This document shows positions 1 through 64,000 of a stretch of DNA of 64,000 nucleotides, in pieces. The notes beneath the pieces are model-generated. The model was not told the DNA's origin. It searched no databases and saw only the letters and a program-made list of their open reading frames with translations. The position numbers and the translations under genes were made by a program. Origin of the DNA: Candidatus Latescibacterota bacterium (GTDB taxonomy: Bacteria > Latescibacterota > UBA2968); the NCBI GenBank assembly GCA_965198115.1, contig OZ240241.1, positions 6,592,001 through 6,656,000 on the forward strand, given 5' to 3'. Each line of letters starts with the position of its first letter. Positions within the stretch are counted from its first letter, which is position 1.

Positions 1-1
1 T

Positions 2-454
2 CCTGAACGTTCGTCGGATTTCGTATTTCTCGACGACGGAATCAGCGCGCTTTACGCATCCGACTTCCGCTTCTCCAGACTGGTTGGCGGCTTCGCGACC
101 CTGGCGAACATCATAGCCTGCCTCGGCCTCGTTGGTCTCGTCGCCTTCGCCGTCGAACAGCGCGTCAAAGAAGTCGGCATCCGTCGCGTTCTCGGAGCGT
201 CCTCCCACAACATCGTTCGCCTCTTCACCGACGACTTCGCCCGCCTCATCGTCGTCGCAAACGTCATCGCCTGGCCGCTTGGTTATCATGTCATGAACCG
301 CTGGCTCGAACGCTTCGCCTACCGCATCGAGCTCGACTGGACCCTCTTTGCCCTCAGCGGCGTCATCGTCCTCGCTGTTGCCGTCATCACCATGCTCTAC
401 GGCGGGCTGCGCGCGGCTCAGACGCAGCCCACCGTGGCCCTTCGGAACGAATAG
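2..454 (+). CDS. MacB/FtsX-like ABC transporter permease, C-terminal part (runs in from the window edge)
   Basis: Frame 2 reads ...IIACLGLVGLVAFAVEQRVKEVGIRRVLGAS...ALRNE, stop TAG at 452-454; typical FtsX C-terminal motif. Not in the ORF track because there is no start codon. Confidence 0.9.
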   Translation, partial: PERSSDFVFLDDGISALYASDFRFSRLVGGFATLANIIACLGLVGLVAFAVEQRVKEVGIRRVLGASSHNIVRLFTDDFARLIVVANVIAWPLGYHVMNRWLERFAYRIELDWTLFALSGVIVLAVAVITMLYGGLRAAQTQPTVALRNE

Positions 455-473
455 CCGAAGTTACAATCTCCCA

Positions 474-992
474 ATGCTCCGCAATCAACTCCTCGTCGCT
501 ATCCGATACCTGCTCAGTCACAAGGTCTACTCAGCCATCAACATCTTCGGCCTTGCCGTGGGACTGGTGGCCAGCACCGTCATCTTCTCCTGGATCCGCC
601 ACGAGCTAAGCTACGACCAGCATCACAAGAAGCTCGATCGCATCTATCGCGTCATCCGAGCCGATCGATCCGAGACCGGCCACGTGATCTTCGGCACCGG
701 CGACGTCGGACGGCGTATCCGTCGCGCCCTCGGGGCCTCGACACGCAACATCCTCCGTCTGTTCACAACCAAGTTCGTGGCTCTCATCGTCGTCGCGAAC
801 CTGATCGCGTGGCCGGCGGCGTGGATCGTCATGAACGCCTGGCTCGACCGCTTCGCCTATCACATAGATCTCGGCCCGGCGACATTCGCAGTCGCTGGGC
901 TCACCGTCCTCATCATCGCATCGATTACCATGGGCATCCAGGCGTTCCGCGCTGCGATGGCACGACCTGTCGAGGCGTTGCGACAGGCGTAG
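474..992 (+). pseudogene. Internally deleted MacB-like ABC permease (N-terminus fused in frame to C-terminus, 172 aa)
   Basis: MLRNQLLVAIRYLL..SAINIFGLAVG..ELSYD..DRIYRV joins directly to IRRALGAS..WLDRFAYHIDL..PVEALRQA; the full-length paralog at 42723-45084 is about 790 aa. Confidence 0.8.
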
Positions 993-1316
993 GCCTCTCC
1001 AGGACGGCCGGGGCTGGTGGAACATTCCCACGGCCGGACAATACTTCTCCTTCTTCGACTCCTGCTGCTTTCCTATCGACCTTGTCTGCCACACAGACTC
1101 GATCGCCCAGACCCTGAGCAGGCCGGACGATTGAACCGTCGTCCGGCCTACTCTCATGTTGGTGTATGATCACAGTTTAGGAGGTGTCACGTTTGGATTC
1201 AACCACGTGCCCAGAACCGTCCTCGGCGGCTTGCCGTCGTGTGATCTATATCACAACTACATACATAAACAACGATTTATAACAAAAACTTGAAACTATG
1301 GTACGTAACGTGCGTA

Positions 1317-1355
1317 GAAGAAGAGCGACGCCGGATGGACCGGTCGCTCTTCTTC
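1317..1355 (+). promoter_or_regulatory. Strong hairpin just upstream of the RBS of the first paralog
   Basis: gaagaagagcgac (1317-1329) and gtcgctcttcttc (1343-1355) form a perfect 13-bp inverted repeat. Confidence 0.6.
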
Positions 1356-1369
1356 GAAAGGACAGGAAA

Positions 1370-1762
1370 GTGAGCACCCTCGCCTACGACCCCACCATCA
1401 TTCGCCCGCCCTTCGTTCTCGACTTTACCGACTCCGGGCGACTCGTTTTCGAGTTCCCAACCCAACATCCGATGAGTCAGCACGGTTCGGTCAATACGAG
1501 CTTGTCCGGAGGCGCCTACACGGTGACTTTTCCGGCTTCTACAGTCGTCACGATTCCCTCAGGGAATATCCAACCCACGGTCAATGGTGAGGAGATCGAC
1601 CTCGATCCGTCCTGCGGTCTGATCATCAATCTCCTCCGAGGGGGAACGATCACCACCCCGAGTGGGCAGACGGACGGAGTCCTTCTCCACCCGAAGGAAA
1701 TCCAGGTCGACGGATTCGCCGCCAGCGTGACGGCTGCGTCTTGTGCGGAGTTCGCTCTGTAG
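1370..1762 (+). CDS. Hypothetical beta-rich protein, paralog A
   Basis: GTG after aaaggacagg; aligns without gaps to the 2135-2539 protein (RPPxVLDFTxSGRxxxEFPTQHP). Confidence 0.7.
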   Translation: MSTLAYDPTIIRPPFVLDFTDSGRLVFEFPTQHPMSQHGSVNTSLSGGAYTVTFPASTVVTIPSGNIQPTVNGEEIDLDPSCGLIINLLRGGTITTPSGQTDGVLLHPKEIQVDGFAASVTAASCAEFAL

Positions 1763-2134
1763 CATTTGCACCGAATCGTCTGCGGAATAAGACCCCACCT
1801 GAGTTTCGCGGGTTCCTATCACGACACTCCGATCTTCGATCACATCACCGGCCAAGCAGAAGGAAGTCCACTCTGGCTGTTTATCCCATCAGCTCGCATC
1901 CTCACAACGGGTAGCCCCGCAGAGACCCCTACTTCGCACACAGCCCTCCACGATTCGCGCAACCTTACGCAAGATCACGCACGCCTTCTTGATTGCGTAA
2001 CTTGACCACCCACCAGGATAACATTGTCATAACAAGTTAAAAAACAGCCCTTTATAAATTTCACATCTCGATTGGTACGGTCTGTGCAAATGTCACACGC
2101 ATTGCTGACTGACATCCAATTGAAAGGGCTGCCC

Positions 2135-2539
2135 GTGGACGCCTTAGATCTCACAACTTCGATCGTAAGACCGCCCATCGTCCTCGACTTTACCGAGTCG
2201 GGACGAATCATCCTCGAGTTTCCCACCCAGCATCCGATCAGCAACCACGACTCGATCTGCACCGCGCTATCCGCCGGAACCTACACAATCACTTTCCCGG
2301 CGGCGTCGGTTCTGACTATTCCGTCGGGGAATGTCGAACCCACAGTCAACGGCTTTACGCCCCAGCTCAATCCATTCTCCGGTGTCATCATCCATCTACC
2401 CCAGGGTGGCTCCGTCAGCACTCCGAGCAGCCAAAACAGCGGGCCGATCTCCCAGCTGAGACCCATCCACATTCTCGGCCCTGCCGCCAAAGTCACTGCT
2501 TCAACATCGTCCGCAATACTGAATGGAACCCAATCCTAA
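2135..2539 (+). CDS. Hypothetical beta-rich protein, paralog B
   Basis: GTG after gaaaggg; amino-acid conservation with paralog A despite divergent codons supports coding status. Confidence 0.7.
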   Translation: MDALDLTTSIVRPPIVLDFTESGRIILEFPTQHPISNHDSICTALSAGTYTITFPAASVLTIPSGNVEPTVNGFTPQLNPFSGVIIHLPQGGSVSTPSSQNSGPISQLRPIHILGPAAKVTASTSSAILNGTQS

Positions 2540-3401
2540 CCCACAGAGAACGGTCGTGCGATTGGGTTGGGTCTGTTCTCTCACCGTCGCGTTGACTGCT
2601 TCACCGGCCAAGGCCGACACCAAAGATGGTCTCACACGACTCTCTTTCGATCACGGCATCGGTGACACGATCGAAGCCGTCGAGTGCAGGCAATACGGAA
2701 TCTTGACCGACGTGGACGGCCTGGTCTGGACCGCCTTTTACAGACGTGACGACGGTCAGATTTTCCAGGAAATAGCGACAGTAGGTGGAGATGGTCGTGA
2801 GCACCGGGAGTTGCACGGTGTCTCGCCAACAGGACTCGTTCTGCTCGAGAACGATTTGAATCGCCGACACGACCCCGAATCTGCACGCGTCAGAGTGCGA
2901 CAGGGCAGGCGATACAAGGAACCGGCTTCTCAATGTGGAAAGATCGAATTGACAGTCGCGACGGGCTATTTCTGGTTGGGAACGAAGGTGGCTGGCCGGC
3001 CAAATCAGGGAGGTCCAACCTGGAGCGGGTCGGTGGAGTACTACCTGTCCAGATCACATCAGGTCGGTCTGCGATACACCCACGCGACATTCGATCGACG
3101 CACGTTCAAATCGTGTGCGGTCAGCCTGACCCATCAATTTGGCAATAGGTGGGTCGCGCCGTATGTCGGTGCGGGGGTAGGCGTGCAATCGGCAGGAGCA
3201 GTCGTACACCGGGCCAAACCCATGCTCGTCTGGGCCCTGGGCATTCGGACACGTGTAATAGTCTCCTGGTTCGTGGAACTAAGACCGTTGGGCGTCTTGG
3301 ACAGCGACGTAGACGATCGATCGTCCCTGACAAGCTGGGGTCAGATCTCGACCGGCTTGGGCCTGAGGTTGGGCAGGACGAGGAAGGAAACGTCCCGGTG
3401 A
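2523..3401 (+). CDS. Exported protein with putative C-terminal outer-membrane beta-barrel
   Basis: Signal-like segment ending PAKA; alternating strands PYVGAGVGV, WALGIR, WFVELR, ISTGLGLRL. Confidence 0.6.
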   Translation: MEPNPNPQRTVVRLGWVCSLTVALTASPAKADTKDGLTRLSFDHGIGDTIEAVECRQYGILTDVDGLVWTAFYRRDDGQIFQEIATVGGDGREHRELHGVSPTGLVLLENDLNRRHDPESARVRVRQGRRYKEPASQCGKIELTVATGYFWLGTKVAGRPNQGGPTWSGSVEYYLSRSHQVGLRYTHATFDRRTFKSCAVSLTHQFGNRWVAPYVGAGVGVQSAGAVVHRAKPMLVWALGIRTRVIVSWFVELRPLGVLDSDVDDRSSLTSWGQISTGLGLRLGRTRKETSR

Positions 3402-3934
3402 CCAAACGCACGTTTCTGCCGGTTGGCACCTGGGCACGAATGGGGCTATTCCTGCTCGCACTCTCAGGCATCCGATGTGATCCGGGTGGAGAACCGCTCG
3501 CCTCATCTCGGGCTCTCGTCCGGTATCTCAATACGAACGTTGCGTTGACTGATGTTGACTACACATTTACCCCCAGGCCAAATACTTTGAATCAGGGCCC
3601 CTCGCTTTCTACCCGCATTAAAAACACCGGTGACGTTGATGTTCCACGTGCGGTGGAGCGCACCACCTTCTACCTGAACGTCGATCTTCTCGACCAGGGC
3701 GGACGTATCTTAAGCGTCTGCCGCGCGCAAGTCCCCAGCATCCTCCACGGCCAAACAATCTGGATCATCACCCAGTGCCAGCGATCGACAAACGCCCCTA
3801 CCAGCTATGATCCAGCGAATCTCGAAGCTATCAAAAGTTGGAAACACACCTTCTCATCGCACACAAGCTCGTCGGGTTCAGGATGCTACTACGCCGTAAC
3901 TTCTCACGTTGACGAGGAACTGGACCCCCTCTGA
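3398..3934 (+). CDS. Putative lipoprotein with Ig/CARDB-like domain
   Basis: GTGA overlap with upstream stop; hydrophobic LFLLALSGIRC segment; IKNTGDVDV motif. Confidence 0.5.
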   Translation: MTKRTFLPVGTWARMGLFLLALSGIRCDPGGEPLASSRALVRYLNTNVALTDVDYTFTPRPNTLNQGPSLSTRIKNTGDVDVPRAVERTTFYLNVDLLDQGGRILSVCRAQVPSILHGQTIWIITQCQRSTNAPTSYDPANLEAIKSWKHTFSSHTSSSGSGCYYAVTSHVDEELDPL

Positions 3935-4103
3935 CCCTTTCTTGAACCGAATACCGAAGTTCACAGGCAGCTTTGTTCTATTTCAATGCTGGTTTAGGCC
4001 GGCGTTCACAGGCACTGTGGCGAAGGGCCTTTCGTCCTCTGCCATCTGCCGTAGGGCGAAGTTCTCTCCGCCGACCGCCCACAGCAACCGCCGACGGAGT
4101 CCG

Positions 4104-5264
4104 CTACAAGTAGGGCACCGGCTTCGGATCCAACCATCGAACCAGCCGTTCTTTGATCGCCCACGCAAAGAAGAAATTCCCTCGCGGCGTGTGGTGGCCG
4201 ATGTAGAACGGCTTCAAGTATTCGTCCACCTCCAGGCGATGACGCGAATAGTCCTCACGAAACGCGTCTCGTAGATCGATCCAGTCCACGTCGGCCGTGG
4301 CAAGCCAGTCGAGAAACGTTTGGTCGAACAGCGGCTTTCCTTCCAGCGCATCTCTCACACTGCGACTGCTGAACGACAGCAGCACCAAGAGCTTCTTTCC
4401 ATTCGAATCGCAAAACGTCTTTGCTTTCTCGATCACGTGGCGTGTGGCGAGCAGGGCCGCTTCCGTCTGCGCCTGATACACGACCGCATCGGAACTCGCG
4501 TTCGCCAGCGCATCCGCCCCGAAGGCTTTGGCCGCTGTCCGGACGTCGCCCTTGCCCTCTCGAGCCATCACCGCGTGTAGCATCGGATCCTCCCGGAACG
4601 TCTCCCATACCCACGTCTCGTCGCACAGACGATACAGATCCTCCGGCATCGAACACAGGTTTTCCCGCTCCTCACACGTTCCCGAATCGAGGTTGACACG
4701 CAGATGGGGTAATGTGAACCGTCCCTGCCCCCCCGAGCGAATCGACCGCCACGCGTCGAGGTTCCTGAAGTGATCGTCATCCCACACATTCAGGATGACA
4801 TACTCGGCCGGATGCGTCGCCTCCGTCACCAGCATCCGCCGATACGCCTGGTAAACGCTATAGCCCCCAATGCCGTAGTTTCGAATCGGCTCCTGCAGGT
4901 GGGCCGCCAAATATTCCTGCCACGTCTCCCCATCGCTCACCTGATCGCAATGTGTGAAGCTGTTTCCATAGGTATGTATTCGACAATCCCTATCCAGAAA
5001 GTTCACCACACGACGAGCTCCATCCTCGGGATCGTAGGCATAAAATCCTTTGGACCCATCCACGCTCCCTCCGTGAAACCCGTCGCACAGGACCCAACCC
5101 AACTCTGCATCAAACGTCGATTTGGCATTGTTGCACATAATGCCGCCCAGATCCCTTGGGACATCGAGCGTCGCATCGTGCCGCATCGCGAAATGGTCCA
5201 CCATCTCCCGCGTCGGCATGATGGATCGAAGGTAATCTCTCGCTTCTTCACTCATATCTGCCAT
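4104..5264 (-). CDS. SGNH-hydrolase-like protein
   Basis: YGNSFTHC, NYGIGGYSVYQAY and GHHTPRGN blocks. Confidence 0.7.
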   Translation of the reverse strand: MADMSEEARDYLRSIMPTREMVDHFAMRHDATLDVPRDLGGIMCNNAKSTFDAELGWVLCDGFHGGSVDGSKGFYAYDPEDGARRVVNFLDRDCRIHTYGNSFTHCDQVSDGETWQEYLAAHLQEPIRNYGIGGYSVYQAYRRMLVTEATHPAEYVILNVWDDDHFRNLDAWRSIRSGGQGRFTLPHLRVNLDSGTCEERENLCSMPEDLYRLCDETWVWETFREDPMLHAVMAREGKGDVRTAAKAFGADALANASSDAVVYQAQTEAALLATRHVIEKAKTFCDSNGKKLLVLLSFSSRSVRDALEGKPLFDQTFLDWLATADVDWIDLRDAFREDYSRHRLEVDEYLKPFYIGHHTPRGNFFFAWAIKERLVRWLDPKPVPYL

Positions 5265-5458
5265 CCAGTCCTTCGCCGCCAGAGGCGACTCCTACCCAAC
5301 CTTTTGCCGATGTTATGGACACGCCTGTTACGGATTCCTGGTCGGAGACCATTCCCACCGAACCAATCGCGCGAAGCTATCGCCACGCCTGCTCGCCAAC
5401 TCACCTGCTCGTCCGAAACAGGTCTGTCTTCCCCTGCCCCCTTCTCCCTGCCCTCCTG

Positions 5459-7449
5459 CTAGAAGTTGTGAAACCCGTGCCCCTCGCCCGGGAACCAGAA
5501 AATGTCGATCACCTGCGCGATTCCGATCCCGACGCAGTAGCCCACAACGGTGCCGATGAAAAACGGTTTCGCCTTTTGGTAGAGCCGGGGACCGCCTGCT
5601 CTCAGAATCACCAGTTTGGCGGCCCAGACCATCAAGATGCTCAGCGCATAGTAGCGCGGCCCCGTTGTATACTGAAAGGCCAAGCCGAGCGGATGCAGGG
5701 GCCACCACGACAAACGGGCCCGTAGGGTCGCCAACACGATCGCTTCCGTACCACCCAGAACCCAGACACCCATCTTCTGAATGTCGAAGATCGTCTTTTC
5801 AGACTCGGCCATCGCGGTCGCGATCCCTCCGAAAATCCCGAGGGGTCCTTCCCACAGGGTCCACGATCGCAGATGAAGCGCCGACTCCTGGTAGCAGTAA
5901 TAAATGATCGTCATCGCGCTGGCCACGAACGCCAACGTGAACGACCCGAAGATCACCGTCGCCACGTGTCTGCGCCCGTCCGGAGCCACATCGTCCATCA
6001 CTCTCAGATGGTGCGGAATCACCTGTAGGGTCTGTAGCCGCCCGCCGCCGAATACCGCGTTCGAATTCACCAATTGAAGCGCTGTCAGTTCCGATGTGGA
6101 CATCCCGGCTGTGCCCACCACGATTTTAAGAAAGTTGCCTCCCTTCACCCAGACCGGGTACAGGTAACCGAAACCGCTGGCTGCCATGAACTTCACCGTC
6201 GTGAAGTAGGCGATGAACATCAGAGTCATCTGTCCGATCGCGAGACCGAACGACATGCCAACGCCCATCAGAAACGCACAAACGTAGACACTGCACGCCA
6301 GAAGTCCCACGATCGCCGCCCGGTAACCGATCGGCCCATCCCCTCGCTCCCCGGAGCGGGCGCAGTGCCAGACATAGCGCAGATGCCGTCTTGCGATCCA
6401 GAGGGACCAGATCACCAGCACCGTCATCGCCCCGTGACTCTCGAGCGAAACGATCTCCGCTGCTTTCGACGGTTGCCCCTCGAGTCCAATCGTCACGCCC
6501 AGCCGATCGATCGTTCCCACCTTCAGGATGGCTAACACGCCGAAGAACCAGAACGTGAACAGGAGGTCGAGACTGCACAGATATCCCAGACCGATGACCA
6601 GAGGCAGGACACGTGCGTAAAACGGGGGAAAGTTCCTCGCGAATTCAACCGCTTTGACGCCGATGGGATCGAACAGCGTGATGCGGGGGACGTTCGGATA
6701 CCAGAAGCTGATCACATTCCACAGGATGATCCCAGCAGTCCACGCGAACCCCCACCAAAAAACGGGAGTACGAAGGATCGTCGGCAGACGCCTTCCCTCG
6801 TCGAATCCCTCCACCATATCGACCGGAAACTCGACGAGCGGATAGGTCAACCGTTCTGCATCCGCCCATTGCCGATGGAAGATGCACGATACGCAGAAGC
6901 CGGCGCCCACGAGCGCAATGGGACACGAAAACCACCACCACAGGGGTATCATCCACGCCGACCAGGGCACTATCTGGCCTTTGTCGAGCCCGTAGTAGAA
7001 GCTGTCCATCACGTGCGGTACAGGATCGGGAAACCCCCACGTAGGCAGGTAATCGAAGAACAGCTCCGCCCACCGGTTCTCGGGCGTGGCGAAAAAGTGA
7101 GGCGCCGGCAGGATCCCATGAGATACCCCATCCATCCCACCGCCGGCATCATACTCGCGATCCACGCCGTCGCGAAGATGACAAGCATCTCCGTCCTCGT
7201 GAACATCCATCGTCTGTTGACGACCCCGAGGAGGGCATTGATCGCCACCCAGATGCAGAAATACAGGATGAGTGCCACGGGGTAGCTCGACTTCACCATC
7301 GAGCTCGCGTGCAGAACGACCGACTGCAGGTTCCCCGCATAGGCGACTACGGCCGCCGTAGCCAGCCCCCACACGACGGACCGGGGCGTCACACCCCCTC
7401 TCGCCTGCGCCTTTCCGAACCGTGTGTCAATCTGCTCAGCGACTGCCAT
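5459..7449 (-). CDS. Polytopic membrane protein (DUF6785/DUF6784, peptide-transporter-like), one frameshift near 7115
   Basis: ORFs 7009-7485 and 5459-7372 join as WMGYLMG/ILPAPHFFATPENRW; motifs QWADAERLTYPL and WWPLHPLG. Confidence 0.8.
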
Positions 7450-7540
7450 GGATAGTCCGTTCCTCGGTACCCTGTCTGGATTCAACCATCTGCGTCTGCT
7501 CGCAGCCTGCTTGCAATACCCCAGGACAACCAGTCATCAG

Positions 7541-7583
7541 GAAAACAAACGGCCGCCGTGTACCCACGACGGACCGTGTTGTT
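7541..7583 (-). terminator. Probable intrinsic terminator
   Basis: Minus strand acggtccgtcgtg..cacggcggccgt followed by ttgtttt. Confidence 0.5.
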
Positions 7584-7672
7584 CGACTACGATTGTCCCA
7601 AGCCAGAGGCCACGAAGTCCATTGACACACCCGCTCGCTCCTCGCCCGCTCTCCCGCTCGGTCCTGTTCGAC

Positions 7673-9060
7673 GGTGTTGTGCCTATCGTAGTTGAAACTT
7701 AGAGGGCTCCAAACTTACGTTGGGTAGACGTGTAGGAGCGTATACCCGTAAGAAAGGAGCCCAGATGGAGAAGCTATTTGTAGGCGATGGTGAAGTCAAG
7801 GTTGAGGGCGATGTCATCGATTTGGAGACGCGTTTGTCGGTGATCCAGGCGTTGATCCCGTTGGGTCTGGAGGCAGTGGCAGACCTCCTCCAGCAGGAGG
7901 TCGAGCAGCTCGCAGGCGTTCGGTATGCGCGCAAAGGTTCGGAGCAGACGCATCGTCGGTGGGGAAGCCAGAAGGGATCCGTGTATCTGATGGACCAGAA
8001 GCTCCCGTTAGACGTTCCCCGGGTGCGCGACGTCGAGGCCGACGCAGAGGTTTCCCTGGCTGCATACCGGGCTCTACAGACGCCCAAGAAGACGGACGAG
8101 GGGCTGTTGCTTCGTGTTCTCAAGGGGATCTCGTGCCGCAACTACAAGGCCTGTGCCGAATCGGTTCCAGAAGCGTTTGGTATCTCAGCGTCCTCCGTCT
8201 CGCGGCGGTTCATCAAAGCCACCGCGAAGAAGCTGAAGCAGTTCCAGGAGCGTCCCCTCGACGACTACGGCTTCGTGACCCTGTTCATTGACGGAAAGAG
8301 CTTTGCCGACGAAGAGATCGTGATCGCTCTGGGGGTCACGATGGACGGCCAGAAGATCCCCCTGGGCTTCGTCGAATCGGCGACGGAGAACGAACGGATC
8401 TGCCGCCAGCTGATCCAGGACCTCATCCGGAGAGGCCTGTGCTACGACCAGGGCCTTCTCGTTGTGCTTGACGGCTCAAAGGGACTCCGCAGTGCTGTCA
8501 CCAAAGCCCTCAAAGGGTATGTGCGCGTGCATCGCTGTCAGTGGCACAAGCGCGAGAATGTCGTCAGCTATCTCCCGGAGAGGGAACGTCCAAGAGTTCG
8601 ACGGAAGCTCCAGAAAGCCTATGACTGCGACACCTACGAGGAGGCAAAGGCCGCACTCGAATCACTTAAACCCGAACTGAAGCTGATGAATCAGTCTGCC
8701 GTAACGAGCCTCGAGGAAGGCCTGGAGGAAACCCTGACCCTCCACCGGCTGGGTATGCTCCCATTCCTGAAACGAAGCTTCCGAACCACCAACTGCATCG
8801 AAGCCCTCAACAGCAGGACCGGCGAGCTCACTCGGAAGGTCAGACGCTGGAACAACTCTCCCCAGAGACACAGATGGGTGGCTGCCGCACTCCTCGACAT
8901 CGAACCTCGCCTGCGACGCGTGAGCGGATACAAACATCTTCCCCTACTCAGGCAAGCACTGAACAAAGATCTGAATCTCGACAACGAACAGAATGCTCAA
9001 AAGAGAGCCTGACCAAACTACGGGGCCCGATGAGTTTTCAACTGACTATGGGACTTGACC
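7673..9060 (+). mobile_element. Complete IS256-family element with 9-bp target duplication
   Basis: Imperfect IRs ggtgttgtgcctatcgtagttgaaa and (revcomp) ggtcaagtcccatagtcagttgaaa; direct repeat ctgttcgac at 7664-7672 and 9061-9069. Confidence 0.93.
7765..9012 (+). CDS. IS256-family (mutator-type) DDE transposase
   Basis: LFIDG, VLDGSKGL, RCQWHKRENV, TTNCIEALN; aaggag RBS before ATG. Confidence 0.93.
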   Translation: MEKLFVGDGEVKVEGDVIDLETRLSVIQALIPLGLEAVADLLQQEVEQLAGVRYARKGSEQTHRRWGSQKGSVYLMDQKLPLDVPRVRDVEADAEVSLAAYRALQTPKKTDEGLLLRVLKGISCRNYKACAESVPEAFGISASSVSRRFIKATAKKLKQFQERPLDDYGFVTLFIDGKSFADEEIVIALGVTMDGQKIPLGFVESATENERICRQLIQDLIRRGLCYDQGLLVVLDGSKGLRSAVTKALKGYVRVHRCQWHKRENVVSYLPERERPRVRRKLQKAYDCDTYEEAKAALESLKPELKLMNQSAVTSLEEGLEETLTLHRLGMLPFLKRSFRTTNCIEALNSRTGELTRKVRRWNNSPQRHRWVAAALLDIEPRLRRVSGYKHLPLLRQALNKDLNLDNEQNAQKRA

Positions 9061-9094
9061 CTGTTCGACTCTGCCCCCTATAGTTCCTCCGCAG

Positions 9095-9925
9095 TCAATT
9101 TCCGGGCATGAATCTCCTTAAATACTCGACCGCCTTCGGCACCGCCGTCTCCTCTTCCTCCTCATCCTGACCTTCATACACGATCGACACCCAGCCGTTG
9201 TAGTTCACGCCGTTCAGGATCTTGAAAATCCGCGGATAGTCCAGCCAGGCTTCCTCGCCCGTCGATATCCGGTAAACCTTCGCACGAACGTGGACGGCGA
9301 ACGGGGCTGTTTCTTCGATACTCCCGTAGAAATTCAGGGCCGGATCTTCCCGACCGCGTTGCCCGCTCGCACCGGGCGATCCGACGTACTGACCGGTGTC
9401 CAAAATGTGCGACAAATACGGATTGTTCACGCCTTCCAGAATCCGTTTCACTTCCTTCCCCGTACGCGTCACACATCCATGGTTGTGGTTGTGCAAACCC
9501 AGAACGACGCCCTTCTCCTGACCGTAGGAAGCCACCTCATCCATACACGGCATCATCCGTTCCCACACCTGTTCCTCCGACTCACCTTCGTGAATCCACG
9601 CCGCGAAGATTCGGACCAGGGGGATCCCCAAAAACTCGGCCACGTCGACCCAGTGCTTGACGTCCGCCACGACTGCGGGCAATTCGTCCTTCGGTTTACC
9701 GAAATCATTGCTCACACCGATATACGACATCGCCAGTCCGCGCTTCAGACACCGCATCCGGATGTCACGCAAATAGGCAGGCTCTGTCGATGCGAACGCA
9801 CGCGTATGAATATCGATCCCGTCCAATCTCAGTTCATAGGCCCGATCGACGAACCCCTCCAGATCGATCTTCCCGTCCCTGAATTGATGACTGTAACTCA
9901 ACGACATACAGCCGAGCTTCATCAT
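9095..9925 (-). CDS. Sugar phosphate isomerase/epimerase (xylose isomerase-like TIM barrel)
   Basis: LGLHNHNH, ILDTGQ, HVRAK, VSIVYEG. Confidence 0.85.
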   Translation of the reverse strand: MMKLGCMSLSYSHQFRDGKIDLEGFVDRAYELRLDGIDIHTRAFASTEPAYLRDIRMRCLKRGLAMSYIGVSNDFGKPKDELPAVVADVKHWVDVAEFLGIPLVRIFAAWIHEGESEEQVWERMMPCMDEVASYGQEKGVVLGLHNHNHGCVTRTGKEVKRILEGVNNPYLSHILDTGQYVGSPGASGQRGREDPALNFYGSIEETAPFAVHVRAKVYRISTGEEAWLDYPRIFKILNGVNYNGWVSIVYEGQDEEEEETAVPKAVEYLRRFMPGN

Positions 9926-10023
9926 GACATATCCCTCCCTAGGGTAAGATCCACCGGATCAGAGGTTGCCTCGATGTATGATCCGGCAAGAACTCCATTG
10001 GCATACCCTCCGGTTCTCAGTGG

Positions 10024-11160
10024 CTAAGTTTTCTGTATTTCGCGAAGCGCTTCCAGCAACCGATCGACATCCTCACTGCCATTATGCACGTGCGTGGATA
10101 CGCGCACTCGACCGAACTCACCCCACACAAGTACACCCCGTTTGGCCAACTCGGCAGTCACCCGTTCTGCGTGTTCTACGAGGAAGCATGTGTTACCCGA
10201 TCGTCGATCCTCCTCATCAGGCGAAATAACGGTCAGACCCATGTCACGCAGCCCCTTATGCACGCTTTCGGCCAACGCTCGGTCGTGCGCCTGGATGCGT
10301 TCCCTCCCCAGACCCAGCAACGTCGCCAGCGACAGATCCAGATGCATGACCACCTGCATGGCGGGATTGCCCGGCTCCATCCGCTCCGGCATGGGCATTT
10401 CGTCCACCTCGGCGTGTCGCTCGCCCGCCTGTTTCGGCCAAACGTCGAGGTTGCGCCAGCCAAAGCACGTCGACGCCACCTGGCCCTCCGCCCGCTCGCT
10501 CAGATACGTCGGTGCGACACCGTGCGTGGCAAGCAACCACTTATATGAGCTGCTCGTCGTCAGGTCCGACAGCTCGGCATCCACCACGATCGCGCCCGCA
10601 GAGTGTGTGGCGTCCACAGCGAAAAGGGACCCATTCGCGCGCGCCGAATCGGACAATCTGGCGAGGTCGTGGCACTGCCCCGTGTAGAAACTCACGTGAC
10701 TGATCGCGAGCACGCGCGTCCGACTGTCCATCGCATCAATCAGCGCCGCTTCATCCACATACCAATCCTGATGACGCACCATCCGGATCTCCACGCCCCG
10801 GGCTTTCAAGTGTCGCCAGGCGTAGGCCACCGAGGGAAACTCGAGATTCGTCGTAACGACGTTGTCACCCTCGCGCCAATCGAGCCCGCGCGCGAACCAA
10901 CCCATGCCCTCCGCTGCGGACGGCATCAGTGCAATACGTTTGCCGGGGACATCCCATAGCTCACCCACGCGATTGCGACAGGTCTCGCCTCGGTCGTAGA
11001 TCGTCGCGCGGCCCGTGTGGCTCTCCCCCTTCAGGCGGGCAAACTCGTCGTAGACCTCTTCCTGCGCCCGCAACCACGGACCTTCTCCGCCTGTACACAG
11101 ATGCGCCACCCCATCGATCCCGACGAAGGCGTCTGGCGACAGCAACGAGTCAATCTTCAT
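10024..11160 (-). CDS. Aminotransferase class V, PLP-dependent
   Basis: LEFPSV, VDATHSAG, SSYKWL (PLP lysine), RVSTHVHN. Confidence 0.9.
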   Translation of the reverse strand: MKIDSLLSPDAFVGIDGVAHLCTGGEGPWLRAQEEVYDEFARLKGESHTGRATIYDRGETCRNRVGELWDVPGKRIALMPSAAEGMGWFARGLDWREGDNVVTTNLEFPSVAYAWRHLKARGVEIRMVRHQDWYVDEAALIDAMDSRTRVLAISHVSFYTGQCHDLARLSDSARANGSLFAVDATHSAGAIVVDAELSDLTTSSSYKWLLATHGVAPTYLSERAEGQVASTCFGWRNLDVWPKQAGERHAEVDEMPMPERMEPGNPAMQVVMHLDLSLATLLGLGRERIQAHDRALAESVHKGLRDMGLTVISPDEEDRRSGNTCFLVEHAERVTAELAKRGVLVWGEFGRVRVSTHVHNGSEDVDRLLEALREIQKT

Positions 11161-11414
11161 ACGAATCGTTTCCCTGAGGTCCGCTATCTTCAGCCTAAGC
11201 AAACCCAAACGCCGGCTGTCGACTCTGAACCACCGAACACTGAACACCGAACACCCCGTACGCGCCAGCGGACGGAACGGCCAATATAGCCGCGGCTCCC
11301 CACCGTCACAAACGCACCGATTTGCTTTGACAGCGCAAGACACGGGTCACACATTTAGCAACGTCACCGGTATCATTCATCAGCCCATCGAAGCACATCG
11401 AACCCAGGTGAAGA

Positions 11415-11522
11415 TCAGCGCGCTGGCGGCGAGGCAATTGCCAGACCGAAGATGTTGATGGCCGAATAGACCTTGTGGCGAAGCAGATATCGGATGGCTA
11501 CGAGGAGCTGATTTCGGAGCAT
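11415..11522 (-). pseudogene. N-terminal stub of a MacB-like ABC permease (35 aa)
   Basis: MLRNQLLVAIRYLLRHKVYSAINIFGLA is nearly identical to the start of 474-992, then the frame ends. Confidence 0.75.
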
Positions 11523-11579
11523 GACGAGGTCCCCTGCTTGAAATGCGCAGCCTGAACAAAGAGATAGATACACTGTCAG

Positions 11580-11594
11580 GCAATGCCTGTGCCA
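11580..11594 (-). promoter_or_regulatory. sigma54 (-24/-12) promoter
   Basis: Minus strand TGGCAC-AGGCA-TTGC, exact consensus, about 58 bp upstream of ATG 11522. Confidence 0.75.
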
Positions 11595-11719
11595 CACCTT
11601 ATTTTGCCCGTTTTCGAGTGATTCCGCGCCTCGGATTGTCCGATTGTGGGACGACACTGTCCGCGAACGGACATTCGCGGACGTCATCTGGCCGATGCAC
11701 GGTTCGCTAGGCAGAAATA

Positions 11720-11760
11720 GGAAAAGGGCGACCGTCTCAGTTATCGACGATCGCCCTTCG
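11720..11760 (-). terminator. Intrinsic terminator of the fli-like operon
   Basis: Minus strand gaagggcgatcgtc..gacggtcgcccttttcc, about 27 bp after stop 11787. Confidence 0.7.
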
Positions 11761-11786
11761 GATGAGGTTTCGAACAGGGTGTGGTT

Positions 11787-12101
11787 TCAGTCCTCCAGGA
11801 CCTCCGTCACGCGCATCCCGAAGATCGACTTTGCCCGCGATGGCCATTGTCTTCCGTGTGTCGTTCCTCCCGGCACGTCGACGACGACCACCTCTCCTCG
11901 GGCGACGAGGGCATCATTCGCACGAAGGTCGGCCGTGTAGTGACCGTCCTGATTCAGTTTCGAGTCGGGGAGTTCGATCAGCGAACCTTCGGAACAGATC
12001 ATGAAGAAGTCGATTGGGAGTCTCCTCCGACCCAACTCGATTCGGACATCCGTAGGAACATCTGATGCCGCACTCTCGGTCTGTTTCGTTTCTTCGGACA
12101 C
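11787..12101 (-). CDS. FliN/FliM-C (SpoA) domain protein, divergent
   Basis: DVRIELGRRRL, GSLIEL, LVARGEVVVV, FGMRVTEVL. Confidence 0.8.
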   Translation of the reverse strand: MSEETKQTESAASDVPTDVRIELGRRRLPIDFFMICSEGSLIELPDSKLNQDGHYTADLRANDALVARGEVVVVDVPGGTTHGRQWPSRAKSIFGMRVTEVLED

Positions 12102-12112
12102 GACTCTTCCTC

Positions 12113-13369
12113 CTACATCAGTGGTTCGCGTTCGCCTCTGACGACCACAATCTTTCCGTTGGCGTCGAGGTCCCGAACGATATAGACGATCTTAATCTGA
12201 ACATCTTCGACATCGCCGACTCGAACCATTCCAAGTCCGGCGGCCGCCGATTCGTAGGCCTTCTGTCTGTCTTCACTGAGATTCTCGACGAATCGACGTG
12301 TGATCCTTTCTTCAGCGCCCCGGAGGGCAAGCGCCAGATCCTCGGGATCGGTCTCATTCAGGACCGCCCTGAGATCGCTGTCGGCAAGGTTGGCGATGTC
12401 GTTAAAAGTGAACATCTGTAGCCGGACCTTTTCGGCCAGATCTGCATCTACGTCGTCGAGCGTTTCCAGGCACGCCTTTTCTGTCGAGCGTCCCGAGTAA
12501 TTCAAAATCTGCGCGAGAACTTCCGGTCCTCCGGTCGACGTGCTGCCCGAAGTCAGTGCGTCTATCTCCTCGGCGAGATTCTCCTCCAGACGCTGCATGA
12601 CTTCAGGAGATACGCGCTCGAGCGTGGCGATTCTACCCGTGACGTCACTTTGGATCTTCTCGGGCAATCCATTCAGAATAGCCGCGGCTTTCAGGCTGTC
12701 GATCTGGGAAAGAATCAGCGCGAGGGTTTGAGGGTGTTCCTTTTGAAATTTGGAGATCAGCTGCTCGTGATCGATATCATTCATGCGTCGGAACACTTCA
12801 CCCGTTGTTCCCTTGATTTCGGCCATCAACGCGAATCGTCGATTGCCACGAGCGCTGTAAAGGAAGCCGTGGACAAAGTCGCCACCCCCTCGTGAGCCGA
12901 CGTTTCCTCCGACGAGACACGCTCTTGCTTCCTCGATGACTTCCACTTTCCGCGTTGCGGGAATCGATTTCACGTCGAGGATGTATGCGGAAACTGCACG
13001 CAGATCATCGTCATCGCAATGCTGAAAGACTCTCCCTGCGAGGAGCGGCCCGAGATGCATTGCGACGATTGCGGCCCGTTCGAGGCCTTCCTGCCCGATC
13101 TCGGTGCCCGTTCGCGTCGCATCCAGGAAATCCTGAAGCAGGCGGGCGACAAGGCTCGGTTGCCGCTCGGCAATCTGCTCGAGCGAGTCGTCAGGGGCGA
13201 TCGTGTCGCTGACGGGCGTCGCCCATTTCGAAGGAACCGCGGCCTCTTCGGGCCGGGAAGCACTTCGTGCCGTTTGACGATCCGGATGAAGATGAAAGTC
13301 CATAGGTGGAGCCTCACCGGATACGTTCAGGACGGGTGGCTGCCAAGTCTGGACAGAGGATTCGGACAT
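12113..13369 (-). CDS. fliG: FliG-like switch protein with N-terminal extension
   Basis: GLERAAIV, EHPQTLALILS, TGGPEVLAQILN and MFTFNDI motifs; gagg RBS before ATG 13369. Confidence 0.88.
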   Translation of the reverse strand: MSESSVQTWQPPVLNVSGEAPPMDFHLHPDRQTARSASRPEEAAVPSKWATPVSDTIAPDDSLEQIAERQPSLVARLLQDFLDATRTGTEIGQEGLERAAIVAMHLGPLLAGRVFQHCDDDDLRAVSAYILDVKSIPATRKVEVIEEARACLVGGNVGSRGGGDFVHGFLYSARGNRRFALMAEIKGTTGEVFRRMNDIDHEQLISKFQKEHPQTLALILSQIDSLKAAAILNGLPEKIQSDVTGRIATLERVSPEVMQRLEENLAEEIDALTSGSTSTGGPEVLAQILNYSGRSTEKACLETLDDVDADLAEKVRLQMFTFNDIANLADSDLRAVLNETDPEDLALALRGAEERITRRFVENLSEDRQKAYESAAAGLGMVRVGDVEDVQIKIVYIVRDLDANGKIVVVRGEREPLM

Positions 13370-13388
13370 GGTGTGCCTCGTCTTGGCG

Positions 13389-13679
13389 TCAGGATTTTGG
13401 AAAACCGTTAACACGAATGGCCAGGTTGTCGCCTACAACGACGACTTCGCCGAAGCAGAAGAGACGACCATTTGCGAGCACTTCGACAGGTGTTCCGGTC
13501 AGCTTGTCGGTCTCGATCAGATCGCCGCTGTTGACGCTCAGGACTTCTTCGATCGTCATGCGTGCCTCTCCGAGCACGACGACCACGTCGAGTTCGGCGC
13601 TGCCAATCCGCCCGAGTCTCGATTCGACATCGGGGAGCCAGTTCGGATCGATCCGTTCTTGGGTGGCTGATTCTGCCAT
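13389..13679 (-). CDS. fliN: FliN-like switch protein
   Basis: LDVVVVLGEARMTIEEVL, PVEVLANGRLFCFGEVVVVGDNLAIRV. Confidence 0.9.
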   Translation of the reverse strand: MAESATQERIDPNWLPDVESRLGRIGSAELDVVVVLGEARMTIEEVLSVNSGDLIETDKLTGTPVEVLANGRLFCFGEVVVVGDNLAIRVNGFPKS

Positions 13680-13699
13680 TGGATTCTCCTGGATGCAGT

Positions 13700-15163
13700 C
13701 TAGTCGTGAAAGTAGCGTGATTTCTCAGAGGGTCTGACTGCCCTCTCCACGCGAACGGCGTGTCGCCCTCTGGGAGAAGCCCCTGCCGTTCCGACGAAGA
13801 GCGGGTCTCCATCGAGATGAACACTCGCCGGCTGGTCTTCGAGGTTGCCGATCGTAAGAATGTCCCCCACACGGGCGTGGTTCAGTGCATCCGCAGTCAT
13901 TCTCGTCCTACCGAGGACCGTTGTCAGGTCGATCTCGGTTCCCTTCAGGGCATCCAATCGATCCTGTCTTTGTTGCGATGACAGTCTCTTTCGATACCCC
14001 CGGCTTGCCCAGTTCTGCACGTTCAGGACCGACTTGGCCGGTTCGAGTGTGAAGTAGGGATAGCAGAGGTTCAGCATACCGGACGACCGGGCGCTGTTGA
14101 TCTCCATCGCTATGAGAACGACCGTGTCTGACGGCGCTGCGATCTGCATGAACTCCGGATTGGTCTCCAATTCGGCATCGGAAACTCTGAATTTGAGGAG
14201 GGGTGCCCACGTGGCCTCGAGGTCGGCGAGGACCTGGGTGATGATCGGATTCATCACGCCCCGCTCGACCGGGGTTGTCGGACGACGTTCGTACGGAAGC
14301 CTCGGCCGGTTACCGCCGAACGCACGTGTCACGAAGTCGTAGACGATGGGCAGGCTGAAATTGAGTATTGCCGGGCCGTGCAGGGGTTCGACCGTGAATG
14401 TGTAGGACACTGTGGGATTGCTGAGGTAGTCGATGAATTCGCCGTAGGTTGTCTGGTCGACGAAGGCGATATCGCAATCGACGATCGACTGCTGTGCTCG
14501 TGAAAAGGTGGAGGCGACCATCCGGGCGAAGTTCGAGTGCAAGTTCTCGAGCGTGCGCATCTGGTCTTTCGATACGCGCGAGGGATGCCTGAAGTCGTAG
14601 GTGAGTGTCAGGCGTCTGCTTTTCTTCCGGTCTTCGTCACGCTTTTGACGGTTCTCCTGTCGTGCCTGGATGGTCTCCAGCGGATCGGGCCCGACAAGCG
14701 CTTTCTCGGGATAGACGAGGCGATCGATGTCCGACTGGCTGACCTGCTCGGGCAGCGTATCCCAATCCTCTTTAGACGTCGCATTCGGTAGGTTCGGCTT
14801 TCGATCGAGCCAACGGGCCCGAATCCGAAGATCGCTCTCTTTCCACGGAGCCAGAAGGAGATCCGTCGCACCCACTCTCAGCAGGTCAATGACATCCTTC
14901 CTCGAACTGGACTGAGAGAGCACGAGGACGTGCGTCCTTCGGTAGGGATGCTTGTTGATGGACCGAATCTCTTCGATCAGGTGACGCCTCGCGTCATCTC
15001 CCTCGAATTCCAGATCGGTAACGAGGACCAGGGGGCCGTTCCACTCGATATCTGTGAGGGCATCGTCGAGCGTTTTCGTCAATTTGCGCCCCAGGTAGGC
15101 CTCAGTCAGGGCCTGGTAAGCCCGTCCTGCTTCGCCATTCGCATTGCCTGCTGTTACGATCAT
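13700..15163 (-). CDS. fliM: FliM with fused N-terminal receiver-like domain
   Basis: YDFRHPSRVSKDQMRTLENLH, VDQTTYGEF, ETNPEFMQIAAP, LNLCYPY; N-terminal about 120 aa resemble a receiver domain. Confidence 0.9.
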   Translation of the reverse strand: MIVTAGNANGEAGRAYQALTEAYLGRKLTKTLDDALTDIEWNGPLVLVTDLEFEGDDARRHLIEEIRSINKHPYRRTHVLVLSQSSSRKDVIDLLRVGATDLLLAPWKESDLRIRARWLDRKPNLPNATSKEDWDTLPEQVSQSDIDRLVYPEKALVGPDPLETIQARQENRQKRDEDRKKSRRLTLTYDFRHPSRVSKDQMRTLENLHSNFARMVASTFSRAQQSIVDCDIAFVDQTTYGEFIDYLSNPTVSYTFTVEPLHGPAILNFSLPIVYDFVTRAFGGNRPRLPYERRPTTPVERGVMNPIITQVLADLEATWAPLLKFRVSDAELETNPEFMQIAAPSDTVVLIAMEINSARSSGMLNLCYPYFTLEPAKSVLNVQNWASRGYRKRLSSQQRQDRLDALKGTEIDLTTVLGRTRMTADALNHARVGDILTIGNLEDQPASVHLDGDPLFVGTAGASPRGRHAVRVERAVRPSEKSRYFHD

Positions 15164-15218
15164 CGTTCAGCTCCGTGTCCAGCTGCGTGGAGTAAGGAAC
15201 TCGGACTGATTCCGCTGC

Positions 15219-15647
15219 TCATCCGGTGCGTTGACCGAGTCCTGGTTCGGTCCAGATGCTGAGCTCGGGTCGCGACCTGATCTGTTCACGAACTCGCCCC
15301 TCCGCTTCGTAGCCGGAGCGTGCCGTGTCCCGATCTCGCATTTCTTCGACCGTCTGTCGAAGTTCGCGAACCTCGCTCGCCAATCCCTTGACGATGAGGG
15401 CCAGGTCTTCAACGCTGGTGCCCGATTCGCGTTTTGGCAATTGCGCTTCGATACGCGACCAGAGATCCCCGGGCGCTTCAACGGCGTCGGCATTCGACGC
15501 GATCTCCCAGGCGGTCATTTGTGATTCGTAGTCCTGACGGCAGCGGTCGCACTCGGCGAGATGGGATTCCACGTCCCGTCGCTGGTCGTGGCCGAGTTCG
15601 TCGTCGATGTAGGCGGTGATGTTCTGTTCGCAGGTGAAGCAGTTCAT
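15219..15647 (-). CDS. zf-HC2 (ZAS) anti-sigma factor, soluble
   Basis: C..ITAYIDDEL..ESHLAECDRC (HxxxCxxC); coiled-coil-like C-terminus, no obvious transmembrane segment. Confidence 0.88.
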   Translation of the reverse strand: MNCFTCEQNITAYIDDELGHDQRRDVESHLAECDRCRQDYESQMTAWEIASNADAVEAPGDLWSRIEAQLPKRESGTSVEDLALIVKGLASEVRELRQTVEEMRDRDTARSGYEAEGRVREQIRSRPELSIWTEPGLGQRTG

Positions 15648-15782
15648 GACATTGTCCGTTGGTTGTGAAGCCGCTCGCCCTTCGATACGGCGATCTGAGC
15701 ACTCCGGAAGGGTGTCGTGATGTCACTTACCAGACGTCTACTCAGGATGAGCGGTCGTTGTCTTACTGAACGATCCATTGAG

Positions 15783-16339
15783 CTACCCATTGAGATAGGT
15801 TGAAAGGGCGTCGCGGACTCTCTTGCGTGCCCTGTGCATTCTCATTTTGACGGCGTCCTCGGTGCATTCGAGGACGTCTGCGATCTGGCGATAGCGAAGA
15901 CCTTCGACCGTTCCGAGGATGAAGACGATTCTGAGTGACTCGGTGAGGTGGTCGATGGCAGATTGCATTCGCCGATTGGTCTCCTTGCGCACGAGCTGCT
16001 CTTCGGGTGTTGGCCCCGGTCGATGGGGACAATCGGGTCGTCCTCGTCGTCGAAGCTCCTCGACTCTGGGCGACCACGTCGTGCTGCTTTGAGACAACGA
16101 TTGACCGCGATTCGATATAGCCACGTCCCGAAGGATGATTCTGCACGAAAACGCTGTATGCCTTTGAACGCATCGATAAAGGCTTCCTGAGTGAGGTCGG
16201 CCGCGTCTTCCGCATTGCCCGTCATATGTCGGCAGAGGGCGAAAATGCGATCGCTGTGTAGATCGTAAACCTGGCGGAAGGCAGAGGGGTCGCCTTGCTG
16301 ACAGGCGGCGATCAATGTGAGTTCGACGTGCGTTTCCAC
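15783..16339 (-). CDS. ECF sigma-70 factor, one frameshift near 16015
   Basis: Region 2 (DAADLTQEAF, FGTWLYRIAVN) in ORF 15842-16339; region 4 (EGLRYRQIADVL, VKMRMHRAR) in ORF 15783-16376. Confidence 0.9.
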
Positions 16340-16644
16340 GCAGTGTGTCTCCGCGGTGGCTGTCGGTTCTGTTCATTTAGAGCCAGTATACGTCTGAAGG
16401 TAACACCGCAATCGGAAAGGCGCATAAAATATTGATTCCTATGAATTTACAGATATAGGAGAGCGTCGGGTCGCGTTGACGCCGGGCAGGGTGGGCCGTA
16501 TATTGGCACCCCGTTGACGGCCTGAGATGATGTAGTTGACAAGGTTCAGTCGTCAGGTAGGCATGCGGGTGCCGGTGCGCACGCATTTGCGAGGACGATT
16601 GCACGGATTCAGGTGTTGGAACCTAGAAGAGATGTGGCGGGCGG

Positions 16645-17583
16645 ATGATTGAGACAGGTGAAGATGGCGGCCTGACAGCAGGAATCGCAGGTGTCGCTAA
16701 CGGGCCGGTTTCCTGGGGTGTGCTCGAGTATCTGGAGCCAGGCCAGGGTCCCAGTCCGAGTCAGTATCTGGACGAATTGGCGGAGACAGGCTACACAGGT
16801 ACCGAACTCGGGGACCTGGGATTCCTTCCGACGGACGGTGAGGTGCTCCGCAGCGAGCTGATGGACCGCGATCTGACGATGGTCGGGTCGTTCGTGGGAC
16901 TCCATTTGGCGAATCCCGACTATGCGCTCGAGGATGAGCGTCGCGCGGTCGAAGTCGCTCGGCTGCTGTCGGCGGCCGGAGGCGAAGATCCGATCCTCAT
17001 CTTAGCGGACGACCCGTGCGTGGATCCCGCACGGACGGACTTCGCTGGCCAGGTCCTGCCAGAAATGGCGATGGCGGAGGCCCAGTGGGAGTATGCGGCG
17101 CAAATGTTGGATTCGATCTCATTGATGGTGTTCGAGGAACTGGGCATGCGGTCTGCGTTCCACGCCCACTGTGCAACCTTTGTCGAAACGCCGGAGGAGT
17201 TGGACATCATGATGGCCTACACCCACCCACACGTCCTGGGTCTCTGTCTGGATACCGCACACTACGCCTTTGGTGGTGGTGACCCGCTCAGACTCGTGGA
17301 GCGGTATCGAGAACGGGTGTGGCACGTGCACTTCAAGGGATACGACCCGGCAGTCGCGGGCGAAGCGAGGGAAAAAGGCTGGGACTATCACGAGTCCATC
17401 GAGCGGGAAGTTTTCTGCGAGCTGGACCGGAGTGCGATCGATTACGCGACCATCCTCGATGGTCTGGATCAGGTCGGATACAACGGATGGGTGACGGTAG
17501 AGCAGGATATCCACCCGGGCATGGGGAACGCCGTGGAGAGCGCGAGGCGGAATCGGGAGTTTCTCAAGGGACTGGGGATATAG
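16645..17583 (+). CDS. iolE: myo-inosose-2 dehydratase-like TIM barrel
   Basis: ANGPVSWG, GYTGTELG, FHAHCAT, CLDTAHY, HVHFK, VEQD; upstream of iolD. Confidence 0.75.
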   Translation: MIETGEDGGLTAGIAGVANGPVSWGVLEYLEPGQGPSPSQYLDELAETGYTGTELGDLGFLPTDGEVLRSELMDRDLTMVGSFVGLHLANPDYALEDERRAVEVARLLSAAGGEDPILILADDPCVDPARTDFAGQVLPEMAMAEAQWEYAAQMLDSISLMVFEELGMRSAFHAHCATFVETPEELDIMMAYTHPHVLGLCLDTAHYAFGGGDPLRLVERYRERVWHVHFKGYDPAVAGEAREKGWDYHESIEREVFCELDRSAIDYATILDGLDQVGYNGWVTVEQDIHPGMGNAVESARRNREFLKGLGI

Positions 17584-17624
17584 ATGGAACCACAGAATGC
17601 ACAGAGCACACTGAGGGAAGACAG

Positions 17625-17942
17625 ATGGCTGCATACGTGATTGCCGATGTCGAGGTGACGGATCCGGAGAAATACGAAGCTTACAAGGATGGGGTTCCGG
17701 CTCTTGTGGAGAAACACGGTGGAGAATACGTCGTTCGGGGTGGGGAGCACGTGGTGCTGGAAGGGGACTGGGAACCTCGACGTCTTGTGCTCATGAAATT
17801 TCCCGATCGCGCGAGCGCTGAGGCGTTCTGGGATGATCAGGACTATCAGCCGTTGAAAGCCGCCCGGCACGCTTCGGCCGACTCAAGACTGGTCCTGGTC
17901 GAAGGGATTCTGACACGGTGCCACAGTTTCTCTACATCCTGA
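17625..17942 (+). CDS. DUF1330 family protein
   Basis: MAAYVIADVEVTDPEKYEAY..HGGEYVVRGG..VLEGDW. Confidence 0.88.
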   Translation: MAAYVIADVEVTDPEKYEAYKDGVPALVEKHGGEYVVRGGEHVVLEGDWEPRRLVLMKFPDRASAEAFWDDQDYQPLKAARHASADSRLVLVEGILTRCHSFSTS

Positions 17943-18238
17943 CGCCGACGCGGGCAGAGATGCTGACCGAGGGTCCGACCGAAGACGAGCAGCGGATCAC
18001 GGGAGAACACTTTCGATATCTCCAGAATCTGTGTCGGAATGGGGTTGTGCATCTGGCGGGGCGGACACTGGAGACGGGTGCGGATACGATCGGGCTCGTG
18101 ATCTTCCAGGCGGAATCGGAGGAGACAGCACGGGAGCTGATGGAGAACGATCCGGCGGTACGGAACGATGTAATGAGGGCCGAGGTCTTTCCCTACAGCA
18201 TTGCGCTCGCGAACGTGCAGGCGACAGGGATCGAGTAG
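17918..18238 (+). CDS. YciI-related protein
   Basis: EHFRYL, HLAGRT, LMENDPAV. Confidence 0.8.
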   Translation: MPQFLYILTPTRAEMLTEGPTEDEQRITGEHFRYLQNLCRNGVVHLAGRTLETGADTIGLVIFQAESEETARELMENDPAVRNDVMRAEVFPYSIALANVQATGIE

Positions 18239-18337
18239 AAAAGAGCGCCACTGAGATTACTGAGGACACTGAGCGAAAGAGAGTCGGGGAACGACAAGAA
18301 CTCTGAGAAAAACCGACACGGAGATAGAGGTGAGATC

Positions 18338-20203
18338 ATGAAGACGCGGCGGTTGACGATGTCGCAGGCGATCGTGCAGTTCTTAAAGGTCCAGTACGTG
18401 TCGAGGGATGGGGAAGAACAGCCCTTTTTCGGGGGGATGTTCGGGATTTTCGGACACGGGAACGTGGCCGGGATCGGGCAGGCGCTGCATCAGTACGCGG
18501 ACGAGTTCCGGTTTTACCAGACGCGGAACGAGCAGGCGATGGTCCACACGGCGATCGCGTATGCGAAGATGAAGGATCGCCTGGGCACGTTTGCGTGCAC
18601 GTCGTCGATCGGGCCTGGCGCGACGAACATGGTGACCGGGGCTGCGACGGCAACGATCAACCGGCTTCCAGTTCTGCTGCTTCCGGGAGACATCTTCGCG
18701 CGACGGAACGTGGCGCCGGTCCTGCAGCAGCTGGAGTCGCCATCGTCGCAGGATGTTTCGGTCAACGATTGCTTCAAACCGGTGTCCCGCTACTGGGATC
18801 GGTTGAATCGTCCGGACCAGGCCATCACCGCGCTACCTGAGGCGATGCGGGTGCTGACGTCGCCTTCTGAGACGGGAGCCGTGACACTCTGCTGCCCGCA
18901 GGATGTTCAAGCAGAGGCGTTCGATTACCCCGAATCGCTCTTCGAGAAGCGTGTTTGGACCGTGTCCCGTCCCCGTGCGGATCGTGATCTGATCGCGCAG
19001 GTGGTGACGTCGATCGAGGCGAGCAAACGGCCGATCATCGTCGCCGGTGGGGGTGTGATCTACAGCGGCGCCACCGAAGCGCTCGCGAAGCTGGTGGCCA
19101 AGACAGGCATCCCCGTGGGTGAGACGCAGGCCGGCAAAGGGTCGATGCGTTACGACCAGTCTGGTGCACTTGGGGCGATCGGTGTGACCGGTACGCCTGG
19201 CGCGAATATCCTGGCTCGCGAAGCGGATCTTGTCATCAACATCGGGACCCGATTGAGCGACTTCACGACCGCTTCGAAGACGGCTTTCCAAAACCCGGAT
19301 GTCTCCTTCGTGTCGATCAACGTTGGGGAATTCGATGCAGCCAAACACGGTTCGCTCCCGCTGGTCGGTGACGCGAAGGTGACGATCGAAGAGCTGACGT
19401 CGGGACTCGAAGGATTTCGCGTGGATGACGCGTATTCAGCACGAATCTCCGAGTTCCAGGGCGAGTGGGATGCGGAGGTCGAACGCATCTACACGCTCGG
19501 GCATCGACCGATTCTGAGCCAGGGCGAAGTCATCGGCGCTGTGAACGAGGCGTCGAATGACCGTGATGTGATGATCTGCGCGGCCGGCAGTCTACCGGGC
19601 GATCTGCACAAATTGTGGCGGACACGTGATCCGAAGCAATATCACCTCGAATACGGCTATTCGTGCATGGGCTACGAGATCGCCGGCGGTCTTGGAATCA
19701 AGATGGCGGATCCCTCTCGCGAAGTGTATGTGATGGTGGGCGACGGGTCGTATCTGATGATGGCGCAGGAGATCATGACCTCGATACAAGAGGACGTGAA
19801 ATTGACGATCGTGCTCGTCGATAACCACGGACACGCCAGTATCGGCGGGTTGTCGGAGTCCACGGGCTCTGATGGTTTCGGAACGAAGTTCAAGATGCGG
19901 GATGTTGCGAGCGGTCACCTGGATGGTGACAACGTCCCCACTGATCTGGCGGCGAACGCCGAAAGTCTCGGGGCCATCGTCCTGCGTCCAGAGGGCAGGG
20001 AAGGGCTGATGAACGCACTGGCCGAAGCAAAGGGCAACGACCGAACCACAGTTATCGCGATCGAGACCGACCGCGAAGAAAGAGTGGCGGGCTATGAGAG
20101 CTGGTGGGATTGCCCCATCGCGGAGGTATCGACGGTCGACGAAGTGCAACGGCTGCGGAAAGAGTACGAACAACACGTTGCACGCGAACGGTACCACCTG
20201 TAA
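18338..20203 (+). CDS. iolD: 3D-(3,5/4)-trihydroxycyclohexane-1,2-dione acylhydrolase (TPP enzyme)
   Basis: GIFGHGNVAG, RNEQAM, TSSIGPGATN, YHLEYGYSCMGYE, GDGSYLM. Confidence 0.95.
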   Translation: MKTRRLTMSQAIVQFLKVQYVSRDGEEQPFFGGMFGIFGHGNVAGIGQALHQYADEFRFYQTRNEQAMVHTAIAYAKMKDRLGTFACTSSIGPGATNMVTGAATATINRLPVLLLPGDIFARRNVAPVLQQLESPSSQDVSVNDCFKPVSRYWDRLNRPDQAITALPEAMRVLTSPSETGAVTLCCPQDVQAEAFDYPESLFEKRVWTVSRPRADRDLIAQVVTSIEASKRPIIVAGGGVIYSGATEALAKLVAKTGIPVGETQAGKGSMRYDQSGALGAIGVTGTPGANILAREADLVINIGTRLSDFTTASKTAFQNPDVSFVSINVGEFDAAKHGSLPLVGDAKVTIEELTSGLEGFRVDDAYSARISEFQGEWDAEVERIYTLGHRPILSQGEVIGAVNEASNDRDVMICAAGSLPGDLHKLWRTRDPKQYHLEYGYSCMGYEIAGGLGIKMADPSREVYVMVGDGSYLMMAQEIMTSIQEDVKLTIVLVDNHGHASIGGLSESTGSDGFGTKFKMRDVASGHLDGDNVPTDLAANAESLGAIVLRPEGREGLMNALAEAKGNDRTTVIAIETDREERVAGYESWWDCPIAEVSTVDEVQRLRKEYEQHVARERYHL

Positions 20204-20216
20204 CTGAAAGACGGGG

Positions 20217-20746
20217 ACCACAGAATACACGGAACACACGGACGGAACCCCCGCGACCGGTGAGTGCCGGCTCGGGGCTTCAGTTTTTCAAGTCGATCCC
20301 TTCCTACGTGGTGAAGCGGATGGGAATGAGTGAATGTCCAAGCTTCTCTTTGCGGAGGAGACTTATGCGATCAGGGGGCCAATCTTCGAGGTCTATCGGG
20401 AGATGGGGTGTGGGTTCCTCGAAGCCGTCTATCAGGAGTGCTTGGAAAAAGAGTTTGCGGTTCAGGAAATCCCCTTCGAGGCGCAACCTGAATTGAACTT
20501 GATTTATAAGGGCGAGATGCTCGAGGGTAAGTATCGACCTGATTTCGTCTGCTTCGGCTCGATCATCGTCGAGCTGAAAGCACTCAGGGAGACTACCAAA
20601 GAACACGAAGCTCAGGTGCACAATTACTTGAGGGCGTCGGGTCTGAAGGTTGGTTTGTTAGTGAACTTCGGACATCATCCCAAAGCTACCGTAGAACGCA
20701 TCGTGGTTTAGGGCCCCTTTCCGTGTATTCTGTGTGTTCCGTGGTC
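20217..20746. repeat. Inverted pair of 9-bp-period arrays flanking the GxxExxY gene
   Basis: gaccacagaatacacggaacacacgga (about 20217-20243) versus revcomp gaccacggaacacacagaatacacgga (about 20720-20746). Confidence 0.85.
20334..20711 (+). CDS. GxxExxY protein (PD-(D/E)XK nuclease superfamily)
   Basis: GCGFLEAVYQECL, YRPDFVC..IIVELKA, QVHNYL, GLLVNFG. Confidence 0.93.
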   Translation: MSKLLFAEETYAIRGPIFEVYREMGCGFLEAVYQECLEKEFAVQEIPFEAQPELNLIYKGEMLEGKYRPDFVCFGSIIVELKALRETTKEHEAQVHNYLRASGLKVGLLVNFGHHPKATVERIVV

Positions 20747-20780
20747 TAGTGTCTTTGGTTTTCGGTTCAGGAGAGATGAA

Positions 20781-21683
20781 ATGGCGATGCCGTTGGTGGA
20801 TGTGCACCAGCATTTGTGGGATTTGAATGATTTCGATCTTCCGTGGTTGGAGACGGCTCCAGGGCTGAAGGACGACTACACGATGCCGCGGTATCTGGCT
20901 GAGGCGAGTGGGGTCGAGGTGGCGAAGACGGTGTATATGGAAGTGGATGTCGCACCTCATCACATCGGAAAAGAAGCGGACCACGTGCTGGCGTTGTGCG
21001 ATGCGGACGATAACCCAATGGTGGGGGCGACGTTGCGGGCTCGGCCAGGGGAGGGGGATTTCGCGGCTCACGTGGCGCGGTTTGTGGATGACGATCGCGT
21101 GAAGGGGTATCGGCAAGTCCTGCAGATTCCGGAGCTAAAGCAGGGTCACTGTCTGTCGGAAGGATTCATCGCGGATGTCCGCACCCTCGGGGATCAGGGG
21201 AAGCACTTCGACATTTGTATGCGGCCGGCAGAGTTGGGCGACGCCGTGAAACTCGTGGATGCCTGTCCGGATACGCGTTTTGTGGTGGATCACTGTGGCA
21301 ATGCACACGTGGAAATCGTCAACGGAAGTTTAACGGCGGATGCGCTGGCGGCAGACGACGGTCAGCGACACGATGCGAACCGATGGCGACGTGACATTGA
21401 AGCTTTGAGTCAACGGGACAACACGATCTGCAAGATTTCGGGGATCATCGTACGATTGCCAGAGGGGAAAGACGCGGCCGACACGCTGGCGCCCACGGTC
21501 AATCACTGTCTGGATGCGTTCGGACCCGACCGTGTGGTGTTCGGCAGTGACTGGCCCGTCTGCACGCTTGGAGCGACGTATCAGACCTGGGTGGATGCGC
21601 TTTCGGCGATCATCGCGGAGCGCAGCGAGGAGGCTCAGCAGAAGCTATGGTCGAAGAATGCCGAGCGGTTCTATGATGTGTGA
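20781..21683 (+). CDS. Amidohydrolase family protein (sugar lactonase-like)
   Basis: VDVHQHLWD, VVDHCGN, CKISG, FGSDWPVC. Confidence 0.9.
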   Translation: MAMPLVDVHQHLWDLNDFDLPWLETAPGLKDDYTMPRYLAEASGVEVAKTVYMEVDVAPHHIGKEADHVLALCDADDNPMVGATLRARPGEGDFAAHVARFVDDDRVKGYRQVLQIPELKQGHCLSEGFIADVRTLGDQGKHFDICMRPAELGDAVKLVDACPDTRFVVDHCGNAHVEIVNGSLTADALAADDGQRHDANRWRRDIEALSQRDNTICKISGIIVRLPEGKDAADTLAPTVNHCLDAFGPDRVVFGSDWPVCTLGATYQTWVDALSAIIAERSEEAQQKLWSKNAERFYDV

Positions 21684-21812
21684 AACCGTACCACGAAAAA
21701 CACGAAATAAACACCCGCCGGTGGGTGGCACACAGGACCCCTTCGAACATCCGGGCTGTGTGGTATTCTGGGGATGACAATGCTTTGAACAATCGAATGG
21801 ACGACGCTTTGC

Positions 21813-23690
21813 GTGCTTGTCTTTGGGCTCACAGGAACGTTGGTGTACGGATTCGAGGAGATGCGTTATTGCGGACGTGTTTCCTCGGCCGACGAGGAAG
21901 GGAGCGGCTACAAGACCCGGCAGTACGCGCCCGACCGGAAGGTCGATGTACTCCACATCAAGATCGACGTGACACCCGATTTCAGAAGGCGTACGATCGG
22001 CGGCTCGACCGAGCTGACTTTCAAGCCGATCGCGAAGCCCCTGTCGGATCTGTTGCTTCACGCGGCGGACCTGACAGTGAAATCGGTGCGGTCCGACCAC
22101 GCAATTCAGGGCCACGATGTGAACGAAGAAGGCATCGTGGTCACGTTCCAGGAACCGATTCCCCCAGGAGAGACCGCCGTTGTGACGGTTCTCCATCACG
22201 CCGAGCCCAAAGAAGGCATCTACTTTCGCACGCGTGAAATGGGTTATCCCGTCGGCGACGAGCACCTCTGGTCGCAGGGCGAGACGCACGAATCACGACA
22301 TTGGTATCCGAGCTTTGACTACCCGAACGAGCGCTCAACCTCCGAAGTGATTTGTCACGTGCCCGAGGCCATGACAGTGCTCTCGAATGGCGTTCAACTG
22401 TCGGACGTGGTGGAGTCGGGCGTGCGAACCGTCCACTGGCGCCAAGACATTCCACACGTGAACTACCTGATCGCGCTCGTGGCGGGCCACTTCGAGAAGC
22501 TCGAGGCTGCGCACGGAGATCTTCCGCTCGGATTTTACGTGCAGCCCTCCTACAAAGCCGAAGCACCCAGGTCATTCGACGGAATAGAGGACATAATAGC
22601 CTTCTTGGAGGAGGCCACGGGTGTTTCTTTTCCGTGGGCCCAGTACAACCAGGTAACCTGCTTCGATCACTTCGGTGGGATGGAGAACACGACGCTAACG
22701 ACGCTCTATGTCGAAACGCTGCATCGCTCTGAAACGGAGACGCTGAGAGACAGTCGTTGGATCGTGGCCCACGAGCTGGCGCATCAGTGGTTTGGCTGTT
22801 TTCGTTTCCCGCGAAGCTGCGCTTCAAGGGAGACGGATGGGTATCGACCACGAAATCGAAATTTCGGATCGATCGCACGATTTCTATGTGCCGTTGAAGA
22901 AGAAGCCGGAGATCGTAAGGTTCGACCCTGATTACACGCTGCTTGCGGAGGTTTCGTTCAACAAGCCCAGGTTGCTTCTGGATGCCCAGCTCATCGATTG
23001 GGATGACGTCGTTGGTCGAATGCGTGCCGCCGACGCACTTGGTTCGAAAGACGACAAGAAATCCGTTGAGCTTCTTGGTTCGGTGCTGCGGGAAGATCCC
23101 TTCTACGGGGTCAGGATCCGTGCCGCGAAGGCACTGGCCAAAATAAGGACGCCTGAGGCCCTGGCCGCTCTGATCGCTTCGGTCGACCAGCCGGACGCCC
23201 GTGCCAGAGAGGCCGTCATGATTGGCATCGGTGCGTTCTACCGGCGTGAGGCCGAGCGGGCGTCGCACGATGCGCTCCTCGGTGAAAAGAACCCGCTACT
23301 CATCGCGCGTGCGGTCCAGAATCTGGGAAAGTATCCTAGCTCCCGAACACGGAAGGCGGTGCTCGACCATCTCAATCGGCTCTCTTATCGTGGGTACATT
23401 GCCCGAGGTGCCATCCAGGCGATCCATACGCTGCAAGACCCAGCCTACATCAAACCGCTGCAGAAGACCCTACCGGGTCTCGAGAAGTCGATACACCCCT
23501 TCTACTTCACCCGTGCACTGAACACCCTCGGCCACATTGCGAAGAACGAAGAGGATCGAAGCAAGGTGAGGAGATTCGTGACCGGGTACGTGAATCATCC
23601 ACGTGAACGGATACAGATCGGTGCGCTTCGGGCGTTGGGTACCTTGGGCGATCCCGCGGCCATCCCCGTCGTTCAGTCGTTGGCTGGCCA
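21813..23690 (+). pseudogene. M1 aminopeptidase with HEAT repeats; internal deletion and C-terminal truncation
   Basis: GGMEN and HELAHQWFG present, but the following NEG zinc-ligand region is absent; HEAT repeats follow in another frame and run straight into a transposase. Confidence 0.82.
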
Positions 23691-24943
23691 GGAATGCTGA
23701 AGTCGATCGTCTCCTCGATGAGCTGATCAAGAACTGTGACGGTCCCGATGACCTACTGGGCGAGAAAGGTCTGCTGAAGCAACTGACTGCCGGGCTGGTG
23801 GAGCGGATGCTCGAAAGCGAGATAACCGACCACCTGGGCTACGAGAAGCACGATTCTGACGGTAAGAACAGTGGTAACTCCCGCAACGGCAAGACTCCGA
23901 AGACACTGAAGACCGACCGTGGTGCGATCCCGATCGAAGTGCCTCGGGACCGCAATGGTGAGTTCGAGCCCCAGATCGTCAGAAAGCGCCAGAGACGGTT
24001 CGACAGGTTTGATGACACGATCATCTCGCTGTATTCCCGTGGGATGACGACTCGAGCGATTCAGGAGCACCTGAAGGAGCTCTACGGGGTCGATGTCTCT
24101 CCCTCGCTGCTCTCCAGTGTGACTGATGATGTCATCGAGGAGGTCAAGGCCTGGCAGTCCAGACCTCTGGACACCATCTATCCGATCGTCTATCTGGACG
24201 CGATCCGCGTCAAGATTCGAGACGATGGAAGCGTCACGAACAAGGCCGTCTACCTTGCGTTGGGCGTTAATCTATCAGGAAACAAAGAGCTCTTAGGCCT
24301 TTGGACGGCTCAGAACGAAGGCGCGAAGTTCTGGATGTCGGTCCTGACCGAGCTCCAGAACCGTGGCGTCAACGATATCTTCCTGGCCTGTGTAGATGGG
24401 CTCAACGGCTTCCCTGAAGCGATTGAAGCCGTCTTCCCGAGGACAGATGTTCAACTGTGCATCGTCCATATGGTGCGGAACAGCTTGAACTACGTCTCCT
24501 GGAAGAACCGCAAAGAAGTCGCCCGAGACCTCAAAGCGATCTACCAGTCCGCCACACTTCGTAAGGCCGAGAACCAACTGGAGAAGTTCTCTGTGAAGTG
24601 GGACAACACCTACTCGATGATCGGTCGGTCCTGGCGTGAACACTGGGAGCACATCACCCCGTTCTTCGCCTACCCACCAGAGATCCGGAAGGTGATCTAC
24701 ACGACGAACGCCATCGAGTCAATGAACGCATCGCTCCGGAAAGTCACGAAGAACAGAGGCGCGTTCCCGAATGATCAGGCCGCCATCAAACTCCTGTATC
24801 TGGCGATCCGAAACATCTCCAAACGATGGACCCGGCCACTGAACGATTGGAATGGGGCCATCAACCGGTTCGCCATCATGTTCGAAGATCGTGTCCCGTT
24901 AAAGTAATCGTGTCACCAGTTACACAAATCTCTGGACACACCC
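23685..24943 (+). mobile_element. IS256-family element lacking its left end; transposase ends at 24907
   Basis: YLDAI, CVDGLNG, QLCIVH, YTTNAIES; right end ttacacaaatctctggacacacc; no matching left IR or start codon seen. Confidence 0.9.
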
Positions 24944-26984
24944 GTGGCGAGTCGGCTGATCCCGGGAATCGTGACCCCCCTTCCTTCAACTTCCTCCGGA
25001 GACGATCACGCCGTTGTGATGACGGGCCATTCCTTGCCCAACAGAGGTGGTGTGTGAATTCACCGACATCCTCGATCTTCTCGTCAGTATTTCAAGAGCT
25101 TCATCTTCTTGAGTCAGATGCTTCTCTGTTTTTCGTGGGTTCTGGCGACGGCGGGTTTCTCCTTTTTCCCACGACGAGGATGAAGACGTTCCGGACGGAG
25201 ACGGATACGATCCACCGGCTACAAGACCGTCTGACACGGGGCCGCGGCGATCGGCCGATTCTGTCGAGTGAACCTTCGCTCGTTCGAACGGTCCTCGCGG
25301 GCAACGACCATCCAAACGTAGCCATCCTGCCGATTTTGGTCGATGACGTCCTGGTTGGCTCTCTGAACGTGGGTGTCCCGCAACAATCATCGTCTGAAGA
25401 AATGGACGCGTTACGCGCCTGCGCAGAGAGGATCGGCAGTCTCGTTCGTACGTCGGTTCCCACGGATTCTGTTCGGCGACGTAACCTTCAGCTCAATCTG
25501 ATCAACCGTCTCGGCAGGCAGGACGTCTGGCAGATGGAACCGGAATCATTCCTCGATCTGGCTGTCGTTTCGATTCGCGAGGGACTCGATTACTACAACG
25601 TATCGATCTTCATGCTCGAAGAGGACAGGTCCCATTTGAGACTCGTTTCGCACGCCGGTGCGTATCGGGGCCGGGTGTCGAGAGGATTCAGGCAGAGCAT
25701 CGCGCTAGGGATCATTGGGTGGGTCGTTCGGAACGAACAGATGATGCTGGCGAACGATGTCACTCAGGAGCCCAACTATCTGGCCGTGGAGGGGTTGACG
25801 ACCGCATCCGAAATCTGTCTGCCGATCACGATCGAGGGTCGGGTCGAAGGGGTGTTGAACGTGGAAAGCGATCAAGTCGATGCGTTCGATGATGGCGACG
25901 TTGTTGCCCTGGAGGCCTTATCGCAACAGGTGGCAGAGGTCATTCAGATGCGGCGTAAGAGCGAAGCGTTCGACAGCCTGCGGGAAGAAGTAGCGGATCG
26001 CCACCGATTCGGGGATCTGCTCGGCCGGGGCGCCGGCATGCGTCGGATCTTCGAGCTGATTCAAACGGTGTCGACGAGCGAGCTGCCGGTTCTCGTTCGT
26101 GGAGAGACTGGAACGGGAAAAGAACTGGTCGCTCGCGCCATTCATCGCGAAAGCGAACGTCACGACCGTTCGTTCGTAGCCGTGAACTGCGCGGCTCTTC
26201 CGGAGAGCTGTTCGAGGACGAGCTGTTCGGACACGAGCGGGGTGCCTTCACTGGCGCTGAGAGGCAGAGACTGGGAAAAGTAGAGCTGGCCCAGCGTGGT
26301 ACGCTCTTTCTGGATGAAGTGGGAGAGATTCCGTATGCCATGCAGGCCAAACTCCTTCGAGCGATCGCCGAAAAGCGGATCACGCGTGTGGGGGGCGAAA
26401 AGGAAATCGAAGTGGATGTGCGGATCATATCAGCGACGAACCGAACGCAGGAGGAGCTGGAACGAGAAGATGCGTTCCGCCAGGATCTGTATTTCAGGTT
26501 GAATGCGGTGCAGATCGACATTCCGCCGCTCCGAGATCGATCGGACGATGTTCCCCTTTTAGCTGCCTATTTCCTGAAGGAAAATATTGAGCGATACGAA
26601 AAGCCGATCGAGCATATCGATCCGGATGTGATGTCCCGTCTTATGGACTATCCGTGGCCCGGCAACGTGAGGGAGCTGGAAAACGTGATTGGGCGAGCGG
26701 TGCTGATGGAGAACGGGAAGACGCTCTCACAGGTCGATCTTCGAGAGGCCCGACGGAAAGAGCAGGACGCCTACAGCCCTCGAGATGTGGGGGACGGGAC
26801 GTTGGAGGAGGTGTGTGGGCGCGTGATTGCCGAGGTCGAACGAGAGTATCTTGGCAATCTGCTGGTCCGTACGAGGGGTAACGTTTCGGAGGCGGCCAGA
26901 CAGGCGGGAATCACCCGACGTACCCTCTACAACAAGCTGCAGCTGTATGGAATGAAGAGGGAGGACTACATCCCGTCACAATGA
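24944..26984 (+). CDS. GAF-domain sigma54-dependent enhancer-binding protein; frameshift near 26205, start uncertain
   Basis: GAF (SEICLPI..GVLNVES), GETGTGKE, ELFGHERGAFTGA in the shifted frame, FRQDLYFRL, WPGNVRELEN, Fis-type HTH. Confidence 0.9.
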
Positions 26985-26999
26985 CCGCGCAGCAGGATC

Positions 27000-27437
27000 C
27001 TATACACCACGATCGAATTTGGTGGTCATCTGGTCGTAGAGCTCTTCCTGGTCGAAGTAGAGCCGCGATGCCAGGATGCGTCGACCGTCCAGTCTGAGGA
27101 CCTCGCAGAAGGCGATTCGTATCACCCTCCCGGTCGGCGGAACCGAGCGAACAGGTCCCCGCCAACAACCTGCGTGGGTTCCAGTGCCGACGTATTCGGT
27201 GGCGACCCATTCGTTTGTGGCAATCAGATTGACGATGTCCAGGCAAAGGTCGGGACAGGCGTCGATCCAAGTTCCCACCATCTTTCTGTAGCCGCCGAAC
27301 CCCTGAAATTGTCGGTGCCCGGGCATGCATATCCACTGCGCAGAAGGGGATACGAGGAGCACCCCCGACTCGAAGTCTCTCAGGTTGAAGCGATCGTAGA
27401 GCGCCCGGGCAATTCGGGCGTTTTCACGAGCCCTCAT
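27000..27437 (-). CDS. SnoaL-like/ester cyclase family protein
   Basis: GTGTHAG..PPTGRVIRI..SRLYFD. Confidence 0.85.
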   Translation of the reverse strand: MRARENARIARALYDRFNLRDFESGVLLVSPSAQWICMPGHRQFQGFGGYRKMVGTWIDACPDLCLDIVNLIATNEWVATEYVGTGTHAGCWRGPVRSVPPTGRVIRIAFCEVLRLDGRRILASRLYFDQEELYDQMTTKFDRGV

Positions 27438-28252
27438 CTTGTGATTGGCTCGAAGGTCCGTCGAAACGTTAGGGAAGCCCAGAGACTCTTCCAGTCGGCA
27501 TCCAACGTGGGCGGGGCTTGAACCATGTGGACGGTGGTGATCATCCAGACCCCTTCCCGATCGAGAGAGAGATCGACCAGCCCCGAGGCATCCGTTTTCG
27601 ACACGACGAACGCTTCCAAATCGTGCTCGTGGATGGCCGCGACCTGGATTCCATTCACCGGCGTACCTTCGAATAGAACACGCACCGGAAGATCCTCACC
27701 TTGCACGAGACTGTAGGGATTTCGTTGCGGAACGATCTCCAGGTCGAAACCAAGAAGCCGATCGTGTCCAGGTCCGGTTTTCGAACCGCACTGGAGAAGG
27801 GTTTTGGCGAACCTGGCATAGGCCTCTCGCCCAGGCTTCGCAGACTCGCCTCTTTCTACGCGTGTTCGAACGATCTGATGGAGACCGACGTCGTTCAGGT
27901 AGGTTTCGAACGCGCTCGCTTCCATCTGCAAGTTTGTATGCGCGCTGCGATAGCCGATGATGCACAGCCCTTCCTGTCTCGCTCGGAACCAACCCGCAGG
28001 ACTTCCACCCAGCGTTCCATCGATTGAGCGGCTCCCCAGCGGATCAGCGACGACGAATTCAGACAGGTGATACGGATCGCGCGGAAACGCCGTTCCGATA
28101 AAGTGATCACCGACCCTCAGAGTGAGTTCAACGACGTCGTCCGGATTCGGTGTGAAATCGGATGGCTCGATCCAGAAGTCGTGGGCAGACACTGGTCCGA
28201 CCCACGCGATGAGTGCCAAGATGGAGAGCAGCGAGCCTATGTTGTGTTTCAT
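27434..28252 (-). CDS. DUF4198 family exported protein
   Basis: Signal peptide then AHDFWIEP; LEIVPQRNP; WKSLWASLTF. Confidence 0.85.
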   Translation of the reverse strand: MKHNIGSLLSILALIAWVGPVSAHDFWIEPSDFTPNPDDVVELTLRVGDHFIGTAFPRDPYHLSEFVVADPLGSRSIDGTLGGSPAGWFRARQEGLCIIGYRSAHTNLQMEASAFETYLNDVGLHQIVRTRVERGESAKPGREAYARFAKTLLQCGSKTGPGHDRLLGFDLEIVPQRNPYSLVQGEDLPVRVLFEGTPVNGIQVAAIHEHDLEAFVVSKTDASGLVDLSLDREGVWMITTVHMVQAPPTLDADWKSLWASLTFRRTFEPITR

Positions 28253-28328
28253 GGCCGATCCAGGTTGATGGACGCGGGAACCGATGACGGCAATCGCCTC
28301 TCCGTCTCCTGTTCCCGCGCCAGGTGGA

Positions 28329-30370
28329 TTATTTGATCAAGAGCATTCGACGGACTACGTTGCCACGACTCCCCTCGAGGCCACGACTCCCCTCGAGTCG
28401 GTAAAAGTAGAGACCCGAAGAGACCGCGTTGCCGAGACCGTCGCGCCCGTCCCAGCGAACCACCCGATCACCGGCAGTCTGGTATCCTTCGACGAGCGTT
28501 CGAACGGTCTGACCCAGGGCATTGTAGATGATGAGTCGAACGTTGTCTGCCTCAGCCAGCCGGTATCGAATCGTCGTCTCCGGGTTGAACGGGTTCGGAA
28601 CATTCTGATCGAGGAGCACGTAGCTTCCCGTGACGGATGCCCGATCCACCTTTGCTGTCTGGCCGATCTGGAGCGTTACCGTATGACGATCTCCACCGTT
28701 GATCGGGATACTCGACCAACTTCCCATCACCTCACCCGTTGTCGGATCGACCAACCGGGCCTGATAGTGACCGTTGGGCAACTTGCCGTCCGAACCGGTG
28801 ATGACGATGTCGGCCAACCCCTGGTCGTCCGTCAACCCTACCCAGCCATATGTGGGCGCGCGTCCCGATACCGAACGGGCGAATTGAACTTCCAGTTCGG
28901 GCGCAACGGAGGCACCTGTCTGGTCGAGCACCGCGGCAGCGACGAATGCCTGAGTGGCTTGCGGACGAAAAGTGCCGGGCGTTCGAGGTTCCGTCCTGTT
29001 GTGGCGGTGGCTGAAGCCCTGGTGGGGTTCTGAAACGTAGGGAAACACGCTCAAGAATTTTCGATCGTTCCTGTCGACACCATCCCCGAGCAAATTATTG
29101 GGCTCGATGTTGAACCCGTCGACGAGGACGCCGGCGACCGCTCGGAGAGCGATGTCGACGACGTCGTCTTCGAGCCTGCGACCGTTCGGGAACCCGGCAA
29201 GGTCACCAGCCACGACGCCGAGGGGATTGGGATCGGCGCTCGGAGCCACGGCCACATTCAGCCTGATCTGTTCGGAGGCGACGACGCTCGGCGGTTGGTT
29301 CAGGCCTGGGACACCAGTGAGAAAGACCTGAACGAGGTCATCCCGGGGTGCAGATGGGACGCTGACGCCGTAGAGGAGATTCAGGAGTGCGGCCGGCTCC
29401 GGATCGGTGACGTGTTCGAGGAACTGGCCGTCGTCACCGACTTGAGAGGCGTTCCAGAGGTCCTTCTGCCCGAGTGGGAGCACGATTTCGTTGACGAGCG
29501 GAGAGCCGAGGCGCGATACCTGCACGAAATCGCCGGAAGCGACATCGTCCGCGTCGGTACTTCGTGTCGTTGTCGATGGCCTGCTGGCCGTGGCCCATAC
29601 ACCGATGACGGCGGCTGGATCGTCGAGCGCGGTGGGTGTCGAACCGTCGTTCGTGAGCAGGTCGATGGAAACCTGGAGGGCGATCGTGTGACAATTGTAG
29701 CCCGCCAGCCCGTCGACGCCGCCTCCACGATGTCCGGGCGCACCCGGTCTGATCGTGAGGAGGTCGAAGATTCCACCCAGGTCGACGAAGAACGGATCGT
29801 CGCGCGGACCCACGAAGACTTTCGTCCCATCGGAAAGATCGTGAACAGCCGCTTCAGCGAGGTCTGCGTAGTTCGTGATCGATGCGGGACCGACGTTGAT
29901 CGGAGCGGTGATCAGGCCGGATGCAAGCACCGTCTCTCCGCTGTCGTCGATACGCGTGATCGTGTAGGTCTGCTGAACGTTGAGGTTGGCGTCCGTTGGG
30001 GATGAGATCCCACCGACGTTGTAGAGGAACGTGTTCGGGTTGCCCGTCGTGGTGTTGAACGCAAATCGGTAGGCGATGTGGCTTTGTGCGTCGCCTACGT
30101 TGTCGACGTGGATCGTGTAGCGAGCATTATCGCTGAATCGGAAAAAGTTGGGTGCCCCGGCCGGATCCTCGAACGGGATGTAGTTGGCGATCAGTGTGAC
30201 CGTGCCGGGTTGGTCGGGACTGACGAATGCGTAGACGTCGGTATTGTCGACAGATGGGTCGGTACTGATCGTGGGGGCTTCCCGGTGGCTGGATGCGAGC
30301 GTCGTCGTCGCGAGAAAAACCCCGACACCACGATCGCGAATGCCCTTGAAAGTGCCTTGGTCGATTTCAT
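28329..30370 (-). CDS. DUF4331 protein with C-terminal FlgD-Ig/T9SS-like sorting domain; frameshift near 30315
   Basis: SSHREAP, GPRDDPFFVDL, GFPNGRR; C-terminal QNVPNPFNPETTIRY..WDGRD..SGLYFYRL..RMLLIK. Confidence 0.85.
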
Positions 30371-30411
30371 TCCATTCTCCGTTTTTTAATTATCCGAGTC
30401 GGGCGCTGCTT

Positions 30412-31809
30412 CTATCGACGGGGTTCGCGTCTGTGCTTCGTGTGTTCGAAGCCCTGATGGGCGGCTGCGACGTAGGGAAAGGACCTGCGGAAAGGCCGAT
30501 CGTTTCGATCCACGCCATCGCCCAGTGCATTGTTGGGAGAGATGTTGAATCCCTCGACGAGCACGCCTGCCGCTGCACGAAGCGTGATGTCGACAGAATC
30601 GTCTGACAAGCGACGCCCGTTCGGGTAGCCCGCGAGATCGCCCGCGAGCACACCCAGCCGATTCGGGTTGGCGGCAGGCGGAATGGCAACGTTCAGACGC
30701 ATCTGTTCGGAGGCAGTGACGTTGGTTGGCTGATTCACGCCGGGCACGCCGGTGAGGAAAACCTGAACCAAATCGTCACGCGGTGACGGGGGCACACCGA
30801 TGCCGTAGAGTGCGTTGAGCAACGCTGCGGGCTCGGGGCTGGTTACGAAGGCGAGATACTGGCCGTCGTCGGCGGGCACAGAGCGATTCCATCCATCCTT
30901 GACGGCGAGAGAAAGGACGAGCTCGTTGACGAGCGGGTTTCCCATCCGCGAAACCTGGACCCACTCGCCGGAGGACGACCGGGAGCCGTCGGCGTTGAGC
31001 GTGGTCGTGGCACGGCGCTCCGCCGTCGACCAGATGCCGATGACGGCGGCATCGTCGGTGGCGTCGGTCGGTGTGCTGCCGTCGCTCGTGATGCCGTCGA
31101 TCGGGATCTGCATCGCGATGGCGTGGCAGTTCAGACCGGCCAGGTCGTCCAGACCGCCACCGCTATCTCCAGGTGCGCCCGGTCGGATTGTGAGAAGGTC
31201 GAAGATGGCTCCGAGGTCGACGAAGAATGGATCGTCCGTCGGGCCTGCGAAGAAGATGCCGTCATCGCCCAGGTCGTGGATGGCGGATTGAAAGAGGGTT
31301 TCGTAGTCCGAAGTGCTCGCAGCGCCGACGTTGATCGGCGCTGTGGACAACCCGCTTCCGACTGTGGTTTCGCCCGACGCATCCGAACGTGTGATCGTGT
31401 ATGTCTGGCGCACGTTCAGGTTCGGGTCGGTGACCGATCCGATCGGTCCGACGTTGTAGAGAAACGTGTTGGGGTTGACGACTTCCGATTCGAATTCGAA
31501 CCAGTAGGTCACATCCTCTACGGCATCGCCGTCGTTGTCTATGTAGAGGACGTAGCGGACATCGTCACCGAACTTGTGGAAGTTCGGTCCGCCGGCAGGA
31601 TCCTCGAACGGGATGTAGTTGGAAACGATCGTGACCTTGCTCGGACGGTCGGGGCTGACGAACGCATACAGATCGATGTTGTCTGCATTCGGGTCGGTGC
31701 TGATGGCTGGTGCTTCGCGGTGGCTGGATCCGTGGGTGAGACTCCAGGCGCCAAGCAATGCGAACGCTCCCACCAGGACGAACAAACTGAATACGGTTTT
31801 TCTGACCAT
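30412..31809 (-). CDS. DUF4331 family exported protein
   Basis: Signal peptide, SSHREAP, DLYAFVSPD, DDPFFVDL, GYPNGRRL. Confidence 0.9.
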   Translation of the reverse strand: MVRKTVFSLFVLVGAFALLGAWSLTHGSSHREAPAISTDPNADNIDLYAFVSPDRPSKVTIVSNYIPFEDPAGGPNFHKFGDDVRYVLYIDNDGDAVEDVTYWFEFESEVVNPNTFLYNVGPIGSVTDPNLNVRQTYTITRSDASGETTVGSGLSTAPINVGAASTSDYETLFQSAIHDLGDDGIFFAGPTDDPFFVDLGAIFDLLTIRPGAPGDSGGGLDDLAGLNCHAIAMQIPIDGITSDGSTPTDATDDAAVIGIWSTAERRATTTLNADGSRSSSGEWVQVSRMGNPLVNELVLSLAVKDGWNRSVPADDGQYLAFVTSPEPAALLNALYGIGVPPSPRDDLVQVFLTGVPGVNQPTNVTASEQMRLNVAIPPAANPNRLGVLAGDLAGYPNGRRLSDDSVDITLRAAAGVLVEGFNISPNNALGDGVDRNDRPFRRSFPYVAAAHQGFEHTKHRREPRR

Positions 31810-31886
31810 CCCGACGTCCTCCTACTCGAGTGTGGATAGGCGACGAACCCCGGCGAGTCCGAGAGTCATTGCCCATTCCACCGTAG

Positions 31887-31901
31887 GCAAGCCGTATGCC
31901 A
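31887..31901 (-). promoter_or_regulatory. sigma54 (-24/-12) promoter of the DUF4331 operon
   Basis: Minus strand TGGCAT-ACGGC-TTGC, about 78 bp upstream of ATG 31809. Confidence 0.78.
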
Positions 31902-31969
31902 TACCCCGATCGAAACAATAGAGGCTTGTTTTTATACGGCTTACGGTGAGGACGAAGGAATTGGCAGAT

Positions 31970-31987
31970 TGTATAGATGTGTATACA
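31970..31987. promoter_or_regulatory. Palindromic operator/UAS box 1 (TGTATA-N6-TATACA)
   Basis: tgtata gatgtg tataca; same motif recurs at 33237-33254. Confidence 0.6.
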
Positions 31988-32046
31988 GTCTGGTTGCTAT
32001 GTGAATCGAAAGATCGATAAGCGTTGATTTGTAGGACTAGTTCCTA

Positions 32047-33213
32047 CTGTCACGTCCCGCGTATAAGCTTCAAAAGTTTATGGACTTTCTCGAGGATTGA
32101 ATCTGCCGTGGCGGTCCAGACGAAGGGTGTAGAATTCTCGTTGTAGTGATCAGTGAATTTCTTGATGCAGGCGATCAGGTCCTTGACGCTTCTGAAGGTG
32201 CCTCGTCGAATGGCTCTTTGGGTGATGATACCGAACCAGATCTCTACCTGGTTCAGCCAGGAGGCATATGTTGGTGTGTAGTGCACGTGATATCGTTTCC
32301 GTGAGGCGAGCCAACGCTTGACGTTCGGGTGCTTGTGCGTGCCGTAATTATCGACGACCAGATGGATGTCGAGATCCTTTGGGACGTTCTTGTCGATGTG
32401 CTTGAGGAACTGAAGGAACTCTTTGTTGCGGTGTCTGGGCTTGCACTGAGTCAGAACTTTGCCGGATGCGATGTTGAGCGCTGCAAAGAGGGTGGTCGTG
32501 CCGTTCCGGATATAGCTGTGAGTGACGCCCTCGACGTATCCGAGACCCAAAGGAAGAATCGGTTGTGTCCGTTCGAGTGCTTGAATCTGGCTCTTCTCGT
32601 CTACACAGAGCACCATCGCGTTGTCCGGTGGGTTCAGGTATAGACCGACGATATCCCTGACTTTCTCGACGAAGAAGGGATCGTTCGACAGTTTGAAGTG
32701 CTTCTGTCGATGCGGTTGCAGTCCAAAAGCTTTCCATACACGTTGAACCGAGGACTTGGAGAGCCCCGTCTCGTCGGCCATCGAACGACAGGTCCCAGTG
32801 GGTGGCACCCTTCGGTTGCTTCTTGAGCGTCTTGTAGATGAGGGAGGAGATCTCTTCGTCGCTGACCGACCGTGGCCCTCCAGGACGCAATTCGTCATAC
32901 AGTCCCATCAAGCCTTGCTCGCAGAAGCGACGACGCCACTTGCCGACAGACGCTCCGGACAACCCGACTCGTTCCGCGATCTCCTGATTGGTCAGACCGC
33001 AATCGCTCATCAAGACGATCTTCGCGCGACGCACCAAAGCGTGAGACATGCTACGCGAACGAGACAATGACTCGAGTTGATCGTGGACCTCATCACTGAT
33101 GTTCAGTGGCTGTAACGGACGACCTCTAGCCATCGGTTCCTCCCAAGAATGAGTGCTTGAGGAACCATACGACAGAATCGAATGTTTTTCTAGTTATTCC
33201 TGGGACGTGACAC
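32047..33213 (-). mobile_element. IS630-family element; transposase 32050-33133 with frameshift near 32795
   Basis: IRs tgtcacgtccc at both ends, TA at 32045-46 and 33214-15; CVDEKSQIQAL, VVDNYGTH, SWLNQVEIWF. Confidence 0.93.
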
Positions 33214-33236
33214 TACAAGTACGTTCAATTATACGA

Positions 33237-33254
33237 TGTATAGTTAAGTATACA
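33237..33254. promoter_or_regulatory. Palindromic operator/UAS box 2 (TGTATA-N6-TATACA)
   Basis: tgtata gttaag tataca. Confidence 0.6.
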
Positions 33255-33551
33255 TATTTGCTTGCGTTTCCCCCCAAATCCATCCTTCTTGAAATAGATG
33301 AAGGGATCAGATACGTCAAGAATCGTTCTGGCCGATCCCGAGCCGAAAAATGCCGGGGGAGGTCGAGAGCAGAAGGCGAGGTGGATCGAGGGTGTGGCCA
33401 GAAGATGAATGGTTCTGGTCCCCCGGCCGTGTAAGTTATGCAGTTGACCAGACTTCTTGGCTTGCCTACAAAGGGTTCAGTGACCATTGACAAATGACAC
33501 GTGACCAGTGACCAGAGTCAGAGGCTAAACCCAAACAGAGACGAACGACGG

Positions 33552-35273
33552 ATGAGACTATCATCTCTATTCACACAGACGTATCGCGAGGCGCCTGCTG
33601 AAGCGGAGCTGGTGAGTCATCAACTGGCGATGCGAGCGGGTCTGATCCGACCGCTTGCAGCGGGCATTTTCAGTTTTCTGCCACTCGGGTTCCGGGTGAA
33701 GCAAAAGATCGAGCAGATCCTTCGGGAGGAGATGCAGGCCATCGATTGCGCGGAGATCGTGATGCCGGTGGTGCATCCTTCGGATATTTGGGAAGCGAGC
33801 GGACGGTGGTCGGACGTCGGGGCGGAAATGCTGCGTATGAAGGACCGGGCCGGGCGGGATATGTGTCTGGCGATGACGCACGAAGAGGTGATGGCGGACC
33901 TCGCGAGGCATTTCATTCACAGCTACCGCCAGCTGCCGACGAGTGTGTTTCAGATTCAGACGAAGTTTCGGGACGAGCCACGCAGCCGAGGGGGTCTGAT
34001 TCGGGTGCGCGAGTTCACGATGAAGGACGCCTACAGCTTCAGTGCTGATCAGGCCGGTCTCGACAAGGTCTACGACGATATGTTCAAGGCCTACCTGATG
34101 GTGTTCAACCGGGCGGGCCTGGGCGACGACATCCGGGTCGTGGAGAGCGATACAGGGATGATGGGTGGGACCGGCGCCCACGAATTCATGTTTCTCAACG
34201 AGGCGGGTGAGGACACGCTGATCGAGTGCGACAGCTGCGGATACAAGGCGAACCGTCAGGTCGCGACCCACAAGAGGGAGCCGGTAGAACCCGCGGATCC
34301 ACTTCCGCTGGAGGAGATCGCCACGCCGGACACCACGACGATCGATGATCTCTGCAAGCTGCTCGGCGTGGGACCCCAGCAGACGGCCAAAGCCGTCTTT
34401 CACATGGCGCAGATCGAAGGAGAAGACCGGTTTGTGTTCGCGGTTGTCCGTGGCGACCACGAATTGAACGAGACGAAACTGACGAACGCTGTGAAGGCGA
34501 CCGAAATGCGGCCGGCGACGGAGGACGAGATCAAAGCCATTGGCTCCGAAGCGGGTTATGGGTCACCGATCGGCGTGAAAGACGATGTGTTGATCGTCGT
34601 GGATCCTGCGATTTCTGAGGGAGCCAATTTCATTGCGGGCGCCAACAAAGATGGGTTTCACGTGCGGAATGTGAATGCGGGTCGGGACTTCGAACCAGCT
34701 ATCGTGACGGATCTGGTGGCGGTGGAAGCCGGCATGCCTTGTCCCCACTGCGGCACGGCGCTGACGACGACGCGCGGCATCGAGGTCGGAAACATTTTCA
34801 AGTTGGGTACGAAGTACACGGATGCCATCGGTGCGTCGGTTTTGGATGAGAACGGCAAGGCGGTGCCGATCATCATGGGCAGCTACGGAATCGGCGTCGA
34901 TCGCCTCCTGGCCTGTATCATCGAATCTCATCACGACGAGAACGGGATTGTCTGGCCGATGGGTGTTGCCCCGTTCGCCGTACATATCGTCGTGCTGGCG
35001 GGCAAGAAGCCGCAGGGCGAGATCGAGGCTGCGGAAAAGTTGACCACGGAGTTGGAAGACGGTGATGTCGATGTCTTGATCGACGATCGTGATGAGCGCG
35101 CGGGTGTGAAGTTCAACGACGCGGATCTGATCGGATGTCCGATCCGGATTACGGTAGGCTCCCGTGGGCTACAGAACGGGACCGTGGAGGTGAAGCGGAG
35201 GGATGCGGAGGAGAAAGAGGATGTGAGTTTGGATGAAGTTGTGGCACACGTGAGAGGACTATTAGGAAATTAG
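33552..35273 (+). CDS. proS: Proline--tRNA ligase (bacterial type with editing domain)
   Basis: MTHEE, QTKFRDEPR, REFTMKDAYSF, GIEVGNIFKLGTKY, MGSYGIG. Confidence 0.98.
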   Translation: MRLSSLFTQTYREAPAEAELVSHQLAMRAGLIRPLAAGIFSFLPLGFRVKQKIEQILREEMQAIDCAEIVMPVVHPSDIWEASGRWSDVGAEMLRMKDRAGRDMCLAMTHEEVMADLARHFIHSYRQLPTSVFQIQTKFRDEPRSRGGLIRVREFTMKDAYSFSADQAGLDKVYDDMFKAYLMVFNRAGLGDDIRVVESDTGMMGGTGAHEFMFLNEAGEDTLIECDSCGYKANRQVATHKREPVEPADPLPLEEIATPDTTTIDDLCKLLGVGPQQTAKAVFHMAQIEGEDRFVFAVVRGDHELNETKLTNAVKATEMRPATEDEIKAIGSEAGYGSPIGVKDDVLIVVDPAISEGANFIAGANKDGFHVRNVNAGRDFEPAIVTDLVAVEAGMPCPHCGTALTTTRGIEVGNIFKLGTKYTDAIGASVLDENGKAVPIIMGSYGIGVDRLLACIIESHHDENGIVWPMGVAPFAVHIVVLAGKKPQGEIEAAEKLTTELEDGDVDVLIDDRDERAGVKFNDADLIGCPIRITVGSRGLQNGTVEVKRRDAEEKEDVSLDEVVAHVRGLLGN

Positions 35274-35345
35274 GGAATTATGAAATTGGGGAATTGGCGG
35301 AACAATGCGGTTTTCCCGATCCCTCCATTCTAGCGGCGGTGCAAA

Positions 35346-35807
35346 ATGAGTGTTGAGGCAAGACTCGAAGAGCTTGGTTTGACGTTGCCCGAGCTGGCCA
35401 CGCCTGCCGGCGCGTATGTGCCGGGGAAGCGAACGGGGAATTTGATCTATGTGGCAGGACAGCTACCGCTGCGGGATGGCAATCTGATCTGTATGGGGAA
35501 AGTAGGTTCTGACGTGACGGTGGAAGAGGCTTACGAAGCCGCCAAACAGTGCGCTCTGAACGGACTCGCCGTGTTGAAGAGCGTGACAGGCTCATTGGAT
35601 GACATTGCACAGCTCGTGCGTGTGGAGGGATTCGTGGCGTCGGCGGATGGGTTCACGGACCAAGCGAAGGTGGTCAATGGCGCGTCAGAACTGTTCGCGG
35701 CGGTGTTCGGCGATGCGGGGAGTCACGCACGGTTCGCGGTGGGTACGAACGAGTTGCCGTTGGGGGCGAGCGTGGAGGTGGCGTTGATAGCTGAAGCGAA
35801 GACGTAA
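35346..35807 (+). CDS. RidA/YjgF family protein
   Basis: YVAGQLP, VVNGASEL, HARFAVG..LPLGASVEV. Confidence 0.92.
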   Translation: MSVEARLEELGLTLPELATPAGAYVPGKRTGNLIYVAGQLPLRDGNLICMGKVGSDVTVEEAYEAAKQCALNGLAVLKSVTGSLDDIAQLVRVEGFVASADGFTDQAKVVNGASELFAAVFGDAGSHARFAVGTNELPLGASVEVALIAEAKT

Positions 35808-35840
35808 GCCGTTGTCCGTTATCCGGCGAACCAGTCAATG

Positions 35841-35877
35841 AGGCCGCCTCGTGTGATTGGGGCGGCCTTCTTTGTTC
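35841..35877 (+). terminator. Intrinsic terminator
   Basis: aggccgcctc..ggggcggcct followed by tctttgtt. Confidence 0.75.
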
Positions 35878-36080
35878 TTCTGTTATGGTCTTCGACGACT
35901 AGGAATTCTTGATTCCTTCTTGGCCAAGGACGCTTGTTTCGGTTGCGCGTCATCACTGGCCGAATTGCTACGCGCAACCGGGCATTCCCGACTCAGATAG
36001 TCGGTCCTGCGTTGCCACGCCTGCTCGCCCCGTCTGCCTGCCGTAACTCGCAGAGCGAAGGCTGGTCTCCCGCTCTCTCC

Positions 36081-36900
36081 TCATCCGCTCTGCTCTTCCT
36101 CTGTCTCGATCTGCATACTACGCCAGCGATCGTAGTGGACGTGCATTCTGTTTGGCAGAAACTCGCGAACATTGTCGGCGAGCATCCACCGCAAACGCTT
36201 GTCTACTTCTTTGGGCTCGTCGTCGTCGCTGTGTTTGGACCAGGATGCGACGATGCTCAAGCGCTCGACGTCCTTCTTCATAACCCCACGATGGATCGTG
36301 TAACCGTGCCAGAAGAGGGTCTGGCCCTTCTTGAGATACATGATTTTCTGGCCGGGGATGTCGGCGTGGCGGGTCTCGGTCAGGCACTCGCATTCATACT
36401 CCGTTCGGTAACGACGATGACTGCCGGGAACGAGCTGGAGACATTCGTCGTCTTCTAGGGCGAGATGCCATTTGACGGAGGTCTGCGACTGGTTGAGGAC
36501 GGCGAGCTCCTCTTCTTCGCTGGCGTTGCGTGGATGCTGTCCGAAATCACGATGCCACCCGAAGCTCCAGTCCTGATCACGAGGGTTCGTAAACACCAGG
36601 ACCGCGCCCAGTCGAAGCTCCTCGCCCAGTGTGGCGTGTACGTAAGGCATGACTTCGTCACACATCGTGTAGTCGGCGAAGATGCCTTCGTTGAATTCGG
36701 GCGCAAACAGACCTCGGATGGCCCATGGTTCGTCCGTGTCGGTGCGGTGCGTGAAGATTTCAACGTCCTTGGCCCGCACTTTCTCGTAGACGCGTCGCGA
36801 GGCACGCTCGAGATCGGCCACCATCACTTTGGGCGTGGCGTCGTCGGCGTAGAAGTAGCCGTATTGGTCGAAATGTTCGTGTTGTTCATCTCTGTCATGG
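36081..36900 (-). CDS. Phytanoyl-CoA dioxygenase (PhyH) family protein; start probably affected by an indel near 36890
   Basis: WHRD, LVPGSHRR, TIHRG. Confidence 0.82.
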
Positions 36901-37046
36901 CTGACGCGCTCCAGAAGCTTGGGAACCACGGACCACACGGAATACACGGAAGGGGTAGTGAGTCGGAACACCGAGGCCCTGGCGGGGAGAAGATAGAGAT
37001 AGTCTCAGAAAGAGGACGTGCTGATCAGCTTTTGGCAATGGGGCCG

Positions 37047-38762
37047 TCAGGGGTGGCTGTAGAGGCCGCCGGTGCGTTCGTAGTTGACGCGGGCTTCGCC
37101 GTCGACGATGTCGAGTCTCGGTACGTTGCCGCGTCGATTGTCGCGGTCGGGGCCACGCATGACGGCGAGTTGTTCGTCGGTCATGCCCTCGATTTCGGGG
37201 CCCCAGCGATTCTCGGCTTGACACATGTCGCCGCCACTCCGGTTGAAGTTCCTGGACGAGTATTTGATGAGGATGCTTCTGCGGGAGATTTCGCTGTGCC
37301 AGGCGAGTGCGCCGTGGGTCTGGGCACCGTCCATGAAGAAGAGGACGTCGCCGGCTTTGAAAGTCGGGTGCGCGACGAGGTCCATATGGTCGTCGCAGGA
37401 ACGGACATCGGGCGGCAAGGGATACTGTGCTTTGTGGCTGCCCGGCACGCAGGCGAATCCACCATCCTCGTCGGTGACGTCCCGCAGCTGCCAGGCGACG
37501 GTGATGGCCTCGCAGTAGCTTCGTCCGTTTTTGAACACGTAGGACCGGGACGGGTTGAGTGGTTCGTTCGAGTCGTGCAGGGAGTGTCCGGTTGAACCCT
37601 TGACGGAGAGAAAGCCGGTGGGACCCCCACAGCGAAATCCGCTTCCGCCCATCCACGTGAGTCGATGCATTACGGCCGGGTGGCCGACCATTCGGCGGAA
37701 GGGCTCGCAATAGGGCTTTGGCAGTTCCATCAGCGCGCCAAGGAGCGGGCGGCCGGTCCCTGCGAGGCTCTTGGAACCGCGTGCGAGCTCGTCGCCGACG
37801 ACGATTCGATCGGAGAATTCATCGATGGCCTCATTGGCAAGATCCACATCCTCATTGGACATGATGTTCCGGATGACAAGGTAACCGGTGAGATCCCAGA
37901 AGTAGAACTCTTTTAGGTCGATACCGCCGGGGTCGAGGCGGTAGATGCCAGGATGGTGAAGTTCGCGACGATCCGCGACCTGAGTCGCCTCGCCATTGCC
38001 GACGATGGCCGGTGGCGGTGTGGTGCTACGGTAGCCCGGTAGGTAAGTGGCTGCGCGTTCGACGTCGGTCAATTCGCGCTTCCATTCGGGAGTGGGGTCG
38101 GACTGCACCATCGCACCCGTGCCGGCCGAGTCGATTACGCCTCGAGCTGCGAATCCGTAGTCGAGGAGGCGCATCCCACCCGCACCCTTCCAGCCCCTGA
38201 ACCCGCGCAAGACCGTATCAGCGAGCAGAAGAAGATCACCCTTTTCGAGCACGAGCTGTTTAACCAGGTCCATTTCGTCGTCCCTCATACGCAGGTCCTC
38301 GGGCGTTTCCACGTTCTCTTTGTGGGAACAGGGCACGACGACGAGACCTCCATCGCCGGGGCTGACATCTTCCAGCACCCAGATTGCCCGGACGAGTTGG
38401 CACTGGCGAACATCATTCTGGTGGAAATAGGCGCGTGACTGGTCACGAGGCTCGTCACCCCCCTCCAGAGGCTCGGCTTTAACCGCTTCTGCCTCGGTCA
38501 ATAGCCACGGTAGCTGTTCCAGCCTGAAACCCGAGCCACAGATCTGGTTGAGTTAGGAGACAAGAACAGGATGAACGAGGAGATCGCGGAATGGTTCCCG
38601 GTTGTCCTTCGGCCAGGCCAACATTCCCTTGACCTCGGACCGTGTGTCGAGCGCAGTGTTGAGCGCATCGACTTCGCCCGATTTGAGGACGCCCTTCAGG
38701 ATCAAGTAGCCCGCCACGTCGAACGCGTAGTTTTCCTCGTTGGTCATGATTTCGTTATCCAC
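37047..38762 (-). pseudogene. Two-domain PhyH-family protein with an in-frame TAA at 38553-38555
   Basis: ORFs 38553-38762 and 37047-38501 are in the same frame (HPVLVS*LNQICGSGFRL); VPCSHK and VPGSHK motifs. Confidence 0.8.
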
Positions 38763-38840
38763 GGCATTGCCTCCTGCGTGAAAGTCAATCCAGATCCAGA
38801 TCGAGGCGAATGTAGGTCGCAGACACGAGCTGTCAAAACG

Positions 38841-39620
38841 CTACGCGAGGAGACCTTCCTCGATCATCTGTTCGAGGATGATGGCGACGCCATCGTCGTC
38901 GTTGGCAAGCGCAATCCGGTCGGCGACCGCTTTGATCTCCTCGTGTCCATTTTCCATGGCGATGCCGACGGCCGCGCGTTCGATCATGTCGCGGTCGCTG
39001 AGGTCATCGCCGATTGCGATAACGTTATCGAAGGATTCGGCCCACACATCGAGGACAATGCCGATGCCCGCGGCCTTGTTGACGTCTCGTGCCATGATCA
39101 TCGCGATCACCCCGTCGGCCACGACGCATCGCACCTCATCGGGGAGCCCTGCGAGAATCGGCTTCGGATCGTCGATACGTGTCAAGTCGAGTATGATCTT
39201 GACGGGCGATCCGTCGAGTGGTGCGGCGAGGTCGACGACGGTGTGCTCGAGAGGCATCCCGTGGTACGGAGTTAGAGGCTGATTCGCGTAAAGATGATCA
39301 TCGATTTCGTAGGAGATGGGAGCGCCGACAGGCGCTCTCGTGGCGAGTGTGGTGAGGATGTGTTGGGCCGTCGCCACAGGGATCGTCCTGTCGTGAATCC
39401 GGTTGCCATCGACTACGACGAGCGCCCCCGTATAGTAGATGCGGGGAGCTTGGGGAAGACGGTTGCCGAGGAGTTCTTCCGTTGTCCGAGGCGGGCGCGC
39501 AGTGGCGACAACGACTCGGTGACCCCGTCTCTGTACGGTGTCGAGCGCCCGATCGGTTCGTTCGGAGATGGTCTTGTCGGAGCGGAGGAGGGTGCCGTCG
39601 AGGTCGAACGCGATGATCAT
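38841..39620 (-). CDS. Cof-type HAD-IIB hydrolase
   Basis: AFDLDGTLL, ATAR, NKAAG, IGDDLSDRDM. Confidence 0.92.
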   Translation of the reverse strand: MIIAFDLDGTLLRSDKTISERTDRALDTVQRRGHRVVVATARPPRTTEELLGNRLPQAPRIYYTGALVVVDGNRIHDRTIPVATAQHILTTLATRAPVGAPISYEIDDHLYANQPLTPYHGMPLEHTVVDLAAPLDGSPVKIILDLTRIDDPKPILAGLPDEVRCVVADGVIAMIMARDVNKAAGIGIVLDVWAESFDNVIAIGDDLSDRDMIERAAVGIAMENGHEEIKAVADRIALANDDDGVAIILEQMIEEGLLA

Positions 39621-39717
39621 CGAGGATCGAGAATCGAGGATTGAATATTGGATACCCTTACGCAAAAGTCCCCTCCCAAGGTGGAAGGGGACCGCAAGGA
39701 GAGGCTCTCAGGATCGT

Positions 39718-40008
39718 TCAGCGTCGTCGTCGTCGTCCGCCACGGGGGCGGTTGTTGCGAGGACCGCGTGGGCCGCCCGGCCGTGGATCGCCGGCGTCGC
39801 GGTAGGTAATTCGGCCGCGGTTGAGGTCGTAGGGTGACGTCTCGATGGTTACTTTATCGCCCACGACGATGCGAATGTTGAATCTTCGCATCTTTCCCGA
39901 TGTATAGCCAAGAATCTGATGCCCGCCTTCGATTTCGACCATGTACTGCCCGTCGGGCAGGATGTCGACAACCGATCCTTCAAGTACGACCTTTTCCTCT
40001 TTCGCCAT
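39718..40008 (-). CDS. infA: Translation initiation factor IF-1 with Arg/Gly/Pro-rich tail
   Basis: [33 protein letters not shown]. Confidence 0.95.
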
Positions 40009-40289
40009 GCAGCCTCCGAGCGAGGTGAAACTCATCCCGAACGCTTAAGGGTCACACATTGCTCTTTTATTGTCAAGCACTTATGAGTGACCATTGACAG
40101 ATGACCAGTGACCAGTGACCAAAGAAGAGCGGGGATCCCTGCACGTCAGAAGTATTGCTTTAGGGGGTCGGAAAGACGCCGATACATGGAAGGAGGTGTG
40201 GAATCGGCACAACGGGCGCCGATACGCGCGTCAACCCGCCCGACCAATGGGGCCCTTCGGGGTGGTCGAGCGTCACAAAGGGGTGGATC

Positions 40290-41302
40290 ATGCAGATCGC
40301 ATCGGCGGACGTGCGCCTTTCGGCGTCGCATTTTTCGGAAACAGTCTACTCCCGGCAAGAAACGTTGACGACCGGGACGGTGTCCGGCGTGGACGGATCG
40401 TTGAGATCCGGTCAGGTCGCGACACGTTCTCAAGAGCAGGCCGACCCTTTTAGGCAGGGCACGGACCTGCTCGATTTGTTTCAGGGCGGTCAGGATCTCA
40501 CGACGCGCGAAGATGTGGCGGTGGAAAACCTGGTGGCGAGTGAGAGTGCGGCTGCCGTGCGTCCGAGCCTGCTTGAGATGGTGAGGGCTCGTTTGAAAGA
40601 GCTGGTCCAAACGACTGGCCTGACGGATCCGCTCGAGGCTCTGAAGATGACGCCGCAAGATCAGATGCGAATGGATATGATTGCGGCCGTCGTGGAGCGG
40701 TTCACGGGAAAACGGATCCAGCTGATGGATCCGGAAGCATTCCTCGAAGCGCGTGAACAAAGCCTGGCCGATGTGGCCGAGCAGGCTGCGGCGTTGTCCG
40801 ACGCCCAGACGGCGGGCGACGGTGTGGGGACCGAGGTGTATGGAATTGACTACCAGCTCGTGGAATCGTATCGGGAATCCGAGACGACCACGTTTGAAGC
40901 CGAGGGTCAGATCGAAACATTGGACGGTCAGTCCATATCTGTCGACATCTCGGTGACGATGAGTCGGAGTTTCGCGATCGAGCAGCGTGTTTCATACTCG
41001 GAAGGGGCTGATGTGACCGATCCGCTCGTGATCAACTTCAACGGGACGGCGGCGGAGTTGACGGAGCGGTCCTTTGAATTCGATATCGATTCCGACGGTC
41101 AGACGGACCAAATTGCGACGCCAGGCACGAACAGTGGTTTTCTGGCGCTAGACCAGAATGGCGATGGATCGATCAACGATGGATCCGAACTGTTCGGGCC
41201 GACGACGGGTGACGGTTTCGCTGAACTGGCCGCCTATGACGAGGATGGCAACGGCTTTGTGGATTCGGGCGATTCGATCTTCGACCAGCTGCGCATTTAT
41301 AT
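40290..41302 (+). pseudogene. Conserved hypothetical protein with DxDxDG Ca-binding loops, truncated by ISL3
   Basis: DPLVINF, FDIDSDG, LALDQNGDG..GSELFG; the last codons of the ORF lie inside the IS end. Confidence 0.72.
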
Positions 41303-42722
41303 GGCTCTATCCGGGTTTCTCAACGGTGAAACTGTAGAATGACAAGGTCATAGATCGTTCCCTACGCTTGGTTGTGTGTGTAGGACAATCAAAGCGAAGG
41401 GGGTGCGACCTATGACCGGGAGCAGATTACTATCGAAACTGCTGAGATTCAAGGGGTTCCGTGTTGTCAGCTGGTGGTTTGAGGGGAGAAGCTGCTTCGT
41501 CATCGCCGTAAAGCCACATAAGAATGGTTGTTGTTGTCCGGAGTACGGCCGTCGAGGTAAAATCGTCCGCACAATGCCCCATCCGCGTCGGTGGCGTGAC
41601 ATTCCGGTGTGCGGGTGGAGGGTCTGGCTTCTCTACCATCCTCGGGAGATTCGGTGTCCTACCCACGGTCGTGTGGTCGAGGAGATTCCGTGGGCGGAGC
41701 GGTTCTCTCGGGTGACGTATCGCTTCGAGTATGCCATGCTGCGCTACTGCCAGACCATGACGCAGAAGGCGGCGTCCGAGTTGCTGCGCATCTCTGCCTC
41801 GACGCTGTCGGATCTCCTTCACCGATCCATCACGCGGCTTCGTGAAGGTCATCGTATCCGAGGGCTCAAAACCATCGGGATCGACGAGATCTCCTACGCC
41901 AAGCGTCACAGGTACGCCACGCTCGTTTACGATCTGGACCGCTCCTGCGTGGTGTGGGTTGGCCGCGGCAGGGCGCGTAAAACGATCGATCGGTTCTTCA
42001 CAGAGGCTCTCAGTCCCTACCGGAGATCCAAGATCGAGTGGGCCTGCTGCGACATGAGCGAAGCTTACATCGGAGCCATCCAGGAACACTGTCCGAATGC
42101 CAAGCTGGTCCTCGATCGCTTTCACATCGTCAAGGCTCTCAATGCCGCCGTTGACGAGGTCCGTAAGGACCAGTGGCGTAAAGCTGCCCCGGATGAGCGC
42201 AAAGCCATGAAGGGCCTCCGATGGCTCCTCTACCGGCACTCAGCGACACGCTCCAGAGGGGATACTCGGACACTCAAAGCACTGGAGAAGGCGAACTACC
42301 GAATCTATAGAGCCTGGAGACTCAAGGACGAGTTCGAGCAGTTCTGGGAATACAAAGCGCCCTGGGCTGCCGAACGCTTCCTGAAATGCTGGACGACGTC
42401 CGCACTCAGAAGTCGACTTGAACCCCTGCGAAAGTTCGTCAGGACCCTGCGACAGCACTTCTTCGGCGTCCTCGCATTCGTGAACACGCGTCTTACCAAC
42501 GCCATCGCCGAAGGCCTCAACCGAATCGTCCAAATCGTCAAGAACCGAGCCAGCGGATTCCGCACACTCGACGCATTCAACGATATGATCTTCCTTACCG
42601 TCGGAGACATAAACATCCCTGAGCAGATTCCGAAGAGGTTCCGCACACTCTAACCGCGCCCCCATGCCAGGAACCACGGCACCTTCACCCACTTCAGCTC
42701 GTTGAGAGATCCGGATATAGCC
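41303..42722 (+). mobile_element. ISL3-family element; transposase about 41412-42653
   Basis: IRs ggctctatccgggtttctcaacg and (revcomp) ggctatatccggatctctcaacg; IGIDEI, CCDMS, DRFH, TNAIAEGLN. Confidence 0.94.
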
Positions 42723-45084
42723 AGAAAATGGACCCCAGCGAAAGTACGAGGATTGCAAGTGATGGGATGAGGAAGAAGTGAATGCCGACGGGCACCTGGT
42801 TCGAAAACATTTCGAGGATGACCTTGACAGTAAAGTGCGCAGCGATGCTTCCAAGCACACAGCCGATTACAGCGAGGGCGATCAGACGCCGGGCGAGGAG
42901 ACCGAAAACCGAAGTGACCGATGCTCCCAGAACCTTTCGCACGCCAACTTCTTTCGTTCGCCTGGCAAGGGTGTGAAGAGCGAGGCCGAACAGCCCCAGG
43001 CACGAAATAACGATGCCGAAGACAGATGCCGTGTACCCAAGGGGTTGGAGAAGATTCGTCGCCTCCTCCATTTGACGGGAGATGATGACGTCGAGCGGGT
43101 TGAGTGTGCTGGGTGTATCCGGCGAGACCTCCTTCCAAATCTCCTCGAGCTGGGGAACGACCTCTCCGATTCGGTCGGGCTTCATTCGTATGAGCACCCT
43201 GGCCTTCTGCAATCCAGGGTCCTGGTGAAGAATGACCGGAAACATCGGAGCGGCGCCGTGGAGATAGACGAAGTCCTCGAGGACGCCCACAACGTGGGGA
43301 TGGTCGATTTCTCCGTAGGTGAAGGGCAGGGTCTGGCCAATGGCGTCGTCCCATTCCATTTTCTCGACCATATACTCATTCACGAGCACTTCGTCGAGCG
43401 GGCCGTCTGTTCGCAGATTCTTCCCCTCCTTTAGGGTCAGTCCGTACGTATCGACGAATTCAGGTGTAACGGAACCGTGGAATATCTGCATCTCGGGTTC
43501 TTTGATCTCGTAGAAATGAGCGCCCTGGCCGAATGTGGTCGATGAACCCGCAACGTTTTCGACGCCTGGCAAGGCCATCACGCGTGGACGGTAACGGTCG
43601 TAGAGACGTTCGAAGTCTTCGCTGTTGGGGTCGATCGCGAAGATGACGGACGGATCGTAGCCGCGATTGAACGTGTTCGTGTAGTCGAATTGTTTCAAAA
43701 CGATCTGGGTCGAAGCAAGGAGGAAGATGGCAGCAGCGAACTGGATGATGACGAGGAGACGGGCGAATCGGTTCTTGCCACCACCCCCACCCAGTCCTTT
43801 GAGTGCGGAGACGGGTTCGACGCGTGAGAGGGCATAGGCGGGATAGAAGCCGGCGATGGTCCCGACGGTCAGGGGCAACAGGATGATGAAGGCCCAGAAG
43901 ATGGGCGTATGGGACCACCCGAGCGCGTAGTTGGGGAAAAAGGAGAAAAGGGAAGCCATTTCAGGCATCAGGTAGTTGGCGAGCGATGCACCCACGACGG
44001 TCGAGATCGAGCATAAAAAGACAGCTTCGATCACGTGCTGGCCGATGAGGTGCGCCCGTGCGGCACCTGCCACTTTGCGCAGACCGATCTCTCGTGTGCG
44101 GTGGACGGATCGACCGAGCGAAAGGATGGTGAAATTCACGCATCCGACGAGAAGAACCAGACCCCCGAGCAAGCCCACAATCTGGATGAGGATCGGCGGC
44201 ATGATGAAGAGTTGACCGCCCCCCATCTGACCTCCTTCGAACATCTCGCCATACTGCTGAACATGGAGACCATAGGGGCTTTCCTCCTTGGACCATTTTC
44301 CCGAGCTGCGAAGATCGGCCTCATCGCTACCGAAGTAACTTTGCACTAACCCGGGCAGCCCGTGCTCGATGACGGAGCGATCATCGGGATGCTTCAGCAA
44401 GAGGAAGGTCATTGCGATGCGGTCGGAAAGATTGACCTGGGATTCGCTGAGCCCGCCACTCACAAGATCCCAGGGCAGTAGCGCTGTGAACTGAAGCGAC
44501 GACCGATACGTGGGATCGTAGGCGATTGCGGAGACCACCATTTCGTGCGGTTTGTTGGCCTGCGTAAAGAAGGTGATGCGCTGGCCGACGAGGTCTGCGA
44601 CGTCGCCATCGGTGAATCGCTTTGCAGTCTTAGCGGTGAGGACGATTTCGTTCGGTGTCGTCAATGGTCTGGTGTTTCCGTGCATGATGTCGAAAGAGAG
44701 TGTTGTGAAGAACGTGCTGTCGACGAATGCCATCGAATTGATGCGTGTTATAAAGTCGTCGATCCGGAGTCGTCCCCACGTTCTTCGGAAACGAACAGAT
44801 TCCTCGATCTCGGGAAACGACCGTTCGAGCTCGGGACCCAGGCTCTGTGGAAGCGTCGCGCTTCTGAGCTCCCACTCATTCTCTCCCGTGTCGTCGGTCA
44901 TGTAGACGCGGAAGATCCGGTCACCGTTGAGGTGGAAGTCGTCGCGGATCCATTCGTGCTGGAGAAACACGAAGACGAGCAGCGCACAGGCGAGTCCGAG
45001 GGTCAGGCTGAGGACGCTGATGAGGCTGACGCCCTTGTCACGGACCAGATATCGCCAGGCGGTGGTGAGGTAGTTGGTGAGCAT
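42723..45084 (-). CDS. MacB/FtsX-like ABC permease, last residues replaced by the ISL3 end
   Basis: RTREIGLRKVAGA and RTKEVGVRKVLGA; lacks the terminal PVxALR motif seen in paralogs. Confidence 0.9.
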
Positions 45085-45123
45085 GAAACCCAGTTTTCGG
45101 TGTTCAGGAAAGACGGAAACTGA

Positions 45124-45582
45124 TCAATTGAGAGCGGCTTGCTGTTTTTGATGTTTGAGAACGGGATATTGTTTCATCGTGCCTGAAAGTGACGCTTCAG
45201 GTCGATCCTGCTCCTGAGTAGACCAGCAGGATACCGAAAAGGATGGCGAAGATGCCGGATACCCTGATGAGCGAAGGACAAGCGACCCCCACCAGCCGAT
45301 AAACGCGTCGAGACGCTGGTGACCGACGACCAGGATGACGAACGCAGCGACGATGGCCAGGATGCCAAACGTTTGGATCAAGACGGGATAGCGGCAGTAT
45401 GGGGCGACTACGATGAAGACGGCGCCGAGGACGAGACGTCCGGCGATGGCCAACCTGAATAACGAAGGGCCGTGCCAGCGCTCGGTCAGGTCGATGAGTT
45501 TTTGCGGTCTGAAAACCCCTATGCCGCCCATTCCCACACCGAGCACGCCAAAAAGAGATACGATGATGGTCAGGTTTTGCAC
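45124..45582 (-). CDS. Small hypothetical membrane protein (C-terminus possibly frameshifted)
   Basis: Three to four hydrophobic segments; co-oriented with neighbours. Confidence 0.55.
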   Translation of the reverse strand: MQNLTIIVSLFGVLGVGMGGIGVFRPQKLIDLTERWHGPSLFRLAIAGRLVLGAVFIVVAPYCRYPVLIQTFGILAIVAAFVILVVGHQRLDAFIGWWGSLVLRSSGYPASSPSFSVSCWSTQEQDRPEASLSGTMKQYPVLKHQKQQAALN

Positions 45583-45594
45583 GCCGACAGTCGC

Positions 45595-46512
45595 TCAGGT
45601 GGAAGCGAGCAGACTTTCTTGCGTTTCGTGGAGTCGGGCGAGCATCGCCTGAACTCGAGGAACATCCTCTTCGGCGACGTCCTCGGCGAAAGGGATCACG
45701 GGTCCGCCGGCGAGACCCGCCGCATCCATCGCGGCGTGCAAGGCGGAAGCGCTGTAACGGGCGCCGCGTTCACCGCGGAAGTCTTCGAACGGCACCATTT
45801 CGCTGCGGATGCGTTCTGCTTCAGCCACTTCGCCCGCTTTGAAGGCCCGCAGGAGCTCCAGACTGAGACGAGGGACGAAGTTGGCCATTCCCGAGCTGAA
45901 ACCGACCGCTCCGGCCTGGAGATACTGGACGCTGGGATCTTCGGCCATTCCGCAAACCATTGCCGCCCGATCGCCTGCTCTGTCGTTGATTTCTTTGAAG
46001 AGGTCGATGTCGTCGATGGCGTATTTCAGGCCGACAACACCATCCCCTTCGCAGAGGGCGACGACGACGTCGGCCGGCATAATGTCGGCGCGTCGCTGAT
46101 AGAGGACGACGGGAAGACGAACGTCATCGGTGATCGATCCCAATCCGTCGAGCACGCCGGCCGCGGAACCGGGCCCGACGATGGGCATGATCATCACGCC
46201 CGACGCGCCCAGCGATCGTGCGATCGCACCCATCTCGAGCGATCTGCCATAGCCCGGACCGATGCCGGGTACGACGAAGGCGGCATCGTCCGCGGCGTCG
46301 ATGAACGCGCTGACGACGGCTTCGTACTCTTCCAACGTCGTATCGTAAACGAGCCCTGTGCCGCATTCCGGCATGATGTATCGAACCCCGTTGTCGATCA
46401 GGTGGCGGACGTTACCCTTTATACCATCGAGATCGATGGGACGGTCAGGGCGACGGGGGGTGATTGCGACGACGAGGACATCGGCGCAGTCGGATTGGGT
46501 GATCTGTTTCAC
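45595..46512 (-). CDS. Dihydrodipicolinate synthase family aldolase/dehydratase
   Basis: AITP, CGTG, VVLYQR, VGLKYA. Confidence 0.85.
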   Translation of the reverse strand: MKQITQSDCADVLVVAITPRRPDRPIDLDGIKGNVRHLIDNGVRYIMPECGTGLVYDTTLEEYEAVVSAFIDAADDAAFVVPGIGPGYGRSLEMGAIARSLGASGVMIMPIVGPGSAAGVLDGLGSITDDVRLPVVLYQRRADIMPADVVVALCEGDGVVGLKYAIDDIDLFKEINDRAGDRAAMVCGMAEDPSVQYLQAGAVGFSSGMANFVPRLSLELLRAFKAGEVAEAERIRSEMVPFEDFRGERGARYSASALHAAMDAAGLAGGPVIPFAEDVAEEDVPRVQAMLARLHETQESLLAST

Positions 46513-46541
46513 TGTGGGTCTCCGTTAGTCAACGCTTCGGT

Positions 46542-47399
46542 TCATTGCTCAATGTCTGCGAGAATCTTTTTCAGAAAAACGACATCCTGTTGGACGATTT
46601 CCTCAAGACCTCGTGGTTTAGTGTCCGCATAGCCGACCTGGCGGATGATGGTTTCGTCGAATTCGTACTCGGTGTGGACGGCGAGCGGCCCTGTGAATCC
46701 CATCCTCGTGAGAAGCCCGAGGGCGCGACCCCAGTCGACACTTCCTTTCCCAAGAGCCGCGAACTGGGGCCTGAACGGGGGCGTTTGATCGGGCCGAGGC
46801 GCGTGAAAGCCATCTTTGATGCCGGCTGCTGCAAGGTAGTCGGCGACGATGGAGAGACCCATCGCGAGATCTTCGCCATCGAGCGCCATATGACCGAAGT
46901 CGACGTAGGCGCCGACGTTTGCGGGTTCGAAACCGGTCAACAGGTGCATCAGACCGGCACAGTTGGACCCCAGACACGATCCGCTGTGCGTGTGGTAGAG
47001 CGTCTTGACGTGATGCTTCTCGCTGAGACGCGCGAATCCATCGAGCCCTTCCCGCGCGTGGTCGAGGACCGACCAGTAGTCGTCCCCCTCCTTAAAATAC
47101 CAATAGCCGATCTTGACGAGCGGAACGCTCGCCGCCTCGCACGCGGCGTAGAGCCGTTGGGCCTCGCTCGACGATGGGTCGTTGAAGTCGACCGGTGCCG
47201 TCGCCAGGGGGCAGACGATGCCTTCCTCGTCGAAGACCTTGACGGCATTGGGAAGCGTCTGGTCGACGTTGTCGAGATTGACGGGATGGCCGGGGCGCAC
47301 GCAGAGATCGATGCCGTCATAGCCGTAGGCCTTGGCCGTCGAACCGAGATCGGCGGGCGAAAGCTCCGAGAAGAATTTGGAGTTCAGAATGATATGCAT
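46542..47399 (-). CDS. Sugar phosphate isomerase/epimerase
   Basis: GIDLCVRPG, YHTHSG, DFGH, IKD, HTEY. Confidence 0.85.
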   Translation of the reverse strand: MHIILNSKFFSELSPADLGSTAKAYGYDGIDLCVRPGHPVNLDNVDQTLPNAVKVFDEEGIVCPLATAPVDFNDPSSSEAQRLYAACEAASVPLVKIGYWYFKEGDDYWSVLDHAREGLDGFARLSEKHHVKTLYHTHSGSCLGSNCAGLMHLLTGFEPANVGAYVDFGHMALDGEDLAMGLSIVADYLAAAGIKDGFHAPRPDQTPPFRPQFAALGKGSVDWGRALGLLTRMGFTGPLAVHTEYEFDETIIRQVGYADTKPRGLEEIVQQDVVFLKKILADIEQ

Positions 47400-47407
47400 C
47401 GACGTTG

Positions 47408-49372
47408 TTATCCAGTGAGTGACTCAGTAATCGCGCCTCGCATCTTCAATATGTACTTCGATCGATCAAGAGGACAGATCCCTTTGTAGGGACGGATGAC
47501 GCCGAGATCGTCGTCGACCGGGTCGTAGCCGTCGAACTGGACGGAGAGGTTTGCGCGTCCCGACGTCATCGAGCTGAGGGCAATCGCGTAATTCATCGAT
47601 GTGGCGAGAGGGACCCGCCCGCGAACGACGAATCCGATGTCCATTGACTCGGGTGGATCGAAGGTGCCGCGCATTCGGGTGACGTCCGAGGTCACTTTGC
47701 CTATGAATTCATCCGGCCCGGCGATGCGGAATGTCAGAACCGGTTCGAGGAGCGTGGTGCCTGTTTCGGTGAGTCCTTTAAGTAGCGCGATGTGGGTAGC
47801 GAGGGCGAAGTTCCCCGGGCGACTGTGCTGGACGTGATCGCTTCCCGAGACGAGGGTGATGGCGAGGTCGGTGACTTCCCAGCCTTTGACGCCCTGCTTG
47901 AGTGCGCTCGTCAGGCATCTCTCGATCTCGTGTTGATACCGTCGCTTGATGTCGTTGACGCCGACGTCAGATTCGAAATGGATGCCTGTTCCTGTCTCCC
48001 CGGGGTCGATCCGGTATTTCACGATCGCCCAGCACGGCTTCGGCATCGTATAGCGATCTTCGCCAAAGCCCGACGTGCTGGGCGTTTCCCTGTAATTGAC
48101 TGTGGGCTCGCTGAAAGCTGCCTGGATTCCGAATCGGTGTTCGAGCAAGTCGGTCAGAATCTCGGTCTGAACCGCGCCCATGATCTTGACGTGAAACTCC
48201 CTCTCCTCGTCGACCCAGGTGAAATCGAGGTGTGGGTCCTCGCTCGATAGCAATTGGAGAGCTCCGGCGAGCCTGTTGCGATCGGCTTCGTCCTTTGGCA
48301 CGGCCTGAACCGACAGCAGAGGCTCGCTGAGTCGATACGTATCCGGAACGGGTTTCGGATCACCCAGGATGTCGCCAATCCTGGCTTCCGGCAGCCCACA
48401 GAGGAATCCGATGTCTCCCGCTTCGAGTGCGGAAACGTCCTCGTAGCGGTTGATGTAGCTCTTTTTAATTTGAGAGACCTTCTCCTCACGGCTGGCTGCA
48501 ACGTTAGCGATGACATCGCGTGTTCTAATCGTGCCGCCATAGACGCGGACCCCTGCGATTCGACCGAGTCTGTCATCGTGGTCGATGCGAAAGACGACCG
48601 CCGACGGGTCATCATCGACACGTGCGACGGCATCGGGAAACCAGTCGACGATGCCATCCAGGAGCGCCTCGGTTCCTACGCCGTTCTTCGCGGCGCCGCA
48701 GAGGGCAGGGAAGACCGCACGTCGACGAACGGCGGCTGCCAGCGCGGTCTCGACTTCATCGGGGCTCAGCGTTTCCTCTTCGAGATAGCTTTCGAGGAGC
48801 GCGTCGTCGGTTTCTGCGACGACTTCGGCAAGATGGTCGCGCTCTGCGGGATTCAGTCCGCGCACAGTCGCGTTCCCGCCCTGGTGTTCGGGATGATTGA
48901 GCAAAACGATGTCGGAGGCCAGCTCTCGCCGCACGTCGTCGACAACGCCGAGGGCATCGGCGCCTGCGCGATCGATCTTGTTGATGAAGAAGAGGACGGG
49001 TATACCGCGCTCGCGAAGGGCGTGCCAGATGGTCGTGGTGTGTGGCTGGATGCCTTCGACGGCCGACAGCATCAAGATGGCGGCATCGAGCACGCGGATC
49101 GAGCGTTCGACTTCGGCGCTGAAGTCGACGTGCCCCGGTGTGTCGATGAGGTTGATCCGGACGTCGCGCCAGGAAAAGGACAATGCGGTTGCCCGAACGG
49201 AGATCCCCCTCCGCTTTTCTACATCCAGCGCGTCGGACAGGCTCGTGCCCTTGTCGACGTTGCCCGTTGCACGAATGCTGCCCGCGAGGAACAGCATCTG
49301 CTCGGTCAACGTGGTTTTGCCCGCATCGACGTGCGCGACGATACCGATGTTGCGAATTCTGCTATTGCTCAT
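47408..49372 (-). CDS. TetM/TetO-like translational GTPase (EF-G/ribosomal protection family)
   Basis: AHVDAGKTT, RGIS, DTPGHVDF, NKID, MGAVQTEIL, EPTVNYRE. Confidence 0.88.
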   Translation of the reverse strand: MSNSRIRNIGIVAHVDAGKTTLTEQMLFLAGSIRATGNVDKGTSLSDALDVEKRRGISVRATALSFSWRDVRINLIDTPGHVDFSAEVERSIRVLDAAILMLSAVEGIQPHTTTIWHALRERGIPVLFFINKIDRAGADALGVVDDVRRELASDIVLLNHPEHQGGNATVRGLNPAERDHLAEVVAETDDALLESYLEEETLSPDEVETALAAAVRRRAVFPALCGAAKNGVGTEALLDGIVDWFPDAVARVDDDPSAVVFRIDHDDRLGRIAGVRVYGGTIRTRDVIANVAASREEKVSQIKKSYINRYEDVSALEAGDIGFLCGLPEARIGDILGDPKPVPDTYRLSEPLLSVQAVPKDEADRNRLAGALQLLSSEDPHLDFTWVDEEREFHVKIMGAVQTEILTDLLEHRFGIQAAFSEPTVNYRETPSTSGFGEDRYTMPKPCWAIVKYRIDPGETGTGIHFESDVGVNDIKRRYQHEIERCLTSALKQGVKGWEVTDLAITLVSGSDHVQHSRPGNFALATHIALLKGLTETGTTLLEPVLTFRIAGPDEFIGKVTSDVTRMRGTFDPPESMDIGFVVRGRVPLATSMNYAIALSSMTSGRANLSVQFDGYDPVDDDLGVIRPYKGICPLDRSKYILKMRGAITESLTG

Positions 49373-49578
49373 AGGAGAACCAACAAAGACGCAGACCACG
49401 GAATACACGGAATACACGGAACACACGGAAGAGTAGTAAGCCCAGGGTCCAGGGCCCCTTCGGGAATCAAGACTTGGGTGTGCCGGTGGAACCTTACTAC
49501 GAAAAACACGAAAACTCTGAACGCAACGACTCTTCTCGTCGACTACCTCTCTAAACGTACCTTTCCGAGGCTGCCAAC

Positions 49579-50478
49579 CTATGGTCTGAAGGGCTCGAGG
49601 TCCATTTGTGGGTATCGAAGAGACACTCCCTCGATCGTTTCATCTGTCCAGAACGGATGGCCTGGTGGCGGGAACCCGAACAGCAGGAGCTGACGAACGG
49701 TGGCTTGTCCGACCAAAGCATTCCACGCCTCAGAATAGGATCGGTCCGCCCAGCCGGCACGGGTTCCCCATTCGGCGTCAGCGGGACGGTAACCGACGTG
49801 GATCGTGTAGCGTGCACCGCGTGGGGCGGTCAGGGGGGTGCCGCGATGGAACGTCCGGGTCGTGTAGGCAACGAGGGTCCCCGCCGGGCCTTTGCCAGAG
49901 ACTTCAGCCTCGTACCATTCCGGCTGCTCATCGCGTGAGAGCCAGTTCGGAAGCGCTGGGAAGCCGCGCGTCCGGGTCCAGGATACGAAGTGGGGTGGGC
50001 CGAGTTCTTGGGGAACATCGAACAGATAGAGGAAAATCTCGACCTGCTGGAATTCGTGTGCCTCGGTCGGAACGAGGATAGTGCCGTTGAGGTAATCCCT
50101 ATGGAGCGGTTGGTCGTAGTCGGCGGCACCCGTGTATTTTGCCCAAGCTTCGGCTGAATAGAGGCGTATGTCCTCTGTGCCGAGCAAGGCCTCGACGAGC
50201 GTAGTGATTTTTGGATGGACTGTCAGAAGACTCAGCTCGGTACTGTCGAAGGGGAAGTTGGTGATGCCAGCGAATTCATCCCGGTAGCGCGCGTTCCGTG
50301 TTTCGTCCACGCCGTCGTGGAATTCTTCCGGTGTCGGGAACATCTCTGCGAGCTCGCGCTGGGCAGGCGCGAGCTCATCGACTGAGAGTTGACCTGGAAG
50401 TACTGTAAAGCCGTGCGTGCGAAAATGTGCGACGGCGCGTGAATGATCGTCGGAACGCGTGCTTTCGGGTGTCTTCAC
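49579..50478 (-). CDS. PhyH-family dioxygenase
   Basis: LHRDY, TFHRG. Confidence 0.8.
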   Translation of the reverse strand: MKTPESTRSDDHSRAVAHFRTHGFTVLPGQLSVDELAPAQRELAEMFPTPEEFHDGVDETRNARYRDEFAGITNFPFDSTELSLLTVHPKITTLVEALLGTEDIRLYSAEAWAKYTGAADYDQPLHRDYLNGTILVPTEAHEFQQVEIFLYLFDVPQELGPPHFVSWTRTRGFPALPNWLSRDEQPEWYEAEVSGKGPAGTLVAYTTRTFHRGTPLTAPRGARYTIHVGYRPADAEWGTRAGWADRSYSEAWNALVGQATVRQLLLFGFPPPGHPFWTDETIEGVSLRYPQMDLEPFRP

Positions 50479-50484
50479 GGGCTT

Positions 50485-51678
50485 CTATGGTGCGTTCGTT
50501 TCGGATTTCAGGTAGTCGACGAGCTCACGACGAGATTCTGACTCTCCGTGAATGTCGATTGAGACGTTTGCCCATACGAGGGGGGTCGTGCCGTGTTCGT
50601 CATCTGTCGCGGAGACATCGGCACCCGCTTCGACCAGGAGACGTGCAACATCGACGGATGAGGTGTTGTGAAGCGCAGTCTGTCCCATATCTGCGCGGGC
50701 GTTCGGATCCGCCCCTTTGCTCAACAGCATACGAACGGCGTCGACTTCCCCAGCGGCAGCGGCTGCGTGCAAAGGCGTGCCGATGACGGCATTGACGCCG
50801 ATCTTGCCGGTGAACGAGAGTGCGGATGAGTCGGTGTCGATCGTCTCTGCGAGACGGGATGTCTCTCCGAGCGCGGCCAACTGACAGGGATTGGCCGATG
50901 CACCCTGCGAGATCAGATAACGTGAAACGGGTCGACCGCGTTCGCCCCGGCTGATGGCCGAACCCAGGGGTGTGTTGCCGAGACCGTCGACGGTGTCGAG
51001 CGCGGCCCCGTGATCGATGAGCAGACGTGCGATGTCCGGATTCGTAGCGACGTGGAGGGGCGGGGCCTCATTGAGTCCGGGCGTCGTCGCACGCGAAGGG
51101 TCTTCGTCGAGCATACGCTCGACGGTTGCTGTATCGCCCCGCAGCGCAGCGGCGAAGATGTCGACGCTCGCGTTTTGGCCGATGAGCAGTTGCACGACAC
51201 CCAGGTGTCCCCAATGCGCGGCCAGATGGATCGGGGCCCATTCGTAGTTTCCCGTCCCATTTGGGGCTGCGCCTTGATCGAGCAGCGTCTGGACGATGTC
51301 GATCTGTCCGCGTTCCGACGCGAGCTGAAGCGGAGTGGGTTCACCTCCCCAGCGGGGATGTTTTCCTGCGTCATTGATGATTTCAGGTTCTTCCCCCAAT
51401 GTGGATTCGACGTCGTCGAGATCGCCCTCCCAGATGGCGGCGCGCAGCTGCTGCCCCAGGAGATCTCGCCGAAGCCTCGGCCAGCTGTCGAACCCCTTGG
51501 AGCGAGCGATGACCAATTGCGCGTCGGCAAGCTTGGCCTGTCCGGGCGCGACGGTGCGCGGATGGTGTTCGGTGAAAGTTGTGGCTGACTCGGAATCCCC
51601 GTTTTGGAAATCCTTGAGCAGCTGTTTGGCTTGGTCTTTGAGACGGGTGAGACGGTGAGGAAGGGATTGAGCAGACAC
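50485..51678 (-). CDS. Ankyrin-repeat protein with N-terminal LKxQAKxLL..AQLVIAR..GFxSW domain
   Basis: TPLQLA, APIHLAA, TPLHAAA and TALH repeats; aaaggag RBS before GTG 51678. Confidence 0.88.
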   Translation of the reverse strand: MSAQSLPHRLTRLKDQAKQLLKDFQNGDSESATTFTEHHPRTVAPGQAKLADAQLVIARSKGFDSWPRLRRDLLGQQLRAAIWEGDLDDVESTLGEEPEIINDAGKHPRWGGEPTPLQLASERGQIDIVQTLLDQGAAPNGTGNYEWAPIHLAAHWGHLGVVQLLIGQNASVDIFAAALRGDTATVERMLDEDPSRATTPGLNEAPPLHVATNPDIARLLIDHGAALDTVDGLGNTPLGSAISRGERGRPVSRYLISQGASANPCQLAALGETSRLAETIDTDSSALSFTGKIGVNAVIGTPLHAAAAAGEVDAVRMLLSKGADPNARADMGQTALHNTSSVDVARLLVEAGADVSATDDEHGTTPLVWANVSIDIHGESESRRELVDYLKSETNAP

Positions 51679-51888
51679 GGCGAACTCCTTTCGAGAGTCA
51701 CCCGACATCCGCATCTTCGGGCAGAAAAGAGTCGCTGTATGTGGTAGACCAAAATCGGGTGGGCGTTGGCCCTTTCCGCGGATTGGCTGCGCCCCGAGCG
51801 CACGCGCAAAGAGTATTGATTTTTTTGCGAGCGTGTCAATGTTTGGAACCACTGAGCGCACAGAGTACACAGAAGGATTGCCGTGCCC

Positions 51889-51912
51889 GTAGGGGCGTAT
51901 GGCGATACGCCC
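51889..51912 (+). repeat. GTAG-type REP-like palindrome
   Basis: gtag-gggcgtat-ggcg-atacgccc. Confidence 0.65.
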
Positions 51913-51966
51913 GATGTTCGGGGGCACACCCCTCTCAGGGACCATTGACCACTGACCAAAGGTTGG

Positions 51967-52791
51967 CTACAGCGAGGGTAACCGCTTTTGCGGGAGCTCG
52001 TAGTGTTTGGTTTCGCCCGTGACGGGGCAGGTGAAGGAGAGGGAGGATGCGGTGAGCTGGAGGTTTCGGCTGTTGTCGGAGCCGTATTGACGGTCACCCA
52101 CGACGGGGTAGCCTAGTTCGGCGAGGTGACGTCGAATCTGGTGTTTGCGTCCGGTCTCGATTCGGACATCGAGAAGGGTGAGTGAATTCTGCGCGTCGAA
52201 GACGGTGACGAGGCTGCGTGCCTCGCGTCCGTCAATGGGCGAATCGATCTCGATCGGGTTCGAGCTGGCCATATGACCGGTGACAACGGCACGATAGTGT
52301 TTCTCGATTCTGCGTCCTCGGAAGAGCTCGGACAGTTGGGCGGCTGTTTTCTTGCGATGCGCGACGAGCATCAGACCCGTGGCCGCCATGTCGAGACGAT
52401 GGACGGTGAAGGCCGGGCGCTGTGGTTTCAGGTGACGTTTAGCCCATCGATACAGCGTGCAGTGATCACCCCACTTAGAGCCCTGCGAACGAACACCGAA
52501 CGGCTTGTACCAGACACTGTAGGCGTCTTCATCAGCGATGAGTTCGGGGGGCTCGATGGTGGCATCGAGGACCTGGTCGCTGTAGTAAATGTGGACGGTA
52601 TCGCCGGCCTTCAATGACTTTGTGGCACGACGGAGACGCTGGACGATATCCCCCCGCGTCAGCCACACGGCCCCGCATTGCATCGCGTGTTTGACCCGGT
52701 GACGGGCAAGTCCGGTTGTCCGAGCGAGGTGTTCGACGGGTGAGACGTCGTCGATGGTGATCCGATCGTGGCGCTCGAAGGGTTGATTCAT
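51967..52791 (-). CDS. RluA-family pseudouridine synthase
   Basis: VHRLDMAATG, ETGRKHQIRRH, PVVGD. Confidence 0.93.
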   Translation of the reverse strand: MNQPFERHDRITIDDVSPVEHLARTTGLARHRVKHAMQCGAVWLTRGDIVQRLRRATKSLKAGDTVHIYYSDQVLDATIEPPELIADEDAYSVWYKPFGVRSQGSKWGDHCTLYRWAKRHLKPQRPAFTVHRLDMAATGLMLVAHRKKTAAQLSELFRGRRIEKHYRAVVTGHMASSNPIEIDSPIDGREARSLVTVFDAQNSLTLLDVRIETGRKHQIRRHLAELGYPVVGDRQYGSDNSRNLQLTASSLSFTCPVTGETKHYELPQKRLPSL

Positions 52792-52809
52792 TGGCTGCCG
52801 GTCGTGTCG

Positions 52810-53707
52810 CTATCCGGTGGGCTCGTACCAGTCCAATTGTACTAGGGTGTAGCCTGACTTTCGACCCGTTCGTTGAAGGATGTTGGTGTTGGAGGCGTCA
52901 GCGTAGCCGTCGCCTCTTCTCGTGGCGGGGTCGTTCATGATGATCTGGTTTTCGCGCGTGAGACCCACACCAAGGACGAAGTGATTGTAGGTGAGGTTAG
53001 CATCGCTGCCGTAGTCCACGCGGATCATCGTGGGGAGGTTGTGCTGGATTCTGTCCCTGACGAGAGAAAGGAGTTCGTCGGAAGATCCCGTTTGCCGGTC
53101 GTATCCGAGGGGAGGACCTGTGCCTGGGTCGTAGTCGAGAGCTATGCCCCATTTAACGCTGTCGCCGACGTAGCCATCGTGTCGATCGAGATAGGCGTCA
53201 AGAAGGGCGGGCGTGATGGTACGACCGTAGAAACGCAGGGTCATCGCGATGCAGGTGATGGCGCATCCTTGCCGAGCGATGGATGAGGACCGACCCAGGA
53301 TCCGGTCCGCCCAGTGCGGATCGCCCTGACTGAAGTGAGGTACGCGCGGGGTGATGAAGTGGTTGTCCCCGATGGGATATCGGCCTCTGCCTCGGGCGGA
53401 TTCGTGCGTGTGTAGCCCTTGGTGAGCCACTTGAGCAGGGTGCCCTTCGTCACCGGGCAATGATGCCGTCATATGGTTTGGACAGACCCGCCGCCGCCTG
53501 AAAAGACTCCACGGCGTCCTTCGTCGCCCGGCCGAATACACCGTCAGGGTTGCCGGCTTCATCAAAACCCAGAGTCCTCAGATCCTCCTGAAGCTCGGTG
53601 ACGAATCCGTCGGGGACATTTTGCGTCAGACGAACGTAACGTGCATCGCCATCGTCGTCGATGCTTCCGCGGGTCAGGTCAATGGGGCTTCTGAGATAGT
53701 CGCGCAT
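52810..53707 (-). CDS. Peptidoglycan-binding domain plus C39-like cysteine peptidase; two frameshifts near 53457 and 53368
   Basis: LQEDLRTLGF..PDGVFGRATKDAVESFQ; FSQGDPHW..QGCAITC..HFVL..MNDP. Confidence 0.78.
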
Positions 53708-53809
53708 AGGTGTCCAGTCCGTTGCGTGATTGGTTCGTGAGTTACCGCTCTTCGGAATCGGTTTTCGCGATCCGGAAAGATCGCTGACAGCGATTGTGAA
53801 GTCTCGTTC

Positions 53810-54739
53810 TCAATCCTCCAGCAGTTCGGCGATGCCCAGTCCTTTTTCTCCAGCGACGGAATAGACCAGGAAGCGTCGATCGTTCTCGACATAGATGTAG
53901 GGATCGCGAACCTGGTGGACAGGTTCGTGCGATGCTCCACCGCTGGAGGGAACGAGAGGTTCTACCAGGCCCTCGTAGCCTGTTTCGGTGTGCAGGATTT
54001 CGACGGGGGCTGAACCAAGCCATTCGGTCCAATCGGATCTAAGGTCCACGGTGGTCCGCTTGATTCGTTCCGGTTCGTCTCGGACGTTGCTGTAGTAAAT
54101 GTCGAGTTCGTCGCCGCGGAGATGAAAGGCGGGATGGCGCATCCTGTAGACGACCTCCGAGTCCTTGGTTGTAAAGGCTTCACCCTCGATGTGGAGTTCG
54201 GGTCCACGCTCGAAGAGCACGCGATCATTGGTCGTTCGCCAGAGATCGCGCTCGCCACCGCCGCCGAACCCGTAAGTATACCCGCCATATTGAACGAGGC
54301 GCATATAGGATGGCCCGAGGCAAACGTGATCGGTTTCGAAGTTCAGTCCGTCCTTCGATTCGGCGTAGCACGTGCTTTGCCCGAGGTAGTCGGGCTTCTC
54401 GCCCGTGAAACCGGCGCCGTGGTACCACATCCGAACAATGCGTTTGTCGTGGTCTAGATGGATATCCGGCGACGCGATGTGTTTCGGAAACAGCGTGTCA
54501 CCTATGTCGAGAATACCCGCTGAGTAGACTGTGTATGGACCCAAGAGGTCGTCGGCGTAGGCGAGCCGGATAAACTGGCCCTGATGGTGTGCGAAGTAGA
54601 GGTAATAACGGCCGAGCGGGTTCTCGATCCAATCCGGGACCAAGATCAGGGACGGGCCGTTGATGTTGCCACCGATCCGATCGTCCGATCCGGGATGGAC
54701 AATGGGGTTGTGAGGGCTTCGTTTGACGGTGATGGGCAC
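53810..54739 (-). CDS. Five-bladed beta-propeller glycoside-hydrolase-like protein
   Basis: NINGPSLI, YYLYFAHH, ASPD, RDPY. Confidence 0.7.
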   Translation of the reverse strand: MPITVKRSPHNPIVHPGSDDRIGGNINGPSLILVPDWIENPLGRYYLYFAHHQGQFIRLAYADDLLGPYTVYSAGILDIGDTLFPKHIASPDIHLDHDKRIVRMWYHGAGFTGEKPDYLGQSTCYAESKDGLNFETDHVCLGPSYMRLVQYGGYTYGFGGGGERDLWRTTNDRVLFERGPELHIEGEAFTTKDSEVVYRMRHPAFHLRGDELDIYYSNVRDEPERIKRTTVDLRSDWTEWLGSAPVEILHTETGYEGLVEPLVPSSGGASHEPVHQVRDPYIYVENDRRFLVYSVAGEKGLGIAELLED

Positions 54740-54769
54740 AGGGTCAGGCCACGTTGTGTGGATGGAAGC

Positions 54770-55855
54770 TCACGCTTCTTCGACCATAGCCGATTCGATG
54801 AATCGGGGGGCCGTGTCGTCGGTCGCATCGGATTTCCGGTTGATGTAATAGACGACGAGTGCGCGGCCGTCGGGTAGCGTTGTGGCGTGTGGATAGCCGA
54901 CGTCTCGTGCGGCGCCGTCGTCACGCACGACGAGCTCTCCGTCGCCGAGGGGATCGCCTTCGGGTGATAGATAACGTGCACGAACGCCCCAGGCGTCGTC
55001 CATCCGGTATCCGTAGGCGAGGCAGAGATTACCGGAGCCGAAAGCTGTCACGCACGCGGGATAGCCCTTGAACAGACACTCAGGCTCGGACCAGGATCGC
55101 CCTCGGTCGTGCGATTTCGCGACGTGTAGACGGGTCCACTGCGCTTCCTCATTGCCCTCGCTCGCCCTCCGCATATACGCGAGGAGCGTTCCCGATGGCG
55201 TCTCGTGGAGATAGGTTTCGTTGTAGCCGTTCGCGATGAGGCTGACGTAGGACCACGTGACGCCGCTGTCGTCTGACAAGAAGAGATAGGAGTCGTCGGG
55301 CTGCGCCGTGTAGGCAGAGACGACAAGGCATCCGTCTGCAAGTTCGAGGATGTTTCCGCGTACCCCAACAGCAATGGCGAGACGTGGATGGAGCGGCGTG
55401 ACGTCGGGTACGCCATCCAGAAAGACGGCATCGCTCCAGGTTAGGCCACCGTCGGTCGAGCGATGAACAAACGTGCCGGCGTGGATTCCCGGCCAGGGTG
55501 ACATTTTGACGCGAGGGGCCTGTGGTATACTCGACGCGATCTCAGCGCTGACGAGTTCACTCTTGTGGGTATGGTAGACGAGTGTGCCATCCCGTAGGCG
55601 TGTCAGACACGGACACTGATGACCGGCGAAAATGACACGTGGCTGCGACCAGCTGGCGCCACCGTCTTTGGAGTGCGTGAGACAGGTCTCGGTCGATGGA
55701 TGCCAGTGTCCGAACAGACCTTCCTCGAGCCACGATCGTACGCGTCGAAAGACCACGGTGAGTTCGCCACCGTCGCACACGATGGAAGGCCCGGGACCAC
55801 AGTAAAAGGCGGGGTCTTTGTAAATGGTTTGGTATTGAACGACGCGCATAATCAA
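54770..55855 (-). CDS. Sialidase/BNR-repeat protein
   Basis: Asp boxes SKDGGASW, STDGGLTW, SDDSGVTW, SHDRGRSW. Confidence 0.85.
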   Translation of the reverse strand: MIMRVVQYQTIYKDPAFYCGPGPSIVCDGGELTVVFRRVRSWLEEGLFGHWHPSTETCLTHSKDGGASWSQPRVIFAGHQCPCLTRLRDGTLVYHTHKSELVSAEIASSIPQAPRVKMSPWPGIHAGTFVHRSTDGGLTWSDAVFLDGVPDVTPLHPRLAIAVGVRGNILELADGCLVVSAYTAQPDDSYLFLSDDSGVTWSYVSLIANGYNETYLHETPSGTLLAYMRRASEGNEEAQWTRLHVAKSHDRGRSWSEPECLFKGYPACVTAFGSGNLCLAYGYRMDDAWGVRARYLSPEGDPLGDGELVVRDDGAARDVGYPHATTLPDGRALVVYYINRKSDATDDTAPRFIESAMVEEA

Positions 55856-55971
55856 CTAAATTGGGGACCGGCATCCGCCCCAAGATCACGCTACATCGGA
55901 CGTTGCGCAATCGCGGATCGAGCGGTTCCGCGAGATCGGTTCGGCCGGGTCGAATCAGACGGGAGAAGTAA

Positions 55972-56976
55972 ATGGCAGATATGAATCGGAGAATTACGCT
56001 GGCGGCTCGTCCGAAGGGATTCCCCAAGGAGAGCGACTTCAAACTCGAGGAAGTGCCCGTCCCGAAACCTGGGCGCGATGAATTTCTGGTCAAGAGCTTG
56101 TTTCTCTCCGTGGATCCCTATATGCGAGGACGGATGAATGCCGGTGCCACGTACGCTAAGGGTGTGGATCTGGGCGAACCGATGGTGGGAGGCGGAGTTG
56201 GCCAAGTGATCGAGTCGAACCATTCGGATTTCTCGATTGGCGACATCGTGAACGAAAGTTTTGGTTGGCAGACCCACGCAGTGTCGAATGGCACGGCGGC
56301 GCGGAAGGTCGATCCAGAACTGGCGCCCATCTCGACGGCACTCGGGGTCCTTGGAATGCCGGGGTTGACCGCTTATTTCGGTCTGCTCGACGTTTCTCCC
56401 CCCGTTGCGGGTGAGACCGTGGTCGTTTCGGCTGCTTCGGGCGCCGTGGGGTCGGTGGTCGGTCAAATCGCGAAGATCAAGGGCTGCCGGGTGATCGGGA
56501 TCGCGGGAACCGATGAGAAGATCGGCTACATCGTCGATGGGCTTGGATTCGACGGCGGATTCAACTACAAGAAGACGGACGACTACGGTGACGCCATCGA
56601 ACGGCTCTGTCCCGACGGGATCGACGTCTATTTCGACAACGTAGGTGGCCCGATTACCGATGCGATTTTTCCGCGGCTGAATCAGAACGCGCGCATCACG
56701 ATTTGCGGTCAGATCGATCAGTACAATGCGACGGAACCGCCCGTGGGCCCACGTCTGCTGTGGCATTGTATCGTTAAGCGACTGCAGATTCGTGGGATGC
56801 TCGTGTTCGATTTCGTGGATCAGCATCCCGAAGCGCTCGCACAGCTGGGCCAATGGGTGCGGTCGGGACAGATCAGGTATCGCGAGGATGTGGTGGAAGG
56901 AATCGAGAATATGCCGGAGGCGTTTATGGGGCTCTTACGCGGCGATCACATCGGAAAACGGATTGTGAAAATCTGA
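55972..56976 (+). CDS. NADP-dependent oxidoreductase (PGR/CurA-like MDR)
   Basis: LSVDPYMRGRM, GMPGLTAYFG, SAASGAVG, YFDNVGG. Confidence 0.93.
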   Translation: MADMNRRITLAARPKGFPKESDFKLEEVPVPKPGRDEFLVKSLFLSVDPYMRGRMNAGATYAKGVDLGEPMVGGGVGQVIESNHSDFSIGDIVNESFGWQTHAVSNGTAARKVDPELAPISTALGVLGMPGLTAYFGLLDVSPPVAGETVVVSAASGAVGSVVGQIAKIKGCRVIGIAGTDEKIGYIVDGLGFDGGFNYKKTDDYGDAIERLCPDGIDVYFDNVGGPITDAIFPRLNQNARITICGQIDQYNATEPPVGPRLLWHCIVKRLQIRGMLVFDFVDQHPEALAQLGQWVRSGQIRYREDVVEGIENMPEAFMGLLRGDHIGKRIVKI

Positions 56977-57199
56977 GTGGGCGAGCAGGCGACACAGCGA
57001 GAAGGCGTGGCCATCCGGTTGGCAGTGGACGGTTACGATAGAAGAACGACAGGCGCCCATTGTGTAGGACCGACCATCCGGGTCGGGAATGACCTGTCGG
57101 GCGTAGCTTGGGCGTCAGGAGGTTGGGGCGCCGCCCACTGAGGCGAGCAGGCGTGGTCATCGTTTAGACAGTGGGCGGTTGACGAGAACGGGGAACTCG

Positions 57200-57559
57200 A
57201 TGATCGAAACGGTTGATGAGTGGATTGCGGCAAGCCGACAGAAGGTGAAGGGTGGCGGGCTCGTCGCGGAGGATCTGGATCGGCTGGCCTCGCTGCTCGA
57301 GTCTCCGCGCCAGCAAGTGCTGTATCTCTACTCGAAGTCGACGAATATGCGATCGCCTCTTGCGAGTTGGGCTCTCTACGATCCGACGGAACCCCACGAG
57401 CCGACGCTCCCCGAGGATGAGTCGCCCTATGGTTCCGTCCTCGACGCCGTTGCCGATGGGTGGCGGATCGTTCAGTTCCCTGTTACGAAACTCTATTCGT
57501 ATGACAACGTGGACAACGACTACCTGGGCTACGAGTTCATTCTCGAGAAGCTCGTGTAG
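57200..57559 (+). CDS. Small hypothetical protein
   Basis: Globular-looking 119-aa ORF, 8 bp upstream of the next gene. Confidence 0.65.
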   Translation: MIETVDEWIAASRQKVKGGGLVAEDLDRLASLLESPRQQVLYLYSKSTNMRSPLASWALYDPTEPHEPTLPEDESPYGSVLDAVADGWRIVQFPVTKLYSYDNVDNDYLGYEFILEKLV

Positions 57560-57567
57560 GAGACGAC

Positions 57568-58389
57568 TTGGCGGATATTCGACCGACGATGACCGATGAC
57601 GAGGTGATGGATTTCGTGGCGCTCGGGTATGTTCTGCTCGAGGGTGCCATCGATGATGATTTCAACCAGAAGTGCCTTGACCTTCCGGGGGGAAACGCGG
57701 ATCCATTCATCGTCTCTGAGGCCTTTACGCAAAACGTCCTTTTGCATCCAAGCGTTGCTGGTGTGGTCAGATCGCTTCTGGGGAAGGATTTCCTCGTACC
57801 GGGAGGCGGCCACCATCACGTATTCGAGGAACCGTTTGTGGGCCAGACGTGGCACTCGGACGGGCTGTCGGGAACGGGATACGACGTGACCGAACTCCAG
57901 TGCTATTACTATCCGAAGGCTGTCGCCATCGAGGACGGTCCTACGATGATTCTGCCTGGTTCGCACTGTCGCGCCGTGGATCGGGAAGCGATTGCGCACT
58001 ATGGCGACGTTCTCGGTCAGGTCAGTCTGACCGTCCCAGCGGGGACGATTGGCCTGACTCGGTATGGTATCTGGCACAAAGCGGGGCCAAAGACCACAGA
58101 CACGCGGCGAGGGATGATCAAATTCAGTTATCATCGGACGACATCGCCCGAACGGGATTGGGTGACAGACACAGAAGGCATTCCGGAATACGTCGATCGC
58201 CCGCGATTGCCGTATGTGACGGAGGTCGAATCATATCGTGATCGGGTTCGCAGGATTCGGACGTGGCGGTGGCTGTGTGGGCTGGAGCCCGAGTGCTCGA
58301 CTCGGCGGATGAGGCCCAGGACCTTGGCCGAAGCGACCAGTGACCCGCCTTCGCTGGAGGCTACGGCGGGCAGGCCAAATGACCGGTGA
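57568..58389 (+). CDS. PhyH-family dioxygenase
   Basis: WHSDG, ILPGSH, IWHKA. Confidence 0.82.
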   Translation: MADIRPTMTDDEVMDFVALGYVLLEGAIDDDFNQKCLDLPGGNADPFIVSEAFTQNVLLHPSVAGVVRSLLGKDFLVPGGGHHHVFEEPFVGQTWHSDGLSGTGYDVTELQCYYYPKAVAIEDGPTMILPGSHCRAVDREAIAHYGDVLGQVSLTVPAGTIGLTRYGIWHKAGPKTTDTRRGMIKFSYHRTTSPERDWVTDTEGIPEYVDRPRLPYVTEVESYRDRVRRIRTWRWLCGLEPECSTRRMRPRTLAEATSDPPSLEATAGRPNDR

Positions 58390-59171
58390 CCAACGTGGGC
58401 AATGACGTGACGATCACGGACACGCAGACGGATCACTTCCACCGACACGGGTTTATGCTGATGCCGAATCCGTTCGGTGAGGATACGATGCTGGAGGTCG
58501 ATCGGGTCCAGCGGTCGAACGCCGCGAAATGGGAGGCGACGGATTGGCCGAAGGGGATGAATATCGGGGCGTGCCAGTTCCTGATGGCGGGGGAGACGGT
58601 GCTTTCGCTCGTCGAGCAGCCGGCCATCGTCTATCTCGCGGGGAGCCTGCTCGGGACGGATGAGATTCACGTTGGGGCGTGCGGGATGGGGGACGCGTCG
58701 AAGACGGTTGCGTCGGATGGACGTCCGCTGCATCAGGTTCACTGGCACGCCGACGGAGGCCCCGATGTTCAACAGGTCTCGTTCCGGACGGCGCTCGATC
58801 GACACGACACGTCGAACGGCCCACTTCGCGTGCTTCCGGGCACACACGTGCGGGAACGAGACGAGGTCATCGAGGAGTTGCGACAGCTCGAGATCGCGAC
58901 AGGTCAGCACGATGAGCCGCCCGAGTTGTGCTTCGCCCGCCATCCCAGCGAGGTCGAGGTCGTGTTGGATCCGAGGTGGACGCTCGTCTGGACGCCCAGC
59001 TGCTGGCACGCGACGGGCGTCAAGACGGGTGCAGGACCACGACGCGCGATGGCGTGGAACTACTTTCCTGCTGGCGGTCGAAAGCGGGACCAGGAAGCGC
59101 TCAAGTATATCTACGCCGATGTTTGGGAAGGATGGTCGGAGGAGCGGAAGGCGTTGTGGGGGCTGGAGTGA
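58386..59171 (+). CDS. PhyH-family dioxygenase
   Basis: WHADG, NGPLRVLPGTH, CWHAT. Confidence 0.85.
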   Translation: MTNVGNDVTITDTQTDHFHRHGFMLMPNPFGEDTMLEVDRVQRSNAAKWEATDWPKGMNIGACQFLMAGETVLSLVEQPAIVYLAGSLLGTDEIHVGACGMGDASKTVASDGRPLHQVHWHADGGPDVQQVSFRTALDRHDTSNGPLRVLPGTHVRERDEVIEELRQLEIATGQHDEPPELCFARHPSEVEVVLDPRWTLVWTPSCWHATGVKTGAGPRRAMAWNYFPAGGRKRDQEALKYIYADVWEGWSEERKALWGLE

Positions 59172-59222
59172 TGGGAACGATTGACCATTGACCCGTGACC
59201 ATTGACCGCTGACCAAAGTTGC

Positions 59223-59254
59223 GACGGCCGTGCGTGACGTACGGCCGTTTTCTT
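59223..59254 (+). terminator. Intrinsic terminator between convergent genes
   Basis: acggccgtgcg-tga-cgtacggccgt followed by tttctt. Confidence 0.7.
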
Positions 59255-59278
59255 GTTCATCGTGTCACTGACCTTCGA

Positions 59279-60121
59279 CTACGGTACTCCCCACGCGATC
59301 TTGCCCAGCTTCCTCTCGCGCTCAGCGTGATAGCGTTCGTGAATGTCGAATTCGCGGTCGAGCCAGAGCACGTCACGCTGTTCTTCCGTTAGGGCGTCGA
59401 TGAGTTCGGGGGTCAGGTAATCGCGAAACGTGAATCGGTGGTTGTCCTCGCCGGGATGGCGGAACAACCAGTGATGCATATACCGCCCTTCGTCGCTGTC
59501 GTTGAGATGCGTGGCGTGGAGGAATCGACTGCTCCGCAGGATGAGTTGGTCGGGAGACACCTCAAGCGGGATTTCCTCAGGGAGCGAGACGTCGGTAGGA
59601 CCCTCTCTGTCGAATTTCCCGGAGTGCCCACGTTCTTTCCTTATGGACTCGATTCGGTCCATCCACGGCTGAATCGAACCCTCTTGCGTTCCCGGCACGA
59701 CCCTCAGACATCCGTTATGGACGGTCGCGCCTCCGAAGTAGTGCATAAACTCGATATAGTCCCACTCGCTGTCGCGGTGCCAACCAAAGGACCTGCCGGG
59801 CGCCAGCTCGTTGATGCCTCCATTCCGGAAATAGATGTCGTGCGCATCTTCGAGCTGACGGGCGAGTTCGACGATTTCTGGATGGAGCTCGATCTGCAGG
59901 AAGGGAAGCGAGTGGTCGAGTGCGCACCAATATGAGCCCGGGATCTGTGGAGCCAGGCGGTAGTGATTGCCTTTGGCATCGATTTCTTTTCCCACAGGAT
60001 CCGATAACGTTCGCTCGACGGCGTCGATGCAGGCGACGGTCAGCGATTGGGGGAAGGGGCAGTCGATGACGATGTAGCCATCAGTGCGAAGGGCGCGGAG
60101 TTGGTTTTCGGGTAGCCTCAT
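59279..60121 (-). CDS. PhyH-family dioxygenase
   Basis: WHRDS, NGCLRVVPGT, FLHAT. Confidence 0.85.
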   Translation of the reverse strand: MRLPENQLRALRTDGYIVIDCPFPQSLTVACIDAVERTLSDPVGKEIDAKGNHYRLAPQIPGSYWCALDHSLPFLQIELHPEIVELARQLEDAHDIYFRNGGINELAPGRSFGWHRDSEWDYIEFMHYFGGATVHNGCLRVVPGTQEGSIQPWMDRIESIRKERGHSGKFDREGPTDVSLPEEIPLEVSPDQLILRSSRFLHATHLNDSDEGRYMHHWLFRHPGEDNHRFTFRDYLTPELIDALTEEQRDVLWLDREFDIHERYHAERERKLGKIAWGVP

Positions 60122-60273
60122 TGAAAGAACCGGGGACCACAGAATACACAGAAGAAAAACAAAACCGAACCACGAAAAACACGAAATACACGAACGGGAT
60201 ACCCCTGAATCGGCCCTATTCGGGGATAGGCATCTTGCCAGACAACTGTCTTCCGGCCTCTGTCTTCTGGTTT

Positions 60274-61044
60274 CTAAACGATCATCTGATGGGCGCGGGT
60301 GAAACAACGGCGTCGAATGACGTGGACGACGAGCATCGAGCCGATGGCGGTCGAAGCGACGAGCATCAGCATCACGACGATCTGGTATTTGATGGCAACG
60401 ACGGGATCGGATCCGGCGAGGATCTGGCCGGTCATCATTCCGGGGATGGAGACTAATCCGACGGTCATCAGCGCGTTGATGGATGGGATCATCCCTGCCT
60501 TGATGGTGTCACGCAGGATGCTGGTCGTCGCTTCCTGATACGTGGCGCCGAGGGACAGGCTGAGTTCGATCCGATCGCGCTGGCTACGCAGCTCAGTAAA
60601 GAACCGGTCGAGGGCGATGGTGATCGCGTTCATCGAGTTTCCGATGATCATTCCACCGAGGGGGATGAAGTACTGAGGTTCGTACCAGGGTTTGACCTGA
60701 ACGATCGTGGACGTGACCAGGATGGAGACGAGTGTAAAACTGGAGACCATCGAGATGTAGGTGGGGATGAAAATCGGGATGACGTCTTCCTTCACACGGC
60801 CGCGTATGGCGTGGGCGGCCCAGAAGACCATAAAAGCGAAAAGGAGCAGTACGAGCCAGGCCTGGCTGATGTCGAAGATGAATTTGAGGACATAACCGAG
60901 GATGGCGAGCTGGGCGAACGTCCGAAAGGTGCCCCAGGCGAGATCGCGTTCCAAGCCGAGTTTGAAAACGACGGAGCCCGTCCCGGCCACGAGGATGAAC
61001 ACCAGGCAGAGCGCGAGCTGTAGGGGGCCTATGTCGAGGACCAT
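60274..61044 (-). CDS. fetB: Iron-export ABC permease (UPF0014/YbbM family)
   Basis: IPLGGMIIGNSM, GLVSIPGMMTGQILAG, YQIVV. Confidence 0.9.
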   Translation of the reverse strand: MVLDIGPLQLALCLVFILVAGTGSVVFKLGLERDLAWGTFRTFAQLAILGYVLKFIFDISQAWLVLLLFAFMVFWAAHAIRGRVKEDVIPIFIPTYISMVSSFTLVSILVTSTIVQVKPWYEPQYFIPLGGMIIGNSMNAITIALDRFFTELRSQRDRIELSLSLGATYQEATTSILRDTIKAGMIPSINALMTVGLVSIPGMMTGQILAGSDPVVAIKYQIVVMLMLVASTAIGSMLVVHVIRRRCFTRAHQMIV

Positions 61045-61341
61045 AGAATCAGGAAACCATTATGAAATTATGAAAATAGGGAATTACGGAATTGATCGCT
61101 TTATCGAACGGAAGACTCGCAGGGTCACTTCGAGCGGAGTCGAGAAGTCCCTTCTCGGAAAAATGGTGACGCGCGAATTCTTGACGTGAGCTTGTCCTTG
61201 CGGAGTCGAAGGTTCTGGATAGACACCATCGAGAGGTCCCATTTCGTCAGTAGACGATGGGCGGGTTCTCGACTCCGATCGAACTGACGCTACCATCGCC
61301 GATCTCGAATTGAAAGATTCAGTTTCGCTACTCTAACAACT

Positions 61342-61992
61342 TCAATCCTCCATAAGCTGGCCGCCGTCGAGTGTGAATCTTCGGACGGTGGCCGATTCGG
61401 GCGCGTAGTCGAGATGTGTGATGCAGACGATGGTCATTCCATCTCTGTTGAGGGATTCGAGTTTTTGTTCGACGACCTTCCGCGAGTCGGGATCCAACGC
61501 GGACGTGGGTTCGTCGCAGAGTAGGACACTGGGTTCGGACAGGAGGAGACGGATGAAGGCGAGTCGCTGTTTTTGCCCGACCGAGAGGTTCGCCGCGTCA
61601 TCCCCGAGGGCGACGTCGCTCAGCAGGAAATCCCCGATCATCCCTTCTAGGACTTCGTCCCCGGGGACGTTGTTTCCGGCCGCACGGAACCCGAATCCGA
61701 AGAGCAGGTTGTCGCGGACGGATGCGTCGAGCGTGACGGGTGTCTGTTGAAGGTAACCGACTTGTCTCCTGAGTCCGGTTACGGAGTGGGAGGCGATCGG
61801 GCGATGGTCGACGTGTATTTCACCAGACGTGGGCTCGCTCAATCGATTGAGCAGACGGAGGAAAGAGGTTTTGCCCGATCCGGAGGGGCCACGAACCAGA
61901 AGGAAGTCACCACTTCGCACGGACAGATTGACGCCGTCGAGAAGCTGCTTTCCGTCTAACGTGAGAGACAGATCGATGAGGTTGATGTTCAT
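61342..61992 (-). CDS. fetA: ABC ATP-binding protein (YbbL/FetA-like)
   Basis: GPSGSGKT, LSVGQKQR, DEPTSALD; adjacent to fetB. Confidence 0.82.
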   Translation of the reverse strand: MNINLIDLSLTLDGKQLLDGVNLSVRSGDFLLVRGPSGSGKTSFLRLLNRLSEPTSGEIHVDHRPIASHSVTGLRRQVGYLQQTPVTLDASVRDNLLFGFGFRAAGNNVPGDEVLEGMIGDFLLSDVALGDDAANLSVGQKQRLAFIRLLLSEPSVLLCDEPTSALDPDSRKVVEQKLESLNRDGMTIVCITHLDYAPESATVRRFTLDGGQLMED

Positions 61993-62059
61993 TGGCAGTT
62001 GGGCGGGAAGACCAGTCTACCAAAAGGCGCGTATTCGAGGGGTTGTCCGAGAAATCAGC

Positions 62060-63270
62060 CTACTTGAGGGTGTAGATGGATCCGGACATCGATCCCTTTA
62101 CGTCATCTCCGTGCACGCCAATAACGAGACTCCCACGGGTGATGGCAACTGCCCGGCCAAGGAAGTCGAGATCGATGCCATCGGCGGCGATGAGTTTGTC
62201 GGCAGGATTCCAGCTGCTTCCGGCCTTTGTGAAGAGATAGGCCGCGCCAGCTTGCTTTCGATCGCCTCGTGCTCCGACCAGGATTCGACTGTCGGTTGCA
62301 GCGACGTCGAAGCCGAAGTATTTGTTCGCGAGAGCATCACCGGCTTCCAACGTCGTCTGGTGTTGCCAACCCTTCGAGGTTCGGCGATACACGAAGACGG
62401 CACCCGAGAAACGCCCTCTGCTCCAATATCCGTGGGATCCGATGACGGCGTGGCTTTCTGTAAGGGCGACGCTGTGACCGAACAGCTCGTGCCGTCCGCC
62501 ATCCGGTGCGAAGAGTTTCTGTTCGAGCTTCCATTCATCGCCGGCAAGACGAAAGACGTAGGCAGCCCCGGCTCTGATGCCATTCTGGTCATCCCCAAAG
62601 GCGCCCACGAGGAGTCTGTCTCCGTGTAAGCTGACGTCGAAGCCGAAGTAGTCCGCCTCCTTGCCATCGTGTGGCAGAAGCCGGCTGTGAAACCCCCACG
62701 TTTCGTTTCGCAGTTGGTAGATGTAGACGGCGCCCGCGTCGCGTCCCTGTTCCGAATCTCTGTGCGCGCCGATGGCCGCCCACGATGACTTTACGTCGAG
62801 GCTGCGGCCGTAAGCGTCGTCGCTGTCGGGGTGGGACGATCGATACCAGCGTGTCTGTGACCAGGCGTCGTCGATCCAACGATAGATGAAGACCCTTCCG
62901 CTCTGGCGCTCGACATCGATGTTTCCTCGGCTACCGACGAAGGCGTGATCGCCGTCGATGGCGACGGCGATGCCGAACTGATCGCTGGGGACCGCCGCCG
63001 GGAGCGGCGTGAGTTTGCCCTCTTCCGTCCAGGTCGTGCCCTGGCGGCGGAGGACATAGGCGCTCCCTACGTTTTCTCCCCGATCGTCATCGCCGTAGGC
63101 GCCGACGATGGCCCGGCCGTTGGACAGGTCGACGGTAGCCGAAATAGTCGTGGGCCTCACCGTCGGAGGGCGTCTGACGGCTGCTGGCTGCCATTTCGGT
63201 GACGCTGACGTCGCCGCATCCGTGAAGAAGGAGGATTGATGCGATCGAGACGCGGTGTGTGAATTGTCTT
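62060..63270 (-). CDS. FG-GAP-repeat lipoprotein; frameshift near 63140, 5' end abuts an IS630
   Basis: LLLHGC lipobox; repeated FGxxV..VGA..GAAYVF units. Confidence 0.8.
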
Positions 63271-63271
63271 A

Positions 63272-64000
63272 GTACTCCTGTTCTCAAATACGGTGACGTA
63301 TTCTAAGCAGACTTTGCCAAGGGCGTATCGTAGAACCTGAGTTTGTCGATCATCTCCGCGAGATCTGTTCGTGTGAACTTCCATTTGAAGGGTGTGGCGA
63401 TACGTCCGTAGCGTTCCTGAAAACCGAGGATTCTTGCCTCAAGCTCTTCGAGCGATGCAAATTCGATAGGTGTCAGAGCCTTGCGTTTGAGGATCGAGAA
63501 GTAGATCTCGATCTGATTGAGCCAGCTTGCGTGGATCGGAAGGTGAACGGGGTGGATGTTTGGCCACTTCCCCTGGATACGGTCGATGCATGTTTGCCCT
63601 CGGTGCGAGGAGCCATTATCCACGATGAGGTAGACTTTCTTTGCCGAGCAATAGGGTTTCCGGCTCATGATCAGGCTCAGGAGCCGGTTGAAGGGCTCGA
63701 TACCCGAAGAAGACTCACAGAGACCGAAGATTCGACCATTGTGCACGTCGAGAGCAGCCAGATAGGCCAGGGCTCCTTTCCGCTCGTATTCGTGTTTCAA
63801 CGCGTGCCGCTCTGTTCGAGGCTGGCGGTAGGGTAACGTGCTTGCGAGCTCGTGCTTGAATACTGGTCTTTTCGTCGGCAGAAAGTACATATTCCCTCGG
63901 CCCTAAAGGCTTTCCTTGCCATTGGCGGTGATACAGATCAAGGACTCTACCTGCTTTGGTTTGGAAGTCCGGGTCCCGTGGGAAAATCCAGGAGCGATGA
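63272..64000 (-). mobile_element. IS630-family element, 3' part (continues beyond the window); indels near 63800 and 63880
   Basis: SADEKTSIQAR in a shifted frame, IVDNGSSH, SWLNQIEIYF; stop at 63303; TA at 63270-71. Confidence 0.88.

Follow-up and report, generated by a model that had tools for sequence, protein, structure and literature searches.

The 64,000-nucleotide stretch of Candidatus Latescibacterota contig OZ240241.1 analyzed here (the window) carries a compact run of six genes, all on the minus strand, which encode an ECF sigma factor (sigma-70 regions 2 and 4), a zf-HC2 anti-sigma factor, a receiver fused to FliM and FliMN_C, a FliN, a FliG with its N, M and C domains and a second FliN. 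Pfam and NCBIfam searches returned these domains in the positions and order given by an earlier note on this DNA, which had described such a co-oriented unit. The unit ends in its own intrinsic-terminator-like hairpin with a U-rich tail (11712..11759, minus strand; −27.3 kcal/mol), as also proposed there: the 14-bp hairpin at 11759-11723 has a z-score of −3.84, none of 200 shuffled sequences was equally stable, and a consensus scanner passed over it because its loop is 9 nt. The reported absence of fliF, fliH/I, mot, export-gate and che genes from the 64 kb was likewise borne out by an overview of the window's open reading frames and by genome-wide searches. The two FliN proteins are distinct: type A (13389..13679, minus strand; FliMN_C E 6e-20) figures in an alignment of 16 orthologues, and type B (11787..12101, minus strand; FliMN_C E 3.9e-8) contains two insertions in the alignment, with a 16-residue insertion absent from the other 16 aligned sequences. 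The earlier note had asked whether these are the only fliG, fliM and fliN genes of the genome; they are additional to those of the motor itself. Indeed, this genome (G000) holds about eight FliG loci, five FliM matches and nine FliMN_C matches, and a second cassette, also frameshifted, lies at G000:6266417-6271627.

The sigma gene (15783..16339, minus strand), read as intact in the earlier note, is a pseudogene in this genome. Region 2 is encoded in one frame (16339-15842) and region 4 in another (16376-15783), and alignment to a sister species shows one base fewer near 16013, the site of the frameshift. The two regions are therefore not joined in a single protein in this copy, and the split pieces matched no NCBIfam equivalog at cut-off; among 19 orthologous cassettes, the gene is one intact ORF in 13, broken in five and ambiguous in one, and the 13 intact orthologues form a single clade (SH-aLRT 99). 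Long-read error was considered as the source of both this frameshift and the flagellar deletion described below and was rejected, as contigs from the same sample are identical to both regions (0 differences), although they come from one study that is possibly the source of this assembly; the contig that is identical to the window over 11300-17000 is a short-read one. The term "stress" sigma is a label that applies at the level of the family.

Upstream of the sigma gene lies an ECF-type promoter motif, TGTTACCTT-N15-TCTAA (16377..16405, minus strand), whose exact word pair recurs in 15 of the 19 cassette upstream regions and which a matrix scan found in 18 of them; at 28.2 bits it is the sole strong site in the 8.4-Mb genome (next best, 18.5 bits). 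This conservation suggests that the sigma factor is autoregulated and that the cassette sigma is what reads the motif. The same motif precedes lone FliM-middle-domain genes in two other genomes (G012 and G006, at 57 bp or similar) and lies 38 bp upstream of the G094 homologue of the gene found 3′ of the cassette in genus g6. A wide regulon was considered and set aside, as a phylum-wide pattern search gave 32 sites versus about 28 for a reversed control pattern. The sites counted belong to 16 of 19 cassette sigma genes (with one further sigma gene in G149), the two lone FliM genes and a cassette-linked gene of no reliable family; elsewhere, four sites fall inside long ORFs, and a second site in G105 falls within a sigma-70 gene or at its beginning. 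The gene of no reliable family (∼640 aa) is present in 39 of 168 genomes and was not found in G000, and is therefore not a core part of the cassette.

Adjoining the sigma gene is a soluble zinc-binding (ZAS) anti-sigma factor of 142 residues (15219..15647, minus strand; Pfam zf-HC2 E 1.3e-9), in which H29, C33 and C36 of the HxxxCxxC zinc motif are invariant in 17 of 17 sequences. Its predicted structure consists of helices spanning residues 3-69 followed by a single long helix at 79-123, and this conserved C-terminal helix is predicted to form a coiled coil; the tail of the protein is poorly conserved. The nearest folds are RsiW and RslA, with weak E-values only (no match at E ≤ 0.001 in the fold search), and homologues fall in 116 database clusters. 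The next gene (13700..15163, minus strand) encodes a 487-residue pseudo-receiver::FliM fusion in which FliM and FliMN_C are recognized by Pfam and the receiver only weakly (E 0.00089, under the Pfam cut-off). The receiver retains its Asp and is missing the acidic pocket and the Lys, and hence does not look phosphorylatable; canonical-looking receivers occur in three of 11 fused receivers, one of them scored on a partial sequence. A CheY-binding-like peptide (VSQSDIDRL) directly follows the receiver, and the FliG-binding loop reads FGGN in the window and FGGxG in most orthologues.

The FliG gene (12113..13369, minus strand) encodes a FliF_C::FliG fusion of 418 residues, supported by Pfam domains and a structure model, and probably starts at 13369 (ATG, with GAGG upstream) and not at 13414. 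Ahead of FliG_N is a peptide resembling the FliF C terminus (13130..13195, minus strand; helices 63-69 and 71-84, pLDDT 84-96). Among 56,830 ORFs, an HMM trained solely on the segments of other cassettes recovered eight FliF C termini (E 1e-5 to 9e-3) as well as the window segment (E 0.0097); FliF_C HMMs are reciprocal between cassette segments and FliF, and in three plasmid records a tblastn match runs across genes annotated as fliF and fliG. Cassette FliG usually has such a peptide of its own, and in genus g28 FliG_N is absent altogether. We infer that where FliG_N is present its binding site would be occupied by the peptide in cis and would not be free for the FliF_C of an MS ring. Further upstream, the N-terminal extension carries a V-x-x-W-x-P-P motif (13328..13354, minus strand) in which W is invariant (22/22) and P is at least 90% conserved. 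As a lead, the motif is reminiscent of an FliH/SctL adaptor peptide; a profile comparison with native FliH N termini was not significant (probability 0.5%, E 0.12).

At the other end of the protein, in an alignment of 81 FliG sequences, the torque-helix residues (12245..12271, minus strand) corresponding to Escherichia coli R281/D288/D289/R297 read D/S/A/R in the window, with an additional Arg one position past the D. The contact between R281 and MotA E98 is described as the one that generates torque (PMC4030992). R281 is kept in three of 23 complete cassette FliGs, compared with all 43 complete stand-alone FliGs, and all four torque charges are present in two of 23 and 43 of 43, respectively. 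FliG_C is naturally missing from the cassettes of G036 and G105 and from the kinase fusions described below, whereas the EHPQ (FliG_M) and MFxF motifs are kept in cassette FliG. From its residues and domains, cassette FliG is hence predicted to be incapable both of binding the MS ring and of driving the stator.

The anti-sigma factor occurs once in each of 20 of the 168 genomes of the phylum, and in 19 of these it is flanked by the same sigma gene on one side and by fliM/N/G on the other, so that the ECF linkage proposed earlier is indeed conserved. The linkage spans three families in two gene orders, and intact lineages give dN/dS values of 0.05-0.19 (genus g6) and 0.19-0.41 (genus g28), which indicate purifying selection. 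On the strength of these comparisons, the cassette is real and conserved across 19 Latescibacterota genomes. The expectation that its proteins branch apart from canonical ones was not supported: the cores of FliG and FliM cluster with the motor copies of the same host instead of in one clade of their own, and AU tests reject a single clade for FliM (p 7.6e-7) and for FliG (p 4.8e-6, or p 9e-107 once the C-terminal columns are dropped). The 81-row FliG tree was computed in quick mode, and later trees have 59 rows after removal of 22 near-duplicates, fragments and two long branches; the alignment of a natural FliM::FliN::FliG fusion was mis-registered and left out. The window FliG is the longest branch of its clade. 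A metagenome scan gave a single copy, of the G001 lineage, plus one weak match. Our literature search, which covered sources other than subscription journals, found no description of the cassette; the main text and part of the supplement of the ECF classification paper (PMC7826278) name neither FliM nor FliG, and PMC4454575 notes the presence of flagellar genes in the phylum.

FliG_N-M::HisKA fusions make up 16 of the 19 matches of one search; those of G093 and G105 lie within fliM/fliN cassettes, and REC-SpoIIE comes after the fusion in G093 and G150. In these sister cassettes, a histidine kinase takes the place of the FliG torque domain, and in some cassettes FGE-sulfatase-like domains are inserted in FliG or FliN.

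The earlier note had suggested a non-motor system, but independence from the flagellum is not supported: every genome with the cassette also has flagellar genes (20/20). Specifically, FliP is present in 17 of 20 cassette genomes and FliF in 18, with flagellin-family matches in the three that lack FliP, and none of the 36 genomes of genera g4 and g7 that lack FliP has the anti-sigma factor, a pattern that fits a motor-directed role equally well. Since CheW is absent from eight of the 20 cassette genomes, the input to the cassette need not be chemotaxis. Stand-alone canonical fliG and fliM, with all torque charges intact, are encoded elsewhere, and the main flagellar operon of the phylum lacks fliG (and fliM in families f1 and f2), with fliF followed directly by fliH in G000, G001, G036, G080 and G151.

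In G000, the stator, hook and export-gate genes have been lost through one deletion (searches of this genome for FHIPEP and FliP returned no match), and for this reason the window copy is probably decaying; the sigma-cassette circuit of this genome is probably dead or dying. The G001 cassette carries different lesions, namely an 84-nt deletion in sigma, a stop at codon 40 of the anti-sigma gene and a truncated fliM. The sigma frameshift was discarded as proof of flagellum-specific decay, as it is inseparable from the general background of gene breakage: a comparison of G000 with G001 shows 11% of non-flagellar orthologues (26 of 236) to be broken, and a cruder one flagged 56 of 289.

We hypothesize, with a probability of about 0.5, that the cassette is an anchor-free, torque-free C-ring module for signalling that is coupled to the flagellum. 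Once released by the zinc anti-sigma factor, sigma would transcribe the operon and a few distant genes. FliF_C would fold back on its own FliG_N, giving a protein that is stable without the MS ring and unable to bind it, and units would assemble through the SPOA and EHPQ/GGxG contacts that are retained, with the WxP peptide as a possible clamp. The fused receiver may then dock on the neighbouring CheY-binding peptide and set the switch state, and the conformational change from FliM to FliG would be read by a regulator and not by a stator: the fused kinase in sister cassettes and, most likely, the anti-sigma coiled coil here, closing a feedback loop. This reading by a regulator is the weakest step of the proposal. 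Host-like cores would allow units to swap with the native FliM/FliN/FliG pool, which would make the signal depend on the status of the flagellum. Signalling in the motor is described as passing from the FliM N terminus through FliM_mid and FliG to the torque helix (PMC11087270), and the torque domain is exactly the part exchanged for a kinase in sister cassettes. Fusions of switch proteins to kinase, sigma and FecR domains elsewhere in the phylum also favour the signalling reading.

The same host-like cores and constant company of flagellar genes would also suit a stress-induced decoy or clutch, in which sigma induces anchor-blind and stator-blind subunits that enter the native C ring or titrate it and so slow or stop its rotation or assembly, the cassette being a sigma output with no feedback. 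The presence of the promoter motif before FliM middle domains that stand alone, with neither GGxG loop nor SPOA domain, points in this direction, FliM and FliN are reported to exchange between motor and cytoplasm (PMC4030992), and clutch proteins such as EpsE have been described (PMC3000366). One poisoned subunit would suffice for this purpose, however, where the cassette encodes a full set of FliG, FliM and two FliNs with its own anchor peptide, and both the kinase-bearing sister cassettes and the FGE-sulfatase-like insertions are left unexplained; we regard this reading as the main rival, though an unlikely one.

Drift offers a different account, in which switch genes duplicated in an IS-rich lineage came by chance to lie next to an ECF pair. 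For this genus it is true in part, given the lesions in G000 and G001, the long branch of the window FliG and the share of broken orthologues. Drift would not be expected to yield a linkage that spans three families, conservation of the promoter, a single sigma clade or the directional change seen at R281, and dN/dS well below 1 largely refutes it for the family, so that neutral debris is a very improbable explanation. Least probable of all, we judge, is an alternative working C ring whose isoforms run the motor under some condition. The gaps in the main operon and the retained EHPQ and MFxF motifs would suit such a ring, and full-length FliF-FliG fusions are reported to form rings (PMC6079021, PMC10941966), but cassette FliG carries only the tail of FliF without a membrane part, 20 of 23 cassette FliGs have lost R281, FliG_C can be missing and canonical FliG and FliM with intact torque charges are present.

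The C ring is a textbook cooperative switch, normally bound to a membrane motor, and this tie makes its allostery hard to study. In domains and fold, the cassette matches the flagellar C ring (Salmonella 8UMD/8UMX, Thermotoga 4FHR and FliF_C:FliG_N 5TDY), as its best Foldseek matches show, including its EHPQ, MFxF and CheY-binding-like elements; it differs in having FliF_C in cis or FliG_N deleted, R281 lost, receiver and FGE-sulfatase-like domains fused, two distinct FliNs and its own sigma and promoter, and in lying outside the flagellar operon with canonical copies elsewhere. With SigW-RsiW, SigL-RslA and SigR-RsrA it shares sigma regions 2 and 4, an adjoining HxxxCxxC anti-sigma factor and an upstream bipartite motif typical of autoregulation, whereas the sequence of its anti-sigma factor shows no transmembrane helix and ends in a conserved long helix, and the co-oriented targets are C-ring genes. 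The injectisome sorting platform SctQ/SctL (SPOA-APAR, as described in PMC4443714) is a non-motor use of FliM/FliN-type SPOA domains, as proposed for the cassette, and the FliG extension resembles its APAR peptides in a G/R-hydrophobic stretch and a Trp, a likeness that is not statistically significant. Unlike that platform, the cassettes have no export gate, ATPase or ring gene (no SctJ, SctRSTUV or SctN gene occurs in them) and keep the FliM middle domain and FliG. The clutches and brakes EpsE, YcgR and MotI, possible functional analogues under the decoy reading, are proteins unrelated to the rotor that bind FliG or MotA, whereas the candidate regulators here are paralogues of the rotor itself; such a decoy would be a new way of shutting motility down. 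If the signalling reading is true, a soluble, self-capped C ring with receiver inputs and kinase or sigma outputs would be a motor part exapted for gene regulation, and a simple test bed for FliG/FliM/FliN assembly and switching without FliF or stators. With its broken sigma gene, the window copy makes a poor model, and the cassettes of G080, G012, G094, G150 and G157, whose sigma genes are intact, are preferable.

More tentatively, the Latescibacterota C ring may have given rise to a family of membrane-free allosteric transducers, in which a receiver flips a FliM/FliN/FliG oligomer with output to an anti-sigma factor, to a kinase and SpoIIE phosphatase or to a sigma factor, a proposal that we find plausible though somewhat short of an even chance; such transducers would form a signalling system of a new class, one that draws on the cooperativity of the switch. 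Direct fusions to sigma do exist, with ECF::FliM_M in about 22 and ECF::FliG_C in five among the 120 clusters listed. The ECF domains of the ECF::FliM fusions belong to a different clade from the cassette sigma, and since this clade bears many unrelated tails (ankyrin, TPR, HEAT and HisKA), these fusions may reflect promiscuous shuffling. A FliG_M-C::FecR fusion is also present in the phylum.

The six co-oriented genes described in the earlier note (window 11787..16339, minus strand: ECF sigma, zf-HC2 anti-sigma, REC::fliM, fliN, fliG and a second fliN) were all recovered by ORF and domain searches, and a strong hairpin closes the unit, as expected of its own terminator. The sigma gene is present but not intact: a frameshift near 16013 splits it, leaving regions 2 and 4 in different reading frames by domain search, and the sister species has one base more at this point in the alignment. 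A same-sample contig equals the window exactly over the cassette region (11300-17000), frameshift included, and the remaining five ORFs are open in the window. The window's copy of the cassette is probably decaying. Upstream (16645-20203) lie divergent sugar-phosphate-isomerase-type and TPP-enzyme genes, which we take to be iolE/iolD-like; cassettes in four other phylum genomes (G001, G006, G009 and G012) have the same upstream neighbours, and in genus g6 and genome G005 a receiver gene stands between these and the cassette. Short fragments (MLRNQLLVAIRYLL...) at 11415-11530 and 348-992 resemble the N-terminus of a permease-like gene (42694-45084) and are probably repeated remnants.

The proposed linkage of switch genes to an ECF sigma is conserved. 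Of 168 phylum genomes, 20 gave an anti-sigma match in a profile search, always a single one, and in a neighbourhood survey 19 of these carry the same sigma before the anti-sigma and switch genes after it, ordered REC::fliM-fliN-fliG-fliN in families f1 and f2 and fliN-fliN-fliG-fliM in f4. In the remaining genome, G079, sigma and anti-sigma are fused and lie upstream of a FliG_C-bearing gene. Thirteen of the 19 sigma genes are intact single ORFs, five are broken and one is unclear, and the 13 intact sequences form one clade. The anti-sigma database family comprises 116 clusters, the few informative names being Latescibacterota or neighbouring candidate-phylum labels. For cassette pairs, dN/dS is 0.05-0.19 within g6 and 0.19-0.41 within genus g28, compared with ~0.05 for two neighbouring metabolic genes in genus g1. 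FliP was matched in 17 of the 20 anti-sigma genomes vs 43 of the 148 others (the genomes are related, so the counts are not independent) and FliF in 18 of the 20; the three without FliP all have flagellin-family matches, and the CheW search returned nothing in eight of the 20. We found no description of such a system in the literature, including the accessible part of the ECF classification text; the cassette is conserved, open to testing and apparently undescribed, and its function we infer from sequence.

The motif TGTTACCTT-N15-TCTAA lies upstream of the cassette sigma gene exactly in 15 of 19 cases and by matrix scan in 18. Because ECF sigmas autoregulate their own promoters, the cassette sigma presumably reads this motif. 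In the host genome (G000) the sigma-upstream site is the only strong one in the matrix scan. The motif recurs in front of a lone FliM middle domain that lacks both GGxG and SPOA in G012 and G006, and G094 has it before a homologue of the g6 cassette's closing gene; the remaining phylum pattern hits are no higher than the reversed control. That closing gene belongs to a ~640-aa family present in 39 of 168 genomes and multi-copy in f4 (L023:292-2223; L193), for which we found no reliable family or fold match. In two g6 genomes (L167, L187) an efflux adaptor-like gene has a TGTAACC form of the motif upstream, which is not above the control's chance level.

In all five genomes inspected (loci L132-L138), fliG is absent from the main flagellar operon, fliF being followed directly by fliH, and fliG (and fliM in f1/f2) occurs only as scattered copies, with as many as 11 FliG_M matches in a genome. 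Among the copies within retrieved loci, a non-exhaustive set, all four torque charges (R281/D288/D289/R297, E. coli numbering) are found in 43 of 43 complete stand-alone sequences (~338 aa), and R281 is kept in 3 of 23 complete cassette sequences; in a further nine the region is missing because of a fusion, a truncation, a frameshift or the end of a contig. The cassette class was assigned by gene context (16 ECF-linked copies and 16 from other fliM/N/G cassettes). According to the available text of PMC4030992, R281 pairs with MotA E98 for torque. A FliF C-terminal-like peptide precedes FliG_N in cassette FliG; HMMs built in both directions retrieve each other, the window segment giving just 1.4 bits in the first direction and, in the second, E 0.0097. 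Plasmid matches to the window FliG extend over both fliF and fliG, and its model has two confident helices at the peptide. Since FliF_C normally wraps FliG D1 (PMC11087270, in the portion available), this site is likely self-occupied; in g28 the deletion of FliG_N has an equivalent effect. Nearer the N-terminus lies another motif, whose Trp is invariant in 22 of 22 and of which the window retains only the Trp half; it recalls FliH/OrgB adaptor peptides as presented in the accessible part of PMC4443714, with a weak profile match; no secretion genes are linked to the cassette.

In our trees neither cassette FliG nor cassette FliM forms a single clade, each groups with motor copies of its own host group, and a single cassette clade is rejected (AU p 4.8e-6 and 9e-107 for FliG, 7.6e-7 for FliM), within trees limited by long branches, the window FliG included. 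Unlike these cores, the sigma, anti-sigma, promoter and FliG extension are common to the cassettes. The simplest reading would be a single ancient cassette in which motor genes renewed the cores time and again but the change at R281 persisted; the alternative is repeated independent assembly.

The strongest clue to signalling is the fusion FliG_N-M::HisKA(-HATPase-REC), because the kinase replaces the motor domain receiving the switch signal. It occurs in 16 database clusters, some in fliM/fliN cassettes and some adjoining REC-SpoIIE; hybrid kinases of this kind at L123:1205-4042, L124:2121-5216 and L126:3544-6720 lie in or beside fliM/fliN cassettes, adjacent to REC-SpoIIE or a sigma-54 activator. 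ECF::FliM_M accounts for ~22 and ECF::FliG_C for five of the 120 clusters listed, and genome G036 encodes ECF sigmas extended at the C-terminus by a FliM middle domain (L083:6971-8122 and 16159-17316). The argument from sigma fusions is weakened because these ECFs belong to a different clade from the cassette sigma, with many unrelated tails. Other phylum fusions are FGE-sulfatase::FliG, FliN::FGE, a single-chain FliM::FliN::FliG and a FliG_M-C::FecR type of ~560 aa (L079:1689-3353; G000:C1:1711455-1712459, frameshifted in G000); FliG matches of similar length occur in most flagellated f1/f2 genomes. G000 also carries a second, non-ECF cassette (G000:C1:6266417-6271627, L040) of fliM, fliN, a frameshifted FGE-sulfatase::FliF_C::FliG, fliN and a FliM::FliF_C::FliG fusion.

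We favour, with a probability of about one half, an anchor-free, torque-free switch module for signalling: the cassette sigma would express it, host-like cores would couple it to the flagellum and, as a guess from analogy, the anti-sigma might read out switch state. That the cassette serves instead as a decoy or clutch is a tentative alternative. Neutral debris is an unlikely account, although largely true for the window's genus only. Judged by its residues and domains, the cassette does not pass two of the tests that define a working C ring. An alternative working ring is the least probable explanation.

The cassette's switch genes are not the sole copies in G000: genome-wide searches of the single 8.43 Mb contig, which has numerous IS-like ORFs, returned ~8 FliG loci, five FliM matches, fliF, fliH, fliI and nine flagellin-family matches, and zero matches to FlhA, FliP, FliQ, FliR or CheW. 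FlhA, FliP, FliQ and FliR are missing because one deletion fused fliK, cut at residue 119, with the final part of flhF (junction at G000:4520151; L041, C1:4513000-4522000); by comparison with the same-genus genome G001, it removed flgD, flgE, flbD, mot genes, fliN, fliO-R, flhB and flhA, a loss that takes in hook, stator and export-gate genes. Same-sample contigs confirm the junction region. In the same comparison fliF, fliH and fliA are frameshifted and the stand-alone fliM is broken; with the deletion, these lesions make it very likely that the G000 cell builds no flagellum, and the deletion looks like recent motility loss in an IS-rich genome. Because background breakage affects 26 of 236 genes (G000 vs G001), the sigma lesion alone is no proof of a link to flagellum loss. 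G001 retains an intact flagellar operon, and its cassette has a sigma deletion, an anti-sigma stop and a truncated fliM, indicating a loss independent of that in G000. G000, G105 and G157 each have 9-10 scattered flagellin-family matches, and short MotA-like genes adjoin or are fused to FliG_C fragments at G000:C1:4608365-4608805 and L075:10743-11942.
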